Shown: positions 1-64,000 of the stretch, in pieces | How positions within the stretch are numbered: position 1 is the stretch's first letter | Layout of the letters: each line of letters opens with the position of its first letter | Assembly (NCBI GenBank): GCA_019456255.1 | Contig: VRUG01000009.1 | Location: 20,037-84,036, forward strand | Source: Planctomycetota bacterium | GTDB lineage: Bacteria > Planctomycetota > Phycisphaerae > Sedimentisphaerales > Anaerobacaceae | Direction: 5' to 3' | Length of the DNA stretch: 64,000 bases | Translations under genes and position numbers: made by a program | Notes under the pieces: model-generated | What the model was told of the DNA's origin: nothing | Databases searched by the model: none | What the model saw: the letters and a program-made list of their open reading frames with translations, nothing else

Positions 1-281
1 GTTGGAAACAGGTATTAGAAGTTGGGGAACGTATATATACTATTGAACGCGAGTTGTGTTGTACTGAAAAAGATGGTTTCGTTAATGACGACTTACCTAA
101 ACGGTTCTTTGTAGGGGAAGGTTCAGTTGACAAGAAGCATTTCATAAAAATGCTTCTAGACTATTATTGCGAGTGTTCTTATGGGATTTGGGGAACTCCT
201 TCTATGGAACTTCGAAAAAGGCTTAACATAAATTTTGAAGATAAGTTCTTTTCAGAAATTGTAGATTTTTTGAGGGATTAA
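1..281 (+). CDS. aldehyde:ferredoxin oxidoreductase (AOR)-family protein, C-terminal fragment (5' end outside window)
   Basis: The frame is open from the window edge (WKQVLEVGERIYTIEREL...). The tail DDLPKRFF...KMLLDYY...WGTPS..L..L resembles the conserved AOR C-terminal signature (DTLPxRF..ML.EYY..RGW..G.P). Confidence 0.55.
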   Translation, partial: WKQVLEVGERIYTIERELCCTEKDGFVNDDLPKRFFVGEGSVDKKHFIKMLLDYYCECSYGIWGTPSMELRKRLNINFEDKFFSEIVDFLRD

Positions 282-1349
282 ATGACGCACTTTTTTGCTC
301 CGGGTCCAATTAAAATTCCAGATTGTTTACGAGAGGCTCTTAGTACTACTGCTCCATACTTTGCTGGAAAAGAGTTCTCTAAAGTACTTGAACAGATACA
401 ACCAAGGTTGCAAGAGGTCTTTAATACAGACAACCCAGTTATGATTGGTACTGGAAGTGGGTCTCTTGGAATGGAATGTGCTGTTACTAACTTCTTTAGT
501 CATGGCGATGTAGTAATAGTCTTGGTTACTGGTAAGTATGGGAAGAACTGGTCGGAAATGTGCCAGCGACATGGCCTTGTTGTAGCTGAAGTTTCTGCTC
601 CACCTGGTTCTGCTGCTTCGAAAGCGGAATTATCTGAATTAATGTCTCGTTTTTCGAAAGTCAAGGGAGTATTTATTACCCATGTGGATACGACTACTGG
701 GATTCTAAATCCTATTGAGGAATTTAGACATATTATTAGAACGTCGTATCCTAATACTCTCATTGTGGTTGACGCTATTTGTTCTCTTTTAACAGAACAA
801 CTAGTTAGTTCAAACTACGACGTAGTTATAAGTGCGTCCCAGAAGGCGTTATCACTTCCTCCCGGTCTATTTTTTATGACTGCATCTAGGTTGGCTGTGG
901 ATGTTGCAAGCCGTACTGAAGAGAGACCGTTTTACTTTGATGTAGTCAAAGAGTACGATAGGACTTTAACTAACACAACTACTTTTACTCCCGCTTCTAA
1001 CTTGATAATGGCACTCGACGTTGCTCTACGTATTATAGTTGATATTCTTACTCCCACTTTAATTATCGATCGGAGTATGATATTATCTACTTCTTCGAAA
1101 GTTACTCTTTCAAAAGCGGGACTTAGTTTGTTTTCTAAAAGTCCTGCTAACGCTATTACCGTAGTTTACCATTCAAATTCTGATTACATTATAAGTAAGC
1201 TTGAAGAGTCTGGTATTATTATAGGTTCTGGAGTTAGGGAATTAAAAGGTAAGATTTTTAGGATTATGCACTTTGGTTGGGACACTAAATCAAGGGACCT
1301 AGACGAAGTCTTGTCAAGCGTTATTCATTTTGCTGACCCTTATCCATGA
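282..1349 (+). CDS. class V (AGXT/serine-pyruvate/PhnW-like) PLP aminotransferase
   Basis: 355 aa. N-terminal PGP...P, GTGSGSLGME and SASQKALSLPPGL (PLP-lysine region) are typical of class V aminotransferases. Confidence 0.75.
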   Translation: MTHFFAPGPIKIPDCLREALSTTAPYFAGKEFSKVLEQIQPRLQEVFNTDNPVMIGTGSGSLGMECAVTNFFSHGDVVIVLVTGKYGKNWSEMCQRHGLVVAEVSAPPGSAASKAELSELMSRFSKVKGVFITHVDTTTGILNPIEEFRHIIRTSYPNTLIVVDAICSLLTEQLVSSNYDVVISASQKALSLPPGLFFMTASRLAVDVASRTEERPFYFDVVKEYDRTLTNTTTFTPASNLIMALDVALRIIVDILTPTLIIDRSMILSTSSKVTLSKAGLSLFSKSPANAITVVYHSNSDYIISKLEESGIIIGSGVRELKGKIFRIMHFGWDTKSRDLDEVLSSVIHFADPYP

Positions 1350-1358
1350 GGTAATAGT

Positions 1359-1853
1359 ATGAGGATTACGACGACTGGTCATAGGCCGAAGTACTGGGAG
1401 TCAATTAAAGGGGAAAAGAGCGGGTTCTTTCATCAGTTAGATTGGTACATAAATTTTAAAGGGCACGACCATAGCGAGTTGGTGTTTCTTCATGGTTGTG
1501 CTCTTGGGGTAGATACATGGTTTGGGGAATATGCAATGAAGAATAATATTGCATTAGAACTTCATCCACCTTTTCCAGTCGATGTGCAAATAGAAAAGGC
1601 TAAAATGGATAAAAAAGATATCGTTGAGTTTAGAAAGCAACTTGAATACGCAACTGATATCTTTGTAACGAACCAGAACTTTAGTATGTATGGGTACCAA
1701 AAGCGAAACATGGCTTTAGTTGACAATAGTGATGTAGTACTTGGTTGGTACAGGGTTGCGAAAAGTGGTTCTGGTAATTGTATTAATTATGCTAAGTTTA
1801 GGGGAGTACCAAATTATAACTTAAGAACTATGGTATTTAGGAGGGCACAATGA
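1359..1853 (+). CDS. SLOG/DUF1273-DUF2493-like Rossmann-fold protein
   Basis: 164 aa. N-terminal MRITTTGHRP and HGCALGVD motifs resemble the YoqJ/DprA-like SLOG families. Assignment is weak. Confidence 0.4.
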   Translation: MRITTTGHRPKYWESIKGEKSGFFHQLDWYINFKGHDHSELVFLHGCALGVDTWFGEYAMKNNIALELHPPFPVDVQIEKAKMDKKDIVEFRKQLEYATDIFVTNQNFSMYGYQKRNMALVDNSDVVLGWYRVAKSGSGNCINYAKFRGVPNYNLRTMVFRRAQ

Positions 1854-3283
1854 GTTTGAGACAATTCATAGATTCTTGTATGGGTGATGGCGATTGTTCA
1901 GTTATTCTAGACTTCTTAGATGTAGAACACGAAGTTGGGTCGTACATTCGGTCAAGTTGTGATCATGATGGGCCTATGTTGTTAACTAATCCAAACAGAA
2001 GTCACTTTAATGGCTTCACTATTGCTGGTGGGGTCTATGGGTCTAAAAGAAGAATCAAAAGGATTTTTGGGTACGATTCTGGAATATACGGTAGCAAATA
2101 TGTTGACAAGCCAGATTTTGAAGTTGTAAAGAGGTATGCTAAACTTGCTTTTGCTCCAGAAGGTTTTCTTCTTAATCGGGGTCTTGCTTCAGATGCTCCA
2201 TGTCAAGAGGTAGTAATAGATCAGGGCGACGTAGACCTTGGTAACTTTCCAGTTTGTACTCATAATGAATACGATAGTGGTGCTTTCATTACTGCTGGAG
2301 TTAATGTAGTTGAATGGGTCGCAGGTCAAGTTCAGGGACTTGGTATGCATAGGGTTTGTATTGTTAATCGCAATACTATCTCTTGCCTTGCTCCCATTAA
2401 TCGACGCATTGGATTTCCGCATTATAAGAAAGCTCCAATTAAGATGGCAGTCGTAATCGGGGCACCTCCAGAGGTTACCCTTGCATCTCAAGCAAAAGTG
2501 AATCAGAGGACTAATAAGTACCATATCGCTGACCATATCCGTGGTACTACCGTTCCACTTACTAAGTGTGTTACATCTAAATTACTTGTTCCATCAGAGG
2601 CAGAGATAGTTATTGAATGCACGTCTATTCCAGACTCCATTTACGACGACTCTCCTTTTGCTGAATACCCTGGTACTTATTCGTTTCGGAGTAACGCTTG
2701 GACAGCCCATGTAGATTGTATTACTACACGTAAAGATTGGATCTACCAAACACTCTTAACTGGTAAACTCCCACAAGAGGACTCTAACCTATGTGCTATT
2801 CCAATGGCGGCAGAGGTGTACAAAGTAGCAAAGAATCTTGTTGAAGAGGTTACAGATGTGTCTGCTTTTATTGGGAATAATGTTTTCGACACTATTATAT
2901 GTGTGAAAAAGAATTCAAATGAAGAAATTAGTAACTTAATTTGGACAATACTTGGCAACAAGTACATTAAGTCTGTAACTGTAATGGATGAGGATTTGAA
3001 AGCGAATGAGGAAGACTGGAGGTTTGCTTTTAATACTAGGTATCAACCAGATAGGGACACAACTATAACTGGCCTTGGACTGGGTGCTAGTTTAGACCCT
3101 AGTAGTCCTTTGTTTCAAAGCACTAGTAAGATAGCTTTAGACTTTACTATTCCTGTTGGTAAAACAGAATCTGATACTAACATGAATAAGAGAAGGCATT
3201 ACAAGTGTAATGCTAAGTTTAAAGATTCTGAAAGTGCTGTTTGGGATAGAATTGAAAAGTCTATTTTCCGGAAGAAATTGTAG
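1850..3283 (+). CDS. UbiD-family (prenyl-FMN-dependent) decarboxylase
   Basis: 477 aa, colinear with UbiD (GP.LL.N, G.HR..I...., V.IGA.P, SE.EIV.E, FAEYPG.Y, DW.FA..TR..P.RD, LD.T). ATGA overlap with the upstream gene. Confidence 0.7.
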   Translation: MSLRQFIDSCMGDGDCSVILDFLDVEHEVGSYIRSSCDHDGPMLLTNPNRSHFNGFTIAGGVYGSKRRIKRIFGYDSGIYGSKYVDKPDFEVVKRYAKLAFAPEGFLLNRGLASDAPCQEVVIDQGDVDLGNFPVCTHNEYDSGAFITAGVNVVEWVAGQVQGLGMHRVCIVNRNTISCLAPINRRIGFPHYKKAPIKMAVVIGAPPEVTLASQAKVNQRTNKYHIADHIRGTTVPLTKCVTSKLLVPSEAEIVIECTSIPDSIYDDSPFAEYPGTYSFRSNAWTAHVDCITTRKDWIYQTLLTGKLPQEDSNLCAIPMAAEVYKVAKNLVEEVTDVSAFIGNNVFDTIICVKKNSNEEISNLIWTILGNKYIKSVTVMDEDLKANEEDWRFAFNTRYQPDRDTTITGLGLGASLDPSSPLFQSTSKIALDFTIPVGKTESDTNMNKRRHYKCNAKFKDSESAVWDRIEKSIFRKKL

Positions 3284-3303
3284 TCTATTAGGAGGGCAAG
3301 AAG

Positions 3304-3552
3304 ATGGAAAATAAAGTATTTTTAGATTTTTTAGGGGAGGTACTTCCGAACTTAGAGGAGTACAGGGCAAAGCAGGTTAACAAGTACTATAGGGAGAAAG
3401 AGTTGGAGTGGGGTGGCGATAGTACGAAGATGGAAAAGTACAAGAATCGGGTTCGTGTAGTTGATACTTTTCTTGGTCCGTTAAAGTCTATGCTTACTAA
3501 GTATGGTCCCTTCCCAGTCATTACTGATGAAGACCAAAGGGACATAGCATAA
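3304..3552 (+). CDS. hypothetical protein
   Basis: 82-aa ORF preceded by aggaggg. Confidence 0.5.
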   Translation: MENKVFLDFLGEVLPNLEEYRAKQVNKYYREKELEWGGDSTKMEKYKNRVRVVDTFLGPLKSMLTKYGPFPVITDEDQRDIA

Positions 3553-3730
3553 ACGTAAACATTTTAAGAGAGGGCAAAAAAAAATGAGAAAGTACTATTA
3601 TAAAGGGTATGTACCGTTGAAACAGTACTGCCCAGATGTAGTAGGCGAAGATGGAGTAAGAGGAAAAGCCGGTATCAAATAGGCATCTTTACCTCACGAA
3701 CTCGCTGATAGAAATCAGCCGCGTATACTT

Positions 3731-4036
3731 GTGCAGGTACCACTTTCTATTGGTAATGAGTTGGGGTGGAACTTGAAGAAGGATTACTTTTATATATCTC
3801 GTAGAGATGGAAAGGTAACTACTAAAAGAAAACACGAATACGTGATTCATCGAGTTAGTAGATGTGATGGATACCTGTGGACGAGATACGATAGTACAAA
3901 GGATGGTTATGGTAGAATTTATTTTGGGTACTTTGGCGAGAACCTTCCACATTATGGTAAACAAATTGATGTTTATGATTTTACTCTTTCTGCTATCGGG
4001 CTTTGGTTTGACCTTCCAGATCCAAACGAGGTCTAA
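3731..4036 (+). CDS. hypothetical protein
   Basis: 101-aa ORF with no recognisable motif. A 32-aa ORF with an RBS lies just upstream in another frame. Confidence 0.35.
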   Translation: MQVPLSIGNELGWNLKKDYFYISRRDGKVTTKRKHEYVIHRVSRCDGYLWTRYDSTKDGYGRIYFGYFGENLPHYGKQIDVYDFTLSAIGLWFDLPDPNEV

Positions 4037-4041
4037 AATCG

Positions 4042-4923
4042 ATGTCAGAAGTTAAACTAAAAGTTAAGTTGTTAGATGTAACAAAGAACCCTGGGCCTCT
4101 TGTTGAGTCTATTGCAGAGATTTCTTATCAGACTCAAAGGTTCTTTGAAAGGAAACATCCCAAGTTAATCAAGTTTGGTTCCGGGCGTGTGGTGCCCTAC
4201 GAAGAGTTCGGGCTGGAAGTAGACCCCGAAATAGGTGAACCTCTTCCAGGGTACGTGAAGGATGATAACTACGTCTCTGAAATCATACCAGCAAGCTGGG
4301 AGAATGTGGTAAAGTTCATCCTTGCCATCGGGCACCACACGCCTCTTCAATGTTGCCATGCTACGTTTAAACTTCATGTTACCCGTAAATGTGCTTTGCA
4401 TTTACTTCGTTATGAGTTTTGTACTTTCAATATGCAGTCTCAGAAGTATAGAAACCAGGGAAGTTTTGAGTATTTGCTTCCAGATTTAGATGACGTCCCC
4501 TTTGGTGTACGGAAAACCTTAGGTAACTACATGAAAACAGCACAAGCCACATATGAAGAGTTGAGAAAAACTGGGGTTGATCCGGAATGGTCAAGGGCTG
4601 TATACCCCAACAATGTGCTTCAAATCATAACAATGGGCACTAACTTTAGGCAGTGGCGGCATATTTTTGATTGTTTGTGCGATGATGATTACGTTGGGGA
4701 AGATCAAGACGTTATGCTTCTAGTACTAGATGTTCTTCAACAAGAGGCTCCAGTTTTCTTTGATGACTTTGTAATTGCAGAAGATAGAAAGTCTGCTAGG
4801 AGAAAGGCCAGGAAGTATTCTAGGAATAAGAAAGTAAATTGGACCCTTTCACCGCAACAAAAAGAGGAGTTCGGAATTGAAATTCCTAAAGAGCCGGCAG
4901 GTTCTGAAACAGATATTCCGTAA
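4042..4923 (+). CDS. divergent ThyX-like (flavin-dependent thymidylate synthase fold) protein
   Basis: 293 aa with ThyX-like blocks (GHHTPLQ..HATF, FRQWRHIF). The dUMP-binding motif RHRxxSxxxxSxRY is degenerate (RYEFCTFNMQSQKY), and there are an extra N-terminal insert and a basic C-terminal tail. Confidence 0.6.
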   Translation: MSEVKLKVKLLDVTKNPGPLVESIAEISYQTQRFFERKHPKLIKFGSGRVVPYEEFGLEVDPEIGEPLPGYVKDDNYVSEIIPASWENVVKFILAIGHHTPLQCCHATFKLHVTRKCALHLLRYEFCTFNMQSQKYRNQGSFEYLLPDLDDVPFGVRKTLGNYMKTAQATYEELRKTGVDPEWSRAVYPNNVLQIITMGTNFRQWRHIFDCLCDDDYVGEDQDVMLLVLDVLQQEAPVFFDDFVIAEDRKSARRKARKYSRNKKVNWTLSPQQKEEFGIEIPKEPAGSETDIP

Positions 4924-4992
4924 GTTAAAGAAGCTTCTTATAAGATTCTTTAATCTGTACGGGAACATACCACATAGGTAAGGAGGTGTTTC

Positions 4993-7047
4993 TTGGAATT
5001 AAGTGAAAATGCTTTAGAGGTAATAAAGTTTAGATTTCTTGGTCCGGATGAGACCCCAGAACAAATGTTTGAAAGAGTTGCTAGTGCAGTTGCTGCTAGT
5101 GGGAGTCAGAACTATCTATTTTGGTATAATAGGTTTTTGGCAGCTTTTCTTAATCTTGACTTCCTACCAAGTACTCCAGGTCTTGCTAACGCTGGGAGAC
5201 CTATCGGTCAACTTATAGCTTGTTACGTAGTTGGAGTTGAAGATACTGTAGAGTCTATCTTCGATGCAATAAAGTATGCCGCAGTTATTCATAAAAGTGG
5301 GGGAGGAACTGGCTTTTCTTTTTCTAATATAAGGCCGAGTGGTAGTGTTGTACTTGAATCTAACGGGGTTGCTAGTGGTCCACTATCGTTTCTTAGGGTC
5401 TTTAATGCTGCTACTGCTGAAATGAAACAGGGAGGAGTTCGTCGTGGCGCTAACATGGCTATCTTACGGTGTGATCATCCAGATATATTTGAGTTTATTA
5501 ATGCTAAGAACGTTGAGGGATACTTATCAAACTTTAATCTAAGCGTCGATATTACAGATGAGTTTATGGAATGTTTGGCAGCGAAGGATAATTTTGATCT
5601 TAGATGGGATGGCAATGTAGTTCGAACTGTTAGAGCGGAGGACTTGTGGCGTGACATAGTTGCTGGTGCTTGGAAGAATGGAGAACCTGGAATTGTGTTT
5701 ATGGATCGTATAAATGATATGAATGAGTTGAAAATGGTTGAGACTCTTTCTGCTTGTAACCCTTGCGCAGAACAACCTTTGCCTGACTGGGGATCTTGTA
5801 ACTTGGGTTCTATTAACTTGTCTAACTTTACTGTTGGTAGATCTGTAGAATGGGGTAGGTTAAAAGAAGTAGTAGAGACTGCGGTGAGGTTTTTAGATAA
5901 TGTTATAGACGCTACGAGTTATCCGCTCAAAGAAATAGAGAAAGAAGCAAAATCGAAAAGGCGTATTGGACTTGGTATTATGGGTCTTGCGGATATGTTA
6001 ATAAAACTTGAGCTAGATTATGGTGACGTAAAAGGTCGGGCTGTTGCATCAAGTGTAATGAAGTTTATTACTACTGAGGCTGTTAAATATAGTGAGGAAC
6101 TTAGTAAGAAAGAGGGAGTACCGCCTTTACTGGATACTGTTTGTATTCAAAGAAGAAATGGGTTGATTACTACTATAGCTCCGACTGGGTCGATGAGTAT
6201 AATAGCAAATTGTTCTAGTGGGTGTGAACCAGTTTTCGCTTTTAAGTATACGAAGAGGTGTATTGAAAGTACAATCGAAGTAGTCCATCCACTTGCTAAA
6301 GAGTACTTTGATCGTGGAGAGGAACTTCCTTTCTACTTTGTTACTGCAGAAGATGTCCCAATGAAAGACCATATAAAAATGCAGGCTGCTTTACAACAGT
6401 ACGTTCATTCTGGAATTTCGAAGACTATAAATGCACCCGAAAGTACTACTATTGAAGAAGTATCTGATGCTTTTTTAGAGTGTTACAGGGCTGGGTGTAA
6501 ATCTATTGCTTTTTATCGTAAAGGTTCTCGTATACTCGAAAGTCAATACGAACAGGAAAAGGTAGCGAAACCTGTAGATACTGTATACGAAGATAGACCT
6601 AGAATTTTGTTTGGGTTTACGGAAAAGATAGCAACGTCTAAGGGTAACTTATACGTTACAGTTAATGAAAGCGACGATAAAAAGCCAGTCGAGGTTTTCC
6701 TTTCAATTGGAAAGTCTGGTAAAACAGACGCTGCTTATTCTGAAGCCCTTGGTCGTATAATTACCCTTGGTCTTAGATCTGGTCTTAATGTTGAGAAGAT
6801 TGTGAAGCATCTTAAAGGTATTAGTGGTGACGACCAGGTTTGGGATAATGGAGTAGCGATTAAGTCTATACCAGATGCCGTCGGGCAACTACTTGAAAGG
6901 GTTTACGTAGCTAAATCAGACAGTCCAAAGGCAACACAAGTTGAACGCCTTTCAGAATGTTGTCCTTCTTGTGGTGCTGAGGATACTTTAATACCCCAAG
7001 AGGGGTGTGTTGTTTGCACTTCGTGTGGGTGGGACAAATGCCTATAA
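4993..7047 (+). CDS. nrdJ: class II (adenosylcobalamin-dependent) ribonucleotide reductase
   Basis: 684 aa. Motifs: ACNPCAEQPLPDWGSCNLGSINL, TIAPTGS, SKTIN and a C-terminal CPSCG...CxxCGW zinc ribbon. TTG start 6 nt after aaggagg. Confidence 0.9.
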   Translation: MELSENALEVIKFRFLGPDETPEQMFERVASAVAASGSQNYLFWYNRFLAAFLNLDFLPSTPGLANAGRPIGQLIACYVVGVEDTVESIFDAIKYAAVIHKSGGGTGFSFSNIRPSGSVVLESNGVASGPLSFLRVFNAATAEMKQGGVRRGANMAILRCDHPDIFEFINAKNVEGYLSNFNLSVDITDEFMECLAAKDNFDLRWDGNVVRTVRAEDLWRDIVAGAWKNGEPGIVFMDRINDMNELKMVETLSACNPCAEQPLPDWGSCNLGSINLSNFTVGRSVEWGRLKEVVETAVRFLDNVIDATSYPLKEIEKEAKSKRRIGLGIMGLADMLIKLELDYGDVKGRAVASSVMKFITTEAVKYSEELSKKEGVPPLLDTVCIQRRNGLITTIAPTGSMSIIANCSSGCEPVFAFKYTKRCIESTIEVVHPLAKEYFDRGEELPFYFVTAEDVPMKDHIKMQAALQQYVHSGISKTINAPESTTIEEVSDAFLECYRAGCKSIAFYRKGSRILESQYEQEKVAKPVDTVYEDRPRILFGFTEKIATSKGNLYVTVNESDDKKPVEVFLSIGKSGKTDAAYSEALGRIITLGLRSGLNVEKIVKHLKGISGDDQVWDNGVAIKSIPDAVGQLLERVYVAKSDSPKATQVERLSECCPSCGAEDTLIPQEGCVVCTSCGWDKCL

Positions 7048-7544
7048 GTATACGCGACATGACTATAGGCGAGATCCGGTCGGCTTATCGTAAAGACCTA
7101 CAGCTTAACAGGTATCGACTAGAAGTAGCGTCAGAAGAACAGGCTACGAAGTTTGAGAAGTGGTATTCTGTAACAGAAGATGTTGCTGCAGATATCGAAG
7201 ATAAAAAAGCGTATTTAGCAGAAGTTAAAGCAAGGGTGGAAGTTGAGATTCGTAGTCTACCTAAACAAGATTTAGAAAAAAAATACCATGTTACGGATCT
7301 TAAAGAGAGTGTGGTTAAATCTCTTGTTGAATTGAATCCTACCGTACAGAAAGTTTCAAAGGAACTTCGTAAGTTAAAATTACTTCATAATAAGTTAAAG
7401 GGAGCAGTTGAGTCTGGTAGACAAAGAAAGTCTATGATTAGAGTTCTAGCAGATTTATATCAAGCAAACTACTGGGACAAAACTAAGATAAAGCAGACTG
7501 GTATTGATAGTATAAGAAGAGATAAAAAGGGTGGAGGAGTCTGA
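7038..7544 (+). CDS. hypothetical coiled-coil protein
   Basis: ATG at 7038 overlaps the nrdJ stop. K/E-rich heptad-like sequence. Confidence 0.5.
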   Translation: MPISIRDMTIGEIRSAYRKDLQLNRYRLEVASEEQATKFEKWYSVTEDVAADIEDKKAYLAEVKARVEVEIRSLPKQDLEKKYHVTDLKESVVKSLVELNPTVQKVSKELRKLKLLHNKLKGAVESGRQRKSMIRVLADLYQANYWDKTKIKQTGIDSIRRDKKGGGV

Positions 7545-7906
7545 TGAAATTTAAAGACTGTTTTGTTGGAGAGGATGGGAATGTTTGGAGGGCTTCGTCT
7601 TTGATTAAAGCCTCGAAAGACTTTGTAGTTTTTTCATTTGATGTGAGTAGTGTTGACCAAAGTGAAATACTAAGGTGGAAGCTAGTTAACCTACACGATT
7701 ATCTTAATCACTCCAGGAGGGTCTATGATGCTAACTTAACAACTCCTATTATTTTGAGATCAGATGGATATATTATGAATGGGTGGCATAGAGTAATTAA
7801 AGCCTTGTACTTAAAGGTAAAGTATTTACCAGCAAAACAGTTTAAGGTAGATTTAGAACCAGACTTTTCAGTGGAGGACAGTTGCAGTGAAGAGGAAAGC
7901 ATCTAA
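7544..7906 (+). CDS. ParB-like N-terminal (nuclease/CTPase-fold) domain protein
   Basis: 120 aa. PIILRSDGYIMNGWHRVIKA matches the ParB/Srx DGxHR core. Confidence 0.5.
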   Translation: MKFKDCFVGEDGNVWRASSLIKASKDFVVFSFDVSSVDQSEILRWKLVNLHDYLNHSRRVYDANLTTPIILRSDGYIMNGWHRVIKALYLKVKYLPAKQFKVDLEPDFSVEDSCSEEESI

Positions 7907-8966
7907 AAAAGAAGGTATATCAATTCTTAAAAGAACATCTGTTGTTACTGACTACTTAAGTACTGGGTCTACACCCCTTGACTTGTCTGTTAGTTGTAAT
8001 AAGTCTAACTATGGTGGTATTCCATCTGGTAGGATAACTGAGTTCTCTGGGGGTGGAGCGACTGGTAAAACGTATATATGTGGTGAGTTGTGTGGCGACG
8101 CTTTAAGAAAGGGATATGATCTTGTAGTAGTAGATGATATAGAAAGGAGATGGGACTTGAGTCGTATTGATACTTTTGGCTTGTCGTTGTCAGACAAAAG
8201 GTTTGTTTATTTAGATCCTGGTAGTTCTACTATTGAAGGGTGCTTTGAAACTATGTTTCAGAAGTTAGACAAGTTAAAGTCTGGGGAGAAATGCTTGTAT
8301 ATAGTCGATCCCATAGCAGCGTTGTATAGTAGGGTTGAAGTAGAAGCATCTGATAAAATGGGTCAAGCAAAAGCAAAAGCGCTTCAAAAGAATATGAGGT
8401 ATTTAAGGGATAGGGTGTACAGTGGCAGCGGAACGGCAGTTGTGTTTTCAAATCAGTTAATTGACGCTGTTGGTAAGTCGTTTGGCCCGAAGAAAATTGT
8501 ACCTGGTGGTAATGCTATGATTCATTGGCCGTCTGTTAGAGTTAGGTTTTCTGTGCCAAAGCAGGGAAAGATAACTGATACAGATTCTCCTGCTGGGAAG
8601 GAGATAACTAAGGTTGTTGGAATCCGGATACATGGCCGTGTTGAAAAGAATAGTGAAGACGACGCTTTTAGAGAATCAGATTTTTCTATTCAGTATGGTC
8701 ATGGAATAGATGACATTCTTGACTGCGCGTTGTGGTTAAAAACTTATACTACTGGTTTAGATGTTGACGGTAAAGATAGTAAGTGGTTTGGACTTTATGA
8801 TCATAGCCCGGTCTACACGCTGAGGAAGTTTATTGGGTTTGTTGAAAGGAATGATTTGGAAGAAGATTTATTAGACCTAACTTGTAGTCTTTATAGGAAA
8901 GTGTACAAAACGAAGGTTAGGAAAGGCAGGTATAGAAGAGATGAAGCGGAAAGCAATGGCGAGTAA
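7887..8966 (+). CDS. RecA-family recombinase
   Basis: 359 aa. TGSTPLDLSV..GGIPSGRITEFSGGGATGKT (Walker A) is colinear with the RecA N-terminal core. GTG start. Confidence 0.75.
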   Translation: MKRKASKKEGISILKRTSVVTDYLSTGSTPLDLSVSCNKSNYGGIPSGRITEFSGGGATGKTYICGELCGDALRKGYDLVVVDDIERRWDLSRIDTFGLSLSDKRFVYLDPGSSTIEGCFETMFQKLDKLKSGEKCLYIVDPIAALYSRVEVEASDKMGQAKAKALQKNMRYLRDRVYSGSGTAVVFSNQLIDAVGKSFGPKKIVPGGNAMIHWPSVRVRFSVPKQGKITDTDSPAGKEITKVVGIRIHGRVEKNSEDDAFRESDFSIQYGHGIDDILDCALWLKTYTTGLDVDGKDSKWFGLYDHSPVYTLRKFIGFVERNDLEEDLLDLTCSLYRKVYKTKVRKGRYRRDEAESNGE

Positions 8967-9288
8967 GCGTGATCGGCAAGTTAAAGTCGTTAAGCGTAAT
9001 AGAAAGCGTGGGCGGCGTAACGAAAAAGTTACTGCAGAAGCTATGGGGTTCGATCTTAAAGGTTTATATGGTGGTGAGGATGCAAAGAGTGAAAGTTTTA
9101 GTGCAGAGTATAAGGACAGGAAGAAGTTCGTTGGGTTTGGTTGGATGGAACAAGCAATTAGAAATTGCCCAAGTGGCAAGATTCCCTTAGTAGTTATACA
9201 TATAACTCACCAAAGAAGGTCAAAGGATTTAGTCATGATGAGACTTAGTGATTGGGTTGACTGGTATGGTAAGATAGGTGATGCTTAA
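8941..9288 (+). CDS. small PD-(D/E)XK nuclease, possible Holliday-junction resolvase
   Basis: 115 aa with a basic N-terminus, then E...GGED...AEYK (D...ExK-like) spacing. Confidence 0.4.
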   Translation: MKRKAMASKRDRQVKVVKRNRKRGRRNEKVTAEAMGFDLKGLYGGEDAKSESFSAEYKDRKKFVGFGWMEQAIRNCPSGKIPLVVIHITHQRRSKDLVMMRLSDWVDWYGKIGDA

Positions 9289-10348
9289 ACGTTTAAAAAT
9301 AGCGTACTTCCAATCTTGGGAGGAAGGTGAGTTTGTTCTTCATCCGGGACTTAACGTTATAATTGGTGAGAGCGATAAAGGAAAGAGTTCTGTAGGTCGG
9401 GCCTTTACTTGGTTCCTAAAAAATTCACTTCAAGACTTTAGTTTTCGTTCTACTTTTGCTGATAAAAAGGATGTTACTAAGTTCGTTGTTGAAGATGACA
9501 AAGGTAATGTTTTTTCAAGGGAAAGAGTTCCTGGTACAGCAAGTCAGAATAATAGATACAGACTTAATCGTAAAGTCTTCAAAGCAGTTGGAAAGGGCGT
9601 GCCAAAAGAAATTAGCGATGCTGTAAACTTATCTGAATATAACGTCCAACTACAACATGACAGGTACTTTTTGTTACAGGATACTCCAGCGGCTGCTGCT
9701 AAGGTTTTAAATTCTGTTACAGGACTCGAATCGATAGACTTTCTTCTTTCTCATATTAATAGTACCGATAGGACTGCTGATGCTGGGATTAGAACTAGAA
9801 AAAAAGAAATAGTAGAATTAAAAGCAGAGGCAAACAGATACAAGAACGTTGACGAACATGTAAAGGCTGTTGGTCTCTTGGAAACGTATCTTAATCAACG
9901 CGCTGTTTATAGAAGAGAGAGAACGGACATATATCAGTTACGTGACGACTACTTTATCCTTCAGGCTGAGTTGAATAGGTATGCCATGCTTGATGAAGTC
10001 GAAGAAAAGACTGGCGATTTATTTCAACTTGCAGACGATGTAATGAATGACCTTGCTACGCGAAATATGATTATTGAATTAATTGGCAACTTTGAATCTA
10101 TAGGACTTGAGATCGAGAAGTGTAATGAAGGGATTGAAGCAAAGGAAATTCTAGATGAACTAGCTCTAGAGATTCGTAAGCAGAAGAAGGTCAGGGTTAG
10201 TAGAGAGGAGTTTGGTAGGTTAATAAATGAGCATGGCGCTCTTTCTGCTGAGATAACAGGTTTAAATAGAGAGATAGAAGTATTGGAAAAGCAATATAAA
10301 AAGGAAATGGGTTCTGGAATTTGCCCACTATGTCTACGTAGCATATGA
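9281..10348 (+). CDS. SbcC/Rad50-like ATPase, N-terminal half (Walker A + coiled coil ending in a CxxC hook)
   Basis: GLNVIIGESDKGKSS P-loop, a long coiled coil, and the last residues GICPLCLRSI. Confidence 0.7.
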   Translation: MLKRLKIAYFQSWEEGEFVLHPGLNVIIGESDKGKSSVGRAFTWFLKNSLQDFSFRSTFADKKDVTKFVVEDDKGNVFSRERVPGTASQNNRYRLNRKVFKAVGKGVPKEISDAVNLSEYNVQLQHDRYFLLQDTPAAAAKVLNSVTGLESIDFLLSHINSTDRTADAGIRTRKKEIVELKAEANRYKNVDEHVKAVGLLETYLNQRAVYRRERTDIYQLRDDYFILQAELNRYAMLDEVEEKTGDLFQLADDVMNDLATRNMIIELIGNFESIGLEIEKCNEGIEAKEILDELALEIRKQKKVRVSREEFGRLINEHGALSAEITGLNREIEVLEKQYKKEMGSGICPLCLRSI

Positions 10349-10512
10349 AAGCCATAGTGCTCATAGGGTTGTTTGTGTTGTTGCCTGGTTGTAGTATCCT
10401 TCGCGGTAGTCTAATGGATAGTGGGAGTAGTCCATATCTTAATAGGTATAGGAGTTGTTCATGCTATTCGTATCAGTATTATCCCCATCTACATACTAAA
10501 GAATGCAGGTAG
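10345..10512 (+). CDS. small putative lipoprotein
   Basis: 55-aa ORF absent from the supplied track. MKAIVLIGLFVLLPGC is a signal peptide plus lipobox-like LPGC. ATGA-coupled to the upstream gene and ends 4 nt before the sbcD ATG. Confidence 0.4.
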   Translation: MKAIVLIGLFVLLPGCSILRGSLMDSGSSPYLNRYRSCSCYSYQYYPHLHTKECR

Positions 10513-10516
10513 CATT

Positions 10517-11485
10517 ATGAGATTCTTATGTACTGGTGATTGGCAGTTAAGGTTTCAACGGCCAAGAAGTCGTATAGATATCGATTATGCTTTAGCACAA
10601 GAAAAGAAAGTTGAATGGTTGTTGGCTACTGCAGTAGACGAGGGTTGTGCGTATTTACTTCAACCTGGTGACTTCTTTGATAGTTGCCATCCCTCTTTTG
10701 ACACTATGAGAAGGTACATAGAGTTGTTTAAGAGATATGAAGTAAAGATTTTGTGCGTCAGGGGTCAACACGATCTTAGATATCAGTCAACTAATATTGA
10801 CAATATTCCTCTAGCGGTTTTAGAAGCAGCGGGAGTTGTAGAAGTTGCTAGTAGAAATGGTATATGTGTTCGGGGTAGAGATCCTAGTGCTCATGCTCCA
10901 ATCGTTATTTATGGGTGTTCGTGGGGTGACGACGTATTCTATGTCGATGTCGACTCTGCTGATGATACTATTAACGTACTTCTTATCCATAAGATGGTTA
11001 CTGCAGATACTAACCTTCAATGGCCAGGTCAAACTGACTTTGTAACTGCTTCGTCTTTGTTGGAAGAGAATAGCTACGATCTTGTTGTATGTGGAGACAA
11101 TCATAAGTCACTTATTTTTAAAGATTCGTCTAGCCGGTATGTTGTAAATTGTGGTAGCTTGATGAGAGCAAATATTGATCAAGTTGACCATAAACCAGTC
11201 TCGTACATTTACGAATCAGATTCTAGGTCTATTGTAAGAAGAAGGCTTACTAATATAGCTCCAGCTGAGGCGGTATTTGCTATTGACTACGCAGAGCGTG
11301 AGTTGGAAAAGAAAAAAGATCTTGACTTGTTTATACGTTCAATTTCAAAATCGAAAAAAGTCGGGGTAGATTTTTTGAAAAACTTGTATACTAGATTAGA
11401 CCAAATGGAAGTACCAAAAGGTGTAAGGAAGATAATTGATGATGGAGTAAAGAAGTTTGGGGAACTTGAAGGAGACGGTTGGTAA
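10517..11485 (+). CDS. sbcD: SbcD/Mre11-family metallophosphoesterase nuclease
   Basis: The start MRFLCTGDWQL is motif I-like. GDFFD, RGQHD and GDNH are calcineurin-like phosphoesterase motifs. Confidence 0.7.
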   Translation: MRFLCTGDWQLRFQRPRSRIDIDYALAQEKKVEWLLATAVDEGCAYLLQPGDFFDSCHPSFDTMRRYIELFKRYEVKILCVRGQHDLRYQSTNIDNIPLAVLEAAGVVEVASRNGICVRGRDPSAHAPIVIYGCSWGDDVFYVDVDSADDTINVLLIHKMVTADTNLQWPGQTDFVTASSLLEENSYDLVVCGDNHKSLIFKDSSSRYVVNCGSLMRANIDQVDHKPVSYIYESDSRSIVRRRLTNIAPAEAVFAIDYAERELEKKKDLDLFIRSISKSKKVGVDFLKNLYTRLDQMEVPKGVRKIIDDGVKKFGELEGDGW

Positions 11486-11754
11486 TGAGAACTATGGATT
11501 CAGATGAGCTTGAGTTGGAAAGGAAACTTCGCCGGGTTAATAAGCTGAGGGCTACTTTAGAAGAGAGAAGGGAAAAGAAGCTTGTTGCTACTGGGAAGCA
11601 AGAGAATGTTTTAGAGAGACTTAGAAGGGAGTACAAGTGTAAGAGTATCGAGGCTTCTAAAAGTAGGTGTAAAAATATTGACGAGCGGGTTGCCCTAAGA
11701 AACAGAAGAATAGATAAGATATTTAGTGAGTTGGAAGAAGAATATGACCTCTAG
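11485..11754 (+). CDS. coiled-coil protein (possible Rad50 coiled-coil piece)
   Basis: 89 aa, R/E/K-rich. TAATG coupling to sbcD. Confidence 0.45.
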   Translation: MRTMDSDELELERKLRRVNKLRATLEERREKKLVATGKQENVLERLRREYKCKSIEASKSRCKNIDERVALRNRRIDKIFSELEEEYDL

Positions 11755-12406
11755 TAACAAAGTTTATAGTATGAATTCAGACGTTCTTGCTTCTAGTAAT
11801 AAATTCTTAGAAGCTAGGGATGCGGTACTTAAGGCTAAAGTAAAAAGGGAATCTTTGTTAGAAGAGATAGATGCAAAAGAAAGAGAGATAAAGGATTTGG
11901 AAAAGGTAATTAGTGATGCTGGAAAAGCCAGAGTCATCGTACAAAAGGTTGCCAGTGAAACTCAAAGTGTTGTTGAATACCATATATCTGGTGTTGTGGG
12001 TTTAGCAGAATCTGCTATATTTGACGATCCTTATGGGGTTGAGTTAGACTTTGTTGAAAGGCGTAATGTAACTGAGTGCGACTTTTACTTCACGAAGGGT
12101 TTTGATAGGTTTAATCCAATGTCTAGTGCTGGAGGTGGACCTCTTGACGTTGCATCGTTTGGGATTTTTATTGCTATATGGAGTTTTGGTCGTACTCGTC
12201 CTTTTTTGTTATTAGATGAGCCTTTTAAGTATGTTTCATCTAATCTTCAAGGAAGATGTTCTGAAATGATTAAGCAAATAACACTAGACCATAATCTCCA
12301 GATACTAATGATATCTCACTTACCACATATGATAGATAGTGCAGATAAGGTGTTTGAAGTTACGCAAGATAAACATGGTGTTAGTGATGTAAGAGAGGTT
12401 AGGTAA
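11744..12406 (+). CDS. SbcC/Rad50-like ATPase, C-terminal half (signature, Walker B, H-loop)
   Basis: SSAGGGPLD (signature-like), FLLLDEPF (Walker B/D-loop) and MISHLP (H-loop), after an N-terminal coiled coil. Confidence 0.65.
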   Translation: MTSSNKVYSMNSDVLASSNKFLEARDAVLKAKVKRESLLEEIDAKEREIKDLEKVISDAGKARVIVQKVASETQSVVEYHISGVVGLAESAIFDDPYGVELDFVERRNVTECDFYFTKGFDRFNPMSSAGGGPLDVASFGIFIAIWSFGRTRPFLLLDEPFKYVSSNLQGRCSEMIKQITLDHNLQILMISHLPHMIDSADKVFEVTQDKHGVSDVREVR

Positions 12407-12407
12407 C

Positions 12408-12707
12408 ATGCAAACTAAAGTATGTAATATTAAAATGGACAAATATGCTAAGGGTGTCTACATTGGACGTGGTCCACGAAAATACAAGCACTACGGTAAC
12501 CCGTTTAGAATAGGGCGTGATGGTAGTAGAGCTGATGTGATAAAGAAATTTGAGGAGTGGCTAGATGGAAAGCATCCCGAAGTCGCGCCTCAAAGAAGGA
12601 AATGGGTTTTAGAAAACGAGCATCTTCTAAAGAATAGAACTTTACTATGTCACTGTGCTCCAGAACCTTGCCATGGTGACGTTTATGTTAAACGATCGGG
12701 AGTTTAG
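12408..12707 (+). CDS. DUF4326 domain protein
   Basis: 99 aa with GNPF...R......F..WL.....L.G..L.CHC.P..CHGDV, the characteristic DUF4326 pattern. Confidence 0.7.
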   Translation: MQTKVCNIKMDKYAKGVYIGRGPRKYKHYGNPFRIGRDGSRADVIKKFEEWLDGKHPEVAPQRRKWVLENEHLLKNRTLLCHCAPEPCHGDVYVKRSGV

Positions 12708-12720
12708 TTGTGCTGCGAGT

Positions 12721-12864
12721 AGTGGAAGTGGCAAGTCAAGAATATTCTGCTGCTGTTCTTATCCAGGGCGGGGGAATTTATCAAATGAGTGGATTGGCAA
12801 GCTCCAACACATTCACGTAAACTATCGGTTGAGCGGGCGAAAGATACCGACTTGCCTTTCCACT
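12721..12864 (+). ncRNA. candidate structured RNA (unclassified)
   Basis: In a 262-nt gene-free gap, AGTGGAA/GGCAAGTC (12721-12737) pairs with GACTTGCC/TTCCACT (12849-12864). This 7+8 bp helix encloses 111 nt containing internal hairpins (12738-12760, 12761-12794) and a CGAAAG loop, followed by TTTTAATTT. Confidence 0.35.
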
Positions 12865-12969
12865 TTTAATTTAATTAAGGGGTAAACGATGAACTCTAAA
12901 AGAAATCCTTCTGGGTTATATCCAGAATGTATGTCTTTTTAGTCAGATTCCTGTTAATGGAGAGGTATC

Positions 12970-13176
12970 ATGGTTGGTTCTCATAGTGAACATATTCTAA
13001 GTTTTGGGAAGTATGGTCTTGGTAAGTCAGGTGAGCGGTGTTTAGCAGCAGTCCCGAATACTTATTTAAACTGGTTGCTAGATCAAGATTTTTTTGTTGA
13101 CTCTCATCGGGACTTTGAAGCAGTAAATGATGAATGTGAATGGCGTAAAAGCCAAAGTGTTTATGTGGAGGATTAA
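12970..13176 (+). CDS. DUF3820-like protein
   Basis: 68 aa. SFGKYGLGKSGERCLAAVPNTYLNWLL fits the FGKyKG...vp..Yl.Wl pattern. Confidence 0.5.
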   Translation: MVGSHSEHILSFGKYGLGKSGERCLAAVPNTYLNWLLDQDFFVDSHRDFEAVNDECEWRKSQSVYVED

Positions 13177-13177
13177 A

Positions 13178-13561
13178 ATGTCTTCAAATAAAAGGAATAA
13201 GTGGATGAGGGGGTTGAATAAGAAGTTAGTAGCTAGGTTAGTAGAACGTAACGTGGTTGTTGCTTTTGAGATTGATTATGGAGTTTCGGTTACCTGTTAC
13301 CTTAGGAGCAGAGTTGGTGGTAACTACACAATTGCTAGCGGATTTGCTATTTGTAGTACTACTGAAAAATTTGAAGAGTCTGCCGGGAAGAATAAAGCCG
13401 CTGGTCGTGCTTTAAAGGCTCTTATTAACCAAACTCACGGGGAAGTTGTACGAAGTCACTGGGATGACTTTCCTAAGAGTTGGAGTAAGCGTCAAATAGA
13501 TAGAGTTCTTAAATCTGGGACTTTATACAAAAGTTGGTATCGCGCAGGTACTGGTACATGA
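13178..13561 (+). CDS. hypothetical protein
   Basis: ATG 13178 after ggagga. 127 aa with a basic N-terminus. Confidence 0.5.
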   Translation: MSSNKRNKWMRGLNKKLVARLVERNVVVAFEIDYGVSVTCYLRSRVGGNYTIASGFAICSTTEKFEESAGKNKAAGRALKALINQTHGEVVRSHWDDFPKSWSKRQIDRVLKSGTLYKSWYRAGTGT

Positions 13562-14718
13562 TTCCTTTAGCAAAACCTAATATAAATACGCAGCGTGTTC
13601 TGCTTGACTTGATGACTGTCTTGACTTCTGGATGGTGGACTATGGGTGAATACACTAAGAATCTCGAAAAAGAGTTCGCAGAGTACGTTGGGGCTAAATA
13701 TGCTATTGCTACTAATAGTTGTTCTATGTCTTTGTTTTTGAGCCTGATAGTTTTAGATGTTAGAGATCATTATGTCTACACAAGCCCTTTAACGTTTTGT
13801 TCTACTATTAACTCTGCTATCCACGCTGGTGCTAGGGGAGTTTTCCTGGCTGACATCAACTTTGATACTCAATGTATGAACCCGAGTAACATTTTCCCTA
13901 AACCAGGTCCTGACGATGTTTTACTTCCAGTCCACTTTGCTGGCTTTCCTTGTAACATGAATGAGTTTGTTGAGTTAAGTAAAGAGACTGGAGCTAGGAT
14001 AGTAGAAGATTGTGCTCATGCGGTAGAGACTCAGTTTCATAGGCAACATGTCGGGACGTTTGGGGACATGGGATGTTACTCTTTTAATCCTACTAAAAAT
14101 ATTGCTGCTCCAGAGATGGGTATGATAGTTACGAACGATGAAGAGAAAGCAGAAAAGTTGAGGAGGTTACGTATTCATGGGATGGACGCTGATGCTTCAG
14201 AGAGGGTTAACAGTAATGGCACTTATAGTCTTGTTGACTGCGGTTATAAAGCTAATTGCACTGATTTTGAGGCGGTAGTCGCTTTGTCTCAACTAAGGAA
14301 CGTTGAAGCTAACTGGGAGGCTAGAAAGTACATTTGGAATCAATATAATCTTGCCTTTAAGAATTTCTGTAATCGTGAAATTTTTAATGGAATCTATCCT
14401 GGAATTAGACCATCTTTGAATCCTAATGTTGGGTACGTTCATGGATATCATCTGTACACAATCTGCCTTGGTAACCGTGACGACTTTATTGCTAAAATGC
14501 GGGAAAAACAGGTTTATTGTGGCATTCATTATAAGCCAGTTAATTTACATCCTTGTTATCGGAACTTGGGGTGGCACTCCGGAATGTTTAATAATGCAGA
14601 ATGGATTGGAAAACGTACTGTTAGTCTTCCTTTAGGACCAGGTATGACGACTAAAGATGTTAACCATGTCGTATCTGCTACTAAAGAACTTCTAGAGACT
14701 GGAGATTACTTATTATGA
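13558..14718 (+). CDS. DegT/DnrJ/EryC1-family sugar aminotransferase (PseC-like)
   Basis: MIPLAKPNI start, SFNPTKNI (PLP lysine), HYKP.. and LPL.P.MT. ATGA overlap with the upstream gene. Confidence 0.8.
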   Translation: MIPLAKPNINTQRVLLDLMTVLTSGWWTMGEYTKNLEKEFAEYVGAKYAIATNSCSMSLFLSLIVLDVRDHYVYTSPLTFCSTINSAIHAGARGVFLADINFDTQCMNPSNIFPKPGPDDVLLPVHFAGFPCNMNEFVELSKETGARIVEDCAHAVETQFHRQHVGTFGDMGCYSFNPTKNIAAPEMGMIVTNDEEKAEKLRRLRIHGMDADASERVNSNGTYSLVDCGYKANCTDFEAVVALSQLRNVEANWEARKYIWNQYNLAFKNFCNREIFNGIYPGIRPSLNPNVGYVHGYHLYTICLGNRDDFIAKMREKQVYCGIHYKPVNLHPCYRNLGWHSGMFNNAEWIGKRTVSLPLGPGMTTKDVNHVVSATKELLETGDYLL

Positions 14719-15242
14719 CTTTATATGTCGTGCTGAGACCCATTGATGAAGAAGACTTACTAACTCTATTTAAGTGGCGAAATGATCCACTTATTATGTC
14801 GAGGACTAGGCAGTGGAGGGAACTTTCTTGGAAAGAGCATAAGAGTTGGTTTGATAATTTAGATCTTGATAAAAACTTGATGTATGGAATTGTCTCTTCT
14901 AGGTCTGATATTAATGAGCATGCTGAACTGGTTGGGGTCTGCGGTTTGTGTTACATTGATCTTATCAACAGGAGCGCCGAAGTTAGTATTTACATTGGAG
15001 ATTCTTTCAGAAGGAGAACTGGAATTGGGAGTGAGGTATTGAGGTACTTGAAAATAAAAGCCTTTGACGTTTTAGGGCTTCATCGTATATATGCTGAAAT
15101 ATATGCTTTTAATGTGCCAGGTATTCGCTTATTTGAAGGATGTAGCTTTAAATGTGAAGCTACTATTTCAGACACTGTTTATATGGAGGGTGGTTGGTTT
15201 AGTAGTAAATTTTATACATACAAAGAGGATGATTGGCGATGA
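14715..15242 (+). CDS. GNAT N-acetyltransferase (PseH-like)
   Basis: LRPIDEEDLLTLFKWRNDP......EHKSWF matches the PseH-type N-terminus. GNAT core RRRTGIGSEVL. Confidence 0.65.
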   Translation: MTLYVVLRPIDEEDLLTLFKWRNDPLIMSRTRQWRELSWKEHKSWFDNLDLDKNLMYGIVSSRSDINEHAELVGVCGLCYIDLINRSAEVSIYIGDSFRRRTGIGSEVLRYLKIKAFDVLGLHRIYAEIYAFNVPGIRLFEGCSFKCEATISDTVYMEGGWFSSKFYTYKEDDWR

Positions 15243-16369
15243 CAACTAATAATTCGTTAGTCTTTGTTGAGGACTTTAGTGTAGAGGTTGAACCACTTCT
15301 AGCTGGTTTGGATGGGAATCTTCAACTTGTCGCTTTGTCTCCACTGGCTATGTACGAGTTAGATGAACTAGGGCTTACCTACAAGATTCCGGAAGACTAT
15401 TTAGTATGGGAAGAAACAGATAAGTATACTTCTAGTTTTGAGAACTGGCTTAACCTTGTAGAGTCTACTACTGCAAGGTTGTACCCAGAAGTTTCTTCTT
15501 TCTACATCCCAATGTCTACTTACTGTGTTGCTGTACTAAAAGGGATGGTTGACTCTTTTGTTAGAAAAGCAGTACAGTTTGAGCGTATTTTAAAAGAAGA
15601 GAATCCAAGTAAAATTTATTACTTCGCTAATAGAAATAAAAGTGGACAACCAAACGACGAACTCCTGTTTTTTCAGAGATCTATTTTTTATAGAATTGCG
15701 GAGTCTATTGAGGCTACTTTAATTCATGTTCCGGATGTTGGTATTAAGAAGGTTACTAGCTGGAGGGATATAGGATTTATAAGGAATGTTTACGATTGGT
15801 TTAGGTACTGTAGGTTTATCTGGTTCGGGAAGCCTAGTGGTTGGACGTATTTGTTTGCTAGTACAATGGCGACGTTAAGAGATATGAAGTTTCAATTTCG
15901 CAAGTGTAAGGTCGTTCCAATCGTTGATGTAATAGTAAATCGTACTGGTTCCTTTCACTGGGATGTAGATAGCTTATGTAGTAACTTATCTGATTTTTGC
16001 GGCGTTGATTTAGAGTTAGTTCAGGTAGTAGTAGGTCCACAGCTAGACCACTATCTGAAATGTGTTGTTCCAAAGATTGTTGAGCATTCCAAATTTTATT
16101 TTGAATATTTAAAGAAATTTCCACGCTATAAGACTGCTGTTATTTTTACGAGGCGTAATAGGCTTTACCAGTATGGGTTGTTAATCGCTGCCAAACAACT
16201 TGGTATACCTACGTATTACGTAAAGCATGGTTGGGAAGGGTATAACTCTTGGATTACAGATTGGAGAAGGCTAAAAGTTTACGATCACTTTGTTGCGAGC
16301 AGAGAAGGTGAGCGGAAATTTTTTAGAAAACACGCGGCTGAAAATGGATTTAAATGTGAAGTTCTTTAA
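15239..16369 (+). CDS. hypothetical protein in the glycan module
   Basis: 376 aa, ATGA-coupled, no confident motif. A possible GT-B-like or PseG-substitute role is speculation. Confidence 0.5.
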   Translation: MTTNNSLVFVEDFSVEVEPLLAGLDGNLQLVALSPLAMYELDELGLTYKIPEDYLVWEETDKYTSSFENWLNLVESTTARLYPEVSSFYIPMSTYCVAVLKGMVDSFVRKAVQFERILKEENPSKIYYFANRNKSGQPNDELLFFQRSIFYRIAESIEATLIHVPDVGIKKVTSWRDIGFIRNVYDWFRYCRFIWFGKPSGWTYLFASTMATLRDMKFQFRKCKVVPIVDVIVNRTGSFHWDVDSLCSNLSDFCGVDLELVQVVVGPQLDHYLKCVVPKIVEHSKFYFEYLKKFPRYKTAVIFTRRNRLYQYGLLIAAKQLGIPTYYVKHGWEGYNSWITDWRRLKVYDHFVASREGERKFFRKHAAENGFKCEVL

Positions 16370-16380
16370 AGGAGAATTTT

Positions 16381-17259
16381 ATGGCTTTAACTGGAAAGTG
16401 GACTGCTAGTAGTTTTAAGTACATTGATAAGAGTGGTAATAGTATTGTTGAAGATGAAAGTGGTAATGGTAATCATGCTCGTGGATTTAATGTAACTCCA
16501 GTCTATCTACATGATAGTAGGGGCAAGCCTTTAGGTAATAAAGAAAACGAGACTGAGCAGGCAATTGATACGGCTGCGTATTCTGTTGGTACTAGGGAGT
16601 CCTTTGAACAACGTAAATGGGAAGTTGATGATGAAACTATCGGGCTTGGTTTTAATGGCCACTCGTTTATGAAGATTTTGAATGATGATGCTATTAATCT
16701 TAGTAAGTTTACGTTGTGCGTTTCTGTAGGTCTTTACAATCCAAGTAAATCCCAATATATAATTGACAAACGTAATGGTCAATGGTACCGGAATTATTGT
16801 ATGCTTTACGCTTCGCCTAGTTTTCCACATTTAAGAGATGGAATGAATGATTCTAGTTGGTTTTTAGTTGACATTGGTGATGGTAGTTGGATGGACGATG
16901 ATTTTCATAATGGAGTTTTCTTTAGTATCGATAGAGTACCTTCTCTTACTATGTTTGATTTTGTTGCTACGTTTGATGGGAATTTTCTAGTTTTTTGGCT
17001 TGAAGACAAAGTTGTTGGTTTTAGAGAGAAATTAAAAATTGGAGACATTACTGGTAGTGGTGATTTAGTAGTTGGAGATGCTGGTTTTCCACATACTGTT
17101 GGTCAATGGCCTGTTGGGAACTCTCATACTTTATATGGAAAGATAGATAAAATTGAAATTTACGACACTGTCGAAAGGGTTGTAACGCAAGAGAGTTTAA
17201 TGATGGAGGACAGTATAACTATTGAACCTTTTAAGAAACCTAAAGATCGGGAGAATTAA
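16381..17259 (+). CDS. LamG/concanavalin-A-like lectin-fold protein (paralog 1)
   Basis: DESGNGNHARG near the N-terminus and YGKIDKIEIYD near the C-terminus (Laminin_G_3-type). Shares DKRNGQW.RNYC, F.VD.GDGS and G.L.VG blocks with the next gene. Confidence 0.6.
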   Translation: MALTGKWTASSFKYIDKSGNSIVEDESGNGNHARGFNVTPVYLHDSRGKPLGNKENETEQAIDTAAYSVGTRESFEQRKWEVDDETIGLGFNGHSFMKILNDDAINLSKFTLCVSVGLYNPSKSQYIIDKRNGQWYRNYCMLYASPSFPHLRDGMNDSSWFLVDIGDGSWMDDDFHNGVFFSIDRVPSLTMFDFVATFDGNFLVFWLEDKVVGFREKLKIGDITGSGDLVVGDAGFPHTVGQWPVGNSHTLYGKIDKIEIYDTVERVVTQESLMMEDSITIEPFKKPKDREN

Positions 17260-17814
17260 ATGGCAAGGATTATTGGTCGTACGGAATTTACTGGGAAAAA
17301 TTTTGTAATAATACCAAATTCAGATTCTCTAGATTTAGATAAGTGGTCAATTGTAGTAAAGTTTCAGTTGGGTAAGCTAGACAATGGGTGTTTTATTTTT
17401 GATAAACGTAATGGGCAGTGGCATCGCAACTACTGTTTTGGTTATATTACTCCTGAATGGTTTAAACACCACCCTACAGATATGACTGTTGGTTGTTATT
17501 TCTTTGTTGATGTAGGAGATGGTAGTCAAGTACAAGATGAATTTACTAATGGGGTTGGGGTAACTGTGCCATTTGTAAATCCTAGAGTTTCTTACGAGGC
17601 TTGTATGAAGTATGATGGAAAGGTCTTATCTCTTTCCGTCGATTATACTGGAGTAGTTGAGTTTAATAGTAGGGAATTGAATCTTGGGAGTGTAAAAGGT
17701 AATGGGAACTTAGTAATTGGGAGTATGGGAGAGCCCCATCTTGAAGCTTTTCCACAATATGGTTTGGGGAGGTTTACTGGAGTAATTGAGTCGTTAGACA
17801 TTTCAGAACTATAA
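17260..17814 (+). CDS. LamG/concanavalin-A-like lectin-fold protein (paralog 2)
   Basis: 184 aa, paralogous to 16381..17259 (DKRNGQWHRNYC, FFVDVGDGS, GNGNLVIGSMG, FTGVIESLDI). Confidence 0.6.
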   Translation: MARIIGRTEFTGKNFVIIPNSDSLDLDKWSIVVKFQLGKLDNGCFIFDKRNGQWHRNYCFGYITPEWFKHHPTDMTVGCYFFVDVGDGSQVQDEFTNGVGVTVPFVNPRVSYEACMKYDGKVLSLSVDYTGVVEFNSRELNLGSVKGNGNLVIGSMGEPHLEAFPQYGLGRFTGVIESLDISEL

Positions 17815-17825
17815 AGGATGGTTAG

Positions 17826-18059
17826 ATGAAGGGTAAGCCTGGTACATCTTGGGGTCCTGAATACCCAGTGAATTTGATGCGATCGTCTAGGGGTTGGTTA
17901 GCGGTCGACTATAGTAATAGACTACCTGTTATTGTGAAAGTGTTTAAACCAAAGAGTACCCTAGATGTAACTTTTATGATGGACGAGTTAACCTTATTAA
18001 ACTATGGTACTTTAGAGTTAGATCCGGAAGTTAGAGAGGAGATGGACAATGTGTCCTAG
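17826..18059 (+). CDS. hypothetical protein
   Basis: 77-aa ORF inside the operon-like array. Confidence 0.45.
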   Translation: MKGKPGTSWGPEYPVNLMRSSRGWLAVDYSNRLPVIVKVFKPKSTLDVTFMMDELTLLNYGTLELDPEVREEMDNVS

Positions 18060-18705
18060 TAAAATGATAGTAATAGTTGACTATAAAGCCGGCAATATTA
18101 AATCAGTTTTTAATGCTTTTAAAAAGATAGGGCAGGACCCTGTAGTAAGTAACTCTTACCAGGTACTTGAAGAGGCAGACGCTATAGTTATCCCTGGTGT
18201 TGGAGCGTTTGGTGAAGGAATGAAGTCCTTAAAAGAAGCAGGTCTTATTGAGTGTTTGAATGAGCAAGTTATAGGCAAGAAAAAACCGTTCCTTGGAATA
18301 TGTCTTGGTATGCAGTTGTTAGCCGACTGCAGTTTGGAAATGGGAGAACACGAAGGACTTGGCTGGATAGGTGGAACGGTTAAGTTAATAGAGACTGGTA
18401 GTACTGGCTTGAGGGTACCACATATTGGTTGGAATGATGTTGATTTTGAAAAAGGTAATGTTTTGTTTGATGGATTTGTTGAAGATCCAGTTTTCTACTT
18501 TGCTCATAGTTATTACTTTGAGGTAACGAATCGTGATTATGTTTCGTCATGTTGTACTCACGGAATTACATTTAGTAGTAGCGTCCAGAAAGACAACATT
18601 TTCGGAGTTCAATTTCATCCAGAAAAGAGCCAATCTATAGGGTTAAAGGTCTTAGAAAATTTTGTTAAAGAAGCGATTAATAGCAGTGGTACTTGTTCGG
18701 GATAG
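18049..18705 (+). CDS. hisH: glutamine amidotransferase subunit, HisH/WbuY-like
   Basis: IVIVDYKAGNIKSV, GICLGMQLL (catalytic Cys), HSYY, QFHPEKS. Confidence 0.85.
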   Translation: MCPSKMIVIVDYKAGNIKSVFNAFKKIGQDPVVSNSYQVLEEADAIVIPGVGAFGEGMKSLKEAGLIECLNEQVIGKKKPFLGICLGMQLLADCSLEMGEHEGLGWIGGTVKLIETGSTGLRVPHIGWNDVDFEKGNVLFDGFVEDPVFYFAHSYYFEVTNRDYVSSCCTHGITFSSSVQKDNIFGVQFHPEKSQSIGLKVLENFVKEAINSSGTCSG

Positions 18706-19426
18706 GCAAGTAGTTCAAAGTGTAAAGTTTAAGCACACTAACGTTATCCATTGGAATGTTGCTACTGCTGTTACTTTCTTTAATGAGTGGGCGGTTGATG
18801 AAATAATCTTGCTCGATGTTAGTAGAAATCGAGATGAATATGGTTTTTACTTCGTAATTGAGGACTTATCTACTAAGTGTTTTGTACCTTTAACCGTTGG
18901 TGGGTGGATAACAAATATCGAAGAAGCAAAGAGTAGGTTCGATCTAGGAGCAGATAAGATAGTTATTAACAGTGAAGCATTTCGGCGGCCAGAATTTATT
19001 AAAGAGTGTGCTAAGGCTTTTGGTAGCCAATGTGTAGTTGTTTCAATAGACGTTAAACGGTACCCGCATTGGAAGAGTGACGGCTATCTTGTTTGTACAG
19101 ATAGGGGTAGAGAACTTAGAATTTGGCATCCAGTTGACTGGGCTATGGAATGTCAAAAGCTTGGAGCGGGAGAAATATTTTTGAATTGCATTGATAATGA
19201 CGGGAACCGTAAAGGTTACAACTTAGGTTTGTTGGAAAGAGTTTCCAAGGCAGTAACTATTCCAGTAATAGCAATGGGTGGTGTATTGGAATGGAAACAT
19301 CTTGTCGATGGAATAGTAAAAGGTGGTGCTGACGCTGTTGCTGCTGCTAATATATTCCATTATAAAGAGCAAAGTACAAAGAAGGCCAAAAAGTATATGA
19401 GAGAGCATGGTATAGACGTCCGTTAG
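18662..19426 (+). CDS. hisF: imidazole-glycerol-phosphate-synthase cyclase-like subunit, HisF/WbuZ-like (copy 1)
   Basis: MLKKRLI..., GADKIVINS, GAGEI.LN.ID.DG...GY and GGADAVAAANIFHY. TTG start overlapping hisH. Confidence 0.8.
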   Translation: MLKKRLIAVVLVRDRQVVQSVKFKHTNVIHWNVATAVTFFNEWAVDEIILLDVSRNRDEYGFYFVIEDLSTKCFVPLTVGGWITNIEEAKSRFDLGADKIVINSEAFRRPEFIKECAKAFGSQCVVVSIDVKRYPHWKSDGYLVCTDRGRELRIWHPVDWAMECQKLGAGEIFLNCIDNDGNRKGYNLGLLERVSKAVTIPVIAMGGVLEWKHLVDGIVKGGADAVAAANIFHYKEQSTKKAKKYMREHGIDVR

Positions 19427-19438
19427 GTAAGGGAAGTG

Positions 19439-19603
19439 ATGGTCTGTAAAATCTGTTACAAGGAAAAAGCTACTTTACCAGATAGAAATAAACCGTGGTC
19501 AAAAAGAAAAGAGATTTGCTCAAAATGTCATCAAGACAGATTAAAGTCTGACTTAAAGGTTATTATTAAGGACAATATAAAGCGTAGTGTGAAGGAGAGC
19601 TAA
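19439..19603 (+). CDS. small CxxC...CxxC zinc-ribbon protein
   Basis: 54-aa ORF absent from the supplied track (MVCKICYKE...CSKCHQD). Its stop overlaps the next ATG (TAATG). Confidence 0.4.
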   Translation: MVCKICYKEKATLPDRNKPWSKRKEICSKCHQDRLKSDLKVIIKDNIKRSVKES

Positions 19604-20865
19604 TGAACTATTGTAAGAGGTGTTTATATCCAGAAAATGCAAAACCTACTATCATCTTTGATGAGCAGGGAGTATGTAGTGGTTGTCGTTACCACGAGTC
19701 AAGGCAGACCATAGACTGGTCTGAGAGGGAAAAACTACTACGTGAAATCCTTGCTGAATATAAACAGAAAGCAAAAGAAGCTGGTAACCCTTACGATTGT
19801 ATTATTCCAGTCAGCGGTGGAAAGGACAGCCATTATCAAGTTTACTTGATGAAAGTAGTCTACGGGATGAATCCCTTGCTAGTTACATACAACCATACTT
19901 TTAATACAAAGCTAGGTTTAAGGAACCTTAATAATATAGTGGAGAAGTTTGGAGTTGATTTGATTAGATTTACTGCTAATACAGAATCTGTTAGAAAGAT
20001 ATCTAGGTATATGGTGAAGACAGTAGGTGACATTACCTGGCATTATCATGCTGGTATTAGAACTTTTCCTTTTCAAGTGTCAGTCAAGTGGAACATTCCA
20101 CTTGTAATATGGGGGGAACACGGCTTCGCTGAAATTGTTGGGTTGGTTTCCCTTGAAGACATGGTAGAGTTTACTAAGTGGACAAGGCAAGAACATGATA
20201 TGAGGGGATACGAACCAGAAGACTTAATTAATGAGGAGAGTGGAATAACTAGTTTAGACGTAGCTCCCTACGTTTTTCCGACAGAAGAACAAATATCCGA
20301 GACTGGGATGAGAGGAATTTACTTGAGCAACTTTATGTACTGGGACGCTTTGGAACAAGCAAAGGAAATGGTCCACCGCTATGACTTTGGTTTACGAGAA
20401 GTTCCAAATGAAAGGTCTTTCGTTTTGCATGCCAAGAGTGATGACCACGCTAATGACGTTCATGACTACCTGAAGTATTTGAAGTTTGGATATGGAAGAG
20501 CGACTGACGATGCTACTACAGAAATAAGGCATGGGCGTATGACAAGAGAAGAAGGTACACAATTAGTTAGCGAGTACGACTCTGTGAGACCTTCTACTTT
20601 GCAATCGTATTTGGATTTTATGGGAATTACGGAACAGACTTTTCTAGACTGGGTTGAGCCTATGAGAGATTTGAATATATGGGAAAAACATAAGTCTACT
20701 GAGATGTGGGTGGTAAAGGATTCTATTGTACTAGATGATAGAGAAGTCGATGATGCTCGTCTGCTTCTAGTTCGTCCAGAAGACAGGACATTTGGTAGTA
20801 ATAATAAGCGGTTTTTTTGTAGGGATAAGTCTAAACATATAGAATATTCTCCTATTACTTTATAA
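19603..20865 (+). CDS. N-acetyl sugar amidotransferase (PP-loop; WbuX/WbpG/PseA-like), copy 1
   Basis: N-terminal CKRC...GVCSGC zinc knuckle, PVSGGKDSHYQ PP-loop, and FGYGRATDDA...IRHGRMTREEG. Confidence 0.8.
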   Translation: MNYCKRCLYPENAKPTIIFDEQGVCSGCRYHESRQTIDWSEREKLLREILAEYKQKAKEAGNPYDCIIPVSGGKDSHYQVYLMKVVYGMNPLLVTYNHTFNTKLGLRNLNNIVEKFGVDLIRFTANTESVRKISRYMVKTVGDITWHYHAGIRTFPFQVSVKWNIPLVIWGEHGFAEIVGLVSLEDMVEFTKWTRQEHDMRGYEPEDLINEESGITSLDVAPYVFPTEEQISETGMRGIYLSNFMYWDALEQAKEMVHRYDFGLREVPNERSFVLHAKSDDHANDVHDYLKYLKFGYGRATDDATTEIRHGRMTREEGTQLVSEYDSVRPSTLQSYLDFMGITEQTFLDWVEPMRDLNIWEKHKSTEMWVVKDSIVLDDREVDDARLLLVRPEDRTFGSNNKRFFCRDKSKHIEYSPITL

Positions 20866-20875
20866 GGATTGGAAA

Positions 20876-21997
20876 ATGAAATACTGTAAGAAGTGCGTTA
20901 TGCCAGACACTAGACCTCATATAGTCTTTAATGAAGATGGAGTATGTGATGCTTGCGTTTCTGCTGAGGGTAAAAGTAAAGACATAGACTGGTTTACTAG
21001 GTACTCAGAGCTTGAATCCTTGTTGAGGAGGTACCGTTTAAAGAGTTCGACTGAGTATGATTGTATCGTGCCAGTTAGTGGTGGAAAAGATAGCCACTAT
21101 CAAACATGGATTTTGAAGCACGAGTTTAATATGAGCCCGCTAGCTGTTACTTTTGCTCAATGTGCTATGACGCCTTTAGGTCAAAGTAATCTCGATTCAT
21201 TAAGAGAGATAGGTGTTGACCATATATTGTTTACTCCAGACCCTATCATATACAGGAAGTTAGCAAGGGAAGGTTTAAAGAGAGTTGGAGATTCTTGCTG
21301 GCCGTGTCACGTTGGGATCTTTACCGTTCCAGTTCAAGTAGCAGTTAAGTTTAATATTCCGTTGATAGTATGGGGAGAGAATGGGCAACAAGAATATGGT
21401 GGTCCTGCGTGGCATAGAGATGAAAGTGTACTTGACAGGAGGTGGGTAGAGGAGTTTTGTTTGTTAGGAAATAGAGTGGATGCTATGACTACAGTTGAGG
21501 GGATAACTCTCTCAGATCTTAAACCTTATATTTATCCATCCGACAAAGACATAAAGAAAGTTGGAGTTACTGGAATCTACCTTGGTTATTTTATGAAGTG
21601 GGATGCAAGGGAACAAATCCAATTCATAAAAGAGAAGACAAATTTTAATACCAGTCCTTCTCCTACTGTTGGTACTTACACAGACTTTGAGAATCTAGAT
21701 GGGAAGTGGTATGGTTTTCATGATTGGTTAATGTATCTGAAGTATGGTTTTGGTCGTGCTACTAGTCATGCTTGTATAGATATAAGAAATAGAAGGTTAA
21801 CGAGGGAAAGAGCTGTCGTACTAGTAAATAATAACGAGGGAAAGTTCCCGAAAGAGTACTTTAAAGAATTTTTGGACTTTATTTGGATGAGTGAAGATGA
21901 GTTCGACGAAGTCTGCGAGTTGTTTGCTAACAAAAGTATATTCGAGAAAGACAGTAAGGGCCACCTGGTAAAGAGAAAAGAGGCAGTGCTTTGTTGA
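20876..21997 (+). CDS. N-acetyl sugar amidotransferase (PP-loop; WbuX/WbpG/PseA-like), copy 2
   Basis: Paralog of the previous gene (CKKCVMP..GVCDAC, PVSGGKDSHYQ, YGFGRATSHACIDIRNRRLTRE). Confidence 0.8.
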   Translation: MKYCKKCVMPDTRPHIVFNEDGVCDACVSAEGKSKDIDWFTRYSELESLLRRYRLKSSTEYDCIVPVSGGKDSHYQTWILKHEFNMSPLAVTFAQCAMTPLGQSNLDSLREIGVDHILFTPDPIIYRKLAREGLKRVGDSCWPCHVGIFTVPVQVAVKFNIPLIVWGENGQQEYGGPAWHRDESVLDRRWVEEFCLLGNRVDAMTTVEGITLSDLKPYIYPSDKDIKKVGVTGIYLGYFMKWDAREQIQFIKEKTNFNTSPSPTVGTYTDFENLDGKWYGFHDWLMYLKYGFGRATSHACIDIRNRRLTRERAVVLVNNNEGKFPKEYFKEFLDFIWMSEDEFDEVCELFANKSIFEKDSKGHLVKRKEAVLC

Positions 21998-22752
21998 AGG
22001 TTAGACTTATTCCTTTAGTATTGTTTAACGATTGGAAGATGGTGAAGACTATACAGTTTTCAGATATTCGTAACTATGGTAGTCCAGTAGCTGCCGCAAA
22101 AACTTACGATGCTCAAAGGGTTGATGAAATAATGTACCTTGACATAAGAGCAACTGAAGATGGTAGGGAGCCAAACTATCAGGCAGTTTCTGATATAGTA
22201 GGTGAATGCTTTTGCCCAGTAGCTGTAGGCGGTGGAATAAGTACAGCTAGTCATGTTAAGCAACTACTTTCGGCTGGAGCAGATAAAGTCGTAATTAATA
22301 CTGCGGTTGTTGAAAACCCGATGCTGATATCTGAAATATCTAAGGTTTTTGGAAGTCAATGTATAGTTGTATCAATAGATGTATATGAAGGTTGGATGGT
22401 ACATACTTGTTCTGGTACAGTTTGGACTCATCTCGATGCAGTCTCTTGGGCTTCTGCTTGCGAGTGTTTAGGCGCTGGAGAAATTCTTCTTAATTCTGTT
22501 AGTAGAGATGGTACGGAAGATGGGTACGATCTTAAGCTGTTAGAAGCGGTTGTAGCGAAAGTGAACATTCCAGTCATAATTGCTGGTGGTGCGGGGAAGC
22601 CGCAAGATTTAGTTGACGCGGTAAATGCTGGTGCGTCTGCTGTCGCTGCTGGTAGTCTTTTCTTGTATACTGAACATAGTCCTATAAGTGCTAGAAAGTA
22701 TATGGAGATGAGTGGGTTAAATGTTAGAAAGTATAGTGGGGGGATAGGGTGA
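21991..22752 (+). CDS. hisF: HisF/WbuZ-like cyclase subunit (copy 2)
   Basis: MLKVRLIPLV..., GADKVVINT, GAGEILLNSVSRDGT..GY, GASAVAAGSLF. Confidence 0.8.
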   Translation: MLKVRLIPLVLFNDWKMVKTIQFSDIRNYGSPVAAAKTYDAQRVDEIMYLDIRATEDGREPNYQAVSDIVGECFCPVAVGGGISTASHVKQLLSAGADKVVINTAVVENPMLISEISKVFGSQCIVVSIDVYEGWMVHTCSGTVWTHLDAVSWASACECLGAGEILLNSVSRDGTEDGYDLKLLEAVVAKVNIPVIIAGGAGKPQDLVDAVNAGASAVAAGSLFLYTEHSPISARKYMEMSGLNVRKYSGGIG

Positions 22753-23015
22753 TTAAGAAGGCCTCTACGTGGAGGAGAACCTGGTACTTTAAGGTTTGCT
22801 GGGTTAAGGGAAAGTTACATCGTCTTCTCCAAAAGGTTTTTCCATTGTGTGATGGTTTTAAAGGGCCGTGTTTTAAGCTTGGAGAGAGGAGGAGGCAGCG
22901 TACGGCTTATCATGAGGATGACCTTAACTGGGTTTTTCTGTGCGATAAGTGTGCGGAAATAAATCAGGAACATTGGGATGAAATGTGGTCTGAATACTAT
23001 AGCCAAGTTATTTAA
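22749..23015 (+). CDS. hypothetical Cys-containing protein
   Basis: 88 aa, GTGA-coupled. Confidence 0.4.
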   Translation: MIKKASTWRRTWYFKVCWVKGKLHRLLQKVFPLCDGFKGPCFKLGERRRQRTAYHEDDLNWVFLCDKCAEINQEHWDEMWSEYYSQVI

Positions 23016-23030
23016 AAGGGAGTACGTTAA

Positions 23031-24269
23031 ATGAAAATTGATGAGAGAGCATGGAAGACGTGGGGTGAGTTTAATCGAACTATAGACAAGAAGAGAATTA
23101 TTTTCTTTGGTTATTCCTTAGACTGGATTGGGAAAACGTTAAGAAAGAGTAACCTAACTATTTCGTCTATCGTTGATAATAGCCAGAACTTCCAAGGTAC
23201 CGATAGCGTGTATGGGGTTAAGATCTTGGCGACAAAAAACTTATTACATAAACGTGATGATGAGTATATTGTCATAACGTCTTTGTCTTTTGAAAGTATT
23301 TATAGGGAGCTCATCCATACAGGTTTTACACCTGGAAAAGACTTTTGTATAACTCCAGCATTGAATAGTGTGAAAGTTGTTAATGATATAAACTCTAAAG
23401 ACTTTCGTTTACTTGTTAGTAGCCCAGATCATCTTATTTACTTTAAAGATACTAGTAATCTTGGTGGTGGGTTATACGAGTTTTCTGTTACTAGTAAGGC
23501 TGTAGGATGTGAAAAACTCGTAGCCGGCACATTCAGGCAAATAGTTGATATGGAAAATGGAAATATAGCAGTACTTGAAGAAATGAATGGTATACGTATA
23601 TTTGAGAAAGGTAGTGTTATTGGGTTTTGGAAATTTATAGAGTGTGATAAAGGCGATCGTCCACATGGACTTGCTTACGACAAAGTTAATAACATATTCT
23701 ATATGGCTTGTACTGCTAAGGATGAAATTGCTGCTTACGATGCTGATACCGGAAAGCCAATCGATTCTGCAGAGATACTAAGTTGGAAGGCAAGTGTTGA
23801 TGGGAAGAATCATCATTGGATAAACGACCTTGCTATCAAAGATAGATATTTGTACTTGTCTTTGTTTTCTATTTCTGGGTGCCAACAAGAGGGAGTCTAT
23901 GATGGTGGTATTATGCAGATTAATCTTGACCGCCCAGATGAGCGTCAAGTTGTTGCTAGAGATTTATGGATGCCTCATACTGTTAGATTTTTTGGAGAGG
24001 AACTTTGCTATCTCGATTCAATGAATGGTAGGTTTTATAAAGGTAGTGCGTTAGTTGGTGAGTTCAATGGTTTTACTAGGGGGCTTGGTTACGATGGCGT
24101 TTACTATTATGTTGGGCAGAGCGAGAATAGGTACTTTGACCAGTTTAAAGGAAAGCGCAACAACGTTGGTATGAATGCTGGTTTCTTTTTATTTGACGAA
24201 GAAACAAAGGCAAGTAAGTTTTTCGAGGTACCTAGACTCCATCAGGTTCATGATCTTTTAGTCTTATGA
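23031..24269 (+). CDS. hypothetical protein (possible beta-propeller, sugar-cluster associated)
   Basis: 412 aa with repeated PHG/PHT...Y.. blocks and an N-terminal Rossmann-like stretch. No confident family. Confidence 0.5.
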   Translation: MKIDERAWKTWGEFNRTIDKKRIIFFGYSLDWIGKTLRKSNLTISSIVDNSQNFQGTDSVYGVKILATKNLLHKRDDEYIVITSLSFESIYRELIHTGFTPGKDFCITPALNSVKVVNDINSKDFRLLVSSPDHLIYFKDTSNLGGGLYEFSVTSKAVGCEKLVAGTFRQIVDMENGNIAVLEEMNGIRIFEKGSVIGFWKFIECDKGDRPHGLAYDKVNNIFYMACTAKDEIAAYDADTGKPIDSAEILSWKASVDGKNHHWINDLAIKDRYLYLSLFSISGCQQEGVYDGGIMQINLDRPDERQVVARDLWMPHTVRFFGEELCYLDSMNGRFYKGSALVGEFNGFTRGLGYDGVYYYVGQSENRYFDQFKGKRNNVGMNAGFFLFDEETKASKFFEVPRLHQVHDLLVL

Positions 24270-24727
24270 AAACTATCATTTATATACCCTGTATCTACAG
24301 GGCTGGTCGTGGGTTGTGGCCTCCTACAACTCCGAGTTGCTGGTACTACTGGTTACATAAGAATCTATGGAACTACTTTTCTGGTCTTCAATGTAAAGTT
24401 ATATGGAAGGCCGGACCTAGGTCTAGCAACCTCGAGGACCCAGTGGATAGATTCCGTGACGTTAATATGCGTTACAGTACAAAGAAACTTAGTCGAGAAT
24501 TAAAAAAGGCAGACTTAGTAGTTGTTGATTCAGTTTCAACTCCATTTATGGAGGCTACTATGCTTGGTAAGCGTGTCATTTGTGTTGTTCCAAGACAAGA
24601 TAAAAAGTATATATATTCTTCTGACATAAAGGAAAGAGTTTCGTTTGTTGGACTCTGGGACGTCTTTAATACAATTGCAGATCAAGTGGACTACGTTATA
24701 GAGCAGCGTTGGGGGGACTATGTTTGA
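24266..24727 (+). CDS. hypothetical protein (GT-B C-terminal-like stretch)
   Basis: 153 aa. KKADLVVVDSVSTPFMEATMLGKRVICV resembles a nucleotide-sugar-binding C-terminal lobe. Assignment is weak. Confidence 0.4.
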   Translation: MKTIIYIPCIYRAGRGLWPPTTPSCWYYWLHKNLWNYFSGLQCKVIWKAGPRSSNLEDPVDRFRDVNMRYSTKKLSRELKKADLVVVDSVSTPFMEATMLGKRVICVVPRQDKKYIYSSDIKERVSFVGLWDVFNTIADQVDYVIEQRWGDYV

Positions 24728-25709
24728 AAATAAGGTTGTGATGATTACTGGTGGAACTGGGACGTTTGGATCGATACTAGCTAGACGTTTTTATAATTTG
24801 TATCCGAAGTTGAGGAAAATAATTATATATTCAAGAGATGAGTATAAGCAAGATAAATTGTTTGAGAGTTTTGGTAGACCTAAACCAAACAAACAACTCA
24901 GATTCTTTATTGGCGATGTGAGGGATAGGAGTCGCCTTACTATGGCTATGTCTGGGGTTGACTACGTTGTTCATGCTGCGGCCATGAAACAAGTGCCGGC
25001 GTGTGAGTACAACCCATTAGAAGCAAAGAAGACTAATGTTGATGGTGCCGCTAATATTATAGAGGCTGCTATAGAAACTGGGGTTAAGCAGGTAGTGGCT
25101 TTGAGCACAGATAAAGCAGTTAACCCTATTAACTTGTATGGTACTACGAAGTTGCTAGCGGAAAAACTGTTTATTAATGCAAATACTCTTGGTAAGAAAG
25201 TAACGAAGTTTAGTGTTGTTAGGTATGGAAATGTACTTGGTAGTCGGGGTTCTGTTTTGAATACTTTTCGGGAACAAGCAGAAATGGGAGTGTTACTTGT
25301 AACCGACAGGCGTATGACTAGGTTTTGGTGGACAGTTGATCAAGCAGTCGACTTTGTAATGTTGGCACTTCGTGCGATGGAGGGTGGAGAAATATTAGTT
25401 CCAAAACTTAGATCAGCTACTGTCAAAAACGTTGCTATTGCAGTATGTGAAGAATGTAGAATAAGATACACTGGAATACGACCTGGCGAGAAGTTACATG
25501 AGGTTTTAATTTCTCCAGAAGAGGTTTGTAGGACTTACGAAGTACCTGAAATGTATATTGTAGTCCCTGATACTAGTTTTTTCGATTTTAATTTTTCTGT
25601 CGAGATTTGGGATAAAGTACCAAATAACTTTAAGTATTCTTCATTAGACGTTCTTATCGAGGATATTGTTGTTTTAAAGAATTTGATTGAGGGTATAAAT
25701 GAAAAATAG
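24720..25709 (+). CDS. pseB: UDP-N-acetylglucosamine 4,6-dehydratase (PseB/FlaA1/CapD-like SDR)
   Basis: ITGGTGTFGS, YSRDEYKQ, HAAAMKQVP.CEYNP.EA.KTN, STDKAV.P.N.YG.TK, VRYGNV.GSRGSV. Confidence 0.85.
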   Translation: MFENKVVMITGGTGTFGSILARRFYNLYPKLRKIIIYSRDEYKQDKLFESFGRPKPNKQLRFFIGDVRDRSRLTMAMSGVDYVVHAAAMKQVPACEYNPLEAKKTNVDGAANIIEAAIETGVKQVVALSTDKAVNPINLYGTTKLLAEKLFINANTLGKKVTKFSVVRYGNVLGSRGSVLNTFREQAEMGVLLVTDRRMTRFWWTVDQAVDFVMLALRAMEGGEILVPKLRSATVKNVAIAVCEECRIRYTGIRPGEKLHEVLISPEEVCRTYEVPEMYIVVPDTSFFDFNFSVEIWDKVPNNFKYSSLDVLIEDIVVLKNLIEGINEK

Positions 25710-26403
25710 TTCAGTAGCAATTGTAGTTCCGGCAAAGGTAATATCAAAGCGTCTTCCAAGTAAGAACTTACTGTGCCTTGGCGGGAAGTTTGGAAATAAA
25801 ACTTTAGTTGAAATAGCAGTTGACAGGTCGTTAGAAAGTGGTCTTGGAATGGTCGTTGTTAGTAGCGATGGTCATGGTGTTTTACGGCAAGCTCGTATTT
25901 ATAGTACAGCAGAAGTTTATTTTATGAAACGTAGCAATGGACTAAATGAGGGTACATCTAGAGCGTGGGAAGTTTGTTTAGATTCTGTAGATAGGTTGCA
26001 ACTTAAGTGTAATATGAAGGTTACTACTGTTGTTATGACTTTACCAACGTCCCCTTTCTGTAGTGCTGAAGATTTAATTAATGCGGTCGATTTGTTTTAT
26101 AAAAAGGATAGAAGGCCTGTTATGAGTGTTAAGGAACTTAACTTTAATCCTGCAACATGCGCAACTATTTCTAATGATGGTGTAATGTGGAGACGGGATG
26201 GAGGATCCTGGGGCGTCTTAACAGTGAGCGAAAGGGTGTATCTTTCTAACGGGGCTGTTTGGGTTTGTGATGTTGAGATGTTACGTAAACGTAAAGAGCA
26301 GTACATTGCTGGAATGGTAGCATACGTGATGCCAGAAGAAAGAAGTATAGATATCAACACTCAGTTCGACTATTCTGTTGCTAGTCTTTTAGCTCAGAAG
26401 TAA
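25699..26403 (+). CDS. CMP-nonulosonate cytidylyltransferase (NeuA/PseF-like, CTP_transf_3)
   Basis: AIVVPAKVISKRLPSKNL, VVSSD and LPTSPF are typical of acylneuraminate cytidylyltransferases. Confidence 0.65.
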   Translation: MKNSSVAIVVPAKVISKRLPSKNLLCLGGKFGNKTLVEIAVDRSLESGLGMVVVSSDGHGVLRQARIYSTAEVYFMKRSNGLNEGTSRAWEVCLDSVDRLQLKCNMKVTTVVMTLPTSPFCSAEDLINAVDLFYKKDRRPVMSVKELNFNPATCATISNDGVMWRRDGGSWGVLTVSERVYLSNGAVWVCDVEMLRKRKEQYIAGMVAYVMPEERSIDINTQFDYSVASLLAQK

Positions 26404-26417
26404 TAGGGAGAGTGAAT

Positions 26418-26873
26418 ATGAAAAAGAAGAAAAAGAAGCCTAAGTTTAGGATTGGTCAGTGGGTAGAGTTCAAGGCTCATACTACTAAAGATTATTTAGG
26501 GACGAACTCTGTAAATGTAAATAAGAGAAAAATAGTTAAGAGAAACATAGTAATGAGACTTCCATTAGGGACGCCTTTACGTGGGCAAATAATAGGCGCA
26601 AGATATAGAATGGAAGGTACAGTTCATCCCGGTGGTTATGAAGACCAAGAACAGGCTTATTTTATACCAAGTAAGAGTGTATTGGTATGGCTAGTCGCTA
26701 CTGGTTACATAAACAAGCCCTATGAAGTTTTAGAAAAGGATATTGGGTTTACGGTTTCTAGTGATGGTTTTCGACTTCCTTGGAGGAAGACGTGGATGTC
26801 TAAAAGAGAAAGAGAACGGTTAAGTAAGGAATCTCAAGATTGGCCAAGAGACTCTAAAGGGAGGTTTTGTTAA
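26418..26873 (+). CDS. hypothetical protein
   Basis: ATG after gggagag. Lys-rich N-terminus. Confidence 0.45.
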   Translation: MKKKKKKPKFRIGQWVEFKAHTTKDYLGTNSVNVNKRKIVKRNIVMRLPLGTPLRGQIIGARYRMEGTVHPGGYEDQEQAYFIPSKSVLVWLVATGYINKPYEVLEKDIGFTVSSDGFRLPWRKTWMSKRERERLSKESQDWPRDSKGRFC

Positions 26874-28198
26874 TGGAAATACTATTGGTAAATCCAAGGG
26901 TAAGGGAATGGGCACAGCCTAACTGTTTTCCTACTGGTCTTGGCTACATAGCCAGTTACCTCCGACTAAGGGGATACGATGTTGAGGTTTGGGACTTTAA
27001 TGCTATGCGCCAAGAGGATTTGACTTATGAAGGTATAATAAGATCTTATAAGTACGACGTACTAGGTATTACTGGTATAATTACTCAATACAATGACGTT
27101 AAGGAGTTAGCGAAGTTTGCCAGAGATCATAATCCGGACGTCAAGATTGTTTGTGGGGGAACTATTGCAACGTCTATCCCAGAAGTTCTTTTAGAGACTA
27201 CTTGCGTTGACCGTTGTATTTTAGGAGAAGGAGAAATTCAGATGGTCGAGTACTTAAGGTCTCTTAAAAGTGGTAGACTTCCAAGGGTGCCAGGTCTAAT
27301 TGAAGACCTTCAGCATCTTCCAAGACCGGCCTATGACAAGTTTCCTATGGAGGTTTACCTTAACAACCCTATAGCGTACTATAATACTAACAAGTGGATT
27401 GATGGTAGGGTAGGCGAAAGTGATGAGAAAATTGATCCTCCTAAAAGTATAAATATGATAGGTAGTAGAGGTTGCCCTTATAACTGTATCTTTTGTTATC
27501 ACAACTACATGGGAGATAAATATAGAGTTAGAGATCCGCTTGACATATTTTTTGAGATAAGTTATTTGATAAACGAGTACGACGTTGGCTACGTGCACTT
27601 TGTTGATGATGCTTTTGTTTGTAACAAAGCTTTTGTTGAGGAGTTCTGTAGTCTTATTAAACCGATGGGAATTAAGTGGTCTTGTTCTGGTAGGGTGAAC
27701 GTTATGACTGATGAGTTGGCAGAGACTATGGCGTCTGCTGGTTGTTTAGGGGTTTGCTATGGTCTTGAAAGTGCAAGTCAAGTTATGTTAGACCGGATGA
27801 ACAAAAAGGTTAGTGTTGATCAGTACCGTAAAGCTATAGAAATAAACAAGAGACATTTCGTTTACGAAGATTATACATTCGTAATTGGTACGCCAGGCGA
27901 AACTGACGGAACAGTAGCAGAGTCTGTTAACTTTTGTGAGGAGATGGGTATAACTCCAACATCAGTATTCTACATGACTCCCTACCCAGGTACTCCGTTG
28001 TTTTCTGAGTTAGTTAGAACTAATAAAGAATTTCGTTACATGGTTTGTTACCTTTATACTAAGTGGATAAGTGGTTTAGGAGAACAGGGAGAACAAGTTG
28101 CTTGGGATTGTTGTGGAGTTGGTATAAAGAAACTACACGAATGGAAAGAGCTATTTATAGAGGAGACTGGAGCATGGAACAAAAAGAAACATTCGTAA
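26873..28198 (+). CDS. B12-binding-domain radical SAM enzyme (class B, methyltransferase-like), copy 1
   Basis: N-terminal cobalamin-binding-like domain, SRGCPYNCIFC (CxxxCxxC), GLESAS. Confidence 0.8.
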   Translation: MEILLVNPRVREWAQPNCFPTGLGYIASYLRLRGYDVEVWDFNAMRQEDLTYEGIIRSYKYDVLGITGIITQYNDVKELAKFARDHNPDVKIVCGGTIATSIPEVLLETTCVDRCILGEGEIQMVEYLRSLKSGRLPRVPGLIEDLQHLPRPAYDKFPMEVYLNNPIAYYNTNKWIDGRVGESDEKIDPPKSINMIGSRGCPYNCIFCYHNYMGDKYRVRDPLDIFFEISYLINEYDVGYVHFVDDAFVCNKAFVEEFCSLIKPMGIKWSCSGRVNVMTDELAETMASAGCLGVCYGLESASQVMLDRMNKKVSVDQYRKAIEINKRHFVYEDYTFVIGTPGETDGTVAESVNFCEEMGITPTSVFYMTPYPGTPLFSELVRTNKEFRYMVCYLYTKWISGLGEQGEQVAWDCCGVGIKKLHEWKELFIEETGAWNKKKHS

Positions 28199-28203
28199 GG
28201 TTC

Positions 28204-28482
28204 ATGAATGAGTTAGCTAACAACTTAAAACATTTATCTTCAGAAAAGTTTGATGAAACTAAACTTGCAGTAGTTAATAAGCAGTTCTCCTACGTAATCG
28301 AAAAGTTAAAAGAACAGGACGTGGAGTTCATTATGATTCTTACAATTTTTGTGAACTGTTATCGCCTTTTTGACTTAAGTGGTGCAACTAGGGGACTTCA
28401 TAATGTGTTAGATAGTGTATTTAAACAACAAATGTTAAACAAACTGGCACAGTTTGATGAGGAGAAGAAAAAAGATGGGTAA
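28204..28482 (+). CDS. hypothetical protein
   Basis: 92 aa. The internal ATG just after the upstream stop was chosen over the overlapping upstream extension. Confidence 0.45.
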   Translation: MNELANNLKHLSSEKFDETKLAVVNKQFSYVIEKLKEQDVEFIMILTIFVNCYRLFDLSGATRGLHNVLDSVFKQQMLNKLAQFDEEKKKDG

Positions 28483-28987
28483 TGTGCTTATAAAGAAGCA
28501 TGCTATTTTTTCAAGAGATAGAGAGTACCGTTATACTCTTTGGCGGTTGTGGGATAGCAACAAAGGATACGCGATGTTTATCTGTTTAAATCCGTCTACA
28601 GCTGATGAAGAGAGCGATGATAATACTGTTAGAAGGTGTGTCGGTTATGCTAAAAAATGGGGTTATGGTGGGGTGTGTATAGCTAACCTGTTTGCCTTTC
28701 GTGCTACTAAACCTAGAAAAATGAAAGCAGCCAAAGATCCAATCGGGCCTAAAAATGATTCCTGGATTAAATTCCTTGCAATAAGGGCCGGAGTTGTTGT
28801 GGCTGCATGGGGTTGTAACGGAGGCTTCAAGGGGAGAGATACGGAGGTGAGAAATATAATTCCGAGACTTCACTATTTAGTTTTTACTAAAGACGGTCAT
28901 CCTAGTCATCCGCTATTTCTGAAGAAAGGACTTCAACCAAAAGAATGGAGGGTAAAAAATGGAAGAATTAGCAGCAGTTCTAAGTAA
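28475..28987 (+). CDS. DUF1643 domain protein
   Basis: REYRYTLWR.W......AMFICLNPSTAD...DDNTVRRC..YAK.WGYGG....NLFA.R.T.P matches the DUF1643 pattern. Confidence 0.7.
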   Translation: MGNVLIKKHAIFSRDREYRYTLWRLWDSNKGYAMFICLNPSTADEESDDNTVRRCVGYAKKWGYGGVCIANLFAFRATKPRKMKAAKDPIGPKNDSWIKFLAIRAGVVVAAWGCNGGFKGRDTEVRNIIPRLHYLVFTKDGHPSHPLFLKKGLQPKEWRVKNGRISSSSK

Positions 28988-29129
28988 TTTTGGAGTTATG
29001 GGATTGTGGGGAGTCGTATTGTATAAAGTTCTCGATTTCCTTGAGTTTGTCGGTGCTTTCTTTATATTGTATTATGTCGCAAAAAAGTGCGGGCCTAAAG
29101 TCATCAAACTTATACAGGAGATTAGTTGA
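28959..29129 (+). CDS. small membrane protein
   Basis: 56-aa ORF absent from the supplied track, hydrophobic (GVMGLWGVVLYKVLDFLEFVGAFFILYYV). Ends 2 nt before the next ATG. Confidence 0.35.
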   Translation: MEELAAVLSNFGVMGLWGVVLYKVLDFLEFVGAFFILYYVAKKCGPKVIKLIQEIS

Positions 29130-29130
29130 G

Positions 29131-29859
29131 ATGAGTAAACTACTAGTAATAGGTGCACATCCAGCAGACCCTTTTGACTTGGCTGGTGGGACTATCTACC
29201 AATTCAACAACCTTAAGCAATCTACGACTATCTTGTCTATTACAGATGGAACTAGATCACATTTTGATGAAAGTTTTGATGTTGGTGATGTTTCTAAAGC
29301 CGTCATTAAGCGTAGGGAATTCAGTCAGGCTAGTTGTCTTGTTGGAGCTTGCGGTAAGAGTACGGTTTTCAGTTACCCAGATGAACCTCTTAAGGAATCT
29401 TATAGCTCGTGTATTGACCAGTTAGTTAGATATATTCGGAACATAAAACCTAGTATAGTAATAACTCATCATCCAAACGAATACTCACATTGGGATCATG
29501 CTGCATGTGGCCGTAGTGTTTGTAGGGCGTTGAAAGCGGCAAAAAAACTTGAAGGTGAAAAACATTGGGTTCCCATGGTTTACTTTTTTGGAGTTCAATT
29601 CCGTCCAGAAACCGTTAGGATAGGACTAATCCCTCAAGCTCCAGACCTACTAATTAACTTAGAGAAGAAAACGGTTGTGAAGAAGATAGAAACTATGTTA
29701 TGTTTTAAGTCTCAAGGAATGACTAAAGCTAAGTTGATTCAAAGAATGAATAGTTTTGAAGGCGAAACTGGGAGAGCAGACGGGTTGAGGTGGAGTGAAT
29801 CTTTTACTTTCTACTACCCATTAAAGCGTAATACTTTGCTTTACAATAACATGTTCTAG
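29131..29859 (+). CDS. PIG-L/LmbE-family de-N-acetylase
   Basis: The start MSKLLVIGAHPADPFDLAGGT, plus HHPNEYSHWDHAA. RBS caggag. The track's longer 28990 start is rejected. Confidence 0.65.
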   Translation: MSKLLVIGAHPADPFDLAGGTIYQFNNLKQSTTILSITDGTRSHFDESFDVGDVSKAVIKRREFSQASCLVGACGKSTVFSYPDEPLKESYSSCIDQLVRYIRNIKPSIVITHHPNEYSHWDHAACGRSVCRALKAAKKLEGEKHWVPMVYFFGVQFRPETVRIGLIPQAPDLLINLEKKTVVKKIETMLCFKSQGMTKAKLIQRMNSFEGETGRADGLRWSESFTFYYPLKRNTLLYNNMF

Positions 29860-29868
29860 GAGGAAACC

Positions 29869-30102
29869 ATGAATGAAGTAAGAAGGTCTAAACAAGCCAT
29901 AGAAGACGAAGAGCCAGAACAAAAGCCAAGTGTTGAGATTTATGAGAGAGTGATTTACGAAGTTAAAGCTATTAATTTGAAGCTTGCAAGTCAAGGTCTT
30001 AGTACTCTACTACAATCTCAAGACAAGATTGTAAAGATTCATCAAACTAAAGGTACAACATTCGAAGCGACTGTCCTTCTTTTTAGGTTGCGAGACTTTT
30101 AG
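29869..30102 (+). CDS. hypothetical protein
   Basis: 77-aa ORF after aggagga. Confidence 0.45.
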   Translation: MNEVRRSKQAIEDEEPEQKPSVEIYERVIYEVKAINLKLASQGLSTLLQSQDKIVKIHQTKGTTFEATVLLFRLRDF

Positions 30103-30156
30103 TAGAAATCCAAAAAAAATTTGTAGTCTCTCTCATATAATTAGAGAGGTAGTTCT

Positions 30157-30342
30157 ATGGATAAAATGGAAATAGTAAAGGCGGTTGGAAAAATCTTATC
30201 TGATCTTGACGACCGTTATCCTACTTTTTCAGATAGCGAAAAGAGGGTTGCTTTAAAGTCGGCTGCTTCTACACTTGAGCATATTATTGAAGCTAAATCT
30301 CAAGCTATCATGTATGCTAAATACATAAATGATGAATCATGA
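30157..30342 (+). CDS. hypothetical protein
   Basis: 61-aa ORF after agagagg. Confidence 0.4.
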   Translation: MDKMEIVKAVGKILSDLDDRYPTFSDSEKRVALKSAASTLEHIIEAKSQAIMYAKYINDES

Positions 30343-30482
30343 AAAAGAGTTCTTTTATATGGTACGTAGCTCTTGTATCCTTTTCTTTATTCTTAGACTT
30401 AGCAGGTAAAACACAAGAAGCTATTATCGTAGAAAACATTTTAGTGTTTTGTTTGCTGTTGGAGTTAAGGGGACGAAAATGA
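30339..30482 (+). CDS. small membrane/secreted mini-protein
   Basis: 47-aa ORF absent from the supplied track, ATGA-coupled at both ends. N-terminal hydrophobic segment. Confidence 0.3.
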   Translation: MKKSSFIWYVALVSFSLFLDLAGKTQEAIIVENILVFCLLLELRGRK

Positions 30483-30652
30483 AGATAGTAAGTACTCCAA
30501 GTGAACTTATGGACAAAGGTCTTTGGGCAGCTACTTGTGAGTTGTTCGGATTTAATGAATGGTGCGTAAACGAAAGTCTTATGGAGAGCGACAAAGAAAT
30601 TGTTTTTACCGAAGAACAAGCAAAGGAAATCGGTTTATATAAAGGAGATTAA
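30479..30652 (+). CDS. hypothetical protein
   Basis: ATG 30479 (MKIVSTPSEL...). Confidence 0.4.
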   Translation: MKIVSTPSELMDKGLWAATCELFGFNEWCVNESLMESDKEIVFTEEQAKEIGLYKGD

Positions 30653-30655
30653 GAA

Positions 30656-30886
30656 GTGAGTTGTGTAGGTAGAACATTTAGAGTGAAAGAGACTATTAAA
30701 TCGCTTTGTTGCTCACATGATTTAGAAGCTGGTGAGGTCGTTCAAGTTTATAGTCATCCCTCTCCTAATAGATTAGTAGTGTGCCTTGTGGAAGGTGAAT
30801 GGGTAAATACATGCCATAAGGTAAAAAGGTCAACGTTAAACAGATGTAGTGACGAAATAAAAAAGGGAGGTAAAGATGGTAGATGA
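30656..30886 (+). CDS. hypothetical protein
   Basis: 76 aa, GTG start. Confidence 0.4.
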   Translation: MSCVGRTFRVKETIKSLCCSHDLEAGEVVQVYSHPSPNRLVVCLVEGEWVNTCHKVKRSTLNRCSDEIKKGGKDGR

Positions 30887-31112
30887 AATAGATGAGGATA
30901 TAAAACTTCTCATTAGTGAATTAAACAGAGTTGGTTTAACTACTTGCAGTAGTTGCCAAGGGACAGGACACAATAAAGGGAATGAGGCCTTTATAATGCT
31001 TGCTCCAAATAAAATTAAAGATTTAGGGATAATAATTGAAGATAGAATGATACGTGTTTCATGGACTAGAGAATTAAAAAAGGAGGAAAAAGATGAAAAA
31101 GGGATTGAATGA
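30876..31112 (+). CDS. hypothetical protein
   Basis: 78 aa with CSSCQGTGH. Confidence 0.4.
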   Translation: MVDEIDEDIKLLISELNRVGLTTCSSCQGTGHNKGNEAFIMLAPNKIKDLGIIIEDRMIRVSWTRELKKEEKDEKGIE

Positions 31113-31449
31113 GTTAGTAGGTATTATCGACAGATCGGGAAGTATGGACGTTATAGCCTCAGATGCTATTGGTGGGTTGAATACTTTTATTAGAGAACAG
31201 AAAGAGGTACCTGGGGAGGCTAACGTAACTATAGTGCTTTTTGATCACGAATATAAGGTTGACTACAAAGGTGTACCTATTGCAGATGTCAAAGAATACA
31301 ATAGCCAATCTTATATACCGAGAGGTACCACTGCGTTGCTCGATGCTATTGGTAGGACTATTACTACAGTTGGTGAACGGCTTGCAAATACCGACGAGGG
31401 CCAGCGTCCAGAGAAAGTTATCGTATTTATACTTACCGATGGGATGTAA
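31093..31449 (+). CDS. von Willebrand factor A (vWA) domain protein, N-terminal part ending at an in-frame TAA
   Basis: MIDAS DRSGSM, RGTTALLDAIG, VIVFILTDGM then TAA at 31447-31449. Confidence 0.7.
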   Translation: MKKGLNELVGIIDRSGSMDVIASDAIGGLNTFIREQKEVPGEANVTIVLFDHEYKVDYKGVPIADVKEYNSQSYIPRGTTALLDAIGRTITTVGERLANTDEGQRPEKVIVFILTDGM

Positions 31450-31677
31450 AATGCCAGTAGGGAGTATAACAAAAAGAAAGTTAACGAGCTTATTAACCGG
31501 CAGAGAGATGAGTACAAGTGGGAGTTTATATTTTTGTCGGCTAGTCAAGGAGCTATTCAGGAAGGTCTAGATCTAGGAATAAAGCAAAAAGATACTCAGC
31601 TCTTCGCCCATACCGGGAAAGGTGTTTCTGAAGGTTATGCTGGTATGTCTTCTAGGACAACTTCATATAGGTCGTAA
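31450..31677 (+). pseudogene. same-frame continuation of the vWA gene after the TAA (C-terminal part)
   Basis: 75 sense codons in the same frame read NASREYNKKKVNELINRQRDEYKWEFIFLSASQGAIQEGLDLGI..., the expected continuation of the TDG-x-ENAS..Y....WEFIFLGA vWA architecture. No start codon of its own. Confidence 0.6.
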
Positions 31678-31690
31678 AGGGGGAGGAGAA

Positions 31691-31864
31691 ATGAGAGGAA
31701 GTAAAGCAAAGAAAATTAGGAAGTTAGTCTATGGCGACTTCTCGTTTCATGCCCGGCGTAGGTATGTGATAACTAGTAAGGGTACGTTAATGAACCACCC
31801 AGATGGTAGAAGGGCAAAGTACTTACAGTACAAAAGGCTCGCGAACATGGGAGTAAGGGTATGA
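31691..31864 (+). CDS. hypothetical basic protein
   Basis: 57 aa. ATG after gggggaggag. Confidence 0.4.
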   Translation: MRGSKAKKIRKLVYGDFSFHARRRYVITSKGTLMNHPDGRRAKYLQYKRLANMGVRV

Positions 31865-32874
31865 ATATATTAGTTACTGGGGGTTGTGGTTTCATAGGTA
31901 GCCATTTTATTAAAAGACTACTTCGTAAATACCCAGACTACAATATCGTTAACGTGGATAAGCTTACCTACGCTGGCAACATTAAAAATATACCTCCTCC
32001 ACAGGATTACAACAACTTTACGACTTACACTTTTGATATAGGAGATACCTATATTAGGTCAATTTTAAAGGACCATGAGATAGAAGTGGTTGTGAACTTT
32101 GCTGCTGAAACTCACGTTGATCGTAGTATACACAATCCAGTTGACTTTATACAAACTGATATAGTCGGGCTTATTAATCTGGTACAGGCGGCTAGAAAAG
32201 CAAAAGTGAGAAGGTTTGTTCAGATATCAACTGATGAGGTTTATGGTTCCTTACCTGTTGGTTTTGAGGCTGATACTGTTGCTAGACTTAATCCGACGTC
32301 TCCCTATTCTGCTAGTAAAGCGTCTGCAGACATACTTTTACTTTCGTACTTTAAAACGTACAACTTTCCAGTTTTGATTGTTAGACCATGTAACAACTAT
32401 GGGCCTAATCAATACCCAGAGAAGCTTATTCCAATGTGTATAACAAGACTTCTTGAGAATAAAAGAATGATCTTGCATGGAGATGGAGATGAAGTTAGAG
32501 AATACGTCTACGTTGAGGATTGTTGTCGTGCTATAGATATAATTATGCATAAGGGTTTTGATGGAAATACTTTCAATGTAGGTAGCGGTGTAAGACGTAA
32601 CAATAGAGAAATAATGAGTGCTGTACTAAAGGAAGTAGTTTGCAACCAAGCCAGGATTGGTGAGGAGTACGTAAAAAAAGTACCAAATCGTCCTGGCAAC
32701 GACAGTCGCTACGCCTTAAAGTGTAATTCTCTTTGGAAGAGTCAGTTTTTAAGGTCTAACTTTAAGGATAGATTACATCTTACTATAGAGTGGTATAAAA
32801 AGAACTACAAAGACTGGTGGCCTTATGTCGATTTGGATGCGAATATTTACAAGGACGAGGAGTACTTGAGATGA
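31861..32874 (+). CDS. rfbB: dTDP-glucose 4,6-dehydratase
   Basis: MNILVTGGCGFIGSHF, VDKLTYAGN, STDEVYG, YSASKA, RP.NNYGP.Q.PEKLIP. Confidence 0.85.
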   Translation: MNILVTGGCGFIGSHFIKRLLRKYPDYNIVNVDKLTYAGNIKNIPPPQDYNNFTTYTFDIGDTYIRSILKDHEIEVVVNFAAETHVDRSIHNPVDFIQTDIVGLINLVQAARKAKVRRFVQISTDEVYGSLPVGFEADTVARLNPTSPYSASKASADILLLSYFKTYNFPVLIVRPCNNYGPNQYPEKLIPMCITRLLENKRMILHGDGDEVREYVYVEDCCRAIDIIMHKGFDGNTFNVGSGVRRNNREIMSAVLKEVVCNQARIGEEYVKKVPNRPGNDSRYALKCNSLWKSQFLRSNFKDRLHLTIEWYKKNYKDWWPYVDLDANIYKDEEYLR

Positions 32875-33071
32875 AAGAATTTAAAGAAACTCATCAGTAT
32901 GGCCATATCTCAATAGAATCTACGCCAGATGGTCTTCCTTCTATGGATGGTGATTTAGGTGTTCAAGTAGCAAAAGACGGTAGAGTTTGGGTATGTATTG
33001 ATGGCGTAGCGTTTCTAAGATTTAAACCACTTAGAAAGGAAAAGGAGAACGGAATCGTAAGAATCCTATAA
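32871..33071 (+). CDS. hypothetical protein
   Basis: 66 aa, ATGA-coupled to rfbB. Confidence 0.4.
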   Translation: MKEFKETHQYGHISIESTPDGLPSMDGDLGVQVAKDGRVWVCIDGVAFLRFKPLRKEKENGIVRIL

Positions 33072-33160
33072 CGGTAATCAAATGAACGTTGTATTTTGTA
33101 TTGCTGCTATAATGATGGTAGTGTTTATGTGTCAATGGTAATAAAGAAAGGAGAAAGCTA

Positions 33161-33349
33161 ATGCCTTTGTTTTATGTGCAAGACGATGACAGGCCAATGT
33201 ATGTAAACAGTGAGAGTTTTGGGACTGCTTTAGAGTCGTGGAAAAAGTTTATAGCTACGGAGAATGGTTGTAGTCCGGATGGCGTAGAACTTCCATTAGG
33301 AATAAAGTTTATAGCTCCTAGCGACGAGGTAATATGGGATGTTGAGTAA
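33161..33349 (+). CDS. hypothetical protein
   Basis: 62 aa after aaggaga. Confidence 0.4.
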   Translation: MPLFYVQDDDRPMYVNSESFGTALESWKKFIATENGCSPDGVELPLGIKFIAPSDEVIWDVE

Positions 33350-35252
33350 AGTATCTGTTATAATTCCACTCTACAACTACGAGAGGTACATAGGTCAAGC
33401 AATAGACAGTGTATTATCTCAGACTTATACTAACTGGGAGATTATTGTAGTAGACGACTTTTCGTCTGATGGTGGTTTGGTAGTAGTAGGTAGATATGAA
33501 GATAGTTTAAAAGAGAAGTTACGAGTAATAGAGAATTTTGAAAACTTAGGTGTTAGTAAGAGTAGAAACTTGGGTTTTAGAATAAGTACTGGCGACTATA
33601 TAGCCTATCTAGATGCAGACGACTACTGGGAACCCACTAAGCTAGAGAAACAAGTACTGGCGATGGAAGAGCAAGACGCTGGCGTAGTACATACTGGAGT
33701 TAATACTATAATTAGCCAAGAAACTGCGACATGGGTAGGGAAACCTGGTAGAGGAATTTTTGGAACTAGTCCGGCAAAAGGCTACTGGGATTCGTTTTGG
33801 AATGAAAAGTTGTTAGCACAGTTACGTAAGCGTACTCACTTTGGTATCTTGTCTGATGGTGATCCTATTTGTTCATCTTCTATCATGGTTAAAAGAGAGG
33901 TAGTTGAAGCTGTTGGTGGGTTTGATGAAGACTTGTTATATCAGCATGAAGATTGGGTATTCTTACTTAAATGTTCGTACTACTACGTTTTTTATATGTT
34001 GAAGGATCGACTTACTAACTATCGTATTCATAAAGAAGGCTACACTGCTAAAGCACTACTTACTCCTGGTGGTGATTGGAGCGCAGACGTTGCTCTGGGT
34101 CAAGCAAGGGATAGATGTTTTAGTTTTGTGAAGGGAAGGGGGCAATCTTTATCTTATAAAGAATTTAATGCTAATCCTACGTTACGCCAAAAAATAAAGC
34201 GGCATTTACTTCTCCCTGGAAAAGTAAAAGCTCACCTTATAGTAAGAGCAAAGAACTTCTACCACTACTACGAGGACTGGCTACCTTCTAGGAAAAACGA
34301 AAGTAGTGTAGACTTAATGATACTGTTCCTTACTGACAAATGCAATTTGTCATGTAAGGCTTGTTTCTACAAGGGTAAGTTGCATACGTATGGTGATATG
34401 GATATTGTCAACGTAAGATCTATTCATCGTAGTGTTACTCCAAACAACGTACTACTAACGGGTGGCGAACCTTTCCTATATGATAGAATACAAGACGCTA
34501 TTAATATGTTTTCTGAAAAGAGCAATGTTTGGATAAATACTAACGGTATGCGACCTTTAGCAGTAAAGGGCATGATGGCTAAGATTTTAGTCGCTAAGCA
34601 TAAAACTATTACTGTATCTGTATCTTTAGATGGATTCGAGAAAACGCATAATGAAATGAGGGGGAATGACAAGTCATATAGTAGGGCAATGGATACTTTA
34701 AGGGTTTTATTGTCATTTAAACCTACAGATAAAGGTTTAAACGTATGTATCAATACTTTGATAACACCAGGAACTATGGACAAGTTAGTTGACTTCGCTA
34801 AAGAGATGGCGTACGCTTTCCCTAGTCTAGATTATCACAACTTTGAGGTTGAAAGGTCTTTTAGAGGTTTTAAGTACCACGTTTCCCTTGATGGAATGTA
34901 TAAAGGGCTTCTAGAAGTTATAAAGAAGAACTACTTTTCTTATTATTTACTAACTAAGAGAAGATTTAACGTCCAGTATCTTAATTCTACTATAGGTAAA
35001 CCTTGGGACTTTCCTTGTTTGGCTGGTAAAAAGGCATTTACTATTTACCCGGACGGTAAGTTGGTAGCGTGTGAGATGAGAGATACAGTGACTGACTTAG
35101 CGTATTACAACTACGACGTTACTAAAGCTCTAAATGGGTCATCTATGAAGCAAGAGTTAAAGTATATAAAAAGGGACAAATGTTATTGTGCTCATGGTTG
35201 TTGGGTAGTTACTAGTATGTGTGACCATTTTAGCAAAGTGGGGTGGAGATAA
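33339..35252 (+). CDS. fusion protein: N-terminal GT2 glycosyltransferase + C-terminal radical SAM (SPASM-like) domain
   Basis: VSVIIPLYNYERYI..AIDSVLSQTY.NWEIIVVDDFSSDG and LDADDYW (GT-A, DxD), then LTDKCNLSCKACFY (CxxxCxxC at 34341-34364), GGEP, and C-terminal Cys clusters (CLAGK...ACE, CYCAHGCW). Confidence 0.75.
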   Translation: MLSKVSVIIPLYNYERYIGQAIDSVLSQTYTNWEIIVVDDFSSDGGLVVVGRYEDSLKEKLRVIENFENLGVSKSRNLGFRISTGDYIAYLDADDYWEPTKLEKQVLAMEEQDAGVVHTGVNTIISQETATWVGKPGRGIFGTSPAKGYWDSFWNEKLLAQLRKRTHFGILSDGDPICSSSIMVKREVVEAVGGFDEDLLYQHEDWVFLLKCSYYYVFYMLKDRLTNYRIHKEGYTAKALLTPGGDWSADVALGQARDRCFSFVKGRGQSLSYKEFNANPTLRQKIKRHLLLPGKVKAHLIVRAKNFYHYYEDWLPSRKNESSVDLMILFLTDKCNLSCKACFYKGKLHTYGDMDIVNVRSIHRSVTPNNVLLTGGEPFLYDRIQDAINMFSEKSNVWINTNGMRPLAVKGMMAKILVAKHKTITVSVSLDGFEKTHNEMRGNDKSYSRAMDTLRVLLSFKPTDKGLNVCINTLITPGTMDKLVDFAKEMAYAFPSLDYHNFEVERSFRGFKYHVSLDGMYKGLLEVIKKNYFSYYLLTKRRFNVQYLNSTIGKPWDFPCLAGKKAFTIYPDGKLVACEMRDTVTDLAYYNYDVTKALNGSSMKQELKYIKRDKCYCAHGCWVVTSMCDHFSKVGWR

Positions 35253-35452
35253 TGGAACACGAAGGGTTTACAGTTAAAGGTTTTGAGTTTATGGACGAAC
35301 CGGCTACAGATGACCAAAAGGATATAATAGTAGAGTTGTGTAAAAATAGAGGCACTCCTACAAACAGAGATGGTAAATGGCCAAATCCATTTACTAGATG
35401 GGATGCCTCTCAAATGATAGCTGCGTTAAAGGTAGGTGAAGATGAAACTTAA
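35252..35452 (+). CDS. hypothetical protein
   Basis: 66 aa, TAATG-coupled. Confidence 0.4.
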   Translation: MEHEGFTVKGFEFMDEPATDDQKDIIVELCKNRGTPTNRDGKWPNPFTRWDASQMIAALKVGEDET

Positions 35453-35603
35453 ATGTTTGCCATGGTACTTTTACGCGCTTGTTGTTTTCTTTGGCTGGGT
35501 GTTTCTTGCTCAGGTAGTTTTTTCTTGGCGTTACCCAGACCTAAATGATATGCAGTTCTTTAGGCATCTTGATAAATCAATATTCTTTCAGAGGGTAGAA
35601 TGA
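35442..35603 (+). CDS. small membrane protein
   Basis: 53-aa ORF absent from the supplied track (MKLKCLPWYFYALVVFFGWVFLAQVVF...). Its stop overlaps the next ATG. Confidence 0.3.
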   Translation: MKLKCLPWYFYALVVFFGWVFLAQVVFSWRYPDLNDMQFFRHLDKSIFFQRVE

Positions 35604-35818
35604 AAAAGTACTTGTTTATAACTTTAGGAGTACTAGTATTTATAGAATTAACGTTATTTGATCCTTTTTTCTTTCTTTACTTAATCTTTGCCTGTGTTGG
35701 CCTTGCTCTTCTTATGCAGTTATGGATTGAAATAACTGACGCTTGGGCAGGCTACTTACCTGGTGGAAGTAAATATGATAAGAAAGAGTTCGATAAGCTC
35801 TTCGTGGGAAGAAAATGA
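35600..35818 (+). CDS. small two-TM membrane protein
   Basis: 72 aa with two hydrophobic segments. Confidence 0.45.
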   Translation: MKKYLFITLGVLVFIELTLFDPFFFLYLIFACVGLALLMQLWIEITDAWAGYLPGGSKYDKKEFDKLFVGRK

Positions 35819-35991
35819 AAAAGAAAGTAGAACAGTTTAGAGAGTGGCTTAAGTCTGAATTGGTAGCTTATGAGGCTGGAAAGTACGTGATCGCTGAAGA
35901 TAATGTTGGTCAAGTAGTTATAGAGGATGTCATAAAGAAGTTTAATGAGGTTTTCGTTAATGAAAAAGAAACTACATATACACAGCGATAA
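35815..35991 (+). CDS. hypothetical protein
   Basis: 58-aa ORF absent from the supplied track, ATGA-coupled. Confidence 0.3.
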   Translation: MKKKVEQFREWLKSELVAYEAGKYVIAEDNVGQVVIEDVIKKFNEVFVNEKETTYTQR

Positions 35992-37201
35992 TAGTAGTTG
36001 GGCTGGTTGCGAAAACATGCCAGGTATCTTTTTACAGAACAAAGTACTAAACAACGAGTTTGACTTAACGTTTAGTTATCGATATAGTAAAGAGTATGTG
36101 AAGGGTTTTAACGAATGGGTGACAGGTATCTTTTGCAAGTCAGCAAACGAAAGAATAGATAGTAGTAAACGTGACGTTTTTCCACTTCGCCTCCCTATCT
36201 CTTTCTTATACAAAATCAGGCTTTATTTTAGACCAGTTATGGCACTGGGTTATTTCTTTATGCTTTATGAGGGGTTCGTTTTGTGCAAACTGATAGGCCA
36301 ATTGAGGCCCGATGTGTTGCACATAAATAACGGAGGGTATCCTGGTGCTACTAGCTGTAATAGTGCTGCTATTGCTGGTCGCCTTATGGGAGTCCCAAAG
36401 ATAACATACATGATTAACTCTACAACTAAAAATAGATGGTGGGAAAGACCAATGACTTGGTTGGTAAAGAAGTGTGTAACGAAATTTATTACTGCATCTA
36501 AGTATTGTAGAGATCAAAGTAAGTTTTTGTGGGTTTCAATAATCGTTAAAGAAAACGCGTCGAATGGCAAAAACTGGGTAACTATAAACTGGGAGGTCAT
36601 ACCAAATACTGTCCTTTCAAGGGAATGTACTTCTATTTGGCTTTTACGAGGGGGACTAGATAAAGCAATAAAGAAAAGTGACATTATGTTTCTTTGTGTT
36701 GGTAACTTTGAAGAAAGGAAAGGCTTCAAGGACGCGATTGAGGCTTTCGGGAAAATAAAATGTGATAACCCAAGAGTTCTTGTTATTGGTGGGTCTGGCC
36801 CAGAAGGTTCTAATTTAAAAAAGTTAGCAGAAGCGTCTACTAGTCTTGTTCTGGTAGAAGAAAACGATGACTTTGACACTTATAGTTTAATTAAGTCGTG
36901 TGACGTGTTGTTAGTTCCAAGTATTAGAGATGAAGATTTTCCTAATGTGATCTTAATAGGGTTAATGATGGGTAAGCCAATCGTAGCGTCTAATATCTGT
37001 GGAATTCCGGAACTGTTCAAATCAGATTTTACTTATCTCATTAATCCAGGAGACGTTTCAAGGTTAAAGGTTCTTGTTTCTAGGCTACTTCTGGAGGCTG
37101 GTGAACGTAAGCGTCTTGGTGCTGCTAATAAACAACTTTTTCTTGATCAGTACTCTACTGACAAGATTATTGAGAGGTATATCGATCTATGGACCCAATA
37201 G
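35960..37201 (+). CDS. GT4-family (GT-B) glycosyltransferase
   Basis: MKKKLHI start. ERKGF.DAIEAF and EDFPNVILIGLMMGKPIVASNICGIPE fit the E..G....EA...G.PV..s..gG..E motif. Confidence 0.75.
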   Translation: MKKKLHIHSDNSSWAGCENMPGIFLQNKVLNNEFDLTFSYRYSKEYVKGFNEWVTGIFCKSANERIDSSKRDVFPLRLPISFLYKIRLYFRPVMALGYFFMLYEGFVLCKLIGQLRPDVLHINNGGYPGATSCNSAAIAGRLMGVPKITYMINSTTKNRWWERPMTWLVKKCVTKFITASKYCRDQSKFLWVSIIVKENASNGKNWVTINWEVIPNTVLSRECTSIWLLRGGLDKAIKKSDIMFLCVGNFEERKGFKDAIEAFGKIKCDNPRVLVIGGSGPEGSNLKKLAEASTSLVLVEENDDFDTYSLIKSCDVLLVPSIRDEDFPNVILIGLMMGKPIVASNICGIPELFKSDFTYLINPGDVSRLKVLVSRLLLEAGERKRLGAANKQLFLDQYSTDKIIERYIDLWTQ

Positions 37202-38016
37202 TATCTGTTATAATACCAACGTATAATAGGGTAGACGATTTAGTTATAGCAATAGAGTCTGTTCAAATGCAGACTTTTAAGGACTTAGAGATTATTGTTG
37301 TTGATGATGGGTCTACCGATAACACTAAACAAGTTGTAGCGTCGCATACAATCTGTGATGGCAGAATTAGATACATTGATATGGGAAGGAATAGTGGGTG
37401 CCCAGTTCATCCTAGAAATACAGGTTGTGCTAATGCTAAGGGGAAGTATCTTGCATTTTTAGATAGCGACGACTTGTGGGAGCCAGAGAAGTTAAAATTG
37501 CAAGTTTGGTACTTAGAAGTAACTGGAGAAGTCTTTTCTTACCACAATATGCTAGTAAAGTATGTTGACGTTGGTAGGTCTGAGTTGTGGAGTAAGATGT
37601 CAACTTGTTTTTCTGGTGAAGTTTTTGAAGTTTTACTTAGAAAGAACTTCGTCCCAACTTCTTCTGTGTTAATAAGAAGTAGTGTATACAATGAGTTTGG
37701 TCCCATGGACTGGAAGTTTAAAATTAGTCACGACTGGGACTTGTGGTTGAAGGTTGCTTCTAAGTACCAGTTCCATTACATACCAGATAATCTTGGTGGA
37801 ACTTTGTCTATTCATTATGGCTCTGTTATAGGTGATGTTCATAAGCGTAGGGAAGAGTCTAGAAAGATTGTTAGGAAGTGGAAAAGTGAAGTGTCGCGAA
37901 GATGGTATTATAAGATAATGTTATATTACTACTTGATGGAAGTGTTTGATGTGTTACCAAAATTCCTTCAAGGTTGGGTTAGGTCCTGGTGGTATGAGCA
38001 AGAGAGGTACAAATGA
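37189..38016 (+). CDS. GT2-family glycosyltransferase
   Basis: VSVIIPTYNRVDDL..AIESVQMQTFKDLEIIVVDDGSTDNT, LDSDDLW. Confidence 0.8.
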   Translation: MDPIVSVIIPTYNRVDDLVIAIESVQMQTFKDLEIIVVDDGSTDNTKQVVASHTICDGRIRYIDMGRNSGCPVHPRNTGCANAKGKYLAFLDSDDLWEPEKLKLQVWYLEVTGEVFSYHNMLVKYVDVGRSELWSKMSTCFSGEVFEVLLRKNFVPTSSVLIRSSVYNEFGPMDWKFKISHDWDLWLKVASKYQFHYIPDNLGGTLSIHYGSVIGDVHKRREESRKIVRKWKSEVSRRWYYKIMLYYYLMEVFDVLPKFLQGWVRSWWYEQERYK

Positions 38017-38140
38017 GCGACAATACTCTTGTTATAATTGTCTTTCTTAGTATAGTTGTTTTAATTGTTTTGTTTGTTGGAGATCCAGATTTACATGACG
38101 CTTTGCTAGGTTCGTGTAAGTAGAAGAAAGGAGAGCAAAA

Positions 38141-38815
38141 ATGTTTCTAGTAAAACCGAGTTTTGAAATTTTGTCAATTATGGGGTACGATCCTGCACAT
38201 GAGATGTTACCTTGTGATACACCTATTGCTTTAATAGAGCATGCTGGGAGAACTTGTTACAAGTCAGAAGATCAAATAACCGCTACTTCAGCTATTAACT
38301 TTGTTAAGATGATTTTAAAAAGAGGCCATGAATCTGTTCTTGAGCACTCTGCGGTTACAGTCAAGTTTGTTATTGATAGAGGGGTCAGCCATGAGTGGGT
38401 CAGACATAGGCTTTGTGCCTTCAGCCAGGAGAGTACAAGGTACTGTAATTATAAAGGAGGGGTTACTTTTGTTATTCCACCTTGGGTTGATATTGACCCG
38501 GGAGATTATGACACTCCAGACGATCTTGGGGGAGAAGATCAAGCAAACTATGACTGGGCTCAACTTGTTTATAGTACAGAAGAAACTTATATGAATTTAC
38601 TCCATTTAGGTTGGTCCCCACAGCAAGCCAGATCAGTTCTTCCAAACTCCCTTAAGACCGAACTGGTAGTCACGGCCAACTTTCGTGAGTGGCGGCATAT
38701 CTTCAAACTCCGTACAGCCAAAGCAGCCCATCCACAGATGCAGGAGATAATGATACCAACACTTAAAGAATTCCAGAAAAGAGTGCCAGTAATATTTGAT
38801 GGTATAGGAGAGTAA
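38141..38815 (+). CDS. thyX: flavin-dependent thymidylate synthase (canonical ThyX)
   Basis: HESVLEH and RHRLCAFSQESTRY (38402-38443, an intact ThyX motif), plus FREWRHIFKLR....H.Q.QEI. Confidence 0.85.
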   Translation: MFLVKPSFEILSIMGYDPAHEMLPCDTPIALIEHAGRTCYKSEDQITATSAINFVKMILKRGHESVLEHSAVTVKFVIDRGVSHEWVRHRLCAFSQESTRYCNYKGGVTFVIPPWVDIDPGDYDTPDDLGGEDQANYDWAQLVYSTEETYMNLLHLGWSPQQARSVLPNSLKTELVVTANFREWRHIFKLRTAKAAHPQMQEIMIPTLKEFQKRVPVIFDGIGE

Positions 38816-38816
38816 A

Positions 38817-39587
38817 GTGGCAAAGTGTGAGATAATAGCAGAAATTGGCATTAACCATGGTGGGGACCTGGAATTAGCTAGGAATATGATTGATAGTGCG
38901 AAGGGCTGTGGTGCCGATGCAGTAAAGTTTCAAGTTTACGATCCTAAGCTATTGTTAAATCCAGACTCTTTTAGTCTTAGTAATTGGCAGTCTATCTTAA
39001 GATCGGAGTTGAACTTTGGAGATGTTGCAGTATTGTTCGAGCACTGCAGAAAGGCTGGTATAGAATTCTTGGCCTCTGCTTTTGATTTGAAGAGACTTGA
39101 TTGGTTAGAAGAGTTAGGAGTGAAAAGACATAAGATAGCAAGTCGTAGTATTTACGACAAAGAGTTAGTTGAAGCAGTTAAGAAAACTGGGAAGCCATAC
39201 TTAGTAAGTATGGGTATGATTGAGGAGATGCATAAGATGGAGCCCATCTACGGGACGTGGAGCAGGTTAGCCGGTACGGGTGGAAACTGTACGTTTATGT
39301 ACTGTGTATCTGAATATCCTACGTCTTTAAGTAAGATCGACTTTCACAGTTCTATTTTTAAACGAGTAAATCCTCTTAGCGTAGAGAGGTTTGATGGTTT
39401 TTCCGATCATACTGTAGGTACTACTACCGCTAAAACTGCTATTGTTCTTGGAGCAAAAGTGGTAGAGAAACACTTTACTCTTAATAAGCATGCTGATGGT
39501 CCTGACCATTGTTGTTCTGCTGACATAAATGAACTATGGAATATTTGTGATTTTCGTAATGACTTTAATAAACTAGACTGGAGGTAA
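38817..39587 (+). CDS. NeuB-family nonulosonic acid synthase (PseI/NeuB/LegI-like), lacking the C-terminal SAF domain
   Basis: IAEIGINHGGDLELA..MID.AK..GADAVKFQ, FSDHTVG, VVEKHFTLNK...GPDH..S. Only 256 aa. GTG start. Confidence 0.75.
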   Translation: MAKCEIIAEIGINHGGDLELARNMIDSAKGCGADAVKFQVYDPKLLLNPDSFSLSNWQSILRSELNFGDVAVLFEHCRKAGIEFLASAFDLKRLDWLEELGVKRHKIASRSIYDKELVEAVKKTGKPYLVSMGMIEEMHKMEPIYGTWSRLAGTGGNCTFMYCVSEYPTSLSKIDFHSSIFKRVNPLSVERFDGFSDHTVGTTTAKTAIVLGAKVVEKHFTLNKHADGPDHCCSADINELWNICDFRNDFNKLDWR

Positions 39588-39592
39588 ATTGT

Positions 39593-39679
39593 GGGAGTAG
39601 AGCCGGTTTTAGCGCAGAACCGGTGGGTCCACATGGTAGTGGAGTACAACCCGAAGAGTTCGAATCTCTCCTACTCCCA
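39593..39679 (+). tRNA. tRNA-like element (acceptor stem + canonical T-arm; anticodon not assignable by eye)
   Basis: GGGAGTAG (39593-39600) pairs with CTACTCCC (39671-39678). The T-arm is AGAG-TTCGAAT-CTCT (39655-39669). There are two internal hairpins: 39602-39624 (loop TAGCGCA) and 39628-39643 (loop ATGGTA). It lies in a 104-nt intergenic gap. Confidence 0.45.
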
Positions 39680-39691
39680 ACCTTTAAATTT

Positions 39692-41260
39692 ATGTTAGAC
39701 TTTCTATTCATAACAAGTCCGACTAATGCACGTAATCCGCATCCGCCTTATTACTTTCTCTACTTATCTGCTTATTTGAGAGAGAAGGGTCTTAGGGTTA
39801 AGATTGTAGACGTAAAGGGAGGTGATAGGCCTCATGAACTTGAAGTACACTACTCAACGATTAGTCAAGAACTTAGATGTAACCCATCCCGTTTTGTTGG
39901 GTTGGCTGCTTTTCATAGTGATTATCCTGCTATTATGCGTCTTGGGGGTATTGTCAAACTTAATCAACCAGATACAACTTTACTTGTGGGAAACGCGCAT
40001 AGTACGATTAGTCCGCAAGACTTCATTTTTAAAGAGTCGAATTTCGATGTAGCTGTATTAGGAGAAGGAGAAGAGACTTGTTATGATTTATGGTGTTGGT
40101 ACGACAAACCTGTAACTAAACGGTTAGACGAAGTTGCTGGTATTGCTTACATGTCTTACGTACTAAAGGAGCCAGAATATGTTAAAACAAAAAAACGAAG
40201 AGTCATGGATATGGGAGATTTACCAAGTCCTAGCTATGATCTCGTTGATATGGATTATTATCTTTATCCTCAGAAGCTTATTATTCGGCGTATCTACACA
40301 TCTATGGTCTGTATTTTTGCCGGTAGAGGTTGCCCTTTTGATTGCGACTTTTGTGCTGCGAATAACGTGTGGCAGGCAAATGAAGGAAAAGCGTGTAGAT
40401 TGCGACCAGTAGGAAATGTCATAAACGAGATTGTGCAATTGAAGGAATTTTATAGCATAGATTTTTTCTACTTGTTTGACGACATGTTTGGTATGTCAAA
40501 GAAGTGGATGAATGGGTGGTTTGAATGGAAGAGTAAGACTGAAACTTATTCGTCAAGAAAAAGTATAGTTGAAATACCTTACGCAACTCAAACGAGGGCA
40601 GACATATGTTCAGAGGAAATGATCAGGGGACTAAAAGCCACAGGATGCATACAACTAGATATAGGAGTGGAATCGGGGAGCCAACAACTTTTGGATCAAG
40701 TAAACAAAGGAATAACACTAGATCAAATTCGTCACGTATTCTCGTGGTGCAAGAAATACAAGTTGCGGTCTTTCGCTACAATGCTCTTGAATTTGCCTGG
40801 CGAGACATCGAAAGATTTAGAATCTACACACCAATTTTTGAAAGAAATCAAACCATCGGCTGGCGTCATATTCGGCGTCACCACTCCTTATCCAGGAACC
40901 AAAATTTACGAAGATCAGTTCAAGCCAAAGCTTACCACAGACGAATATCACCTTTTAATAGGAAACCGGCTAAATCCATTGGAGAGATTCAGATTAAGCG
41001 ACCATAAGTTAGATTTGGAGGTAATATGGGACAGATGGAACAGGGAGTTCAAAGCTACACCAATGTTCGAAAGGATGTGGGCTGCAAAACCTTATCAATC
41101 ACAATATTGGCAGGCTGTATTACGGTCAGAGAGATGTTCTCAATATGTGAAGTGTTGGGGAAAAGACTTGGTGAAGACTTTCTTACTGTGGTGGATCCAC
41201 AAACTGGGAATGTATCGCTTATTGAAACGAATTCAATATAGGAGACGAAAAAATGAATGA
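39692..41260 (+). CDS. B12-binding-domain radical SAM enzyme (class B), copy 2
   Basis: MLDFLFITSP... start, an N-terminal B12-binding-like domain, GRGCPFDCDFC (CxxxCxxC), GVESGS. The track's 39623 start reads through the tRNA-like element and is rejected. Confidence 0.8.
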   Translation: MLDFLFITSPTNARNPHPPYYFLYLSAYLREKGLRVKIVDVKGGDRPHELEVHYSTISQELRCNPSRFVGLAAFHSDYPAIMRLGGIVKLNQPDTTLLVGNAHSTISPQDFIFKESNFDVAVLGEGEETCYDLWCWYDKPVTKRLDEVAGIAYMSYVLKEPEYVKTKKRRVMDMGDLPSPSYDLVDMDYYLYPQKLIIRRIYTSMVCIFAGRGCPFDCDFCAANNVWQANEGKACRLRPVGNVINEIVQLKEFYSIDFFYLFDDMFGMSKKWMNGWFEWKSKTETYSSRKSIVEIPYATQTRADICSEEMIRGLKATGCIQLDIGVESGSQQLLDQVNKGITLDQIRHVFSWCKKYKLRSFATMLLNLPGETSKDLESTHQFLKEIKPSAGVIFGVTTPYPGTKIYEDQFKPKLTTDEYHLLIGNRLNPLERFRLSDHKLDLEVIWDRWNREFKATPMFERMWAAKPYQSQYWQAVLRSERCSQYVKCWGKDLVKTFLLWWIHKLGMYRLLKRIQYRRRKNE

Positions 41261-41438
41261 ACTAAGAGATCCATTACCATACGAACTTACAACGCCGGAT
41301 TTTAATGCAGTATGGGATTGTATTAAAAATTGGGATATAGGACTACCTACTGATATAGTAGACGGCGATCACCAACTTTACAGCAAAGCGACAGCAAATC
41401 ATGTAGTAGCGATATTAGATGCGTTAAAAAGGGAATAG
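41253..41438 (+). CDS. hypothetical protein
   Basis: 61-aa ORF. Confidence 0.4.
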   Translation: MNELRDPLPYELTTPDFNAVWDCIKNWDIGLPTDIVDGDHQLYSKATANHVVAILDALKRE

Positions 41439-41494
41439 CGAAATCCTGGCTTGAGTTTTAAGGTCCCTGAAGAAAACTGGGTATAGGAGAAAGA

Positions 41495-41941
41495 ATGTTT
41501 CTGTACGGTAAAAAATCTATAGAGCAACTAGAAACTTGCGATCCACTACTTCAAGACTTGTTTCATCAAGTCATCAAGATAGTTGATGTTACTATTTTAG
41601 TAGGACATCGGGGGCAACTCGAGCAAAACAGCTTTTACTTAATGGGAAGTTCGAAACTCGACTGGCCCGATAGTAAACACAACAAGATTCCGTCAGAAGC
41701 GTTAGATGCTGCGCCGTTTCCTATTGATTGGGAAGACCATAAGCGTTTTTACTTCTTAGGTGGTATTGTTACGAGTCTTGCTTCTACAATGGGTATTCTA
41801 ATCAGGTGGGGTGGTGCCTGGAGCGGGGAAATAAATCCAAAAGGTGCTTTTAATGACCTAGTACATTTTGAGTTAACATCCAATCCATTTAAACAAAAAC
41901 ATGCTTTTGATCTTAATGCAGGATTTGGTGCAATAAAATGA
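41495..41941 (+). CDS. peptidase M15-family endolysin (L-alanyl-D-glutamate/D-Ala-D-Ala peptidase, T5 Lys-like)
   Basis: GKKS.EQL..C.P.LQ, GHRGQ.EQ, SKH....SEALDAAPFP, WGGAW, DLVHFEL. Zn ligands fit the H..D...H pattern. Confidence 0.75.
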   Translation: MFLYGKKSIEQLETCDPLLQDLFHQVIKIVDVTILVGHRGQLEQNSFYLMGSSKLDWPDSKHNKIPSEALDAAPFPIDWEDHKRFYFLGGIVTSLASTMGILIRWGGAWSGEINPKGAFNDLVHFELTSNPFKQKHAFDLNAGFGAIK

Positions 41942-42243
41942 AAGTTTACTTAACTAAGGAAGAGTTTGATGACTTACTAGAATATTCTATGTCTGTACCT
42001 ACTGGGACTACTATAGGTAAAAAGTGGAAACGTCATGTTTACAGTTTCGAAGCTCATGGGCAGAAATTTAGTGCTTATTATGTACCTAAGAACTGTACGT
42101 TAATATCAGATACTTGGCTTTTAGGAACATACGCAAAGAGTAAGAAGCCAGGATACGTTGATATAACTTGGAAAGACATAGAAGTAGTTGGTGAGTTAGA
42201 AATAGACAAAGTTATTAGAAGATTTGAAGATCGGGGGAAGTAA
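41938..42243 (+). CDS. hypothetical protein
   Basis: 101 aa, ATGA-coupled. Confidence 0.45.
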   Translation: MKVYLTKEEFDDLLEYSMSVPTGTTIGKKWKRHVYSFEAHGQKFSAYYVPKNCTLISDTWLLGTYAKSKKPGYVDITWKDIEVVGELEIDKVIRRFEDRGK

Positions 42244-42247
42244 TTAA

Positions 42248-42634
42248 ATGGAAACTGTCAGTTTAATAGACCGTATTAAATGGTGGTGTGGTAGGAAGTT
42301 GGGTTTTTACATCGAGGCTTCTATAAAACTCAGACCAGAAGAAGTTGCTCCTTTATTAGAAAACAACTACCAACTTCAAACCCTATCAATGGCAATGAAT
42401 GCCTGTACAACTTTAGAAATGAAAGAAGAATACAGGGAGAAACTTCATTACGCTTACGTTAGAAATCATGGGTTACTAGACGAGTTGTACATTAGACATG
42501 GTGGACCTCAGTTAACTCGCCATTTAAACAGACCAAAAGCGCCATCAGTTACATTTTATACTGACACGTTGTTAATTCCGTTAGTTGAAGATTTAGTTGA
42601 TGGAACGAGAACAAAAAAGGGAAAGGAAAAGTAA
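42248..42634 (+). CDS. hypothetical protein
   Basis: 128 aa. Confidence 0.45.
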   Translation: METVSLIDRIKWWCGRKLGFYIEASIKLRPEEVAPLLENNYQLQTLSMAMNACTTLEMKEEYREKLHYAYVRNHGLLDELYIRHGGPQLTRHLNRPKAPSVTFYTDTLLIPLVEDLVDGTRTKKGKEK

Positions 42635-42864
42635 TGTCTGTTATAGTAGCAGGGAAGTCGTGTAGTAAGTGTAAGAAGAAGTACTGGGTATCATTTGGCC
42701 ATCCTAAATGGTATTCTACCTGGATCAAGAATAAACGCGAGGAAAACCCACCAGAGTTTAAAGCCTGGAAAGAACTAGGTAGTTTAGGTAAATGTCCTCT
42801 ATGTGCTGATTCTGATTGGAAAAGGTTAGGAAGAGTTTTATTGAGAGGATGGGATATTATATGA
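42634..42864 (+). CDS. zinc-ribbon protein
   Basis: 76 aa with CSKC...CPLC. Confidence 0.4.
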   Translation: MSVIVAGKSCSKCKKKYWVSFGHPKWYSTWIKNKREENPPEFKAWKELGSLGKCPLCADSDWKRLGRVLLRGWDII

Positions 42865-43010
42865 ATGAAAAAATAGTACACTTGCATGAGGGAAAGTGGT
42901 ATTTTTGGAATGACTTAAAAGACAGAGTTGGCCCTTATGATAATGAAGGAGACTGTTGGATTGCACTAGGAAAGTATACTGATGAGATTGTTGGTAAAAA
43001 GTCAACCTAA
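42861..43010 (+). CDS. hypothetical protein
   Basis: 49 aa from the ATGA-coupled ATG at 42861. Confidence 0.3.
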   Translation: MNEKIVHLHEGKWYFWNDLKDRVGPYDNEGDCWIALGKYTDEIVGKKST

Positions 43011-43371
43011 GAGAACCCGTATTAGCGACTATTATGTTAAGCCAGAAGGCGTAGTCAGTCTTTACGAAACAATGTTGCTTAACACAATTAACGACTACTT
43101 CTTTTACTCTAGAGGTTCCGTTGAACACAACGCTGCTAAATACTGGTTGTTTTACGAAGACAGCATAAGCGATGTAATGAGTCTTAATATGGTATGTATA
43201 GTTCTTAGTATTGATAAGGACAAGCTACGAGTCGCGTTACATGTAAAGAGAGACACTGGGAAGATGCGACGGTTATTAAAGACTGAATTTGGAATTCTTT
43301 TATCTACTTGTGAAAATTTAGTGTTAAGGGAATCAAACTTTCAAATACAATGGGATGGAGATGGTTATTAG
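42982..43371 (+). CDS. hypothetical protein
   Basis: 129 aa. Confidence 0.4.
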   Translation: MRLLVKSQPKRTRISDYYVKPEGVVSLYETMLLNTINDYFFYSRGSVEHNAAKYWLFYEDSISDVMSLNMVCIVLSIDKDKLRVALHVKRDTGKMRRLLKTEFGILLSTCENLVLRESNFQIQWDGDGY

Positions 43372-43855
43372 AACGAAAAAGTTGAAGCGAAGTTCGGTTA
43401 CTTTTACTGGTGAAATGGAAGAAGTAGCCCAAAGAATACGTTCTGGTTTTTCCCCAGAAGAAGTAGCGATTTCACTTGACATTCCTGCCGATAGGGTTCT
43501 AGCTTATTTAGAAGATAGGTTAGTGCAGGAAAGAATCAGACATCTACTTGGGGACAAGTTTGAGCGATGGTCAAAATTAAGAGACAGACTTTATGAAGAG
43601 TGTCTTAGTACGAGTATAAGGCTTGTTAGAGACGGGAAGATATCATGGCCGTATATGGAAAAAATGCTTGATAGACTAGAAGCAAGTTATGGTATTTTTA
43701 AAAAGGTGTCCGAGAAAAGACAGATTTCTAAAGAAACAACTCCTTTAATACCAGATGGAAGCGGTGGAATCTTCAAAACTAAAGAAGTTCATACTCATGA
43801 AGTAACTGACGTCCATACTGGTGACATTCGTACTGAGAAGAAGCAGGAGGATTAA
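43355..43855 (+). CDS. hypothetical protein with HTH-like segment
   Basis: 166 aa. EEVAQRIRSGFSPEEVAISLDIPADRV resembles a helix-turn-helix. Confidence 0.4.
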   Translation: MEMVIRTKKLKRSSVTFTGEMEEVAQRIRSGFSPEEVAISLDIPADRVLAYLEDRLVQERIRHLLGDKFERWSKLRDRLYEECLSTSIRLVRDGKISWPYMEKMLDRLEASYGIFKKVSEKRQISKETTPLIPDGSGGIFKTKEVHTHEVTDVHTGDIRTEKKQED

Positions 43856-43856
43856 T

Positions 43857-44237
43857 ATGCCTATTGAAGCACCATTACCAAAAGATCATCTAATGTTAGT
43901 CGCATGGAATAATTACAAAGGTACGAGGGAGTATAGAAAGCATCGAGAATGGGCAGAATACGACGATTGGTTAGATGGCTCGTTATGGGCTTTTTTTGTG
44001 GCTGGTTGGGAGTCTAGTGCGAGAGCAATAACCGAAAATCATCAGTGGAGTAAGACAATGAAAAAGGAAAAGTGTTTTTGTGGTTGTGAGTCTTTCTATA
44101 TTAGTAAGGAAGAACACTACTGGCTTATTACTTGCCAGTCTTGTAAGTGTGAGCGACGTATAACAACTCCAGGTGTGGGAGTTGACAACTATTCTGTTAG
44201 TATTCCATTTGTTGAGCAGAAAGTGGAGGATAAATGA
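43857..44237 (+). CDS. hypothetical protein with C-terminal Cys4 cluster
   Basis: 126 aa with CFCGC...CQSCKC. Confidence 0.4.
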   Translation: MPIEAPLPKDHLMLVAWNNYKGTREYRKHREWAEYDDWLDGSLWAFFVAGWESSARAITENHQWSKTMKKEKCFCGCESFYISKEEHYWLITCQSCKCERRITTPGVGVDNYSVSIPFVEQKVEDK

Positions 44238-44419
44238 TCTGTTCATTTTGTAAGAAGCATCAGAATGAGGTAGCGGTGTTAGTCGTAGGTCCAGATGTTA
44301 GTATTTGCGATGAATGCCTTTTCATTTGCTTTGATGTAGTTAAGGAGCACTTCTATTCAACTGAAAAAGTAGTAAAAGCTCATGAAAACACGATCAAACT
44401 AATGGAGATAGGTGGATGA
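44234..44419 (+). CDS. stand-alone ClpX-type C4 zinc-binding domain (ZBD) protein
   Basis: MICSFCKKHQNEVAVLVVGPDVSICDECLFICFDVV aligns with the ClpX N-terminus CSFCGKSQHEV.KLIAGP.V.ICDECV.LC.DI. Confidence 0.75.
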   Translation: MICSFCKKHQNEVAVLVVGPDVSICDECLFICFDVVKEHFYSTEKVVKAHENTIKLMEIGG

Positions 44420-44592
44420 GAGTAGACCTTATAATAAAGACTAGTAAACTTGGTAAGAAAACGGAAAAGCGTTTTACGGTCTTTGAAAAGAATGAAGTCG
44501 AAGAGTTACTTTTAGATACTGGAATACTTGGAAAGATTTTGCGTGACGAAGAGGTTACGATTAAGCCTTACTTCCAGGAGAAAAGAAAATGA
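44416..44592 (+). CDS. hypothetical protein
   Basis: 58-aa ORF absent from the supplied track, ATGA-coupled at both ends. Confidence 0.3.
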   Translation: MRVDLIIKTSKLGKKTEKRFTVFEKNEVEELLLDTGILGKILRDEEVTIKPYFQEKRK

Positions 44593-44747
44593 TTTATGTA
44601 ATAGGTGGTCTTTTAGTATTAGGAGTAGTCTCAATGGGTTCGCTTTATATAGTTTTTCTTTTAGACTGTTTTGAATAAGGTAAACTTGATTCAGATAACG
44701 TCTAGGTACTTTTGTGCTGGTATTTCTATTGAAGGGAAACAAAGACG

Positions 44748-44969
44748 ATGTGCACCAATCATAAAATACATGCGAAATTGGACTTTAGCAGAAGTCAGAA
44801 TATACTGCAAGAAGAAGGGTTGGAAGATCTTGGTAGTAAACTAGCCTGGATTTTACTAGCGTGTTATGTAGTGTATATACTGATTTTACCAGTATTCGTG
44901 GTAGTGGTTAAAACAACGAGAATGAAATATGGAGATAGTCAAGGATGGAGTGATTTATGGATAGCATAG
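44748..44969 (+). CDS. small membrane protein
   Basis: 73 aa with a central TM (LAWILLACYVVYILILPVFVVVV). Confidence 0.4.
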   Translation: MCTNHKIHAKLDFSRSQNILQEEGLEDLGSKLAWILLACYVVYILILPVFVVVVKTTRMKYGDSQGWSDLWIA

Positions 44970-45136
44970 GATTTTTTACTTCGTTTGCTATTGTAGCAGG
45001 TTCAATCTTTGGAATCTACCTAATTGCTTTTACTCTCATGATTCCGTTTTATATACGTCGCATAAGAAGTGAAGTGATTAAAGGTAATCAACTACTAATC
45101 GAAATAAGAGACCAGAAGTACTTGAAGGGTAAGTAG
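44957..45136 (+). CDS. small membrane protein
   Basis: 59-aa ORF absent from the supplied track, with two hydrophobic segments and a charged tail. Confidence 0.35.
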   Translation: MDSIGFFTSFAIVAGSIFGIYLIAFTLMIPFYIRRIRSEVIKGNQLLIEIRDQKYLKGK

Positions 45137-45145
45137 GAGAGCAAA

Positions 45146-45484
45146 ATGACGAAACGAAAAAAGTTTAACAAGGCAAGGACAATCGAGTTGCATGACGATT
45201 TATGGGACTGGTGTTCTCGTAACCCAACGAAAGAGAAGTCTGACTGGCCTGAATGGAAAAAGAACGGTGGGAAGATCCCAGAAGTAGAATGTGAATGTTT
45301 CTTATGTGAATGGGTAAGAGACAGTTATAAAGAGAGTTGTGTAGAGAAATGTCCCCTTAAGTGGTCATCAAAAAATGGACGTTGCAATTCGTTAGATGGA
45401 GAGTTCCATATGTGGGAAAATGCAAAGACTTTAAAACTAAAGAGGAAGTACGCTAGACTTATTAGAGACTTACCAGAAAGGTAG
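45146..45484 (+). CDS. Cys-rich hypothetical protein (tandem paralog A)
   Basis: 112 aa. Shares W.W....PTK.K.DWP.WK.NGG.IP......CFLCEWV...C..KCP..WSS..G.CN...GEF.MWE.AKT..LK.KYA.LIRDLPER with the next gene. Confidence 0.55.
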   Translation: MTKRKKFNKARTIELHDDLWDWCSRNPTKEKSDWPEWKKNGGKIPEVECECFLCEWVRDSYKESCVEKCPLKWSSKNGRCNSLDGEFHMWENAKTLKLKRKYARLIRDLPER

Positions 45485-45498
45485 TATAGGAGGGCGAA

Positions 45499-45894
45499 AT
45501 GAGAAGGCGAAGAAGTAAAGGGTTAGCGATAGCGTTGTTTAGAGAGCAGTGGGATTGGCACTTTCATCATCCTACGAAATTTAAAACAGATTGGCCTAGA
45601 TGGAAGTCAAATGGAGGAGACATTCCAGACGCAGAGAACGATTGTTTCTTATGCGAGTGGGTGTCGTCAACTAAGCCAAATGATGACTTGTGTCAAGTGA
45701 AATGTCCGGTTATCTGGTCTTCATCTAGTGGGCATTGTAATGCTGTAGGACGTGGTATGCCAGAAGGAGAGTTCTGTATGTGGGAGCGTGCAAAGACTCC
45801 AAGGCTAAAGAAGAAGTATGCTAAGCTAATAAGAGACTTACCAGAGAGGCCTCCTATAAGCAAGAGTAAGTCGAGTAGAGGTGTAAGGGCTTAG
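45499..45894 (+). CDS. Cys-rich hypothetical protein (tandem paralog B)
   Basis: 131 aa, paralog of 45146..45484. The RBS region gtataggag.gcgaa is also duplicated. Confidence 0.55.
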   Translation: MRRRRSKGLAIALFREQWDWHFHHPTKFKTDWPRWKSNGGDIPDAENDCFLCEWVSSTKPNDDLCQVKCPVIWSSSSGHCNAVGRGMPEGEFCMWERAKTPRLKKKYAKLIRDLPERPPISKSKSSRGVRA

Positions 45895-46099
45895 TATAGG
45901 AGCGCGAAGAAGGCCTCATGAGATAGAGTACATGTAAGTAGAACAGACAGTCCTAGAGAGTCTCCTTGGATAGTATAGTAGTAGAGAGAGATGGAGAGAG
46001 TATGATGTTATATGTATGTTTGGGAGATGTAGGAGTGGAGAGGGAAATTAGAGAATTGAGACGACTCTATAACCGTACTCTCCTGTTTCACTCGCACAC

Positions 46100-46350
46100 G
46101 TCACGTGTCGACGTCGAGTCGTGTGTAACGACGTTAGCCAGTCGACTGCTAGTAGCGACGTTGTCTTATCGACTAATACTAGTGTCAACAGTGGTTCTAA
46201 CTGATCGACTAGTCGACGCTACACGAGTACTACTAGCAGTCGATTATTACTATCAGTCGTACCGACTAGTAGTAGCGACGTTGACGTGTGCGACTAGTCG
46301 ACTACTAGCAGTCGTATCGACTAGTAGTAGCGACGTAGAGCAGTCGACGA
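46100..46350. repeat. dense array of direct and inverted short repeats (iteron-like; candidate origin, pac or operator region)
   Basis: The 21-mer cgact(a/g)(g/c)tagtagcgacgt(t/a)g occurs at 46143, 46263 and 46318. Its half-site in inverted orientation (actactagcagtcg) occurs at 46229 and 46301. The perfect palindrome cgactagtcg occurs at 46206 and 46291. There are five GTCGAC sites. G-rich then A/T-rich tracts follow (46360-46490). Confidence 0.75.
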
Positions 46351-46495
46351 CTCAACGAGCCGATGGGGGCGGCCCTGTCCGTTATAAGCGAAATCGTTTT
46401 TCATTTGGGCGTGGGAGGGGGGATGCGATTTACAATACCAAAAAAAAATCTAAAAATTTCCCAAAAAAGATTATATAAAAATTCGAGGTTCTACT

Positions 46496-46774
46496 ATGAA
46501 GTACATACACTACATGCGAGAAGGTACAGAGTACAGGAATGGTATAAACTACAACTTCAAGTCAAGTCCGCTTATTGTCAGAGTAGCACTTTTTGTTAGG
46601 TATAAGCGTACTGCTATTAAACTTAGGTTGTGGTTCGACCGTAGTTTTCGAAAACCCCACGTTTCTATCTACGCCGGGTCTTACAAAAACACGTGGTCGT
46701 ACAGTAGGGAACGTTACTTACGCCTCAGTAATGGTTTCTGTTGGTATACTCGTAAATGGAGTTATAAATTCTAA
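46496..46774 (+). CDS. hypothetical very basic/aromatic protein
   Basis: 92-aa ORF, R/K/Y/W-rich, with a weak RBS (gagg). Coding status is uncertain. Confidence 0.3.
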   Translation: MKYIHYMREGTEYRNGINYNFKSSPLIVRVALFVRYKRTAIKLRLWFDRSFRKPHVSIYAGSYKNTWSYSRERYLRLSNGFCWYTRKWSYKF

Positions 46775-46791
46775 AAAAATGAGGTAAAACT

Positions 46792-46983
46792 ATGTGTGAT
46801 CAATGCAAAAAAGTATGCGATGATGATTGTAGGAACTGTAAAATCGAATGTTCACGTAGAAGCAGTATATGTCCTCATTGTGGAGTAACGATACTGCATA
46901 ACGTCTTCGCGCGTGGTTGCCCCACGAAACAGGAAAAAAACGTTGGTAGACATATGGGTTTCACATTCGAGACGAAAAGGTAA
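46792..46983 (+). CDS. Cys-rich zinc-finger mini-protein
   Basis: 63 aa with CDQC..C...C.NC..EC...CPHC. Confidence 0.4.
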   Translation: MCDQCKKVCDDDCRNCKIECSRRSSICPHCGVTILHNVFARGCPTKQEKNVGRHMGFTFETKR

Positions 46984-47114
46984 CTAACATGGAAATACAA
47001 CTAGTTAAGGAAATAGTATTCGTACCTCCGTACAGTTACATAATTGCGGGAGTACTGTTGTTCGTTTTAGGAATACTGACAATTAAACTGCTAAAGAAAT
47101 AAGGAGGGTAAGTT

Positions 47115-47480
47115 ATGAATTCAGTAGAAGTAGGGAAATCGAAGTTGTTGGAGACGTTGAAAGAGAACAGGGATAAGCACCAAGAACGTTTTAAGAAGGC
47201 TCTAGAAGACTGGAAACTAGTAGTTACTCATGAACTTCAAAAGTCTGTACAAATGGCGCTAGAGGGAAAGGAATTCAGAACGCATCTTGAACTCCCGAAA
47301 CCTAGTAACCACACTCCAGAATATGACAGTATTATCGACCAAGTAGACTGGCACGAAGATTCGTTAATTGATCTGTCTGTTTCGGAGTTCGAAAACTTCG
47401 TGAGAGATGACTGGAGTTGGAAACAGTCGTTTCTTAGTGGTTGTAGTACTTACGCTTTCGCAAGTATGCCACTAAAATAA
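47115..47480 (+). CDS. hypothetical protein
   Basis: 121 aa after aaggaggg. Confidence 0.5.
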   Translation: MNSVEVGKSKLLETLKENRDKHQERFKKALEDWKLVVTHELQKSVQMALEGKEFRTHLELPKPSNHTPEYDSIIDQVDWHEDSLIDLSVSEFENFVRDDWSWKQSFLSGCSTYAFASMPLK

Positions 47481-47637
47481 CATTTCGTACTACTAAGTAG
47501 GAAAGGAGGTGCATGATGAAATGACTCTAAAATAGGAGGTTCATCATGGAAATATTCCCGAAGAGGAATCGCAAAGGTGGCCGAAAGAACAGAAAGCACG
47601 GCCGTATGTCTAGGAAAACCGTCCCACAAGAGGTACA

Positions 47638-48261
47638 ATGCAGAAGAAAGCTGGAAGAAAAACAAGGAACGTCGCATTGAAAGGGAAAGAAGACGTCAAA
47701 CTAAACTCCATAACTAAAGTCTGTAAAGTCTGTGAAAAGGAAAAAGACGCCTTGTCTGAATTCCATAAGCAGAAAGGCGGGAAGTATGGAGTTCGGAGCC
47801 TATGTAAAGTGTGCGCGTGTAATAGTAGACGCGCACACTACGACGCTAATTCGGACTTGTATAAAACCGAGCCATACAGGGTAAAGCAGAGGAAAATATA
47901 CAAGAATTATTACCAGCGTCATAGGGAAAGACTAGTAGAGAGAAGTCATACTGAACATAGACGTAAAATAAACTTAAAAGCAACTAGAAAGTACGCAGTA
48001 GAACATTCTGAAAGGATACGTAAAAGTAGCCGCGAACGTGGTGGAGGGTATCGTAAAGATCTGGCAAATAACTACGTTAGATTGCTAATTCGTGTCTCTA
48101 CTGGTGTAGAAAACTCTAGGATTACCCCAGAAATGGTAAAACTAAAGCGAGATCAGGTAACAATACGTCGGGAAGTTACAAAAGCCAGGAGGGTTCTATA
48201 TGGCGTTAATCAAACAGGAAATAGACGAGTTAAGAGATCTGCTAAAAAAGTACAACAATAA
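47638..48261 (+). CDS. basic zinc-finger protein
   Basis: 207 aa with CKVCEKEK..L.EF......G....CKVC and an R/K-rich tail. A 44-aa basic ORF with a strong RBS (47546-47680) overlaps its start. Confidence 0.45.
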   Translation: MQKKAGRKTRNVALKGKEDVKLNSITKVCKVCEKEKDALSEFHKQKGGKYGVRSLCKVCACNSRRAHYDANSDLYKTEPYRVKQRKIYKNYYQRHRERLVERSHTEHRRKINLKATRKYAVEHSERIRKSSRERGGGYRKDLANNYVRLLIRVSTGVENSRITPEMVKLKRDQVTIRREVTKARRVLYGVNQTGNRRVKRSAKKVQQ

Positions 48262-48589
48262 GGAAGTTAGTTCAGACGAAGTTCATGTTAATATTGAAAT
48301 ATACTCCCAGATCGAAAAACGTATGAGATTAGCAATTCAAGGTGCCGTTATAGGAGTTAAACATGGCAAGTTCGCTGAGGATTTGTTAGTTGAAACTAAC
48401 TTAATTGGTTCATCAGTGGACGTGATAGATACTGTTGATGCATTTGAAAAGGAGAAGTTGAAGAATCCTTGCCTAGATTGCGAAATGCGAGACAAGGATA
48501 AGAATAATTCGAAGTGTAAAGACTGTGAGGATAGGATTAGTTACGTAAATGCTATTACACATGACGAACATGAAACTCTAGGAACGTAA
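48200..48589 (+). CDS. hypothetical protein with C-terminal CxxC pairs
   Basis: 129 aa with CLDC...CKDC. Confidence 0.45.
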   Translation: MALIKQEIDELRDLLKKYNNKEVSSDEVHVNIEIYSQIEKRMRLAIQGAVIGVKHGKFAEDLLVETNLIGSSVDVIDTVDAFEKEKLKNPCLDCEMRDKDKNNSKCKDCEDRISYVNAITHDEHETLGT

Positions 48590-48599
48590 AGGGGGAATT

Positions 48600-48800
48600 A
48601 TGTCACACGCAGAAATATGTCAAGTTTGTGGCGGTTCGGGAACTTATGGAAGCGATAAAAAACCCTGCCATGGATGTGGTGGATTTGGCTGGGTTACTGT
48701 TGGTCTTGAATATTCAACTCCATCACCTTCTACAGGTTGGTGTACTTGCCATTTAAAAGGAAAGACAACGGCTGAGATGCCTTGTCCTACACATGGCTAA
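48600..48800 (+). CDS. DnaJ-type CxxCxGxG zinc-finger mini-protein
   Basis: CQVCGGSG...CHGCGGFG. Confidence 0.5.
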   Translation: MSHAEICQVCGGSGTYGSDKKPCHGCGGFGWVTVGLEYSTPSPSTGWCTCHLKGKTTAEMPCPTHG

Positions 48801-49045
48801 TGAAAAATAACATACGGAAAAAACTAATACACTGCCTTCGAAATCCAAGTAGAATACACGTTATATCTGCAAGAAGTAAGTGGTCGGTAAGGCGAGAAAC
48901 TAGTAAGAGAGCTATCAAAATAGTTTCTTCTAGAGAAAGTGCCGTTCAAGTTGCTTTACTAGCTAAAGACTGGACTACGATCGTTGTTCACGACGTAAAC
49001 GGCGAAACCGATTTTCGAACAGTAAAGGAGTACGTTCTGAGATGA
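48800..49045 (+). CDS. DUF2188-like protein
   Basis: [34 protein letters not shown]...IVVHDVNGE fits the DUF2188 pattern. TAATG-coupled. Confidence 0.4.
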
Positions 49046-50895
49046 AGAAAGTTACTCCAGTACCAAGAAGAAAAAAAATCCCACAAAAGAAAGTCATACC
49101 TAGTCAAAAGTTCTTAGATCAGACTAGTCATTTACCTCCAGATGACGTGTGTGTTGAGGCGCTATGTTATTACATCAAAAATAGACGGTATCCAAGTGAT
49201 TGGTTCGAGTTACCTATAGAATCTGATACTGGGTTTACGTACTTCGGAGAAATATTCGCCGAAAGTTTTGATAGAAGGTATAGAGTTAAGAATTGCCACG
49301 AAGAGTTGTTTCAATGCTTAATAGAAAACGGCATCGAAGATAGAGCGGTTTTATATTGGTATATCACTGAATTCCTTAACTTAAATATTCCAAGGCAAAG
49401 AACATGTGAGTTGTTTAATCCGGATAAACACGAGGCAGACTATCCTCATTGTTCTCCCTTCGATTTAGTAGCGGACATGTTCTTTGAGGAGGTAAGGAAC
49501 GTTATAGTTTTCGCGAATAGAACTGGCGGGAAAACGACTAATGTAGCAGTGTTAAATCACTTAGATATGGCATTTAAAGGCGGTTGTGAGGTTGCCAGTG
49601 CTGGAGCTATTAAAGAGCAAGCAAATAAGGTTTACAAGTACTTTTTGGGGTTTCATAAGAACTCGACTCTAAGTAGTTTGTATGAGAGGATTCCTACGAA
49701 ATCTAAGACGATCTACACCAATCACTCAGAACAGGAAGTTATTACTGGAACCGTGACTGGTTTGAATTCTCCTCATCCCCAGAAAGTGCGGTTAGATGAG
49801 GTTGAGTTGATTGAATGGGACGTAATCCAAGAAGCACATAGTATGAGTATGAGTAAAGAGGGAATTACTGGTCAAAACCTGTTTCTTAGTACTAGAAAGT
49901 ACGACTCCGGAACCTTTCAGAGACTACTTGAAGAAGCCGACGATACTGGAATGGTCGTTTATTCTTGGTGTATATGGGAAATCTTAGAGAAGTGCACTTT
50001 CGATTGTAAGGAAAAGACTGAAGACGAGTGCCCAGTTTGGGGTAAACCAGTAGTCTGTAGAGGGATGGCGCATAGCTGTACTGGGTACTACAAGATAGAA
50101 GACTTTATCGACAAAGTCAGAATGTTAAATAAGGACGTTCTAGACGCTCAATGGTTCAACAAGAAGCCTAGTACTGAGTTTTTAGTCTATGGAAAAAATT
50201 GGAATAAAGGAGTTCATTACGTTCCCGACGTTCAGTCAATAGATTTTAGTGAACATACAATAACAATGAGCTCTGTTGACTTTGGAAGTAGTCCTGGTCA
50301 TCCCTTTGTGTACCAGAAGGCCATAGTTGATTTTGCTGACGTTGTTAGGGCGATAGAAGAGGTCGATGAAACTGTTGAGGAGTTAAAATTCAAGTTGAAG
50401 TTTGCTATCTACTACGAATATAGGTCTGCTAGTAGTACTATGGCGAATCATTCCCAGATGATAAAGAACAGTCCAGATTATAAGAAGGGAGAAATAATAT
50501 TTGCTGATCCCTCTGCTAAACAGGCAAGAATAGACCTTGACATGATCTATAATATAGAGACGTATTCTGCAGTAAATGCGTTAGAAGATGGAATTGATGT
50601 TGTCAGAGCTCATTTAGATACGTACTTTGATTATGGAGATGGCGCGAAAGAGAAGAGTTATTACTATATAATAGACAGGTATCTCGATTCAGACTTACCT
50701 GGTACCGAAATCGAATTTGAAAAGTACAAGTATCCGCGTGGTATTGACGGAAAACCTATTAGAAGAAAACCTATCCCTATGGATGACCACGGGCTTGATT
50801 GTTCGCGGTACATTATCCAGTCTGCTTATCATATTATTTTAGAAATAGCTTATCCTGAACAAGAAAATGTAGAAGAGTCTGGTTACTGGTTTTAA
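49042..50895 (+). CDS. terL: terminase large subunit
   Basis: 617 aa. ANRTGGKTT (Walker A), [10 protein letters not shown] (Walker B), FADPSA and [10 protein letters not shown] nuclease-domain acidic motifs. Lies immediately upstream of the portal gene. Confidence 0.8.
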
Positions 50896-50928
50896 GAAGT
50901 TGCTCAAACTGACTACTATTATGGATAA

Positions 50929-50953
50929 TAACAATAATTATTAATTATTGTTA
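50929..50953. promoter_or_regulatory. perfect 12-bp-arm AT-rich palindrome between terminase and portal genes
   Basis: taacaataatta-t-taattattgtta (50929-50953) is fully self-complementary around t50941. Confidence 0.4.
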
Positions 50954-50978
50954 AAGTTCCTTATTAGGGAGGAATTCA

Positions 50979-52523
50979 ATGTTTGACATATGGAGGCTTA
51001 AACGTAAGTTAGTTAGAGAGAACCTTGAGTTTGAAACTAATCAATTAGCAGTCGCTAATTCAACTCTTGAAAACGCTCTTGAGGCTAGTAGAAGAGTCCA
51101 AGAGGAACCTGACCATAATATGTGGTTCCAACATGGACAAGGAAGTGATATTGGAACTGGGACGAGTTTGTTGAGCTCCGGTTTTAGTAAATACGACCAT
51201 TACCAGATGCTTGACGAGTCTTGGAGGCAGTACCATACAAACTTGTTTGCTAGGGCCGTTGTCAGAAATCTTGGTAAGTTTATTTTGGGAAGGGGTCCAA
51301 CAATTAAACCAGTTTCTAAGAATGTAAAGGTAATGGAGAAGTGGAATGAGTTCGTGATGGACAACGCTTGGTCTCTTAGGGAGAAGGAATTAGTAAATCG
51401 AGTTTTCCGAGACGGAGAAGTATTCCTCAGATTTTTTGTAGACGAAAATAATGGCAAGATCAAAACTAGGTTTATTAGAGCCCAGACCGTCAGGAACCCG
51501 CCTAGTAGTTCTGAATGGAATAAGGGGGAAGTCGTTTCTTTTGGTGTCGGAACTAATCCCGACGACGTAGAAGAGCCATTAACTTACTATATATGTAATC
51601 CTATGGATGGTAGTTTAAAAGAAAAGATTGATGCCAAAGACGTTTTGCATATTAAGATACTTACGGATTCCGATATGAAGAGGGGAATTAGTTTTCTCTT
51701 AATTGCACTTCCAATGTTAGGTAAGTACTCTAGTTGGCTTGATGATAGGGTTATACTTAACAAAACTAGGTCTGCTATTGCTCTTATAAAGACGATAGAA
51801 GGGAATAGTGGAGTCGTTACTAATATCCGAGATAATCAGCGAGCAGAGACCCAGGATTTTGACAAGAACAAGTTGAAGGCCTTTCGCCCTGGAACCGTCT
51901 TGACTGCTACTAAGGGGATAACTTACGACATGTTGTCCCCGAAGATAAATGCAGCAGACGTGAAAGACGATGGGCGGTCAATGTTGCTAGCAGTAGCAGC
52001 GGGGTGTGGACTGCCTGAGATGATGCTAACGGCCGACTACAGTAATGCGAATTACTCGAGTAGTATGATAGCTCAGAATCCTTTTGTTAGAGAAGTAGAA
52101 GATTGGCAAGACTTCTTTGCGTATCCCTATAAACTTACTTTTGCTCGAGTTATTCAAGCTAATATCGACTTTGGTGAATTGCCAGAGAACGAAGAAACTG
52201 GGTGTGAGGTTGAGTTCCCTCCTCTTATTACTGCAGATACCCTTAAGAACAATAAAGCAAGAGAAATACAACATAAGAATAAAATTATTTCTAAAAAAAC
52301 TTGGCAAATGAAAGAGGGATTAGATCCAGAGACAGAAGAAGATAATATGGGTGACGAACAAGATAAAGACATTTACAAGACCCCATTTAACATGCCTACC
52401 GAGCCAGTCAACCAGTTTGGTGCTGAGGATGATGAGGTAGACGAGGAGCTTGAGGATGATGAAGAGTATGATGAATTAGAGGATGAAGAAGTAGATCCTG
52501 ATGAAGAAGACGAGCCTGAATAA
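50979..52523 (+). CDS. portal protein
   Basis: 514 aa, positioned between terL and the MuF-like gene. Strongly acidic C-terminal tail. Confidence 0.7.
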   Translation: MFDIWRLKRKLVRENLEFETNQLAVANSTLENALEASRRVQEEPDHNMWFQHGQGSDIGTGTSLLSSGFSKYDHYQMLDESWRQYHTNLFARAVVRNLGKFILGRGPTIKPVSKNVKVMEKWNEFVMDNAWSLREKELVNRVFRDGEVFLRFFVDENNGKIKTRFIRAQTVRNPPSSSEWNKGEVVSFGVGTNPDDVEEPLTYYICNPMDGSLKEKIDAKDVLHIKILTDSDMKRGISFLLIALPMLGKYSSWLDDRVILNKTRSAIALIKTIEGNSGVVTNIRDNQRAETQDFDKNKLKAFRPGTVLTATKGITYDMLSPKINAADVKDDGRSMLLAVAAGCGLPEMMLTADYSNANYSSSMIAQNPFVREVEDWQDFFAYPYKLTFARVIQANIDFGELPENEETGCEVEFPPLITADTLKNNKAREIQHKNKIISKKTWQMKEGLDPETEEDNMGDEQDKDIYKTPFNMPTEPVNQFGAEDDEVDEELEDDEEYDELEDEEVDPDEEDEPE

Positions 52524-55500
52524 TGGCTGCTGTAAATTCTGAGCTTCGCGATTTAATATTAAAGAGACAACACTACATTCAGTCTTTTGAGAATGGTAGT
52601 ATACGTGACATTGCTGCCCACTACGATGCTGCTAAACCTGCCCTTGTTACACAACTTGCCCGCCTGCAATCCTTTGAAGAAAGATCTGGCCTTGTACAAC
52701 CTACCTTGCAATTCAGAATGAATCGTCTTAATGCTCAAATTAACGAGATAGACGTTGTTGTAAAATCTGCTAATAGGGGTGCGATAAATTCCCTTACTAG
52801 CGACTTAGAAGGATTTGCTAGATTAGAGAAGGGACATTACGAAGGTCTCTTAGGTGCCCAGTTTGGAGCAATAGGAGTGAACATTGTTAGGATTCCTTTT
52901 GAACACGTAGACCGGATGGTTAGGACTCCACTTGGTGGACTTGTCTACAATGAACGAATGTTCAACACTTATAGAAGCGCCATGACGGAAATGAAGAGTG
53001 AACTAACTCAGTCTTTGATCTTAGGCGAAGATATGGCAAAGGCGTCGAGGCGATTAGTAGGAGTTGGTGATAGATTTGGTGGGACGGTTGGGAGGAAGTT
53101 AAAAGAGAGGGCGGAGGTAATAGCAAGGACTGAAATAATTAGAGTTAGCAATGAAGTTAGTTCTGGTATTTACGACGCTAATACAGATGTCCTTAAAGGT
53201 ATGCAATACATAGCAACCTTGGATAATCGTACATGTTTAGTATGTGCTAGAAGTGATGGGAAAGTTTTCTACTTTAACAAGAACCCAATAAGTCAAGGGG
53301 AGAAGCCAACAAGACATCCAAGGTGTAGATGTTCGCTTATGCCTGTTTCTAAGACGTGGAAAGAGTTAGGCGCAGATATGCAAGAACCTCTAGAGGGTGG
53401 TAGACCTTTTGTTTACAAAGGAAAACCTCCACCTGGGTTAAGTAAAAGGATGTTACAGTTCCGTGGAAACCCTACACGTTGGTCTGGCCAAGTTCCAGCG
53501 TCGCTTAAATACCCAGATTGGTTAAAAGCAATGGATATTGACGACCCAGAGTTTGTTCGTGATATCCTTGGTAATAAGAAGTACGGGTTGTGGCGGAGTG
53601 GAAAAGTCCAACTTAAAGAGATGGCTAAGAACAATAAGGTTCTTACGCTAAAACAACTTGACGACTTAGTTGGCGGCCAGTACGTTTATGGTCCTCCTTT
53701 AGCAAAGGCTCCAATAGGTGCTACCAGACAAGTAGAGTGGGAAATAGCAAAGAAGAACCTTGACGATTACATGGACTACATGAGGGGTTTAAAGACTACT
53801 AGAATAGATCCAGCAGATATTACTGGTGCCCAGATTGACGAACTAATAAGTACTGTTAAGGGTGGCCCTAAACTTACTACTCATAGGTTTTTAAAAGGAT
53901 TAAGAGAAAAAGAAAGAGGTGCTGCTAAAAAACTTGGAAAGAAAGTTCCCGAACCTAAAGTAGTAGTACCTAAAGCTACAAAAGTTACTCCACCATCCTT
54001 CGTAGAGAAAGAATTAAAGAAAGAAGCGGCAAAGAAGTCTAAAGCGTTAGAAAAAGTTGAAGAGGAAATTGGTGTTGAAAATGAGGTAACTAGTTACTTG
54101 ACTGGGGAAATCGAATTTATGGAGAGAAGGTTAAAGGCAAGTGATGTGGATCTTGACATAAAAGTAAATATTGAAAAAGAGCTTGCTGGCTACAAAAAGG
54201 TAATTAAAAGCAGAGACGACTACGACATTGCTTACAACAACTATGTAGCGGTACTTAGTGAAGATGCTTATAAAAAAGAACGAAGGAATCTATTTAAGTC
54301 AATTGTTGATGTTGAAGACATTGAAGATGAAGTAGAGGCACGTAGGTTACTTAATCTAATAGTTGATGAGACTAGTTATATTCCAGCTGACTTGTTAGCT
54401 GACATGAAAACTCACTCAAAACTTAGATTTGAGATTTTAGACGAGACTGGTCGTGCTAATTTCGATCCGACTGGGGGAGAACCACTTAAAATTTCTTTGT
54501 TTACTAAAAGGGATGTAACTGGAAAGTGGGACTTGGAAGCTCCGTCGCATGAACTTGCCCATGCTATAGACAATCATTTTAGTGGTACTAACGGAAGTGT
54601 TGGGATGGAATGGCAGACTGGTAAATTTGTTGCTTCCAAAGAAGGAGATGATATACGTAAATGGTTTGACGGTCATAAAACTGGTAAAATTGGAGAGTAT
54701 GAAAATGGAGATGGTGAATTTTGGAGAGATAATTGGATAGATGATTACGAAGGTAGATACTACGATGACGTTGATGGAGATGGAGTAGAATGGTGGTCTG
54801 TAAACGTGCACCGGTACCAGGGGTACTTATCTGAAAAAAGGTCACTTACGAAAAAACTTTTAGATGAAGTTGATCCTTCTGATAAAAGTTTTCTTGCGTT
54901 AGTTAAAAAAGTAGACGACGAAGCCCTTAAGTCTACGGAGTGGGGAAAAGCTAAAAACTTTTATCCAAATCTTACAAAACATATTGAGAAAAAGTTTGAT
55001 CCTGAAAAAAGGTTCATGTCCTTTATACCAGGGAAGGTTACAAAGAAGGTAGTACCACCAGTAGTGAAGCCACCTCTTAAGGTCGTAAAAAAGAAGGTAG
55101 TACCGAAAAAAGTAGTAGTGCCTACTCCTACGCCTACGGGAATAGTTGCACCTCCTCAACAAGTTTTTGATTCTTTAGACTTTGTGCGCGATTTAATATT
55201 ATCTGGTGGAAAACCAAATAAGAAAGTTTTTGATCTGGTTACTAGTGCTGGTGTTGACTGGTTGGATCAAACTGTGACTAAAGGTACGTATAGGTTGTAT
55301 CGTGGGATTGGTCTAATTGAGGATAGGTTAACTGCTTCTCAGATTAGAATTGTTAACTCTTTAAAAGATGGCGACGAACTTCCAAGTTTTTTATTTAAAC
55401 AACACGTTAATGTCGCTTCTTATACTAAAAAGAAATCTCTAGCGAAGTCTTATTCGGAAGGTAAGATGCAAATTGTAGTAGAAGTTGACGCCCCTAGTGG

Positions 55501-58051
55501 AAAAGTTTTAGTCGACTTAGAAAATTTACCAGATCTTCTTAAGAAGTCGAAGCTTAAGAAAAGTCTGTTTGAACCAACAACTCCCTTTGATTCAGATGAT
55601 TTTGGATACCTGAAAGCTGACAAAGAGGTTTTCCTTCTTGAACCTGTAAAAGCTAGGATTATATCTATAAAGGGTAAGTTAAACCCTAAACACGTAGATG
55701 TTGGCGTTCTCGTTCCAAAAGTGGATAAACTCGTTCTTACAAAGAAGGTTGTAGCTAAACCGTTAGCCGTACCCCAGAAAATTCAAGCACCTTCTCCTAA
55801 AAAGTTAAAGAAAGCGATTAAGGGTAGCCCTGAAGCTGTTGCTATAAAAGCAGGTAAAGACCTTAGAGCCTATAAGAGAAGGATGAAAACGTCTATTAAT
55901 GTTGATATTAATAAGATGAAAGACGGGCAAATTAGAGCGTTAATACGTAGTACTAAGGGTGGCCCTAAACTTAATATGCTTAAAAAGTTCATTAAGTTAA
56001 GAAAGGTAGAGAGAGATGCTTTGGCGAAAGTTGGAAAGAAAGCTTTAGTGACGAAAAAGCTAGTACCTACTAAGAAGGTTGTTAAGAAAGTAAAAAAGGT
56101 TGCTGTTAAACCTGTAGTAGGGACAGAACCAGTACAGCTACAAAAAGAACTTAAAGGTATTATGAGTAGGATTAAAGAGATAGGAAAAACTATATCAGAC
56201 CAAGGTGGAGTTATTGACGCAAAATCTATAAAAGCTTTTATTAAAGAAGATCGTTTATTTCAACAACAATATCAAAGTTCCATGAAGGGGTATTTAGATC
56301 AGATAAAGAACAAAAAATTGTGGATGGAATGGAAGAAGATTCAAGATAGAAGATTAATAATTGTAAAGAAACTGAAACCTGCGATTACTCCTGAAAAGTT
56401 TGTTAAAGCAGTAAAGTTAAATTTTGTGAAAGAGATAAAACCAGTACGTAAAAAAGGTATACCTAATAAGAGAACTCTTCCTAGCTCTACTTCTAGTATT
56501 AAAGCTAAACAGATTCGGTCAAACAGTAAAAAGGCGGAAGCTAAGTTCCTAAGGGACTTAGATGTAAAATACGATAAACTTATAGAAGATGCTAAGCAGT
56601 TTACTGAAACGAGAAGGGACGCGCCAACTGATCAACTTAGAGATTATGTAAACAAGTTTACTGGAAATTCGTACTCAAAACCTGAAATTGAAAGGTTAAA
56701 GAAAACGTACCTTGCTTACCGAGACGATGTACTTAAAGCTCGGAAAACTAACTTTTATGTACAAGAAGACATGGTATTTAAAGGTCCTTGGGTATTCCCA
56801 AACGGGACGACTGGGTTTATTCAAATAGACGATGCTGAACTGTACAGGTTATTTAGCCAAGGCAGACACAAAGAGGTTAAGATAATTTCAGACGCAGACG
56901 CTGCGTTTGGAGATATTGGTGAGACCTTAAAGATTTCTAAAAAGACTGGTTGGTATAAATACCAACAAGACGTTCGTGTATCTGAAGCATTTGAGAATTT
57001 TTATCGTCCAGAAAGAGAAAAGCTAATCGAAAAGACAACTGAAATTGTTAATAGAAGATTAGAGAAGAAAAACGCGTTCTATACTTCTAAACGACAAGTT
57101 GCTCTCGAATTCAATACTGGCAATAACGCTAAAGACGCTAGTAATTATATAACTAGCCTTGACATGGATGTACAAGACTCTATTAGAAGATATACTAATG
57201 GGTCAGACGTAGACGTAAATGGTAATCTGAGATTTGGAAAGAAGATTACTGGTGGAGAAAGCGGAGATAAGTTAATAAATGAGAGAGTTTTTACTGATTT
57301 AGATGAAATTTTTGCTAGAGCTCCACATTATGAGGGAAAATCTTACCGGGGAGCTGTTTATAGCCAAAGTGAAGTTGATGAGTTGGAGCGACTGGCAAAA
57401 TCTAATGGAGTGATGACAGACAATGGGTTTATGTCTACGTCTGCCGGTAGAGAAGAAGCGGCAGCATTTGCAATTGATGTTGAAAAGGTAGTTAAAGGAA
57501 GAGACATTCCTGTTTTATTTGAAATAGAAGGAAAAAGTGGTTTTTACCTTGAATCGATGACTGACTTTGCTGGAGAGAGGGAAGTTTTATTTAACCGATC
57601 TACTTCGTTTAAAGTTAAAGGTTTCAGGTCTGGAAAAATTGCTATGGAAGATGGACCTAGGGTAGCGGCTAAGATAGTTAAACTTGAAGAGGTAACTAAG
57701 AAAGTCAAAATTGAAGCTCCGCCAGTAAAGATTAGTATACCATCGAAAGTGGTTAAGAAGGTTGTACCTAAAAAGGCAATACCTAAAAGACTGTCTAGCG
57801 ATGCAAAGTGGTTGGAAGACAAAGGGCAAAAAGAGTGGGGAAGTATTAAACGTATGGTGGTCAAGAAACTTAAAGGTTTGGGAGAGCCATCAGACGAGAT
57901 TGAGGAAGAGGAAGAGTTAGATAACGTTTCTCTAACTCAACTTAACTACATCAAAAAGTTTGTAGGTAAAAAGACTCCAGAGGCTAGGGCACTTTCGAAG
58001 ATTATTAAAATAAGAAGAGCTTTAAGAAAGTTAAGTAAGTTAAGGAGGTAA
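52523..58051 (+). CDS. MuF/SPP1-gp7-family head morphogenesis domain fused to a giant polyvalent protein (HExxH motif, degenerate and canonical ADP-ribosyltransferase domains)
   Basis: 1842 aa. The MuF core is ARTEI.R......L...ATLD.RTC..C...DGKV......P..HP.CRC (to about 53350). HELAH lies at 54548-54562. An ART-like YRG/ASYT/DKE region spans about 55298-55627. A C-terminal ART has YRG (57344), STS (57434) and ERE (57575-57583). K/V/P-rich linkers and about 70-aa internal repeats (STVKGGPKL / STKGGPKL) are present. Confidence 0.75.
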   Translation: MAAVNSELRDLILKRQHYIQSFENGSIRDIAAHYDAAKPALVTQLARLQSFEERSGLVQPTLQFRMNRLNAQINEIDVVVKSANRGAINSLTSDLEGFARLEKGHYEGLLGAQFGAIGVNIVRIPFEHVDRMVRTPLGGLVYNERMFNTYRSAMTEMKSELTQSLILGEDMAKASRRLVGVGDRFGGTVGRKLKERAEVIARTEIIRVSNEVSSGIYDANTDVLKGMQYIATLDNRTCLVCARSDGKVFYFNKNPISQGEKPTRHPRCRCSLMPVSKTWKELGADMQEPLEGGRPFVYKGKPPPGLSKRMLQFRGNPTRWSGQVPASLKYPDWLKAMDIDDPEFVRDILGNKKYGLWRSGKVQLKEMAKNNKVLTLKQLDDLVGGQYVYGPPLAKAPIGATRQVEWEIAKKNLDDYMDYMRGLKTTRIDPADITGAQIDELISTVKGGPKLTTHRFLKGLREKERGAAKKLGKKVPEPKVVVPKATKVTPPSFVEKELKKEAAKKSKALEKVEEEIGVENEVTSYLTGEIEFMERRLKASDVDLDIKVNIEKELAGYKKVIKSRDDYDIAYNNYVAVLSEDAYKKERRNLFKSIVDVEDIEDEVEARRLLNLIVDETSYIPADLLADMKTHSKLRFEILDETGRANFDPTGGEPLKISLFTKRDVTGKWDLEAPSHELAHAIDNHFSGTNGSVGMEWQTGKFVASKEGDDIRKWFDGHKTGKIGEYENGDGEFWRDNWIDDYEGRYYDDVDGDGVEWWSVNVHRYQGYLSEKRSLTKKLLDEVDPSDKSFLALVKKVDDEALKSTEWGKAKNFYPNLTKHIEKKFDPEKRFMSFIPGKVTKKVVPPVVKPPLKVVKKKVVPKKVVVPTPTPTGIVAPPQQVFDSLDFVRDLILSGGKPNKKVFDLVTSAGVDWLDQTVTKGTYRLYRGIGLIEDRLTASQIRIVNSLKDGDELPSFLFKQHVNVASYTKKKSLAKSYSEGKMQIVVEVDAPSGKVLVDLENLPDLLKKSKLKKSLFEPTTPFDSDDFGYLKADKEVFLLEPVKARIISIKGKLNPKHVDVGVLVPKVDKLVLTKKVVAKPLAVPQKIQAPSPKKLKKAIKGSPEAVAIKAGKDLRAYKRRMKTSINVDINKMKDGQIRALIRSTKGGPKLNMLKKFIKLRKVERDALAKVGKKALVTKKLVPTKKVVKKVKKVAVKPVVGTEPVQLQKELKGIMSRIKEIGKTISDQGGVIDAKSIKAFIKEDRLFQQQYQSSMKGYLDQIKNKKLWMEWKKIQDRRLIIVKKLKPAITPEKFVKAVKLNFVKEIKPVRKKGIPNKRTLPSSTSSIKAKQIRSNSKKAEAKFLRDLDVKYDKLIEDAKQFTETRRDAPTDQLRDYVNKFTGNSYSKPEIERLKKTYLAYRDDVLKARKTNFYVQEDMVFKGPWVFPNGTTGFIQIDDAELYRLFSQGRHKEVKIISDADAAFGDIGETLKISKKTGWYKYQQDVRVSEAFENFYRPEREKLIEKTTEIVNRRLEKKNAFYTSKRQVALEFNTGNNAKDASNYITSLDMDVQDSIRRYTNGSDVDVNGNLRFGKKITGGESGDKLINERVFTDLDEIFARAPHYEGKSYRGAVYSQSEVDELERLAKSNGVMTDNGFMSTSAGREEAAAFAIDVEKVVKGRDIPVLFEIEGKSGFYLESMTDFAGEREVLFNRSTSFKVKGFRSGKIAMEDGPRVAAKIVKLEEVTKKVKIEAPPVKISIPSKVVKKVVPKKAIPKRLSSDAKWLEDKGQKEWGSIKRMVVKKLKGLGEPSDEIEEEEELDNVSLTQLNYIKKFVGKKTPEARALSKIIKIRRALRKLSKLRR

Positions 58052-58053
58052 TT

Positions 58054-58272
58054 GTGGCTAAACTAGATCCAAGAGCACACCATTTTGTTTCAGATGGAGA
58101 TACGTTTCACCATCCAATTTGTAATGACTGCGTTTGGTATTTAACAGATGCAACCTGTCAAGCGTTTCCAGACGGGATCTTAGACATAGTACTTACTGGG
58201 GAAAATAACCATTCACAAAAACTGCCTGGTCAAATTGGAGATTTTGTGTTTAAGAAGAAGGAGGGAGCATGA
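58054..58272 (+). CDS. hypothetical protein
   Basis: 72 aa, GTG 5 nt after aaggagg. Confidence 0.45.
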   Translation: MAKLDPRAHHFVSDGDTFHHPICNDCVWYLTDATCQAFPDGILDIVLTGENNHSQKLPGQIGDFVFKKKEGA

Positions 58273-58550
58273 AAGTCAATGTTAGTAAGGACAATATAAA
58301 AGGTAGTGTTGAGTACCTTGAAAAAATAAAGGACTTCATCGTTTCAATAGACGATTCGGTTATTAGTGAGGCTATACAAAGGTATTTAACAACTGAACGG
58401 GAGTTCAAGATTCCAGAAAGTCAGAAGATTGATGATTACAGAATTGATAGTGCTAAACCTGCGGAAAACAGAACGTATTTTGAGCTTTCTTTAAATACTC
58501 TCTACGCTAACACTGGTGTTTTTGTACACTGGGATACTTTAGTTGAATAA
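58269..58550 (+). CDS. hypothetical protein
   Basis: 93 aa, ATGA-coupled. Confidence 0.45.
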   Translation: MKVNVSKDNIKGSVEYLEKIKDFIVSIDDSVISEAIQRYLTTEREFKIPESQKIDDYRIDSAKPAENRTYFELSLNTLYANTGVFVHWDTLVE

Positions 58551-58595
58551 GTTGTCAAAACTATATCCCTTTAGATATACTTATAGTTATATAAT
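58551..58595 (+). promoter_or_regulatory. candidate sigma70-like promoter ahead of the head-assembly genes
   Basis: TTGTCA (58551-58556), TATACT (58576-58581; 19-nt spacer) and a perfect TATAAT (58590-58595) in a 62-nt gap. Confidence 0.2.
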
Positions 58596-58612
58596 ATACG
58601 AGCAGGCAGGAA

Positions 58613-58792
58613 ATGCCAAAGCAATTAGAAGATTGTATTAAGAAGGTTATGGCGCAGGGCAAAACTAGGGACGAAGCTGTCCCTATTTGCGTTGCTTCGA
58701 CTGGTCTTAAAATGAAGGAAGACGAAGTCGAGAAGCCTAAACATACATTTATTGAAAACTGTGTTGGTCCTGGATACTGGAAATTTAGTTAA
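58613..58792 (+). CDS. hypothetical small protein
   Basis: 59-aa ORF absent from the supplied track (MPKQLEDCIKKVMAQGKTRDEAVPICVAS...). Confidence 0.35.
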   Translation: MPKQLEDCIKKVMAQGKTRDEAVPICVASTGLKMKEDEVEKPKHTFIENCVGPGYWKFS

Positions 58793-58816
58793 CTTGTTTA
58801 CAGGAGACATACCACA

Positions 58817-60223
58817 ATGGCTATTAAAGTTAAGTTAATCCATCAAATCCGCGACGTTACAGACTCGTGGGATGGGAACATGTTTAAGGACGTTGTCGAG
58901 GCTGGGATAGACGAGCCTAGTCATACTATACAAAATGTTTGCGTATTTGGTTCACGCCATAGTAAAAATGGTTACACCTATCAAGACACTGCAATAGACA
59001 GCCTTACTAACTTCACAAGTGGCGCCAAATTCTTTATAAACCACCCTTCAAAAAGTGAATCTAAAGACAGAGATGGTGTTAGGAATATGAAAGATTGGGC
59101 AGGTGTGTTTACTAACGCACATCGTGAAGGAGAAAAGGTTTTTGCTGACTTAGGTGTTCGACCGGTTTTTTGGGAGTTAGTAAAAGACGTTGCTACTATG
59201 AGACCTCAGGGGGTAGGGAACTCTATTAATTCACGAGTTAAGGTTTTTAAAGATGAAAACGGAAAAGAGCACGTAGTAGATATAGAAGCTCTAAAAAGTA
59301 TTGATTTAGTTGCTTCTGCCGCAACGACTCAGAATTTGTTTGAGAGTGCAATAGAAAATGCTAATAGTGAAAGGGACGACTTTGTCGAGTCTCTTTCAGA
59401 GGGAGAAGAGAAGGCTTTTATTTTTCACAACCTATCAGTTCTTAGTGAGGGACTCCTTGCTGAGAAGATTAAAGAAAAAGAAGTGATGAGGGCGATTAGC
59501 AATCTCAATTGGATGGCAGCTGATGTTATAGAAGAGATTTTGAAGGATAAGAAGAAGAATTTTAAAGACAAGAAGTCTGATATAAGTAGTATTTTAGACG
59601 ACTTGGAGTCTCAAATCGGAAAGATCATGTCTGGAAAGAAAAAATCTTCTAACGATTCTAACTCTCCAGAACTTTTATTTCACAAAACCGAACAGGAGGA
59701 TGACATGGATTTCACAAAACTGACTTTGGAAGACATTTTAAAGCAAAGGCCGGACATACTTGACGCAGCTAAAGCGAAGTACGAAGACGCTGCTAGAATC
59801 GCTGGGATTGAGGAGTCTAATGATAAGCTGACTAAAGCTAACGAAGGCCTGGTTAGTAACAATACAGATTTGACCAAGAAAGTTGAAGAGCTAACTAAAA
59901 AGGTCGAAAGTCTTTCGAAAGATCTCGACGCTTTCCAGACGAAAGATAAGGCTAATAAGAAAGAAGCTTTTATTTCTGAAAAAATAAAAGAGTCGAAGCT
60001 TCCTGACGAAGCTATTTCTGACGTTTTTAAAGCGGACTTGATGTTGAAGGCAGAGGCCGAGATTGAAGTCGCTCTTGCTGATAGAAAGGGACTTTGGACT
60101 GCTTCGTCTGGAAAGGTTGTGAATTCTGGAGAGGAGTTTGTTCCTGAAGGTGGCGAGCCCAAGACGGTTACTAAAGAGAAGAAAGAATCCGCGGTGGAAA
60201 AGTTCAAGTCGACTTTAAAGTAA
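58817..60223 (+). CDS. scaffolding protein, possibly with N-terminal prohead-protease-like domain
   Basis: 468 aa with a globular N-terminal half and a long K/E-rich coiled-coil C-terminal half. Lies between the portal/MuF genes and the capsid genes. Confidence 0.55.
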   Translation: MAIKVKLIHQIRDVTDSWDGNMFKDVVEAGIDEPSHTIQNVCVFGSRHSKNGYTYQDTAIDSLTNFTSGAKFFINHPSKSESKDRDGVRNMKDWAGVFTNAHREGEKVFADLGVRPVFWELVKDVATMRPQGVGNSINSRVKVFKDENGKEHVVDIEALKSIDLVASAATTQNLFESAIENANSERDDFVESLSEGEEKAFIFHNLSVLSEGLLAEKIKEKEVMRAISNLNWMAADVIEEILKDKKKNFKDKKSDISSILDDLESQIGKIMSGKKKSSNDSNSPELLFHKTEQEDDMDFTKLTLEDILKQRPDILDAAKAKYEDAARIAGIEESNDKLTKANEGLVSNNTDLTKKVEELTKKVESLSKDLDAFQTKDKANKKEAFISEKIKESKLPDEAISDVFKADLMLKAEAEIEVALADRKGLWTASSGKVVNSGEEFVPEGGEPKTVTKEKKESAVEKFKSTLK

Positions 60224-60271
60224 GTTGTTTTCAGTAAAAACTTTTGACCTTTATTTTAGGAGGTTTCACAA

Positions 60272-60799
60272 ATGGCACAAAGACAAAGACATTTACGTGG
60301 TGAAACTAACGAAGTCACAGTAGATGTTCACGGGCACACCGTGATAGAAAAAGGTGATTTCGTTTGTGTGAACAATACGGCAGCGCTTTTTAAGACTGCT
60401 CAAGCCCCAGAAACTAGTGTGGACTTCTACGCGTATCCGGTTAATTACCTTGGTGGAGTTACTAATGGTTACTATGATAACACTTTCTTAGGAATAGCAA
60501 TGAAGGGAAGTGTCAGTGGTACTACTGAAAAGATACCAGTAGCAACTTCGGGTGTTTTCAGAATGCCATTGAAGACTCAAGCCGGAGTTACCGTCACTCG
60601 TATCGTTTCTGGCGCGACATCTGCCGCAAAAGCAGCGTACCCACAAAAGGTCATAACCAAGACTCTTGCAGAACTTACGTCGTCTTACTTTTGTGTGGTT
60701 GGATTGTGCGTCAAGACCGCGTCCGGAGCAACCGCGTGCGATTTTGAGTTGATTACTCGCTACGCTGGGGTTACGAATGCAGATTGGAATGCGCTGTAA
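60272..60799 (+). CDS. head decoration-like protein (DUF2190-like), paralog 1
   Basis: 175 aa with EKGDFVCV...FLGIAMKGSVSG...IPVATSGVF. Position is analogous to lambda gpD, between scaffold and MCP. Confidence 0.5.
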   Translation: MAQRQRHLRGETNEVTVDVHGHTVIEKGDFVCVNNTAALFKTAQAPETSVDFYAYPVNYLGGVTNGYYDNTFLGIAMKGSVSGTTEKIPVATSGVFRMPLKTQAGVTVTRIVSGATSAAKAAYPQKVITKTLAELTSSYFCVVGLCVKTASGATACDFELITRYAGVTNADWNAL

Positions 60800-60841
60800 T
60801 TTTCTCTAACGCATTGATAATAGACTAAGGAGGTTCCACAA

Positions 60842-61375
60842 ATGGCACAAAAACAAAGGCACCTTCGTGGGAATCCTAATGAGATTACCATAGATGTGCA
60901 TGGTCATACCGTAATAGAAAAAGGAGACTTTGTTTGCGTAAACAATACTGCGGCACTCTTTAAGACCGCTAAAGCTCCGGAAACTAGTGCGGATTTTTAC
61001 TGTTTTCCAATTGATTACCTTGGTGGTACTACTAACGGTTACATGGACGAAACTTTTCTCGGAATAGCAATGAAGGGAAGTGTCAGTGGTACTACTGAAA
61101 AGATACCAGTAGCAACTTCGGGTGTTTTTAGGATGCCTCTAGTTACCCAAACTGGGGTAACAATTACTCAACTAGTTTCTGGTGCGACGTCTGCTACTGC
61201 AACTTTCTACGCTCAAAAGGCGGTAAGTAAGACTCTTGCAGAGCTTACAACTGCGTCAAGTTACTTTAACATCGTTGGGCTTTGTGTAAAAACAGAATCT
61301 GGTGCTACTAACGTTGACTTCAAACTCGTTACGAGGTACTCTGGAGTTACTTCTGCAGATTTCTGGGCACTTTAA
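60842..61375 (+). CDS. head decoration-like protein, paralog 2
   Basis: 177 aa, clearly a close paralog of paralog 1. Includes a 68-nt block identical at DNA level. Confidence 0.5.
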   Translation: MAQKQRHLRGNPNEITIDVHGHTVIEKGDFVCVNNTAALFKTAKAPETSADFYCFPIDYLGGTTNGYMDETFLGIAMKGSVSGTTEKIPVATSGVFRMPLVTQTGVTITQLVSGATSATATFYAQKAVSKTLAELTTASSYFNIVGLCVKTESGATNVDFKLVTRYSGVTSADFWAL

Positions 61376-61396
61376 TCACGGGGGTCATGAAATGCT

Positions 61397-61918
61397 GTGG
61401 TTGATTATGATCGTAAACTATACAGGGAATCTTGGGGTAGGAACAGGCAGTGTATTATAGACATTCACGGCAACATCGAAGTTTCGAAAGGGGATTTGTT
61501 ATTTGTCGACAAATCGAACGGGTTGCGCTCGCAGGGAGCGTCTACTGCAGACTGGTATGGGTATCCGTTCAGCAAACTGTCTGGTTCGACGGTAACATTA
61601 GCAAGCAACAGGAATCTTGCGGCTACTAATTTCTTAGGAGTTGCAGCGTGGCACTCAGATAGTGGTGTCACAGAAAAGTTAGCAGTTCACGTTGGTGGTT
61701 TATTCTTGTTTGGTTTAAAGAATGTTAGGACTTTGAAAGTTGGACAACAAGTCATCCCTGCCGGATCAGGAGTTACATTGTATAATCAGAAAGTTACAAC
61801 TTCAGTTTCCGGATCTTCAGACCATGTTGGGTTAGTTGCTAGGGGTGGATCTTTCCAGAGTGTAGTTGAGTTCAGTCTACTTACACTTTTTAGTGGTAAT
61901 ACCAATTTAATTACGTAA
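61397..61918 (+). CDS. head decoration-like protein, divergent paralog 3
   Basis: 173 aa with the same pattern (SKGDLLFV...FLGVAAWHSDSGVTEKLAVHVGGLF). GTG start. Confidence 0.45.
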   Translation: MVDYDRKLYRESWGRNRQCIIDIHGNIEVSKGDLLFVDKSNGLRSQGASTADWYGYPFSKLSGSTVTLASNRNLAATNFLGVAAWHSDSGVTEKLAVHVGGLFLFGLKNVRTLKVGQQVIPAGSGVTLYNQKVTTSVSGSSDHVGLVARGGSFQSVVEFSLLTLFSGNTNLIT

Positions 61919-61936
61919 GAAGGAGGACTATAAAAA

Positions 61937-63028
61937 ATGATAAGAAACAGATTAGGTGTAGCTCTCAGGGATATGCATGAGTCTTCAGGCAACGCCGGGA
62001 CCGTAGAGGCCATTGAGGGTATGCTTGAAAAGGGTGAATTGAATCCTAACGATTTTTCTCTTAAGGAATGTTGGGAGGCTTTTGAGCGAGATCCTCAAAC
62101 GGGCCTTGTTAGAGACATATCAGAAGCAGTTTCTACAGACATGTTCCCCAAAATTACTGGGGTACTTATCAGTGCGACTCTTATTAAAGCTTACAACTCA
62201 GTCAAGACTATTGGTAAATTGCTTACTCATACCGTTAAGTCGAATATGGAAATTGAGACTTACGCGGGTTTTAATGCGGTTGAAATGCCGGAAGAAGTCC
62301 AGCAGGGAGCTCCGTATAATGACAGTGGGATTGGTGAGAAATTCGTAACTGTACCTCACCAGAAATATGGTCGGATTATCTCAATTACGGAAGAAATGAT
62401 CTACTTTGATAAGACTAATCAGATCATTGCTCGTGCTAAAGGAATTGGGAAAAAGGCCGCGCAGTACAAAGAGAGACTGATTGTTAATGGTGTACAAGAT
62501 ATAAATACGAATGTGTACAGGCCAAGTGGTGTAGCGGCCGCGTTCTACAGGACTACTGCTGTTGGAGATAGGGAACAAAACTCCAGAGCAACTACTCCCT
62601 TTGGTGAGGTTGGATTGAGAGAAGCTTTTAAGCTCATGCACATTCAGCAAGATGAGAACGATGATTACATTACTATTGATCCGGCTAATGTTTACGCGAT
62701 CTTTCCTTTCGACCTGTGGGTTGAAGCTGTTCAGATGCAAAAAAGTACTCTCGTACCTGAGGGAACTGAGAATGCTGTAAATATTTGGAAGGGTGCTTTT
62801 ACTCCAATTACCAGCCCTTATGTTACAGTTCAAAGTGCGACTACTTGGTTTCTGGGAGATTTTGCAGAAGACTTCATTTGGTCTGAGGTATGGCCGTTGC
62901 AGACTTTCTCTTCAAAACCGGGTCATGAAGACGAGTTCAATAAAGACATCAAGGCAAAGCATAAAGTCCGTTTTTACGGTCAGGTTGCTGCACTTGACGA
63001 CAAACACGCGTATAAGTTCACTGCCTAA
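61937..63028 (+). CDS. major capsid protein (HK97-fold by position and size)
   Basis: 363 aa. Last gene of the head module, with a strong RBS (aaggagga), followed by a strong intrinsic terminator. Confidence 0.7.
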   Translation: MIRNRLGVALRDMHESSGNAGTVEAIEGMLEKGELNPNDFSLKECWEAFERDPQTGLVRDISEAVSTDMFPKITGVLISATLIKAYNSVKTIGKLLTHTVKSNMEIETYAGFNAVEMPEEVQQGAPYNDSGIGEKFVTVPHQKYGRIISITEEMIYFDKTNQIIARAKGIGKKAAQYKERLIVNGVQDINTNVYRPSGVAAAFYRTTAVGDREQNSRATTPFGEVGLREAFKLMHIQQDENDDYITIDPANVYAIFPFDLWVEAVQMQKSTLVPEGTENAVNIWKGAFTPITSPYVTVQSATTWFLGDFAEDFIWSEVWPLQTFSSKPGHEDEFNKDIKAKHKVRFYGQVAALDDKHAYKFTA

Positions 63029-63055
63029 TAGGCGTAGTATCTAAGTTGTACTTTC

Positions 63056-63110
63056 AAAGGCGGGGTGGACCGAGATTGCTTCCTGTTTTCTCTCCGCACC
63101 CCGCCTTTTT
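63056..63110 (+). terminator. Rho-independent terminator after the capsid gene
   Basis: GGCGGGGTG (63059-63067) pairs with CACCCCGCC (63097-63105), followed by TTTTT (63106-63110). Confidence 0.8.
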
Positions 63111-63130
63111 AATTAAAAGGAGGAAACAAC

Positions 63131-63550
63131 ATGGCAAGACCAATAAGAAACGATTATGCTCGACCTAGTAGAAACTGGGGAAAGGTCTCCGCAGTTACTA
63201 TTGTAACTCACCCTTCTGCTGTCACTATCACAAGTGCTGTAAGTGGATCTGTGCAGAATGACAGTGGGTACGCTATGTGGCATCCTACTGATAACCAAAT
63301 GATCACTTCTGGTATCCTCAGCTACGCTGGTTCTTCTATAACTGCCGCAGCTCTTGGCTTGACGACTATTAAGTCTGTCGTAGTATCTGGTGTTTCTGGA
63401 AGAGGTGGTTCTACTATAGTAATCCCCATCGTAACCGCAGAAACAGACTGGACGTCTGGTGTTACTTCGATTAGCCTGAACGTCTACGACATCAAGGGTA
63501 CTCTCTACGGGAGTCCAGCCTCCGTCGCTTACGTAGCGGTGGGGACGTAA
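63131..63550 (+). CDS. hypothetical S/T/G/V-rich (beta-rich) virion-module protein
   Basis: 139 aa after aaaggagga. Confidence 0.5.
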   Translation: MARPIRNDYARPSRNWGKVSAVTIVTHPSAVTITSAVSGSVQNDSGYAMWHPTDNQMITSGILSYAGSSITAAALGLTTIKSVVVSGVSGRGGSTIVIPIVTAETDWTSGVTSISLNVYDIKGTLYGSPASVAYVAVGT

Positions 63551-63576
63551 TAATCTTATTCTAAGGGGGTGAGGTT

Positions 63577-63984
63577 ATGAAAGTTCTTTCGTTCGGAACT
63601 CTGTCCGATGTAACTGGTGGTGCTTTAGTTAGTGGTGTAAGTACTTCTCCTATCAACATCTCTAATAGACAAACTCCCAATCTAGGTATCTGGGTTTCTG
63701 TTGAGGGTGATACCGGCAGAACTGGTGGTTCCGTCGCTGTGTTTACCCGTTATCACTATCAGAAATCTGGTTCTTCTTATGCTCTTTCTGCTACTCCTGC
63801 TTTCATTGTTAAGAGTGGGACTAGTATTTCGGGAGACGTTAGTACTGGTATGTACTACAGGGAAGTAATTTCAAGCGCGCCTTGGATGAAGGTTGCTGCA
63901 GTTTCTTCAAAAAGCGGAAGTACGCAACACGGGAGCGGGGTTAGTACTACTTTAGCAGTTAAGTGGGCAGTTCTAGCAGTATGA
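63577..63984 (+). CDS. hypothetical S/T/G/V-rich virion-module protein
   Basis: 135 aa after aagggggtgagg. Confidence 0.5.
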   Translation: MKVLSFGTLSDVTGGALVSGVSTSPINISNRQTPNLGIWVSVEGDTGRTGGSVAVFTRYHYQKSGSSYALSATPAFIVKSGTSISGDVSTGMYYREVISSAPWMKVAAVSSKSGSTQHGSGVSTTLAVKWAVLAV

Positions 63985-64000
63985 TTTAGGAGTTTCGCAT

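Follow-up and report, generated by a model that had tools for sequence, protein, structure and literature searches.

A 1842-residue MuF-anchored phage head protein with a predicted zincin-like peptidase and two predicted ADP-ribosyltransferase-type domains

What is a 1842-amino-acid protein doing directly behind the portal gene of a phage, and are the enzymatic domains strung along it cargo that is delivered with the DNA? Among phage proteins, polyvalent head proteins are believed to be the earliest to act in a host cell that has just been infected; to our knowledge, almost none has been tested experimentally, and we know of very few phages of Planctomycetota. The protein described here, P0001, gives clean domain boundaries for one such head protein and brings out two putative families that annotation libraries have missed: a MuF-linked zincin, and a divergent R-S-E ADP-ribosyltransferase (ART) found alone or within MuF proteins. 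The window, by which we mean the whole stretch of DNA analyzed (64,000 nucleotides), contains the entire gene. The original prediction had outlined an N-terminal MuF domain, an HExxH motif, two ART-like regions, K/V/P-rich linkers and a repeated module of about 70 amino acids, and all of its coordinates for the open reading frame and the motifs were confirmed.

The gene and its setting

The gene is a single open frame whose product has a mass of 208 kDa, a pI of 9.6 and a net charge of +93. This charge is unevenly distributed, the catalytic domains being acidic and the linkers and modules having a pI of 10-11. The ATG overlaps the stop codon of the portal gene by one base (TAATG), and the neighboring genes comprise a terL-like gene, the portal, a scaffold-like gene, three decoration-like genes and an HK97-type capsid gene. 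No prohead protease was recognized in this head module, from 49 to 63 kb. The features discussed below are as follows.

50979..52523, + strand: portal protein, lambda family (PF05136, E = 6e-23; PHROG 21), directly upstream
52523..58051, + strand: whole gene, MuF-anchored polyvalent protein P0001 (single open frame, 1842 aa)
52523..53698, + strand: MuF/SPP1-gp7 head-morphogenesis domain, aa 1-392 (Pfam, TIGRFAM and PHROG matches)
53741..53959, + strand: basic repeat module, copy A, aa 407-479, containing KGGPKL (local alignment)
54200..55021, + strand: predicted zincin-like metallopeptidase domain, aa 560-833 (family alignment, AF2 model, Foldseek)
55022..55156, + strand: K/V/P-rich basic linker, aa 834-878 (75% K+V+P, pI 10.95)
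55157..55681, + strand: predicted divergent ART-fold domain, "ARTL1", aa 879-1053 (conservation, hhalign, AF2, Foldseek)
55835..56056, + strand: basic repeat module, copy B, aa 1105-1178, net charge +18 (local alignment)
56123..57121, + strand: orphan region, aa 1201-1533 (about 330 aa), basic, without a family match
57122..57652, + strand: predicted canonical R-S-E ART domain, aa 1534-1710 (PF03496)
57908..58042, + strand: degenerate third module copy, aa 1796-1840 (alignment to module 3 of the related protein P0005)
58269..58550, + strand: small 93-aa ORF downstream (matches PHROG 26403, a family without assigned function)

A scan for promoters and terminators gave counts at or below shuffle expectation. 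The 93-aa ORF occupies the usual immunity-gene slot of MuF polymorphic toxins (PMC5576092), which makes it at most a positional candidate for an immunity gene.

The gene is carried on a 111-kb phage contig (C340) that is distant from all isolated phages. The bin that holds it is a Phycisphaerae/Sedimentisphaerales-like Planctomycetota MAG, to which the phage is linked as host by binning alone. The G+C content of C340 differs from that of the rest of the bin, and the two have no 22-mers in common, and hence neither a CRISPR spacer nor a prophage remnant. This setting bears on one explanation of the locus, namely that P0001 serves a temperate phage as a MuF polymorphic toxin, which lysogens would direct against non-immune competitors, with the 93-aa ORF as its immunity protein. 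An N-terminal MuF domain, toxin-type domains towards the C terminus and a small ORF after the gene are indeed the pattern described for that class (PMC5576092). However, all 43 tyrosine-integrase matches in the assembly lie on other contigs and none on C340, and the missing 22-mers and the deviating G+C content also speak against this explanation. The small ORF, moreover, matches only a function-less PHROG, and three different small ORFs stand at its place in a syntenic sibling phage (L034). We regard a temperate-phage toxin with its immunity partner as very improbable.

The MuF anchor and the catalytic domains

The N-terminal 392 residues could be assigned to the MuF/SPP1-gp7 family, as predicted, by matches to PF04233 at aa 157-273 (52.1 bits against a curated cut-off of 29.6), TIGR01641 (48.8 bits against 39.65) and PHROG 241 at aa 1-382 (E = 5e-52). 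In the MuF regions of P0002 and a second sibling locus, L033, identity to this part is 56-57%.

At the other end of the chain, the region read in the original prediction as a canonical R-S-E ART matches PF03496, both within the whole protein (E = 9e-12, 45.1 bits against a cut-off of 23.4) and as an isolated segment (E = 1e-13, 51.6 bits against the same cut-off). Its predicted catalytic residues, R1609, S1638-T-S1640 and E1685-R-E1687, are invariant in the family alignment A3 and correspond to YRG at aa 1608 (nt 57344), STS at aa 1638 (nt 57434) and ERE at aa 1685 (nt 57575). A phmmer search against the PDB aligned the STS and ExE motifs in register with those of binary-toxin ART chains (E = 9e-5). 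By sequence, the C-terminal domain is a predicted R-S-E ART of the C2/C3/VIP2/Alt type. The H-Y-D family ART-PolyVal (PF18760) had no match in P0001, both ART-type domains of which are R-S-E; it is present in a relative, P0137.

The two central domains lie outside existing libraries. A word-based homologue search with aa 500-1540 returned three proteins only, all via ARTL1, and an exhaustive HMMER search was needed to find the peptidase and ARTL1 families. For the peptidase domain, no match was obtained in Pfam at E ≤ 10, in PHROGs or in NCBIfam. The family found, usually in the form of a MuF-peptidase fusion of about 650 aa, appears at 30 loci in viral contigs, some of which encode MuF-peptidase-ART giants. 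The HELAH motif (aa 676-680, nt 54548-54562) had suggested a zincin-type enzyme, and its surroundings are consistent with this: all 22 aligned relatives (alignment A4) keep HExxHxxD (with D683), Y742-E-G-R745 and E756 unchanged, giving the family the signature HExxHxxD...NGDG..W.DNW...YEGR...EWW. In the AF2 model of the domain (pLDDT 85), the invariant H676, E677 and H680 sit in helix 114-127, and the invariant E756 opens helix 196-223, preceded by the invariant E743, so placed as to offer a candidate third metal ligand. The top Foldseek match of this model is PPEP-2 (6fpc; probability 0.90, TM(target) 0.59), at a non-significant E = 0.24. Profile matches in the PDB, likewise non-significant (E = 0.25-0.6), are to M34-type peptidases aligned at the HExxHxxD helix, and homologues of the domain give weak Pfam matches to Reprolysin_4, ATLF, M90 and M3 (E = 0.005-0.08). 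Considered together, family conservation, weak yet coherent profile matches and the modeled fold indicate that the HELAH region is probably a zincin-type domain.

The first ART-like region, ARTL1, carries a putative triad of R927, S966-Y-T968 and D1033-K-E1035, with YRG at aa 926 (nt 55298) and DKE at aa 1033-1035 (nt 55619-55627). Neither ARTL1 nor its 56 homologues have a sequence match in Pfam, PHROGs, NCBIfam or the PDB. Nevertheless, the triad is strongly conserved in a family whose average column identity over 57 members is 24%: R927 and G928 are present in 57/57, T or S at 968 in 57/57, E1035 in 56/56, D or E at 1033 in 51/57 and S966 in 45/57. Alignment of the family (A2) to the canonical ART family (A3) with hhalign gave a probability of 86% (E = 5e-6), with YRG, S-x-T and x-E in register, and the HMM built from A3 also matches P0001 at aa 966-1006. 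The AF2 model (pLDDT 91.5) has the strand order of an ART: strand 1 contains the arginine, strand 2 contains S-x-T and leads into a helix, and strand 5 opens with the glutamate. Foldseek returned 14 matches in BFVD at E ≤ 1e-3 (TM 0.5-0.6), among them annotated phage ADP-ribosylases; the top 50 PDB matches are nearly all ARTs (best E 0.03, TM about 0.4). The family amounts to about 77 clusters at 50% identity, and most members are stand-alone phage proteins of 165-235 aa. ARTL1 is also found within other MuF proteins, and it adjoins a canonical ART in P0001-P0004 and P0114.

These comparisons and models agree with the earlier reading of the region as ART-like, and they indicate that the ART fold of ARTL1 is genuine, if divergent, and that its triad is conserved in the form R / S-x-[ST] / [DE]-x-E. 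Alternatively, ARTL1 might bind or degrade NAD+, or be a catalytically dead adaptor of the kind represented by the pseudo-ART domains at the N terminus of binary toxins, leaving the protein with one working ART. Consistent with this are the weak fold matches (TM 0.4-0.6, with PDB E-values of at least 0.03), the lack of any sequence-family match, the canonical ART alongside it in the five proteins named above, and the motif itself, in which 34/57 members have D, not E or Q, at the first acidic position and 12/57 have another residue in place of S966. The invariance of R927, G928 and E1035 at so low a mean identity, in contrast, argues for a retained active site, and the stand-alone members that make up most of the family have no fused partner to which they could serve as adaptors. 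We consider a non-transferase ARTL1 rather unlikely.

Basic modules, linkers and the orphan region

The domains are separated by strongly basic sequence. Stretches with more than 50% K+V+P in 40-aa windows occur at about aa 461-500, 821-880, 1041-1100, 1161-1220, 1281-1320 and 1721-1760, matching the K/V/P-rich linkers described beforehand; nothing meaningful in the way of tandem repeats was found in them at the DNA level. Interspersed is a module of about 73 aa, with KGGPKL at aa 446 and aa 1145. Copies A and B align with a local score of 105, compared with 30 ± 5 for shuffled sequences (z = 15), so that the repeat given in the original prediction as a module of about 70 aa is a real internal duplication. 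The degenerate third copy scores z = 3 against copy B, and its HMM match is circular, since the HMM includes this copy.

The module was found in one other locus only, L033, where it occurs at the C terminus of the MuF gene and in P0005. It has no match in Pfam (E ≤ 10), PHROGs or NCBIfam, and a search of IMG/VR with a tighter alignment found no relative. A resemblance of the module to GapR/DUF2312 is a lead at most: PF10073 has no match in the genome in six frames, and the module profile scores GapR chains in the PDB at E = 0.36-0.56.

The orphan region likewise has no match in Pfam (E ≤ 10), PHROGs or NCBIfam, and no relative among 1.84 billion representatives or in the fetched loci, except that its last ~35 aa align to the stretch preceding the ART domain in P0005. 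We also considered whether it might be a degenerate second ART lobe in the style of the binary toxins. Neither the searches for relatives nor hhalign supports this, the latter giving probabilities ≤ 1% against the ART, ARTL1 and peptidase profiles, and where phmmer aligns aa 1442-1534 with a binary-toxin chain, the posterior probabilities are low.

A predicted injected effector and its relatives

P0001 combines a MuF domain, a peptidase and two ART-type domains within a head module, and joins the known group of polyvalent effector proteins anchored by MuF as a new member. For this class, the published model is packaging through MuF and delivery with the DNA as an effector (PMC5512222, PMC9503650, PMC5576092, PMC6316719), and by analogy it fits the position of the gene after the portal. 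We consider it probable that the gene encodes a virion-internal polyvalent effector that is injected with the DNA; its packaging, ejection, catalysis, targets and self-cleavage are what we infer on this model.

In such a scheme, the MuF/gp7 domain would dock on the portal and bring a few copies into the procapsid, where the folded domains, held on the basic K/V/P linkers and ~73-aa modules, would probably be strung out along the DNA in the capsid. This chain would carry the zincin metallopeptidase, ARTL1, the orphan region and the canonical C2/C3/VIP2/Alt-type ART, presumably an arginine-type enzyme, and at infection the chain would be expelled together with the DNA. Both ART domains could then ADP-ribosylate targets in the host at the expense of its NAD+, as T4 Alt does. 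The metallopeptidase would most likely free the domains by cutting at the linkers or modules, or close to them; alternatively, it might attack a host protein.

A different role would place the action of P0001 mainly in the producer cell or the procapsid: MuF, the basic modules and the linkers would serve head assembly and DNA condensation, the metallopeptidase would be the protease of head maturation or self-processing, and the ARTs would modify phage or host proteins late in infection. The absence of a recognized prohead protease between 49 and 63 kb and the extreme basicity of the protein (net charge +93) are compatible with such a role. So is the precedent of SPP1 gp7, which the portal targets to procapsids and which carries no toxin itself but supports the onset of infection (PMC6316719), and intracapsid self-processing by peptidases of this kind has been considered by Iyer et al. 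(PMC5512222). A match to phrog_595, labeled "head maturation protease", gives no support, because it lies on the MuF and ART parts and not on the peptidase. Intact catalytic triads in two ART domains are hard to account for if the role is structural. The sibling phages, in addition, differ widely in cargo while keeping their capsid genes: in L034, the major capsid protein is 75% identical to that of C340, the portal 59%, MuF 56% and ARTL1 54%, and the remaining cargo is different. Cargo variation despite conserved capsid genes is unexpected for an assembly function, and we judge a main role in the producer cell unlikely. For the injected effector that we favor, change of cargo beside conserved capsid genes is an arms-race signature, the pattern expected of counter-defense weaponry.

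The second sibling locus, L033, bears on how such cargo might be loaded. There, MuF and one module form a separate gene of 475 aa, with the module at its C-terminal end; a single in-frame TAA and 12 linker-like codons follow, and then an effector chain that opens with another module. This layout hints that one module might be enough to bring in an effector chain that lacks MuF or, alternatively, that read-through of the stop codon determines how much MuF is made plain and how much as a fusion to the effector chain. We tentatively propose, as possible though less likely than not, that the KGGPKL module may be an undescribed loading or tethering element and ARTL1 an uncatalogued R-S-E ART family. 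If so, the module, by binding DNA or by self-association, would hold effector chains on the complex of MuF, portal and DNA.

Giants of 1700-2200 aa that combine MuF, a metallopeptidase and an ART recur in viral contigs, so the domain combination of P0001 is not exceptional. One closely related class is that of the polyvalent proteins (PMC5512222), which are likewise giant single polypeptides in a virion gene context, with MuF, zincin and ART as common hub domains. Their widespread phage-type peptidase is marked by an Asp three residues after HExxH, which P0001 shares. However, the ART-PolyVal family of that study is H-Y-D and the ARTs of P0001 are R-S-E, the peptidase and ARTL1 are unmatched by the Pfam models derived from it, and P0001 adds the repeated basic module. 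The MuF polymorphic toxins, including the MuF-ART toxin of Enterococcus faecalis EFV (PMC5576092), have the same N-terminal MuF, with ART or metallopeptidase cargo towards the C terminus and a small ORF after the gene; they typically carry one toxin domain and belong to temperate phages, whereas P0001 has three or four cargo domains.

SPP1 gp7 and Mu gpF belong to the same family as the N-terminal 392 aa, and the order of portal then MuF gene is common to them and to this locus, but SPP1 gp7, unlike P0001, is without enzymatic cargo (PMC6316719). The M34-type zincins PPEP-1 and PPEP-2 are the best fold match and the sole PDB profile matches of the peptidase, at E-values of 0.24-0.6; compared with them, the domain in P0001 has a large family-specific insert with NGDG...W.DNW...YEGR motifs and a long helical N-terminal extension. 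Alt of phage T4 is a head-packaged, injected, Arg-specific ADP-ribosyltransferase. No close sequence relationship of P0001 to Alt was found; what they share is an ART of the R-S-E, Alt/VIP2/C2/C3 type that is presumed to be delivered from the capsid, Alt as a single domain targeted by a short, cleaved leader and P0001 as part of a chain targeted by MuF.

Domain architecture of the 1842-residue protein

The gene is a single open frame on the forward strand (52523–58051), encoding a protein of 208 kDa with a net charge of +93. Its catalytic domains have an acidic pI of about 4.9, and the modules and linkers one of 10–11. The domains, in residues of the 1842-amino-acid protein, are as follows:

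1–392, MuF/gp7 domain
407–479, basic module A
560–833, zincin-like metallopeptidase
879–1053, ARTL1, a divergent ADP-ribosyltransferase (ART)-fold domain
1105–1178, module B
1201–1533, orphan region
1534–1710, canonical ART
~1796–1840, module C, degenerate

This string is unique among 150 representatives. The motif positions of the original prediction are reproduced by script: HELAH at residue 676 (nt 54548), YRG at 926 and 1608 (nt 55298 and 57344), DKE at 1033–1035, STS at 1638 (nt 57434) and ERE at 1685 (nt 57575). The K/V/P-rich linkers that it described were located in the same way, at approximately residues 461–500, 821–880, 1041–1100, 1161–1220, 1281–1320 and 1721–1760.

Both standard domain calls hold. 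The N-terminal MuF/SPP1-gp7 domain matches PF04233 (52 bits), TIGR01641 (48.8 bits) and PHROG 241 (E = 5e-52). The canonical R-S-E ART matches PF03496 with E = 9e-12 for the whole protein and 1e-13 for the isolated segment; phmmer against solved binary-toxin ART chains (E = 9e-5) places its STS and ExE in register, and R, STS and ExE are all fully conserved when five related domains are aligned. A further profile, phrog_595, carries the label “head maturation protease”, which looks wrong for this protein because the matches cover the MuF part (residues 65–515) and the ART part (1548–1699) but not the HExxH domain.

The ∼70 amino acid module, predicted to occur at least twice, does so: copies A and B, with KGGPKL at residues 446 and 1145, align with a score of 105, against 30 ± 5 for shuffles (z = 15). 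A third, degenerate C-terminal copy is suggested by alignment to a module of the homologue P0005 and by a z of 3 in comparison with module B. The only other occurrences found are at the sibling locus L033, where P0005 has three copies and the MuF gene carries one at its C terminus; IMG/VR yielded no relative. Among solved structures the module comes closest to GapR, a DNA-binding protein, at a non-significant E = 0.36, and it is missed by the Pfam model for GapR. For the orphan region, HMMER found no relatives among 1.84 billion representatives, and profile comparison shows no similarity to the protein's other domains.

Two domain families outside the standard libraries

The HELAH domain has no match in Pfam, PHROG or NCBIfam models. 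An exhaustive HMMER search of the 1.84 billion representatives finds about 75 relatives, typically of ∼650 amino acids with MuF ahead of the peptidase. Residues H676, E677, H680, D683, a G-D-G, a W, Y742-E-G-R and E756 are invariant in 22 aligned members, and the domain shares the HExxH-x-x-D arrangement given by Iyer et al. for a widespread phage-type polyvalent-protein peptidase (PMC5512222). Matches of the homologues to known families are weak and to zincin families only; in the PDB the family profile retrieves M34-type peptidases and nothing else, aligned at the HExxH helix (E = 0.25–0.6). In the AlphaFold model (pLDDT 85) HExxH is helical, and E756 lies at the beginning of the following long helix. 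Among solved structures the model is closest to PPEP-2, a Pro-Pro endopeptidase (probability 0.90, TM 0.59 by target length, E = 0.24), which is suggestive of a zincin fold, not conclusive. Our reading is that the domain is a zincin-like metallopeptidase and that its family is phage-specific and uncatalogued. IMG/VR holds 30 viral loci of this family, including MuF-peptidase-ART open frames of 1699–2227 amino acids.

ARTL1 likewise has no match in Pfam, PHROG, NCBIfam or PDB sequences, alone or through 56 homologues. Of about 77 relatives found by HMMER, 65 stand alone (about 165–235 amino acids); the others lie inside large, mostly MuF-bearing proteins. In an alignment of 57 sequences with a mean column identity of 24%, R927 and G928 are invariant, as are T/S968 (57/57) and E1035 (56/56), with S966 in 45/57 and D/E1033 in 51/57. 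The invariance of R927, G928 and E1035 speaks against the rival reading that ARTL1 is non-catalytic. Aligned profile to profile with the canonical ARTs (86% probability), ARTL1 pairs YRG with YRG, S-Y-T with S-T-S and D-K-E with E-x-E. AlphaFold models the domain with confidence (pLDDT 91.5, pTM 0.87) and places the Arg in strand 1, S-x-T in strand 2 followed by a helix, and the Glu at the start of strand 5, the predicted placement being that of ARTs. The top 50 solved structures are nearly all ADP-ribosyltransferases (TM about 0.4), none at E ≤ 0.001; among predicted viral structures there are 14 matches at E ≤ 1e-3 (TM 0.5–0.6), including annotated phage ADP-ribosylases and MuF-domain proteins. 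Together, the conserved residues, profile match, model and fold matches bear out the original “ART-like” call, and ARTL1 is a divergent R-S-E-type ART-fold family missed by standard libraries.

One stand-alone homologue, P0006 (174 amino acids, L001:134–658), sits amid small ORFs, together with a PhageMetallopep protein and a dCMP/MafB19-type deaminase, in what looks like a phage early/accessory region rather than a head module. Two large MuF and ARTL1 proteins, P0129 and P0144, have weak Intein_splicing matches (PF14890, 23–24 bits, below the 35.8 cut-off) just C-terminal to MuF, which could be inteins.

Head gene neighborhood and exchange of cargo

The window spans positions 20037–84036 of C340 (111,222 bp), one of 340 contigs of a MAG whose RpoB is planctomycetotal, near Phycisphaerae/Sedimentisphaerales MAGs at ≤ 81% identity. 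At 39.4%, the G+C content of C340 is below that of the remaining MAG contigs (43.8%). No 22-mer is common to C340 and the other contigs of the bin, and none of the assembly's 43 tyrosine integrase matches falls on it, so it looks like a free phage genome, assigned to its putative host by binning only. No terminal repeat of 20–200 bases was found on it. The lack of tyrosine integrase matches and of shared 22-mers and the difference in G+C weigh against a rival reading of the protein as a temperate-phage polymorphic toxin with immunity. The genes around it are:

upstream, terL-like gene
upstream, lambda-family portal gene (PF05136, E = 6e-23)
downstream, 93-amino-acid ORF
downstream, coiled-coil scaffold-like gene (468 amino acids)
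downstream, 60272–61918, three tandem ∼175-amino-acid paralogs
downstream, HK97-type capsid gene

The portal stop and the ATG of the gene overlap as TAATG. No portal of an isolated phage exceeds 25% identity to this one, and no prohead protease was recognized across the head module (49042–63028).

The sibling locus L034 is syntenic with the window (terL-like 51%, portal 59%, scaffold-like 57%, decoration-like 51–59% and capsid 75% identity). It has only two counterparts of the three ∼175-amino-acid paralogs (178 and 170 amino acids, 51–59% identity). Its P0002 (L034:4123–8301, 1392 amino acids) follows the portal with the same stop overlap and matches the window protein in MuF (56%) and ARTL1 (54%); the rest of the cargo differs, with a different HExxH domain, no module, and a C-terminal ART only about 25% identical. 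By eye, P0002 and the homologue P0003 share a D...E-x-K stretch that looks like a PD-(D/E)xK nuclease, and the different HExxH domain has a GEF[FY]AE helix.

At L033, MuF and module A form their own 475-amino-acid gene, 57% identical to residues 4–482 of the window protein and ending in TAA. Twelve in-frame codons resembling a K/V/P linker follow (PLPVVTKKVKPI) and then, in the same frame, the start of P0005, a 1406-amino-acid effector gene with the order module, peptidase, degenerate module, ART, module and a further ART-type domain. At this junction (L033:2062–2100) a single stop thus breaks up a gene that is continuous in the window; a nonsense variant, an assembly error and programmed read-through would each account for it. 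Two other L033 genes also end in TAA. Comparison of the two loci with the window shows that cargo is reshuffled among close relatives as the capsid genes stay put, a pattern to be expected of conflict genes.

Proposed role and relation to known systems

Fusions that join MuF to an Alt/VIP2-type ART or to a metallopeptidase have been described before (PMC9503650, PMC5576092), and giant proteins of the MuF-peptidase-ART type occur repeatedly among viral contigs. What is new is on a smaller scale: the exact MuF-module-peptidase-ARTL1-module-orphan-ART-module string, two domain families that Pfam, PHROGs and NCBIfam all lack, a basic module that is rare and repeated, and a 333-amino-acid stretch without relatives.

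The analysis itself shows the identities of the domains, the conservation of their active-site residues, the position of the gene and the shuffling of cargo. Packaging, ejection, catalysis, targets and self-cleavage we infer from the published class model (PMC5512222, PMC9503650, PMC5576092, PMC6316719), the best-supported reading of this protein. MuF would dock on the portal and bring the chain into the procapsid, with the basic linkers and modules along the DNA. A rival reading confines the role of the protein to the producer cell or procapsid. Under the class model, the chain would exit the capsid together with the DNA, and the zincin would either cut it into parts or target a host protein. 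The ART domains may then modify host targets using NAD+, as T4 Alt does.
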